A DNA stretch of 11,169 bases, taken from assembly GCA_031414955.1 (NCBI GenBank), contig JANOQV010000083.1, positions 1-11,169 on the forward strand. Direction: 5' to 3'. Below, one piece after another: positions 1 through 11,169 of this stretch; within the stretch, counting starts at the first letter, position 1; the number at the start of each line of letters is the position of its first letter. The stretch comes from Pedosphaera sp. (lineage in GTDB: Bacteria > Verrucomicrobiota > Verrucomicrobiia > Limisphaerales > SIBH01). Both the position numbers and the translations under genes were made by a program. Under the pieces are notes generated by a model. The model searched no databases, was not told the origin of the DNA, and saw only the letters and a list, made by a program, of their open reading frames with translations.

Positions 1-771
1 CTGCTCGTGGGCGGCATCGACAAGCTGTTCGAGATCGGGAAGAACTTCCGCAACGAAGGACTCTCGCGCCGGCACAATCCCGAGTTCACGATGCTGGAAG
101 CCTACTGCGCGTTCGGCGATTACGAGTCGATGATGGAGACGGTGGAGGCGTTGATAACCACCGTCGCGCAGAAGGTGCTGGGCGGCCTCGTCATCGAGAC
201 GAAGGATGCGGAAGGCCAAGTGATCAAGTCCATTGACCTCTCGCCGAAATGGAAGCGCGCCCGCTACAAAGACCTCGTGAAAGAGAAGGCTGGCACGGAC
301 TGGTTCAACATCTCTCCTGCCGAACGCCGCCAACGTGCCCACGATCTCGGCGCGGAGATTGGAAAAGAATACGAGGACTTTGAAGTGACGGGCGCGGTCT
401 TCGAGAAGCTGATTGAGCCAACGCTCATCCAACCAACCTTCGTGACTCACCTTCCCAAAGAACTCGTCCCGCTCGCCAAGCTCTCGCCTGACGACCCGAC
501 GACCGTGGAAGTGTTTGAGTGCTGCATCAACGGACAGGAAATCGCGCCGGGCTACACCGAACAAAACGACCCCATCGCGCAACGCAACACCTTGGAACAC
601 CAAGCGGGCGGCGAACAGCAAAAGCTCGATGAGGATTTCCTTGTGGCCCTTGAGCACGGGATGCCGCCAGCGGGAGGAATCGGGATTGGGATTGATCGCC
701 TGTGCATGATGTTGCTGGGGCAGGAGAGCATCAGGGACGTGATTCTGTTTCCACAGTTGAAACCGAAGTGA
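1..771 (+). CDS. lysS: Lysine--tRNA ligase (class II), 3' portion; starts upstream of window
   Basis: Motif 2 region [47 protein letters not shown], motif 3 [17 protein letters not shown] and the IRDVILFP terminus; TGA at 769-771. Confidence 0.98.
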
Positions 772-1367
772 AACAGCTTTTGCGAATGAAGCTGATGACT
801 TACCAACCAACATCGGCTTCTCCCGATGAGTTTGTTGAGTATTGGAGCAAGGTTTACCCCGAACAGGAAGACGCTGACCTGTACAGACTGAACATCGGTC
901 ATCTCTCACAGAAAGCTCTCCAAGACCTCTTTCTCTGGAAATTTGGGCTACGGTTCGCAGTGACGACGAGAAAGGCAGTAGAAAAAGAAATCATTCCGCG
1001 TTTGGACGAGTTGAACACGTTGCCAAACAATCTCGGAGCGGACGTTTTTCTGCGGCGCTTTTCAAAGGGCGGCGCGGTATTTCGGATTTTCCTGTTGCAC
1101 TGCTGGCGTCACAAACGATTCCCAATCTATGATCAGCACGTCCATCGGGCGATGAGTGCGATCAAATTTGGCCAGTGTGAGGAGATAGGGGCATGGTCCG
1201 ACAAAGAAAAAGTCGCTTCGTATTTGGACGATTATCTTGCATTTCACAGAGCCTTCGCCGGTTCAAATGAGCGCCGGGTCGATATGGCTTTGTGGGCGTT
1301 CGGCAAGTTCATCAAGACTTCCAGACTTCCGATGCCGCTTTCGAGAAACTCATCGAGCCGACACTGA
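768..1367 (+). CDS. Hypothetical protein, possibly helix-hairpin-helix DNA glycosylase-like
   Basis: GTG at 768 overlaps the lysS stop (GTGA); later in-frame ATG starts are possible. Motifs [15 protein letters not shown]5[12 protein letters not shown] and [12 protein letters not shown] recall HhH/OGG-like proteins. Lower GC than lysS. The last codons run into lysS repeat L1. Confidence 0.6.
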
Positions 1368-1704
1368 TTCAGCCGACGTTCGTCACGCATCTGCCGAAGG
1401 AACTCGTGCCGCTGGCCAAGCTCTCGCCCGACGACCCGACCACGGTGGAAGTCTTCGAGTGCTGCATCAACGGGCAGGAGATCGCGCCCGGCTACACCGA
1501 GCAAAACGATCCCATCCAGCAGCGCAACACGCTGGAGCACCCGGCCGGCGGCGAGCAGCAGAAGCCAGATTTCCTCGTCGCTCTCGAACACGGCATGCCC
1601 CCGGCGGGCGGCATCGGCATCGGCATCGACCGCCTGTGCATGATGCTCCTCGCCAGGAAAGCATCCGCGACGTGATCCTCTTCCCGCAGTTGAAGCCCAA
1701 ATAG
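1340..1704 (+). pseudogene. lysS: lysS 3'-end copy L1 (matches lysS 400..771)
   Basis: Encodes [14 protein letters not shown]...[13 protein letters not shown], with a 6-nt deletion (QKLDEDF->QKPDF) and a 1-nt frameshift near MLL; no 5' part of the gene. Confidence 0.95.
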
Positions 1705-1709
1705 CGGCG

Positions 1710-1737
1710 TTGCAAATCCACGCCTCCGCCCTACACT
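1710..1737 (+). promoter_or_regulatory. Putative sigma70 promoter, leaderless start of antitoxin gene
   Basis: TTGCAA (1710-1715), 16 nt spacer, TACACT (1732-1737); GTG start at 1744 is 6 nt downstream; no Shine-Dalgarno. Confidence 0.6.
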
Positions 1738-1743
1738 GCCCGT

Positions 1744-1974
1744 GTGAATGCCATCGCCGTCGAATTGGACCGGAAACTTCAAGGTCTTGATCCCGACACT
1801 GCCGCCTCCGTGGAGCGACTGGTGCGGGACGCCTTGCATCTGGCCGAGCAGAAGCGCGCCGCCGCACCGAAGGAATCGCACCGTGAATTCATTCAACGCC
1901 TGCGCGGTTCATTTGGCGACGAGCCATTTGAGCGTCCGCCGCAGGGAGAGTTTGAAAAGCGCGAGGATTGGTGA
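1744..1974 (+). CDS. Putative antitoxin (VapB-type) of PIN toxin
   Basis: 76 aa, C-terminal LRGSFGDEPFERPPQGEFEKREDW typical of VapC partners; TGATG overlap with the toxin gene. Confidence 0.8.
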   Translation: MNAIAVELDRKLQGLDPDTAASVERLVRDALHLAEQKRAAAPKESHREFIQRLRGSFGDEPFERPPQGEFEKREDW

Positions 1975-2387
1975 TGGCGTGGCTTCTGGACACGAATGCG
2001 TGGATTAGCTTCTTGAAGCCGGGTCAGCCGGCTGGGAAGGCCATCGCCGACCGGCTGGCTGCACTTCAGGAAAGTGAAATCCTTCTTTGCTCCTTGGTGA
2101 AGGCCGAACTCTGGCATGGCGCGGAAAAATTCGGCAACCGCGAGTCGCGGCTGGCGAAACTCGCGGAGGTGTTCGCCCGCTACAATTCTCTGCCCTTTGA
2201 TGACGCTGCCGCGCGCCACTACGCGGCTGTCCGGCATGATTTGGAAACACGCGGACAAGTCATCGGGCCAAACGATTTGAAAATTGCCGCCATCTGCCTT
2301 GCGCATGGATTGACGCTGGTCAGCAACAATACGAGCGAGTTCAGCCGTGTTGCTGGATTGAAGGCGGAAGACTGGACGAAAGCGTAA
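1974..2387 (+). CDS. vapC: VapC PIN-domain ribonuclease toxin
   Basis: WLLDTNAWI, SLVKAELWHG, LPFDDAAA, IGPNDLKIAAICLAHGLTLVSNNTSEFSRV: canonical PIN motifs. Confidence 0.95.
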   Translation: MAWLLDTNAWISFLKPGQPAGKAIADRLAALQESEILLCSLVKAELWHGAEKFGNRESRLAKLAEVFARYNSLPFDDAAARHYAAVRHDLETRGQVIGPNDLKIAAICLAHGLTLVSNNTSEFSRVAGLKAEDWTKA

Positions 2388-2393
2388 TCAAAG

Positions 2394-2710
2394 CACGCCT
2401 CTGCCGAAGGAGCTCGTGCCGCTGGCCAAGCTCTCGCCCGACGACCCGACCACGGTGGAAGTCTTCGAGTGCTGCATCAACGGCCAGGAGATTGCGCCCG
2501 GCTACACCGAGCAGAACGATCCCATCGCGCCGCGCCACACGCTGGAGCACCAGGCCGGCGGCGAGCAGCAGAAGCCAGATTTCCTCGTGGCCCTCGAACA
2601 CGGCCTGCCCCCAGCGGGCGGCCTCGGCATCGGCATCGACCGCCTCTGCCTGATGCTCCCAGGAAAGCATCCGCGACGTGATTCCGTTTCCGCAGTTGAA
2701 GCCGAAGTGA
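2394..2710 (+). pseudogene. lysS: lysS 3'-end copy L2 (matches lysS ~444..771)
   Basis: [16 protein letters not shown]...PQLKPK*; same KPDF deletion as L1, larger deletion at MLLGQ. Confidence 0.95.
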
Positions 2711-2718
2711 CAGCACGC

Positions 2719-2747
2719 TTGAAACCCGCATCGCTCCTCGCGATAGT
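2719..2747 (+). promoter_or_regulatory. Putative sigma70 promoter, leaderless start
   Basis: TTGAAA (2719-2724), 17 nt spacer, GATAGT (2742-2747); ATG 2754 is 6 nt downstream. Confidence 0.55.
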
Positions 2748-2753
2748 GCGTCC

Positions 2754-2960
2754 ATGAGTGCAGCAGAAGCCACGGCGGAAGTTTTCGTCACCGCGTTCAA
2801 GTCCTTGAAGCCGCGCCAGCGCGAGGCCGTGCTGGAACGGATGCTGGAAGACGAGGGTATTTCCGCTGACATCGCTGACACGCTGGCTTTGGAAGCGCGC
2901 CGCCATCAGCCGCGCCAGCCCTTCCGGCAGGTGCTGAAAGAACTCGGCATCAAGGCGTGA
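2754..2960 (+). CDS. Putative antitoxin of RelE/ParE toxin
   Basis: 68 aa upstream of the toxin with GTGA overlap; C-terminal PFRQVLKELGI typical of RelE partners. Confidence 0.8.
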   Translation: MSAAEATAEVFVTAFKSLKPRQREAVLERMLEDEGISADIADTLALEARRHQPRQPFRQVLKELGIKA

Positions 2961-3214
2961 ACTGGCAGATTGAAATCGCCCGCGATGCCCGCAAGGAACT
3001 CGCCAGCCTTCATTCGCAGATGCAGATTCGGATTTCCAAGGCCATCCTCGCGCTTGAGAACAACCCCTTCCCGAACGGCTGCAAAAAGCTTAAGAACCGC
3101 GACGGCTACCGTATTCGCGTCGGTGACTATCGGGTGCTGTATTTCATGGACACGAAATTGAAACGGATTGTCATCGGCAGCATCGGTCATCGCCGAGAAG
3201 TTTATCGCGACTGA
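2957..3214 (+). CDS. relE: RelE/ParE family toxin
   Basis: ARKELASL, LENNPFPNGCKKLK, YRIRVGDYRVLY, IGHRREVYR. Confidence 0.95.
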   Translation: MNWQIEIARDARKELASLHSQMQIRISKAILALENNPFPNGCKKLKNRDGYRIRVGDYRVLYFMDTKLKRIVIGSIGHRREVYRD

Positions 3215-3215
3215 C

Positions 3216-3341
3216 CGCCTCTACGGCGAAGGCCAAGAGAAGCTGCTGCGGGTGGTGGTTGAAGAAACGGAAGCTGAAATTGTGGCGGTGACGGTTTATC
3301 CTGTTTCGCAGGTCAAACGATATTGGAAGGAAGCACCATGA
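3216..3341 (+). pseudogene. 5'-truncated DUF4258-like toxin remnant
   Basis: Reads RLYGEGQEKLLRVVVEETEAEIVAVTVYPVSQVKRYWKEAP*; its TGA overlaps the DUF2283 ATG (ATGA); the N-terminal half is missing. Confidence 0.75.
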
Positions 3342-3553
3342 AGCTCACATACGACAAAGAGACCGACACGCTGTTGATTGTGCTGAAGAGCAGCGCGATC
3401 ACGGGGACCGAAGAGGTGCGCCCCGGCGTGCTGGCGGACTTGGATGAGAGCGGCGCGTTGGTGAGCATGGAAGTCCTCAATGCCTCTCGCAAAGTGGAGA
3501 CCTTGAACGATTTGCTCGCGAGCCACTTGCCGGTTGAATTGGAAGTGGCGTGA
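3338..3553 (+). CDS. DUF2283 family protein (putative antitoxin)
   Basis: MKLTYDKETDTLLI...EEVRPGVLADLDESGALVSMEVLNAS signature. Confidence 0.88.
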   Translation: MKLTYDKETDTLLIVLKSSAITGTEEVRPGVLADLDESGALVSMEVLNASRKVETLNDLLASHLPVELEVA

Positions 3554-3563
3554 CCAGCCCGTA

Positions 3564-3789
3564 GCCGAAGGAACTCGTGCCGCTGGCCAAGCTCTCGCCC
3601 GACGACCCGGCCACGGTGGAAGTCTTCGAGTGCTGCATCAACGGGCAGGAGATTGCGCCCGGCTACACCGAGCAGAATGATCCCATCGCGCCGCGCCACA
3701 CGCTGGAGCACCAGGCCGGCGGCGAGCAGCAGAAGCCAGATTTCCTCGTCGCCCTCGAACACGGCCTGCCCCCAGCGGGCGGCCTCGGC
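3564..3789 (+). pseudogene. lysS: lysS 3'-region copy L3 (matches lysS ~453..686), truncated by fusion to thrS copy
   Basis: [14 protein letters not shown]...LPPAGGLG; shares APRHT, KPDF and LPPAGGL changes with L2. Confidence 0.93.
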
Positions 3790-4200
3790 TTCGCGCCGGT
3801 CGGGCCGCCGTGGTGGAGACGCACCCTCACCGCGCGGGCTTCCATGTCGCGACCGCCGATGACGTCGTAACGCAGATTGGCAATCTGCCGTATCGCCGAC
3901 TGGCAGTCGGCAGGGCGTCGCCAGACAGAACGCGCAAAAAATATCCCACGACCTCCGGCGCAGCACCGCCCCGCAGATTGGCAATCTGCGACACGGCAGA
4001 CTGCCAGTCTGCGCTACTGCGTTGGAAATCATCGCCCCCGCTCGCGATTTATAGGAGTTGAACGGCGTCGCGCTGAAATCCGCATCCACGCGCACCATGT
4101 TCGCGCGCAGTTCGGCCACGATGAACTGGGCGTAGTTGATCAACGCTTCGTCGTCGTTGAGCGTGATCACGCGCACCTGATCCGGCGCGAGCCAGAGCGG
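3785..4200 (-). pseudogene. thrS: thrS 3'-region copy T1 (matches thrS ~10426..10694), interrupted by REP doublet and 21-nt insertion
   Basis: PLWLAPDQVRVITLNDDEALINYA...DFSATPF, then ISNA and AVRVRLHHGGP.GAKP; insertion at 4037-4057. Confidence 0.92.
3867..4017. repeat. REP doublet (REPIN-like), GTAG type
   Basis: Left arm GTAACGCAGATTGGCAATCTGCCGTATCGCCGACTGGCAGTCGGC (3867-3911) and inverted right arm ending GCAGACTGCCAGTCTGCGCTAC (3972-4017); each arm has two hairpins. Confidence 0.85.
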
Positions 4201-4331
4201 CCATCTTGGCCCTGTTGAGAGTTGCTCAAAAGTTGGCTTCCTCACGAGTTGACTTGCCAACTTGACCTTGGAGACAAAAGAATGGATTATTGGCGAATGA
4301 ACTGCGAGAAATTAAAATCAGGAGCATTGTT

Positions 4332-5381
4332 ATGAATGTGATTCTTACACACAAGCTGCGCCGACTTGGGATAACTGTCTTGCTCGTGTGGGCAACTGTT
4401 TATCCGTTAACCAGTCGGGGTGAAATTTATACGACAGTGGATAATCGCGGTCACTGTCAGCACGACTACGCCGCATCAGCTAACCCATTTACATGGACTA
4501 CCGAGAGTATAGCGCCATACCACGGACCAAGAAGCGACGGCTGGAATGTCTATACTGTAGATTACAATCTTATAGGTAATGGTCTTTTTGGTGGCATTCA
4601 ACTTTGCTCGGAGTCTGTCACGATCATTTGGCGAAATAATCCAAGGCAAAACCACGAACGAGTTGACCGGATTAAAAGGAAAATAACCATACAAAACTTG
4701 TTCAACAAATACGACCCCAACAGCGACGAATACCAATACAGATACAGACCGAGACCGCAGCCTAAGGAAAATAAAAACTTGTTTAGAATAAAAACCCCTT
4801 CGGCGGTGGTGGGGACTCGATGTTCACTAGACAAGAAGTTCATCGGTATTGACCTGATTGAAGCTTCACCGGATGGGGCACTGCTTGATTTCACGCTCAC
4901 CCAATCGAATATCCTCGCAGGCGAGGTTATTCACATGATGATCGAAGCTAAAGGCGATGAAGATTGGATTGAGTTGGCAGCCAACGGAACGAACTTTATG
5001 TGTCTCCCACTCGCCGATTTTGACGTGGGCGAGTATTATGAAATTGACGTGCCGTCCGAGTTGCTGGTGGTGGGAAAAAACACTTACAGCTATTTCCTGA
5101 ACAGCACCGGCGCGGTAAACTCAACCATCTTCTTCCCGCTCGGCGTGCCGGCGGATGAGCCTCCAACCATTGGCGCATTTACCATCACGAACTCAAACTT
5201 TGCCCTGCAACTGACCAACTTGGTGTATGGCCTCGACTATGCCATCGAGCAGTCCGTCGCGCTCGCAACCACCAACTGGCAGTCGGTGGCAACCTTTACC
5301 GCAACCAATGATTTTCACTCCCTCAGCGTGCCGATGACAAATGCGGCAATGTTCTATCGCGCCGCAATTTCACCGCCGTAG
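4332..5381 (+). CDS. Putative secreted protein with C-terminal Verrucomicrobia-type beta domain
   Basis: AGGAG at 4320-4324 before ATG 4332; signal peptide (KLRRLGITVLLVWATVYP); C-terminal YAIEQSVALATTNWQSV...MFYRA motif; AT-rich N-terminal half. Confidence 0.75.
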   Translation: MNVILTHKLRRLGITVLLVWATVYPLTSRGEIYTTVDNRGHCQHDYAASANPFTWTTESIAPYHGPRSDGWNVYTVDYNLIGNGLFGGIQLCSESVTIIWRNNPRQNHERVDRIKRKITIQNLFNKYDPNSDEYQYRYRPRPQPKENKNLFRIKTPSAVVGTRCSLDKKFIGIDLIEASPDGALLDFTLTQSNILAGEVIHMMIEAKGDEDWIELAANGTNFMCLPLADFDVGEYYEIDVPSELLVVGKNTYSYFLNSTGAVNSTIFFPLGVPADEPPTIGAFTITNSNFALQLTNLVYGLDYAIEQSVALATTNWQSVATFTATNDFHSLSVPMTNAAMFYRAAISPP

Positions 5382-5404
5382 CTTCCGACATCGCCAAGTG
5401 TAGC

Positions 5405-5509
5405 TCACGCCCTTCTCTCCCAAATACTCGCCAAAATATCCGCCACGACCTCCGCCTTCGGCTTCGCGCCTTGCGGGCCGCCGTGGTGGAGACGCACGCT
5501 CACCGCGCC
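5405..5509 (-). pseudogene. thrS: thrS extreme 3'-end copy T2 (matches ~10374..10478, includes stop)
   Basis: GAVSVRLHHGGPQGAKPKAEVVADILA...RRA* alignable to the thrS end. Confidence 0.9.
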
Positions 5510-5511
5510 AT

Positions 5512-5820
5512 TCATACAAAGAAGCCTCCGAAGACCGGCGGTATTTCCCGAGCCACGCAACGCAGGCTGGTCTGGCGCTGGCGCAAGGCGGCATCCAGCC
5601 GTTCCGCCGGCTCTTCCGAGACGAGGACTTCCTCAATCAATTCGCGGTGCGCTTGAAAGCGTTCACGATACGGATGGCGCTGATCCATCCAATGGGCCAG
5701 AAGACGGGCGCGCATCTCCGGCAAACGCCACATGCGGCGTCCGTAAACAAAACGGGCCACGTCATCCCAATTCGGGTAGTCGCCCCAGACACTTCGGACG
5801 TTTTCTGTGTTTGTCTGCAT
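5512..5820 (-). CDS. Hypothetical protein (102 aa)
   Basis: MQTNTENVRSVWGDYPNWDDVARF...IPPVFGGFFV; protein-like composition, upstream promoter match; no family recognised. Confidence 0.7.
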   Translation of the reverse strand: MQTNTENVRSVWGDYPNWDDVARFVYGRRMWRLPEMRARLLAHWMDQRHPYRERFQAHRELIEEVLVSEEPAERLDAALRQRQTSLRCVAREIPPVFGGFFV

Positions 5821-5827
5821 GATCCCC

Positions 5828-5856
5828 ACTATGGCAGAGCGAGGCGCTCGGCCCAA
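5828..5856 (-). promoter_or_regulatory. Putative sigma70 promoter, leaderless start
   Basis: Minus strand TTGGGC, 17 nt spacer, CATAGT, then 7 nt to ATG at 5820. Confidence 0.45.
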
Positions 5857-5951
5857 GCGGCATGTGCGCGATCCCTTGGCTCGTTTCGCTTGCGCTTGGG
5901 CACCAGCAGATCCGCCACTGCGGGGACAACCACGAGCAGGTGGCCATACTG

Positions 5952-6503
5952 CTTGCGGACCGACGTGGTGCAGACGCACGCTCACCGCGTCGGCTTCCGT
6001 GTCACGACCGCCGATGACGACTGTAGCCGACGACGTGAGGAGGCGGGAAGCTTCCTGAACGTTCCGCGTTGGCACTCTCCGCCTTGAACGGCGTCGCGCT
6101 GTAATCGGCATCCACTCGCACCATGTTCGCGCGCAGTTCGGCCACGACGGGCTTGGCGTAGTTGATCAACGCCTCGTCGTCGTTGAGCGTGATGACGAGC
6201 ACCTGATCCGGCGCGAGCCAGAGCGGGAAGTTGCCCGCGTAATGCTCGATGAGGAAACCGATGAACCGCTCGTGCGTGCCGAGCGGCGCGCGATGGATGC
6301 ACAACGGCGTCTTGTTCGTGTTGTCTTTGTCGCGGTAGGTCAGGCCGAACTTGGCGGGAACGGCGAAGTCCACCTGGTTGGTGGCGATGGTGAATTCGCG
6401 GCCGATGGCGCTCCACACCTGCACGTCAATCTTCGGCCCGTAGAACGCCGCCTCGTTGGCCACCTCCACATAGTTGATGCCCGATTCGATCAACACCTGG
6501 CGC
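5952..6503 (-). pseudogene. thrS: thrS 3'-region copy T3 (matches ~10439..10971)
   Basis: RQVLIESGINYVEVANEAAFYGPKIDVQ...IHRAPLGTHERFIGFLIEHYAGNFPLWLAP...SNAE; 6019-6060 replaces thrS 10506-10528. Confidence 0.95.
6023..6046 (+). repeat. Single GTAG-type REP-like element
   Basis: GTAGCCGACGACGTGAGGAGGCGG, an imperfect palindrome headed by GTAG, inside non-thrS sequence. Confidence 0.6.
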
Positions 6504-6584
6504 GTCTGGTGACAACGTGGTTCAACTTGGGCAAAACTTTTCAAATTCAACTCGCGTAAAAAGTTTCTGCGAACTCCGCTCAAA

Positions 6585-7709
6585 TCAATCTGCACTCTCG
6601 GCCGCTTGGCGCAATGCAAGGAACGCTTCCTTCAACGCCTGACTGACCGCGCTGTCCGCTTCTTGAAGAACAAGAACTTGGTATTGGTCGAGAAAATCCT
6701 TCCGCAGACGATGAAACAGATGCAGGAAGTGCCGCAGGAATCCGATGCAATCCAGAATCGCGATTTCAACGCCACCCGTTTCGTCATACTTCGAGCGGGC
6801 ATATTCGCGGATGTCGTCTGCGACCGACTCGGTTGAAATGAAGATGTAGTTTTGAACGTGCTTTCCTTGGGCGGCAATTTTCTGGAGCGCACGGTCAATG
6901 TCGCTACGCTGCACCGCCTTGTTCTTCATCTCATAGCTCGTCACCACTTTGTCCTCGCCGAGCAGCGTGATTTGAACGTCGCCCACCGCTCCGGTCTGTT
7001 CATCGGCGGCGTTGTGAGCGGTGAGATTGAGCACACGCTCGCCGAGTCGCGTTTTTGCCGATTCGTAAGCGGCAGCAACAATCAAGACCAGCAGACGACT
7101 CGAACCTTTGCAGCGCAGATGCTGCTCAATCAGATTCACAGTGTCTTCGGATGAGAGCGGAAGCGCACCAACGACACGACCGACGCCCGAGAGCAAAGTC
7201 TTCAGTCGAACTTTCCGCGCATCACGTTCGAGCAGCAACAATCGAATGGACTCATCCAAGACATCCTTGGCCGAGACTCGACCAGCCCGCACATCGTCCA
7301 AAAGCTCCAAAGCATCGTGATACATCACCATCGGACGCCCCACCAAAACAACTTTGATTGTCAGCGTTTGGTCCATGTTCCGCAGCGTCGGCGTGAGAAA
7401 CGCGGTGGTGGAATTGCAGGGAAGATTGTGGCGCGTGATGAAGTCGCCGATGAATTGCTCGTCGTAACTGCGGCCAGAGAAACAATCCTTGCTACCAATT
7501 TTCGTGTAGGGCTTGCGTGGGTCAATTTCCGGGCGATGTGCTTTCGCCAACATACAAGCCAAGATTAGCCGCACGCCCGCGCGATTACTCGGACAGTTGA
7601 CGACCGAAACGACACGCGCGGCGATTTCCTCGTCGTGAATAAACGAATGGCCGAGATTCTTTTGAGCGCGCTTTAGCGCAGCCTCAAGCAGTGGCGAACA
7701 GTTCTCCAT
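6585..7709 (-). CDS. Type II restriction endonuclease, probably SacI-like
   Basis: Downstream of and overlapping the MTase; AADEQTGAVGDVQI...SYEMK PD-(D/E)xK motif; NRAGVRLILACMLAK and GRSYDE N-terminal motifs; likely start ATG 7709. Confidence 0.75.
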   Translation of the reverse strand: MENCSPLLEAALKRAQKNLGHSFIHDEEIAARVVSVVNCPSNRAGVRLILACMLAKAHRPEIDPRKPYTKIGSKDCFSGRSYDEQFIGDFITRHNLPCNSTTAFLTPTLRNMDQTLTIKVVLVGRPMVMYHDALELLDDVRAGRVSAKDVLDESIRLLLLERDARKVRLKTLLSGVGRVVGALPLSSEDTVNLIEQHLRCKGSSRLLVLIVAAAYESAKTRLGERVLNLTAHNAADEQTGAVGDVQITLLGEDKVVTSYEMKNKAVQRSDIDRALQKIAAQGKHVQNYIFISTESVADDIREYARSKYDETGGVEIAILDCIGFLRHFLHLFHRLRKDFLDQYQVLVLQEADSAVSQALKEAFLALRQAAESAD

Positions 7710-8709
7710 GGGATTTGCCGTTGCGTTTGATTTTTTGTGGGTTGTAATTTGTCCAGAGAATCTCCACGCGCTTGTCTTTCGTCGAATGGTTCGTGCGTTC
7801 TGGTGAAACCGTCTTGTGCCATTTCGGAGCAGGATAAAGCTGGTCAAGGATTCCAGCCTGATAATTCGAGAAAGCCACCATGCCTTGAACCGCGTTAAGA
7901 ACTTCCGCGAGTTCCTTGTGCTGCGCGTCGGTCATTTCAAATCCGTAAGCCTTCGAGTCGCCGCGCGTCGAGTGGACATAAGGCGGGTCGCAGTAAAATA
8001 GCGTGACCGGTGAATCGTAGAGGCGAATGATATTCGCAGCGGGACGGTTTTCGATTTGAACGCGGAGCAACCGTTCCGCCACCGCAGGCAAATCTTTTAC
8101 TGATCCAAGCCACCGGCTGATGACACCGCTCATGCCGGCGCGGCTTGTGTTCTTACAGTTGGCCCAACGACCGATGGTAGCAGTCTGCGCCAGTCCCGTT
8201 CGGACTTGCCGGGCGCGAACAAAAAAACGGCGGGCACGCTCCAAAGCTGTCAAATCGGGGCTGACTTCACAGGCAATCGCAAATTCTTCGCGCGCGAACG
8301 GAGTCAAACCGATGGCCTCAATCAGCCGTTGCTTTTCCTCGCGGAGAACGCGGAAGAAATTTACCACTTCGCCGTCGAGATCGTTGAACGTTTCCACTGG
8401 CGACGGCTCGCGATTGAGCAGCACCGCACCCGACCCGGCGAACGGCTCGCAATAATGATGACAATCGGGAAGCAACGGCAGCAGCCAGTCGAGATGCGAG
8501 AACTTTCCGCCATACCAGCCGAACGGAATAAGTTTTTTTCTTTCCGTGAGACGAGCGACAGGTGGCGGCACTGTCCGTCCGTGCCGCAAAACATCACCAT
8601 TGACGCGATACGGCGGCGCGTCTTCGCGCAAAACCATTGCCTCCGCCTTTTGCTTGGGGCGACTACGAGACGGGCGAACTTGCTTTCGCATTGTTGGAGT
8701 TTTTTTCAT
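7684..8709 (-). CDS. DNA adenine methyltransferase (Dam/D12 class)
   Basis: FGWYGGKFSHL, YCEPFAGSGAV (motif I), NDLDGEVVNFF, FYCDPPY (motif IV), EILWTNY; start uncertain. Confidence 0.95.
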   Translation of the reverse strand: MKKTPTMRKQVRPSRSRPKQKAEAMVLREDAPPYRVNGDVLRHGRTVPPPVARLTERKKLIPFGWYGGKFSHLDWLLPLLPDCHHYCEPFAGSGAVLLNREPSPVETFNDLDGEVVNFFRVLREEKQRLIEAIGLTPFAREEFAIACEVSPDLTALERARRFFVRARQVRTGLAQTATIGRWANCKNTSRAGMSGVISRWLGSVKDLPAVAERLLRVQIENRPAANIIRLYDSPVTLFYCDPPYVHSTRGDSKAYGFEMTDAQHKELAEVLNAVQGMVAFSNYQAGILDQLYPAPKWHKTVSPERTNHSTKDKRVEILWTNYNPQKIKRNGKSHGELFATA

Positions 8710-8710
8710 G

Positions 8711-9460
8711 TCACACTTCATCGGGCAAATCTTGGTCGGTTTTGCACTGGGGCGTGCGTTCGTGCCAAACTTTTTGCAGCAACTTTTCTTGCACATCCAT
8801 GACAAGTTCGAGTTCAAGGCCGATGTCCTGGTAATTTTGCACCAGAACCACACCGCCACGACTGGTTAGCATAACCGGATGCCGCACTCCGTTGTGCATC
8901 CACGGGATCGTAACGTTTGAAAGATCGGCAACCTGCTGCAAGTTCTTGAACAAGCTATCATCTTGAATTTGATTTCCCGACAGTCCCACCGATTGCACTC
9001 GGCTTGACGCGCCACGAAACCACGCTCCGAGATATTCGCTGTTTAATTTTAAGACCGCGCCGAAGTCGAGTTCGACCTCAATCAATTCGATGCCACAAAG
9101 TTTAGCTTTGAGAAGACCGAGAACGCCACTGCACACTTTTTTCGGCGCTTGAAAAATCATGAGATTGCGGCCTTTGTGAAAATATGCGGGGAAATCTACT
9201 GGTTGCAGGTATTCGATGAATTGAATTTTTTCACGCTTTGAGCCGACAAGCGTTTTGATAAAGCCGACTGTTTGATGGCGGATTTCACTCTTAATTCGTA
9301 AGAGGTCGAGATCACCCTCGTAATTTTCAGCCTCGACGGTGATTACTGTATCCACGTCTTCGTTTTCACCTGAAAACGTCATTTGCACTTGATTCCTCAG
9401 AGACTTCCCCACGGCAGGCTTCTGGAAATCCTTCACCAGATAGAATTGGAAAGGTTTCAT
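8711..9460 (-). CDS. Hypothetical protein (249 aa)
   Basis: Clean ORF, ATGA overlap with the upstream gene, abuts the MTase; low GC. Confidence 0.85.
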   Translation of the reverse strand: MKPFQFYLVKDFQKPAVGKSLRNQVQMTFSGENEDVDTVITVEAENYEGDLDLLRIKSEIRHQTVGFIKTLVGSKREKIQFIEYLQPVDFPAYFHKGRNLMIFQAPKKVCSGVLGLLKAKLCGIELIEVELDFGAVLKLNSEYLGAWFRGASSRVQSVGLSGNQIQDDSLFKNLQQVADLSNVTIPWMHNGVRHPVMLTSRGGVVLVQNYQDIGLELELVMDVQEKLLQKVWHERTPQCKTDQDLPDEV

Positions 9461-10248
9461 GTATTCCTTTCAACAGGCAGAGCTTTTAAGCTCACGACAG
9501 TCCTCAAAGCTTCAAAAAGGTCAGGCAGGTTTTGGCTTTCAATGTTGACGTGATTTTTCCCCGCCTCGACGCGGCACGACGAGTTGGCGTCCAGACGAAA
9601 AGTGACTTGAAAATTTTGAAGCATTTCAGGTTGCACCCGATTCACAAACAGCCCGTAGTAAGGATTTTTGTCCCGCTCGTCAAAGCTCACCACAAGCCCG
9701 CACTGCACCGCGTTTGGTTTGGCCAACCGTGCAACATTGTCGGCAAGACTCGCCAACCGTTTTCGGAAATGGTCGTAGAGATGCGAAGGCACAATCAGTT
9801 TTTGCTCGAAATCCATGTATAGACGCTGCTCGTCCAGGCGAAACCGAATGACGAAAAGCTCGTCGAGCGCAACGCTCAGAGTCGTCGGCGTCATTTCCCG
9901 GCGTTGAGGCACACCATGCTTGCCATCGGCAAGCATCTGCCAGATTTCGTCAAGAAGAGTTGCACGAACTGACCCAGAATCGAGTGTCATAGCGACGTGC
10001 GGTTGCCAATATGTGTGAGTGCGAGCGAGCCGCAGCCGTATTCGATTCACAAACAGATGAAACGCAAGATTCCGGTGATAGAGGAAATTCAAAGCAGTTG
10101 TGTAAACGGCAAAGGCGACGGAAAAAACCGACACAACACCGGGGTAGCGACTCTGCGAATGGAGGATCACATCATTAAGTGAAACGCCACCCCACAAAAG
10201 GAAGGCGATCACTGCGACGTGGGCGATGATGATCCAAAAGATTTTCAT
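9457..10248 (-). CDS. Hypothetical membrane protein with two N-terminal TM helices (263 aa)
   Basis: IFWIIIAHVAVIAFLLWGGV and VVSVFSVAFAVYTTALNFLY hydrophobic segments followed by a soluble domain. Confidence 0.85.
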   Translation of the reverse strand: MKIFWIIIAHVAVIAFLLWGGVSLNDVILHSQSRYPGVVSVFSVAFAVYTTALNFLYHRNLAFHLFVNRIRLRLARTHTYWQPHVAMTLDSGSVRATLLDEIWQMLADGKHGVPQRREMTPTTLSVALDELFVIRFRLDEQRLYMDFEQKLIVPSHLYDHFRKRLASLADNVARLAKPNAVQCGLVVSFDERDKNPYYGLFVNRVQPEMLQNFQVTFRLDANSSCRVEAGKNHVNIESQNLPDLFEALRTVVSLKALPVERNT

Positions 10249-10308
10249 CTGTGCATTCCGCTACGTTTCATAAACCATAAATTTGAGGCGTGAGCAATGA
10301 TTTCCATT

Positions 10309-10365
10309 TCACGCTTTGGCGTAAAGCTCGTTTCCCTTCTCGGCAAACTCTTTGGATTTTTCTTG
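10309..10365 (-). pseudogene. thiC: Probable thiC extreme 3'-end remnant
   Basis: Reads QEKSKEFAEKGNELYAKA*, resembling the ThiC C-terminus (EKS.EF...G.E.Y); only 18 codons, recognised from memory. Confidence 0.55.
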
Positions 10366-10373
10366 GAAAAATT

Positions 10374-11168
10374 TCACGCCCGCCGCTCTTTGATGCCCGC
10401 CAGAATATCCGCCACGACCTCCCCCTTCGGCTTCGCGCCTTGCGGGCCGCCGTGATGGAGTCGCACGCTCACCGCGCCGGCTTCCATGTCGCGCCCGCCG
10501 ATGACCAGCATCGTGTGGACGCGCAATTGTTCCGCGTTGGAAATCTTCGCCTTGAACGGCGTGGCGCTGAAATCCGAGTCCACGCGCACCATGTTCGCGC
10601 GCAGTTCGGCCACGATGGGCTTGGCGTAGTTGATCAACGCTTCGTCGTCGTTGAGCGTGATGACGCGCACCTGATCCGGCGCGAGCCAGAGCGGGAAGTT
10701 GCCCGCGTAATGCTCGATGAGAAAGCCGATGAACCGCTCGTGCGTGCCGAGCGGCGCGCGATGGATGCACAACGGCGTCTTGTTCGAGTTGTCCTTGTCG
10801 CGGTAGGTCAGGCCGAACTTGGCGGGCACGGCGAAGTCCACCTGGTTCGTGGCGATGGTGAACTCGCGCCCGATGGCGCTCCACACCTGGACGTCAATCT
10901 TCGGCCCGTAAAACGCCGCCTCGTTGGCGACCTCCACGTAGTTGATGCCCGATTCGATCAACACCTTGCGCACCATGTCCTCGGTTTTCTTCCACAACTC
11001 CGGTTCGTTGACGTATTTCTTGCCAAGTCCTTCCGCCGCGTGCGTGCTGAAGCGCATCTGATATTTTTCCAGGCCGAAGATTTTGAAATACTTCAGATAC
11101 ATGTCGTTCACGGCGCGGAACTCGTCGGCGAACTGCTCCTCGGTGCAATAGATGTGGGCGTCGTTCAT
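10374..11168 (-). CDS. thrS: Threonine--tRNA ligase, 3' portion; starts beyond window
   Basis: MNDAHIYC, EAAFYGPKID, IHRAPLGTHERFIGFLIEHYAGNFPLWLAP, anticodon-binding domain. Confidence 0.98.
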   Translation of the reverse strand: MNDAHIYCTEEQFADEFRAVNDMYLKYFKIFGLEKYQMRFSTHAAEGLGKKYVNEPELWKKTEDMVRKVLIESGINYVEVANEAAFYGPKIDVQVWSAIGREFTIATNQVDFAVPAKFGLTYRDKDNSNKTPLCIHRAPLGTHERFIGFLIEHYAGNFPLWLAPDQVRVITLNDDEALINYAKPIVAELRANMVRVDSDFSATPFKAKISNAEQLRVHTMLVIGGRDMEAGAVSVRLHHGGPQGAKPKGEVVADILAGIKERRA

Positions 11169-11169
11169 G

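What the first reader, a model, noticed from the sequence alone, without database searches (positions are those of the whole stretch)
400..10971. Integrase-free cassette array punctuated by copies of aminoacyl-tRNA synthetase gene 3' ends
Seen: after lysS the order is gene / lysS-3' copy (1340-1704) / VapBC / copy (2394-2710) / RelE TA + DUF2283 / copy (3564-3789). From thrS inward it is RM operon / thrS copy (5952-6503) / ORF / copy (5405-5509) / secreted protein / copy (3785-4200). All six copies keep the orientation of their parent gene and cover only 3' portions. Most cargo is co-oriented with the parent gene (the secreted protein is the exception), and no recombinase is present. Inference: conserved essential-gene 3' ends act as recombination anchors for serial capture or exchange of defence/TA cassettes. 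The layout is like an integron or Rhs/CDI orphan array, but uses 100-550 bp housekeeping-gene tails in place of attC sites.
Basis: partly seen in the sequence, partly recalled or inferred. Interest (0 to 1): 0.92.

Follow-up and report, generated by a model that had tools for sequence, protein, structure and literature searches.

The report
Serial gene-tail duplications flanking integrase-less cassettes
Small toxin-antitoxin, restriction and unknown genes have been slotted one after another behind two essential tRNA-synthetase genes, each leaving a spare copy of the gene's tail, a recombinase-free way of gaining genes that is known in outline but is unusually frequent and serial in this bacterial lineage.

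Summary
The window, a whole 11.2-kb contig of a Verrucomicrobiota (Limisphaerales-like) MAG, holds three 5'-truncated lysS tail copies and three thrS tail copies. They separate VapBC, RelBE, DUF2283, a restriction-modification operon and unknown genes. No recombinase is present.

It is not a one-off. lysS tail copies follow lysS in 12 of 41 related genomes, with different cargo, and thrS arrays recur in relatives. At least ten other genes in this genome show the same layout. 0 of 436 ORFs scanned in these loci is an integrase.

The same relBE cassette (promoter to relE stop) sits behind lysS, feoA and other genes, flanked in 3 of 5 such non-lysS loci by a duplicated stretch at or beside the upstream gene's end.

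Resident and displaced tails differ mainly at third codon positions (263 of 357 differences), so they are diverged alleles and not decayed in-situ duplicates.

The closest known phenomenon is "insertion with long target duplication" (Nobusato 2000; Furuta 2010), and Rhs/T6SS "C-terminal displacement". This scan has noted such tail duplications on other DNA before.

New here are the serial arrays, the toxin-antitoxin cargo and the lineage-wide hotspots. The mechanism, probably homology-anchored with a microhomology join, is inferred and not shown.

The parts
1..771 (+). Resident lysS, 3' half (contig starts inside the gene). Its tail allele is GC-poorer (about 58%) and unlike the copies.
   Evidence: Pfam tRNA-synt_2, 1.6e-56. 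Composition. It is 82-86% identical to relatives' tails, against 89-92% for copy 2.
786..1367 (+). Cargo 1: 193-aa ORF of no known family, GC 48-52%. Its last codons run into tail copy 1.
   Evidence: no family. It was not found in relatives' lysS loci or elsewhere in the genome.
1340..1704 (+). lysS tail copy 1. It is 5'-truncated, reaches the stop codon and is frameshifted.
1744..2387 (+). Cargo 2: VapB-like gene (1744-1974) and VapC PIN toxin (1968-2387).
   Evidence: PIN 1.8e-20. NCBIfam VapC models hit below their cut-offs.
2394..2710 (+). lysS tail copy 2. It reaches the stop codon and carries a 5-nt deletion.
2711..3214 (+). Cargo 3: relBE cassette. It comprises a 43-nt leader with a promoter-like TTGAAA-17-GATAGT, relB (2754-2960) and relE/ParE (2957-3214). 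The 8 nt after the relE stop (3215-3222) are a remnant of a tail copy.
   Evidence: ParE_toxin 2.3e-9. Alignments A3 and A5.
3323..3553 (+). Cargo 4: DUF2283 gene. In one relative it lies in a separate cassette.
3564..3793 (+). lysS tail copy 3. It is truncated at both ends and abuts the innermost thrS copy.
3785..4200 (-). thrS tail copy C, in two blocks (3785-3863 and 4058-4200) split by a 194-bp insert with two hairpin pairs (3864-4057).
4290..5381 (+). Cargo: 363-aa protein of no family with a hydrophobic N-terminus, GC 42-49%, opposite in orientation to thrS.
5405..5509 (-). thrS tail copy B: the last 105 nt including the stop codon. It is the distal piece of copy A, split off by a nested insertion.
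5512..5802 (-). Nested cargo: a small ORF of about 96 aa with no family. A 74%-identical version lies beside another thrS tail piece on contig C285.
5952..6503 (-). thrS tail copy A (552 bp, 89% identity, 7 indels). The same 5' boundary (residue ~66 of the 264-residue window fragment) and about 55-80 nt of upstream flank recur in two relatives.
6585..10248 (-). Cargo: four-gene operon. It holds a SacI-like restriction enzyme (6585-7847), a D12 N6-adenine methylase (7684-8859) and two unknown genes (8711-9460, 9457-10248).
10374..11169 (-). Resident thrS, 3' half. The gene continues on contig C210.
   Evidence: Pfam tRNA-synt_2b and HGTP_anticodon. There is a 133-nt overlap with C210.

Best explanation
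The window is a double hotspot where small cassettes have been inserted one after another behind two convergent essential genes. Each cassette is tightly trimmed and carries its own promoter; the cargo is toxin-antitoxin, restriction-modification or unknown. No cassette-borne recombinase is involved.

Each event leaves the gene whole and strands a 5'-truncated copy of its tail on the far side of the insert. [quoted passage not shown]

The likely mechanism is as follows, and it is inferred, not shown. Incoming DNA, probably taken up from relatives, pairs by homology inside the conserved gene. Its far end is joined by microhomology at an upstream point of the same gene, possibly on a sister chromosome, so the old tail is displaced instead of deleted. 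Only outcomes that keep the essential gene intact survive.

Once formed, the repeated tails and the conserved gene give ordinary homologous recombination the means to spread, lose and shuffle cassettes among relatives.
For: **Shown here.**
- The repeats and their anatomy are real.
- There is no recombinase.
  - 0 of 436 ORFs scanned in the window and in all related or analogous loci fetched (about 80 sequence stretches) hit an integrase or resolvase family.
  - The genome has only 8 PF00589 matches, none beside an array.
  - It has no PF00239 match.
- The pattern recurs at lysS.
  - lysS tail copies follow lysS in 12 of 41 genomes. That is 9 of 12 in the genus, 0 of 2 in the sister genus and 3 of 27 in other families.
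  - The cargo differs between genomes: Nuc_deoxyrib_tr-like, ankyrin, RES-Xre, M50-TPR, relBE.
- thrS arrays occur in G002, G016, G017, G018 and others, with toxin-antitoxin, TOTE, AAA_15/21 and Eco57I-like cargo.
- The pattern is genome-wide in G000. Tail copies follow pyc, an aldehyde dehydrogenase, a BATS/thiH-like gene, ispH, rmuC, an M16 peptidase, a PEP-utilising enzyme, two DUF1501 genes and an amidohydrolase. The cargo there is mostly toxin-antitoxin or restriction-modification.
- Boundaries are not site-specific.
  - The 5' boundaries fall at arbitrary codons, residues ~122-240 of the 256-residue lysS window fragment.
  - No 8-mer is shared by more than 3 of 16 cargo-end flanks, and none forms an unusual hairpin (z from -1.9 to 1.3).
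- The relBE cassette has defined ends (about -45 to the relE stop codon).
  - It lies behind lysS in G000 and 4 relatives (G001, G015, G030 and, degraded, G013) and in one further GTDB genome (L104). It also lies behind feoA (L108, L109) and other genes.
  - In 3 of 5 non-lysS loci it is flanked by 85-134-bp direct repeats. In L108 and L109 these are shown to be the feoA tail; in L106 the repeated gene was not identified.
- Two different relE-stop/lysS junctions both lie at an ATYGA microhomology.
- Differences between resident and displaced tails are 74% third-position (263 of 357 over 16 pairs; lysS 86%, pyc 21 of 26). That compares with about 45% expected if a fresh duplicate had decayed neutrally, p=4e-28. 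The 45% is my own rough expectation, and the three lysS pairs share one resident.
- The displaced lysS copies resemble the tail common in the genus (89-92%). The resident tail does not (82-86%).
- Cassette order differs between genomes. G001 has DUF2283 / tail / relBE / tail; G000 has tail / relBE / DUF2283 / tail.

**From the literature.**
- Insertion with long target duplication is described for restriction-modification units, without mobility genes and mostly in naturally competent species (PMC2853133, passages read).
- A homology-facilitated illegitimate recombination model has been proposed for sequential displacement arrays (PMC5361080, passages read).
Against: - No step of the mechanism is observed.
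- Where copies reach the parent's stop codon, homology ends within 2 nt of it in 7 of 9 cases and at +20 nt in the other 2. Random joins do not predict that precision.
- Microhomology is clear at only two junctions. The others show 0-3 nt.
- Third-position bias could also arise if the resident tail was replaced later by ordinary recombination. It therefore does not prove that tail and cargo arrived together.
- Several pairs are 93-97% identical, and homologous pairing should have run through such tails.
- ComEC and DprA are present, but they are present in most bacteria, so competence is not shown.
- The cassette order in the window rests on one short-read MAG assembly. Logan contigs stop about 30 nt inside each repeat.
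Confidence: 0.6

Rival explanations
1. The arrays are decayed classical integrative elements. On this view, islands or prophages with tyrosine integrases targeted the 3' ends of lysS, thrS and other genes. Each carried a surrogate gene tail. They accreted in tandem and then lost everything except addictive toxin-antitoxin and restriction-modification genes.
For: - The layout (whole gene, cargo, displaced tail) is what such elements leave behind.
- The lysS 3' end is a known integration site of streptococcal ICEs and an enterococcal vanD island (PMC4701971 and PMC8301612; search listing only).
- Toxin-antitoxin and restriction-modification genes resist deletion.
- Third-position-biased tails fit element-borne surrogate tails.
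Against: - 0 of 436 ORFs across all loci fetched (about 80 sequence stretches) is an integrase or resolvase.
- Units are as small as 0.5-1 kb.
- Copy boundaries vary widely within one gene and share no core motif.
- One relBE cassette is found at at least three different anchor genes.
Confidence: 0.15
2. The events began as local tandem duplication, with the content replaced afterwards. A segment running from inside the gene to beyond its stop codon was duplicated by unequal or illegitimate exchange. The inner copy was later overwritten by recombination with diverged relatives. This is the alternative pathway drawn by Lim et al. 2012.
For: - Tandem duplications are frequent events.
- This pathway is offered for partial rRNA duplications (PMC3457768, passages read).
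- lysS and thrS are mosaic, and their similarity to relatives is discordant with kinship.
Against: - The cargo differs in every unit, and several cargoes have foreign GC content of 42-52% against 62% for the genome.
- The same cassette is flanked by different genes' tails.
- No unit shows duplicated cargo.
Confidence: 0.1
3. An integron-like system acts in trans. A recombinase encoded elsewhere in the genome recognises the tails or the cassette ends and moves the cassettes as circles.
For: - The cassettes are tight, running from promoter to stop codon.
- Tail copies sit where attC sites would sit.
- Cassette order is shuffled between genomes.
Against: - There is no shared motif or hairpin at cassette ends.
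- Boundaries are arbitrary and lie in many unrelated genes.
- No 'go-back' joint appeared in the laid contigs, but contigs cannot show rare circles.
Confidence: 0.08
4. The structure is an assembly artefact, a chimeric chaining of strain variants through shared lysS and thrS sequence.
For: - The window is a whole contig of a 313-contig MAG that starts and ends inside lysS and thrS.
- Repeats break the Logan contigs.
Against: - Every cargo-tail junction is carried by contigs at even depth in two runs.
- The same architecture is present in at least 12 other genomes, including contigs of 1.5 Mb and 290 kb.
Confidence: 0.02

Closest known systems
Insertion with long target duplication of restriction-modification gene units (Nobusato et al. 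2000, seen only as a reference entry; Furuta, Abe & Kobayashi 2010, PMC2853133, passages read)
   Same: - The insert lies between long direct repeats of variable length, 30 to about 420 bp in the paper and 78-552 bp here. The repeated stretch is single-copy in other genomes.
- There are no mobility genes.
- Some repeats overlap a gene's 3' end.
- The window's restriction-modification operon between 552-bp thrS repeats is a textbook case.
   Different: - Here the cargo is mostly toxin-antitoxin or unknown genes.
- The events are serial, with 3-4 units per gene.
- They recur at the same genes across an order of Verrucomicrobiota.
- The two repeat copies are diverged alleles and not near-identical duplicates.
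C-terminal displacement / orphan arrays of Rhs, CDI and T6SS effector loci (Kirchberger et al. 2017, PMC5361080, passages read; Jackson 2009 as cited there)
   Same: - A full-length gene is followed by a string of displaced 3' pieces.
- The proposed route is a homologous anchor plus an illegitimate join (HFIR).
- The newest unit lies next to the gene.
   Different: - The tails here are conserved housekeeping sequence, not variable toxin tips.
- The payload is unrelated downstream cargo, not cognate immunity genes.
Integrative elements that insert in the 3' end of protein genes and carry a replacement tail (ICEs in lysS, PMC4701971, listing only; e14/phage 21 in icd, recalled)
   Same: - The gene is kept whole by a surrogate tail.
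- The old tail is left downstream as a pseudogene.
- Tandem accretion is possible.
   Different: - There is no integrase and no constant core site.
- The units are 0.5-4 kb.
Chromosomal integron cassette arrays
   Same: - Tight, often toxin-antitoxin-bearing cassettes lie in a co-oriented array next to a fixed platform.
   Different: - There is no IntI and no attC structure.
- The separators are copies of the neighbouring gene's tail.

Membership tests
Insertion with long target duplication (ILTD) | The insert is flanked by direct repeats longer than 30 bp | tested here: met
   Repeats of 78-552 bp flank each cargo.
Insertion with long target duplication (ILTD) | The repeated stretch is single-copy at the same place in other genomes (an empty site) | tested here: met
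   lysS has one tail only in G013 and in most genomes of other families. One contig of run X2 joins 5962 to 10439, skipping the restriction-modification cassette and copy A (one contig only, weak).
Insertion with long target duplication (ILTD) | No transposase or integrase in or beside the insert | tested here: met
   0 of 14 ORFs in the window and 0 of 436 overall are integrases or resolvases. A few loci have a DDE or Y1 transposase nearby.
Insertion with long target duplication (ILTD) | The two repeat copies are near-identical duplicates of the recipient's own target | tested here: not met
   Identity is 79-97%, and 74% of the differences fall at third codon positions, so these are diverged alleles. 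Later recombination could have caused this.
Integron | IntI tyrosine recombinase with attI next to the array | tested here: not met
   There is no PF00589 hit in the window or on any array contig.
Integron | attC sites (imperfect palindromes) ending each cassette | tested here: not met
   There is no shared 8-mer or unusual hairpin in 16 cassette-end flanks.
Rhs/CDI orphan array | A full-length gene followed by 5'-truncated copies in the same orientation | tested here: met
Rhs/CDI orphan array | Variable toxic C-terminal tips, each followed by a cognate immunity gene | tested here: not met
   The tails encode the same conserved synthetase sequence, and the cargo is unrelated.
Site-specific integrative element with surrogate gene tail | An integrase gene at one end and a constant crossover core | tested here: not met
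   There is no integrase (see the ILTD mobility-gene row). lysS copy starts range over residues ~122-240 of the window fragment, and thrS has four different boundaries.
Homology-facilitated illegitimate recombination | One homologous junction and one junction at a 3-10-nt microhomology | tested here: inconclusive
   An ATYGA microhomology is present at two relE/lysS junctions. Other junctions have 0-3 nt. The process itself is not testable with these tools.

The most novel reading that the evidence does not exclude
A recombinase-independent counterpart of the integron may operate here.

- Self-promoted toxin-antitoxin and defence cassettes with defined ends (promoter to last stop codon) can enter behind any conserved gene by long target duplication.
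- The stranded gene tails then serve as portable homology. Through them RecA and DNA uptake can add, delete, reorder and export cassettes between genomes.
- Essential-gene 3' ends would thereby become lineage-wide, self-renewing defence hotspots.
Probability: 0.3. Interest if true: 0.85.

Novelty: new variant of a known kind. Interest (0 to 1): 0.62.

Why it matters
Many defence and toxin-antitoxin hotspots lack any mobility gene, and how genes enter them is an open question. Insertion with long target duplication has stood without a mechanism since 2000.

This lineage offers dozens of events at the same genes, which is unusually rich material:
- serial arrays;
- one cassette found at several anchor genes;
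- junctions with microhomology;
- allele-like tails.

That is enough to test homology-anchored models by comparative genomics and by transformation experiments.

It also warns annotators that truncated synthetase "pseudogenes" mark insertion scars. And it shows that the 3' halves of aaRS genes are exchanged along with the cargo.

Tried and rejected
- **'Head' duplications.** A script classed 15 pairs as copies of gene 5' ends.
  - The one I examined (C3) is really the tail of a small ORF ending ...LREWLNG*, repeated three times between MazF-like and YafQ-like cassettes. Its parent gene was not found.
  - Two are artefacts of a spurious ORF in the window.
  - The other 11 pairs were not individually resolved. 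From passing looks at their loci, C94, C184 and C262 are RAYT-flanking repeats and C12 is a paralogue head; C56, C90, C154, C210 and C280 were not examined.
  - I therefore make no claim of symmetry.
- **gltX (C89) and glmS (C292).** The repeat lies just outside the gene or overlaps it by only 40 nt, so I did not count them.
- **priA/ubiA (C223), alaS (C94) and C90.** These repeats are tandem or flank IS200-like genes, so they are a different thing.
- **Cargo tied to one anchor?** The more distant VapC and orf5512 homologues in relatives (65% identity or less) have no lysS or thrS tail within 1.5 kb.
No terminal motif was found at the cassette ends here.
- **Sliding identity of lysS against three relatives.** The gene is mosaic but shows no clean breakpoint at the copy boundary.
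- **thrS-side cargo in relatives.** None of it was found in 13 relatives' thrS loci.
- **Laid contigs.** They show no 'go-back' joint, but contigs cannot show rare circles. The parts of the window that runs X3 and X5 do not cover say nothing.
- **Correction of my own note.** That was a miscount. One search gives 7 within 2 nt, 2 at +20 nt and 5 inside the coding sequence.
- **Literature searches.** The searches found no description of serial tail arrays at aaRS genes or in Verrucomicrobiota. Subscription journals and supplements were not seen.

Full report
**What is there.**
The window is the whole of contig C83 (11,169 bp) of a 313-contig, 6.55-Mb MAG with 62% GC. It starts inside lysS (+ strand, stop at 771) and ends inside thrS (- strand, stop at 10374). 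thrS continues on C210 through a 133-nt overlap. The 5' half of lysS was not found in the bin.

- The lysS tail (400-771) recurs at 1340-1700, 2401-2710 and 3565-3788. These are 79-80% identical to the resident tail and 92-97% identical to each other.
- The thrS tail recurs at 5952-6503 (89%, 552 bp), 5405-5509, 4058-4200 and 3785-3863.
- All copies are co-oriented with their parent and 5'-truncated. They are decaying: there are frameshifts in lysS copies 1 and 2 and 7 indels in thrS copy A.

- Copies 5405-5509 and 5952-6503 are one copy split by a nested insertion flanked by a 38-nt repeat.
- Copy 3785-4200 is interrupted by a 194-bp palindromic insert.
- lysS copy 3 is cut and abuts the innermost thrS copy.

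Between the copies lie the following:
- a 193-aa unknown ORF;
- VapBC;
- RelBE (ParE_toxin family);
- DUF2283;
- a 363-aa unknown protein;
- a 96-aa unknown ORF;
- a four-gene operon with a SacI-like restriction enzyme and a D12 adenine methylase.

None of the 14 ORFs is a recombinase.

**Is it an artefact?**
Logan contigs of two runs hold about 90% of the sampled words. They come from one study, probably the source, so they are not independent. Each unique cargo segment is one contig at even depth, about 11x in one run and about 8x in the other. Each contig runs 11-60 nt into the tail copies on both sides (mostly 29-60 nt), with no or few differences. That supports each cargo-tail adjacency but does not phase the order of units.

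The architecture itself is independent of this assembly. It recurs in many other genomes, including on contigs of 1.5 Mb and 290 kb. One X2 contig joins 5962 to 10439 and skips the restriction-modification cassette plus copy A. This is a weak hint of presence/absence polymorphism.

**It is a property of the lineage.**
In 41 genomes of the genus and order, lysS is followed by lysS tail copies in 12.
- 9 of 12 genomes in the genus have them.
- 0 of 2 in the sister genus have them.
- 3 of 27 in other families have them.
- Copy starts range over residues ~122-240 of the 256-residue window fragment.

The cargo differs between genomes: Nuc_deoxyrib_tr-like proteins, ankyrin proteins, RES-Xre, an M50-TPR protein, relBE and unknowns.

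thrS tail copies are likewise common. Arrays in G002, G016, G017 and G018 carry DUF433-DUF5615, ThuA, AAA_14-DUF4143, a TOTE primase-helicase, AAA_15/21-DUF3226 and an Eco57I-like gene. thrS is not near lysS in the 12 lysS loci examined.

Titles of the closest loci in the species collection name Limisphaerales and Verrucomicrobiota MAGs. This agrees with earlier scan notes on this genome.

**It is genome-wide in G000.**
Among 139 local direct-repeat pairs, Pfam-checked loci show the same layout at ten further genes.

| Parent gene | Contig | Tail copy |
|---|---|---|
| pyc | C140 | 529 bp, 95% |
| aldehyde dehydrogenase | C244 | 116 bp, 96.5% |
| BATS/thiH-like gene | C257 | 135 bp, 93% |
| ispH | C280 | 84 bp, 94% |
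| rmuC | C67 | 78 bp, 95% |
| M16 peptidase | C165 | two copies (128 bp 94%; 92 bp 84%) |
| PEP-utilising enzyme | C9 | three tail pieces |
| DUF1501 gene | C137 | 490 bp, 94% |
| DUF1501 gene | C159 | two copies (201 bp 86%; 73 bp 82%) |
| amidohydrolase | C215 | 175 bp, 87% |

The cargo is mostly toxin-antitoxin (PIN, PIN_3, ParE, RelE, HepT-MNT, DUF433) and restriction-modification or nuclease genes.

Across all loci scanned, 0 of 436 ORFs hit an integrase or resolvase family. The genome has 8 PF00589 matches, none beside an array. It has no PF00239 match at 95.9% completeness.

**Anatomy of the junctions.**
In 14 parent/copy pairs the 5' boundaries are sharp and fall at arbitrary codons. 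At the 3' side:
- homology ends within 2 nt of the parent's stop codon in 7 pairs;
- it ends 20 nt after the stop in 2 pairs;
- it ends inside the coding sequence in 5 pairs, 4 of them explained by the secondary events in the window.

No 8-mer is shared by more than 3 of 16 cassette-end flanks, and none folds unusually. So there is no attC-like or REP-like end.

**One cassette followed across genomes.**
The unit [gene stop, about 44 nt with a promoter-like TTGAAA-17-GATAGT, relB, relE] lies behind a lysS tail in G000 (after copy 2). It also does so in G015 and G030 (after the resident gene; other families), in G001 (after a copy), and in degraded form in G013.

What follows the relE stop codon differs between genomes.
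- In G015 and G030 a tail copy starts at ...CCGYCTGTGCATG.
- G000 keeps only 8 nt of that copy before the DUF2283 cassette.
- In G001 a tail copy starts about 83 codons further upstream.
- Both kinds of junction lie at an ATYGA microhomology between the relE end and lysS.

G001 has the order DUF2283 / tail / relBE / tail. G000 has tail / relBE / DUF2283 / tail.

In the species collection I took the 8 closest relBE loci, at 71-88% RelE identity.
- 3 lie behind lysS.
- Of the 5 others, 3 are flanked by 85-134-bp direct repeats. In two of these (L108, L109) the repeat is the feoA tail. In the third (L106) the repeated gene was not identified.
- 2 show no repeat.
- Homology between loci runs from about -45 to the relE stop codon and no further.

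So the cassette has moved between anchor genes, mostly with a fresh target duplication.

**Are the two tails a fresh duplicate or different alleles?**
Over 16 pairs, 263 of 357 differences are at third codon positions, which is 74%. For lysS the figure is 86%, for pyc 21 of 26 with none at second positions, and for thrS 56%.

If a duplicate had decayed neutrally while the resident changed only silently, I expect roughly 45%. This is my own rough figure. The binomial test gives p=4e-28, and 7e-8 without lysS. The three lysS pairs share one resident tail.

The displaced lysS copies are 89-92% identical to the resident tails of most genus members, whereas G000's resident tail is 82-86% identical to them. 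In G003 and G007 the same pattern holds: a divergent resident tail and a common-type displaced copy.

Similarity of the aaRS 3' halves is discordant with kinship. The thrS half is 97-99% identical to genomes of other families and 81-83% identical to two congeners. lysS is mosaic.

Hence the tails are alleles that diverged under selection in different lineages. Either they came in with the cargo, or the resident tail was later replaced by ordinary recombination. The data do not separate these two.

**Explanation.**
The best reading is serial, recombinase-independent insertion behind conserved genes with displacement of the old tail. The arrays are later spread and shuffled by homologous recombination through the gene and its repeated tails.

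The molecular route is inferred: a homologous anchor plus a microhomology join, possibly bridging sister chromosomes during DNA uptake. It leans on published models.
- HFIR has been proposed for sequential displacement (PMC5361080).
- Transformation can generate merodiploids (PMC3784515; listing and start of abstract only).

ComEC and DprA are present but uninformative.

Two things remain unexplained:
- the frequent coincidence of cassette ends with stop codons;
- the survival of non-functional tail copies beside very tightly trimmed cargo.

**Comparison with what is known.**
My literature searches led to 'insertion with long target duplication'. It describes restriction-modification units flanked by long, variable direct repeats, without mobility genes, mostly in naturally competent species, and with the mechanism unknown (PMC2853133, passages read). 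Nobusato 2000 I saw only as a reference entry.

The thrS-flanked restriction-modification operon is a plain member of that class. The following go beyond it:
- the serial arrays;
- the toxin-antitoxin cargo;
- the lineage-wide reuse of the same genes;
- a single cassette at several anchors;
- the allele-like tails.

A later look at this scan's notes shows that gene-tail duplications beside integrase-less cassettes have been noted on other DNA, with the same closest-known class. The finding is therefore not unique to this genome. I did not see supplements of any paper.

**Verdict.**
This is a new variant of a known kind. Interest is 0.62.

Noticed in passing
window 3864-4057: A 194-bp insert inside thrS copy C replaces 46 bp of thrS sequence. 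It holds two pairs of short hairpins (about 15-19 nt palindromes). Related palindromes occur on a few other contigs: hairpin A gives 7 hits on 4 contigs and hairpin B gives 21 hits on 16 contigs, counting both strands and allowing 1 mismatch. It is probably a small REP/MITE-like element.
   Followed up: partly
G000 contig C285 (L047) 1-3306: A 3.3-kb contig carries a second version (74% aa identity) of the small ORF at 5512-5802. Next to it lies a thrS tail piece with the same boundary (10504/10505), followed by a DUF1501 gene. It may be another strain's or another locus's version of the nested cassette.
   Followed up: partly
window 1-771 and 10374-11169; The 3' halves of lysS and thrS are mosaic, and their similarity to relatives is discordant with kinship. 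For thrS the identity is 97-99% to genomes of other families and 81-83% to two genomes of the same genus. This suggests frequent recombination in these synthetase genes.
   Followed up: partly
G000 C94 (L061) 2922-3893; C184 (L041); C262 (L044): Genes of 270-296 aa with an IS200-like Y1 transposase domain (RAYT-like) are flanked by 110-130-bp direct repeats. One sits directly after alaS. This is a different repeat system from the gene-tail copies.
   Followed up: no
G000 C3 (L043) 1798-3534: Three copies of a 113-180-bp segment encode the tail of a small ORF (...HEYELGENDARRAHFK.DLA.LREWLNG*). They separate MazF-like and YafQ-like toxin-antitoxin cassettes. No full-length parent gene was found nearby.
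   Followed up: partly
window 8711-10248 (- strand): Two ORFs (249 and 263 aa) lie upstream of the methylase and restriction genes in the same operon. Neither matches anything in Pfam, NCBIfam or PADLOC. The second has an N-terminal membrane-like stretch. They may be extra components of the restriction system.
   Followed up: no
L055 (G017) 4621-7479: A relative's thrS array carries a 953-aa TOTE-type primase-helicase-DUF559 protein beside a PaaX-like gene. Defence systems of recent description therefore ride in these arrays.
   Followed up: no
L103, L104, L106: Several contigs closest to this Verrucomicrobiota locus carry record titles naming unrelated genera (Akkermansia, Bifidobacterium). 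These are probably mislabelled bins.
   Followed up: no

Follow-up and report, generated by a model that had tools for sequence, protein, structure and literature searches.

At icd of E. coli, the integrase-encoding prophage 21 carries a synonymously different icd end. Four further systems resemble the locus described here. In the same E. coli gene, e14 brings a functional 3' end of its own that differs synonymously, leaving the resident one as the icdC pseudogene (PMC13626634). In Torulaspora and Lachancea yeasts, the WHO homing elements at FBA1 replace the 3' end of an essential gene, with old ends of ~400 bp lying between the downstream cassettes (PMC7282813; bioRxiv 10.64898/2026.08.13.744650). 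Sequential displacement via homology-facilitated illegitimate recombination has been proposed for T6SS effector-immunity modules and for the orphan tips of Rhs/CDI proteins (PMC5361080), and streptococcal ICEs integrate in the 3' end of lysS with tyrosine integrases and 13-17 bp direct repeats (PMC4701971). In the literature searched, which covered few subscription papers, we found no published account of the lysS system below.

The WHO elements and lysS are alike in the replacement of a 3' end, the displaced ends downstream, a downstream fragment that can act as homology arm, discordant 5' and 3' trees, tail alleles that are ~85% identical, and a newest unit (likely so in lysS) nearest the gene. 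WHO units, however, encode a LAGLIDADG/intein-zinc-finger endonuclease, of which we found no Pfam match among 15 window and 17 cargo proteins, and their fragments start at one cleavage position, whereas the starts of the first lysS arms range from nt 382 to 732 in two broad clusters; lysS also differs in being bacterial, in its arbitrary cargo with no shared endonuclease, and in a purely silent change. With e14, lysS shares a synonymously divergent functional tail and a resident pseudogene tail, but e14 is an integrase-encoding prophage with a fixed att site, while the lysS inserts are single genes with variable junctions and no integrase was found. The T6SS and Rhs arrays have in common with lysS a one-sided homology anchor, displaced old ends, growth of the array at its proximal side and later ordinary recombination; their swapped tips, though, encode different proteins, whereas the protein of the essential housekeeping gene lysS is conserved. 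The streptococcal ICEs share the target gene, but the lysS arms here measure 230-370 bp and no integrase was found. The layout is known from WHO and e14; at lysS we found neither their enzymes nor their fixed site.

The window, by which we mean the whole stretch of 11,169 nt that was analyzed, is an entire contig (G000:C83) of a 6.5-Mb genome with 62% GC. The 3' parts of lysS (1-771, + strand) and thrS (10374-11169, - strand) point towards each other, each trailed by broken copies of its own tail, with toxin-antitoxin, restriction-modification and unknown genes interleaved. The contig begins within lysS and retains 256 codons of a class II LysRS (Pfam tRNA-synt_2, E 1.6e-56; 98% amino-acid identity to relative G013), divided into a resident-type 5' part with a loop at ~184-249 (1-270) and a silently rewritten tail (271-768). 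It is followed on the + strand by a cargo gene for 193 amino acids with a GC content of 0.50 (786-1367), whose last codons and stop lie within L1; by L1 itself (1334-1704), a dead resident-type tail corresponding to lysS nt ~394-771 that lacks 6 nt and carries a 1-nt frameshift; by an antitoxin and PIN (VapC-type) toxin cassette (1744-2387; PF01850); by the dead resident-type tail L2 (2394-2710; nt ~444-771); by an antitoxin and ParE/RelE-type toxin cassette (2754-3214; PF05016); by a truncated small gene and a DUF2283 gene (3215-3553; PF10049), with a stretch 93% identical in the lysS array of G001; and by a third dead resident-type tail, L3 (3564-3793; nt ~453-688), fused to an inverted thrS tail. 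The active thrS, which is unrewritten (99% amino-acid identity to G009), serves as an internal control; dead thrS tails lie at about 5938-6508, 5405-5512 and 3783-4206. Because we found neither another class II lysS nor a class I LysRS in the assembly, which is 95.9% complete, the lysS of the window is likely the working gene.

In the active lysS, the final ~500 bases belong to a silently rewritten allele, which makes the gene a chimera. A preliminary description of this DNA had proposed, from the codons for GGIGIGIDR, that the active tail was recoded or replaced with its protein nearly unchanged, and had predicted a GC3 step along the gene. Both proposals hold: the quoted codons are present in the active lysS and in L1, 56 codons of the active tail are identical to those of L1, 59 are synonymous and three non-synonymous (GC3 0.71 vs 0.89; for L3, 37 identical, 31 silent and five other), and along the active gene GC3s falls from 59/65 (0.91) before nt 205 to 129/183 (0.70) after it (permutation p 0.018), with GC3 values of 0.87 for thrS and 0.89 for L1. 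The proposed tail boundary at 230 needs correction. GC3 does fall at ~205-230, but this step is in part intrinsic to lysS, because unrewritten relatives also have values of 0.67-0.76 at codons 84-130; the breakpoint against G013, the closest relative in the 5' part and loop, lies at nt ~271 (interval 259-283), with eight of 83 codons differing before it, all silently, and 69 of 160 after it. Such estimates were left out for G007 and several loci of clade R2 (see below), where they are shifted by insertions. The rewritten tract begins ~120 nt upstream of the arm, and 16 of 44 codons differ there.

To place this divergence we searched 41 genomes for lysS relatives and retrieved 20 stretches; eight relatives (G002, G004, G006, G009, G010, G013, G015 and G030) were grouped post hoc by their distances. 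Their tails differ from one another at 7-23% of codons; the window tail differs from them at 42-52%, with just 2-6 amino-acid differences in 173 codons, and over the first 61 codons the window lysS differs from the six comparable relatives at 11-16%. Against the consensus of the eight, 63 of 122 codons within codons 132-256 differ with no amino-acid change, and shuffling the tail codons among positions with the same residue gives an expectation of 62.7 differences. The tail is fully randomized at silent sites, without anti-correlation to resident codons; active avoidance of resident codons was rejected, there being no excess over that expectation (56 are expected under genome usage). The tail GC3 of 0.72 is not extreme for a genome with a median of 0.80 over 3147 genes, 13% of which lie at or below 0.717, and its codon use is inside the normal range of the genome (CAI 0.64). 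It is the silent divergence with an unchanged protein, rather than the GC3 value, that is extreme. In 25 loci that lack an arm and show at least 30% silent difference, there are 134 amino-acid changes per 1105 silent ones; compared with these, the excess of silent over amino-acid change has a p value of 0.002 in G000, and of 0.11 and 0.16 in G007 and G003, which are not significant singly.

Trees place the active tail apart from the rest of its gene. In a tail tree of 71 rows, for which the bootstrap was not fully settled, the tails of G000, G003 and G007 form a clade, R1 (support 100/96), separate from their own dead tails, and L1 pairs with the dead tail of G007 (98/90). In a further pair of trees of 21 rows, the tail tree supports R1 at 100/99, the 5' tree rejects it (p-AU 1.8e-7) and pairs G003 with G009, and the grouping of G000, G013 and L089 is rejected in the tail (AU p 0.015); since R1 was defined after the distances had been seen, these AU tests are descriptive. 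The incongruence agrees with the proposal that the functional 3' end had been replaced. Any two R1 tails have 24-36 derived codons in common and differ at 37-43% of their codons, which points to an old and patchy lineage. Six metagenome loci form a second rewritten clade, R2 (100/99 in the 71-row tree), independent of R1, with arms beginning at nt 382-439. R1 is nested within the resident clade on long branches, and its tail looks like a fast sub-lineage of that clade rather than the product of a distant low-GC donor, as had been suggested at first: we found no low-GC full-length donor among 401 genomes, and no full-length R1 gene either there (best DNA match 86%) or among 80 metagenome loci. 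Nor does the tail belong to the adjacent low-GC ORF with which it was thought to have arrived, since G000 and its congeners G003 and G007 bear cargo genes unrelated to one another behind their R1 tails, and behind each of the three lies a long resident-type arm that is 94-96% identical to the consensus of the relatives and 79-86% identical to its own active tail. The lysS tails of G015, G018 and G030, which carry other family codes, are nearly identical to those of the genus at the protein level, suggesting that lysS has been exchanged across families.

The dead copies had been described as carrying host-like codons, and they do: L1 is 91-94% identical to the active tails of relatives and 79% identical to that of its own genome, L2 has 89 identical, seven silent and seven other codons relative to the consensus of the relatives (52/43/6 relative to the active tail), and L1-L3 group with the active tails of relatives, as expected if they are of resident type. 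Downstream of L1 is the VapBC cassette, and a 79% identical cassette lies directly behind the active lysS in G087; the RelBE-like cassette after L2 lies directly behind the active gene in G015, G030, G164, L119 and L158. L1 and L2 thus probably end where active genes once ended, and because their cassettes directly follow active lysS elsewhere, the gene-proximal cassette is likely the newest, in agreement with the order first proposed. The accompanying claim, that resident tails were displaced downstream, fits their resident type but not in its simplest form: a 6-nt deletion is common to L1-L3 and the arm of G007, so it would be too simple to see in L1-L3 three formerly active tails of independent origin. 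A donor-inherited arm or conversion among arms may account for the shared deletion, as may, for L2 and L3, assembly collapse. The dead tail of G018 was considered as a displaced rewritten tail and rejected; it is a decayed resident type (65/16/15).

The cargo gene had been assigned a GTG start at 768 that overlaps the lysS stop. Its 37 homologues (38 matches in all, including itself) begin at a Met matching the ATG at 786 and stop near residue 182 of the window ORF; because of this, the start is probably at 786 and the overlap probably not real. The protein matched nothing in Pfam or PADLOC, and its structure model (pLDDT 91) gave no Foldseek match at E<=0.001. All top 17 VIA-align rows are DNA glycosylases, the best with a modest Z of 6.7 and an rmsd of 4.8 over 158 residues; an Atlas cluster with 14% OGG members scored 0.92; and D116 is invariant in the family alignment, the HhH-GPD fold having a catalytic Asp. 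As a lead only, this predicted HhH DNA-glycosylase-like fold could serve in base excision or defence. Among the 34 homologue tails checked, P0006 (p 0/200) and P0007 (p 0.01) end in out-of-frame lysS from nt ~666, which, at the level of protein sequence alone, suggests that members of this family recur as lysS cassettes whose arms vary in length; low-p read-through in P0030 and P0022 involved short matches and was regarded as chance. The search of 401 genomes for the cargo returned one distant homologue (G147, 39%), a GTDB-wide pattern scan one distant archaeal match, and viral contigs neither a lysS tail nor a cargo homologue; a donor with the same tail-plus-ORF junction, which the preliminary description had proposed to look for, was found in none of the three.

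Are rewritten tails tied to the dead copies behind them? We analyzed 109 loci, comprising 29 of 30 from the 401-genome search and the 80 metagenome loci, with L069 left out (its end is absent), which gave 104 distinct tails. By the start of the first dead tail, 18 were classed as long-arm (nt 500 or earlier), 18 as short-arm, 47 as arm-less and 21 as too short to class; L148 was reassigned by hand to the arm-less and L100 to the short-arm class. First-arm starts fall into two broad clusters, 382-495 and 636-732. The median shift in GC3 from 5' part to tail is -0.092 in long-arm, +0.011 in short-arm and +0.012 in arm-less loci, and among loci with data a drop of at least 0.10 occurs in 8/17, 0/15 and 4/42, respectively. 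The active copy lies below the dead copy in GC3 in 12 of 18 long-arm loci (above in five) and in four of 18 short-arm loci (above in eight). Rewritten tails are thus associated with long dead copies, although nine of the 18 long-arm loci come from two clades, so that kin are not independent and p values overstate the association. The same dependence among kin applies to the correlation, across the 18, between the GC3 of the last 60 codons and the GC of the cargo (rho 0.66). One cargo family, nucleoside-deoxyribosyltransferase/TIR-like, stands beside a resident tail with a short arm in G010 and L137 and beside a rewritten tail with a long arm in G007 and L090; therefore a low-GC neighbour alone does not reduce GC3. 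Long arms also occur with unrewritten tails, in G002 (9% silent), G179 (13%) and L083 (16%).

We lean towards the view that the tail arrived, together with the cargo and a dead arm, by homologous recombination that requires no integrase, and that it persists because its divergence blocks loop-out. The mobile unit would consist of the rewritten tail, the cargo gene and the dead resident-type arm and would enter by a double crossover, one on the left within the conserved body of lysS, before nt ~271, and one on the right within the dead arm; the recipient's old tail and cassettes would thereby be pushed downstream. A single-crossover circle model was also considered and fits poorly, as L1 is already of resident type where it begins, and the rewriting sets in upstream of it. 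New arm junctions would likely be formed by microhomology-mediated illegitimate joining; 8 bp match in register at 1314-1321, and short CCG-type matches occur at the junction of the ORF and L1. Each transfer would refresh the arm, which would then remain resident-like, while the active tail would be free to change silently only. Where a long arm faced a matching tail, the unit would be quickly deleted, so that the surviving long-arm units would mostly have diverged tails, and a tail that no longer took part in gene conversion with resident alleles would drift towards random codon use of lower GC3; selection would be required on whole units only, not per codon. RecA-dependent recombination in E. 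coli needs a perfect match of roughly 23-27 bp. The longest perfect match of the active tail to L1, L2 or L3 is 17 bp, compared with 50-110 bp between L1 and any of eight resident-type tails, so that we predict suppressed loop-out of the proximal cassette; other long-arm loci retain perfect matches of 19-44 bp. The genome contains comEC, a candidate sign of natural competence, and its eight integrase matches (PF00589) are all off the lysS contig, with none in the cargo scans.

Stabilization as the reason for which rewritten tails persist is our reading of these matches, and other repeats weigh against it. L1, L2 and L3 match one another over 46-71 bp, yet their cassettes are retained, and at thrS, asd and ppdK long arms differ silently at only 11-13%, so long repeats survive without rewriting, and stabilization does not explain why rewriting is restricted to lysS. 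Also counting against it are the long arms with unrewritten tails, the perfect matches of 19-44 bp at other long-arm loci, the start of the rewritten tract upstream of the arm, and a silent excess that is not significant in G007 or G003. More tentatively still, we propose that the order may carry natural 'recoded rescue' units: enzyme-free cassettes with long-lived, cross-species, silently rewritten lysS tails that would home by recombination alone and be locked in by rewriting. If so, they would amount to a WHO-like element without a nuclease and to gene capture at an essential gene by homologous recombination alone, with silent rewriting as the stabilizer, as in engineered recoded rescues and, with the help of enzymes, in WHO and e14. 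Trees and codon-bias measures that rest on lysS in this group are chimeric and call for caution. Whether recombination maintains bacterial GC3 via biased conversion or via more efficient selection is an open question (PMC11879095). The locus lends itself to a direct test, since one expressed gene occurs here with resident alleles (GC3 ~0.9) and with shielded ones (0.5-0.75). The units would then amount to a natural experiment, with an essential gene that loses its high GC3 when recombination is kept from it, while gene and host stay the same.

Plain transfer from a sister lineage of lower GC would need no such stabilization: the tail would be the normal allele of a relative missing from the sample, carried along with the cargo, and its divergence would have no function. 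The normal codon use of the tail would suit it, as would the correlation of cargo GC with adjacent GC3 in long-arm loci, and some arm-less loci do differ from the consensus at 30-45% of codons with 2-9 amino-acid changes. We nevertheless consider it unlikely: the genome and metagenome searches returned no full-length R1 gene, R1 is nested in the resident clade on long branches, silent saturation came with no amino-acid change at all in G000, and such a transfer gives no account of the missing GC3 drop in short-arm loci. A homing drive of the WHO kind, in which a nuclease, in the cargo or in trans, cuts the resident lysS and the rewritten tail is the resistant, rescuing allele, would explain why the layout is the same as at FBA1 and why arm starts cluster near nt 380-450 and 680-730; the DNA-acting fold predicted for the window cargo and the T5orf172 domain of one R2 cargo also point this way. 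It is improbable, however, because the cargo behind rewritten tails is unrelated and most of the 17 scanned lack a nuclease domain, the same cargo also occurs beside resident tails, and the rewriting covers 500 nt, with a local resistance hot spot that is not significant in G000 (p 0.17) and is present in one of 11 tails; amino-acid diversification of the kind reported for FBA1 is absent.

Nor do we give much credence to decayed elements of the e14 or phage 21 type, which would have supplied a replacement tail by site-specific insertion and later lost their integrase. In their favour, e14 leaves just such a pseudogene beside a synonymously different end, and streptococcal ICEs target this very 3' end; but none of the eight integrase matches in the genome is on the contig, the inserts are of 269-1647 bp with an integrase in none of the 17 scanned cargo proteins, arm starts vary over hundreds of bases (an older fixed site may have eroded), and the viral contigs carry neither tail nor cargo. 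An artefact in which the lysS genes of two organisms were merged is the hardest to credit, although the bin is 5.84% contaminated, the contig breaks within lysS, and the interiors of L1-L3 are collapsed repeats that no unique unitig pieces bridge. In two runs of one study, X1 and X2, which are possibly the source runs, single mismatch-free unitigs span 129-557, linking the 5' part to the tail, and 528-1393 or 618-1393, linking the tail via the ORF to L1, and the layout recurs in G003, G007 and six other loci; the lysS arrangement is not an assembly chimera. Run X2 also contains an R1-like end with a different neighbour, and runs of other studies contain R1-like pieces at 89-95% identity, one of which links an R1-like end (778) via different DNA to an arm (1345) that starts near nt 405.

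Integrase-free recombination with a stabilizing tail, the reading we prefer, can be set against other genes of the same genome. A scan of 4089 predicted genes found 64 with a downstream copy of their own end, many of them ordinary paralogues, and among 24 inspected the tail-cassette-tail layout occurs at genes that we take to be thrS, asd, ppdK, lepA and ispH, and at others. None of the 24 reaches the 51% silent difference of lysS with so few amino-acid changes; thrS and its first long dead tail, for example, have 138 identical, 21 silent and 17 other codons. Tail swapping is genome-wide, and rewriting is special to lysS in this genome. Further tail-cassette-tail loci at housekeeping genes lie on contigs C9, C65, C242, C280, C165, C244 and C257 of G000; at the ppdK-like locus on C9, a methyltransferase/ATPase pair and a toxin-antitoxin pair separate three tails.

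Several other features of the arrays were observed. The lysS loop (nt 184-249) bears unrelated in-frame insertions of ~15-125 residues in many relatives (L023, L024, L025, L026, L028 and L030). In L085, GC3 is 0.20 right after the loop insertion and back to 0.86 at the 3' end, with no arm within 2.9 kb downstream; this stretch is a second rewritten patch. At ~3780-3800 a short motif shared by L3 and a thrS tail joins the lysS array to the inverted thrS array; in relatives, lysS and thrS are found on different contigs. A palindromic REP-like doublet (3866-4020) lies inside a dead thrS tail, and low-complexity in-frame linkers resembling it occur in the N-terminal part of LysRS in L003, L004, L023 and L025. 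Between two thrS tails of the opposite strand, a low-GC ORF of 363 amino acids (4290-5381, + strand) without a Pfam or PADLOC match is probably secreted. The thrS cargo at 6585-10248 (- strand) comprises two unknown ORFs, a D12-type adenine methyltransferase and a SacI-like restriction enzyme whose gene runs into a dead thrS tail. The thrS tail and a homologue of the small gene at 5512-5850 (window 5405-5930) are repeated on a second contig (G000:C285:1-559), possibly a strain variant or another member of the array. Over this part, ThrRS in the congeners G010:C513 and G007:C235 is just 81-83% identical, with longer open frames, and in G009 99% identical; thrS alleles may have been swapped too.
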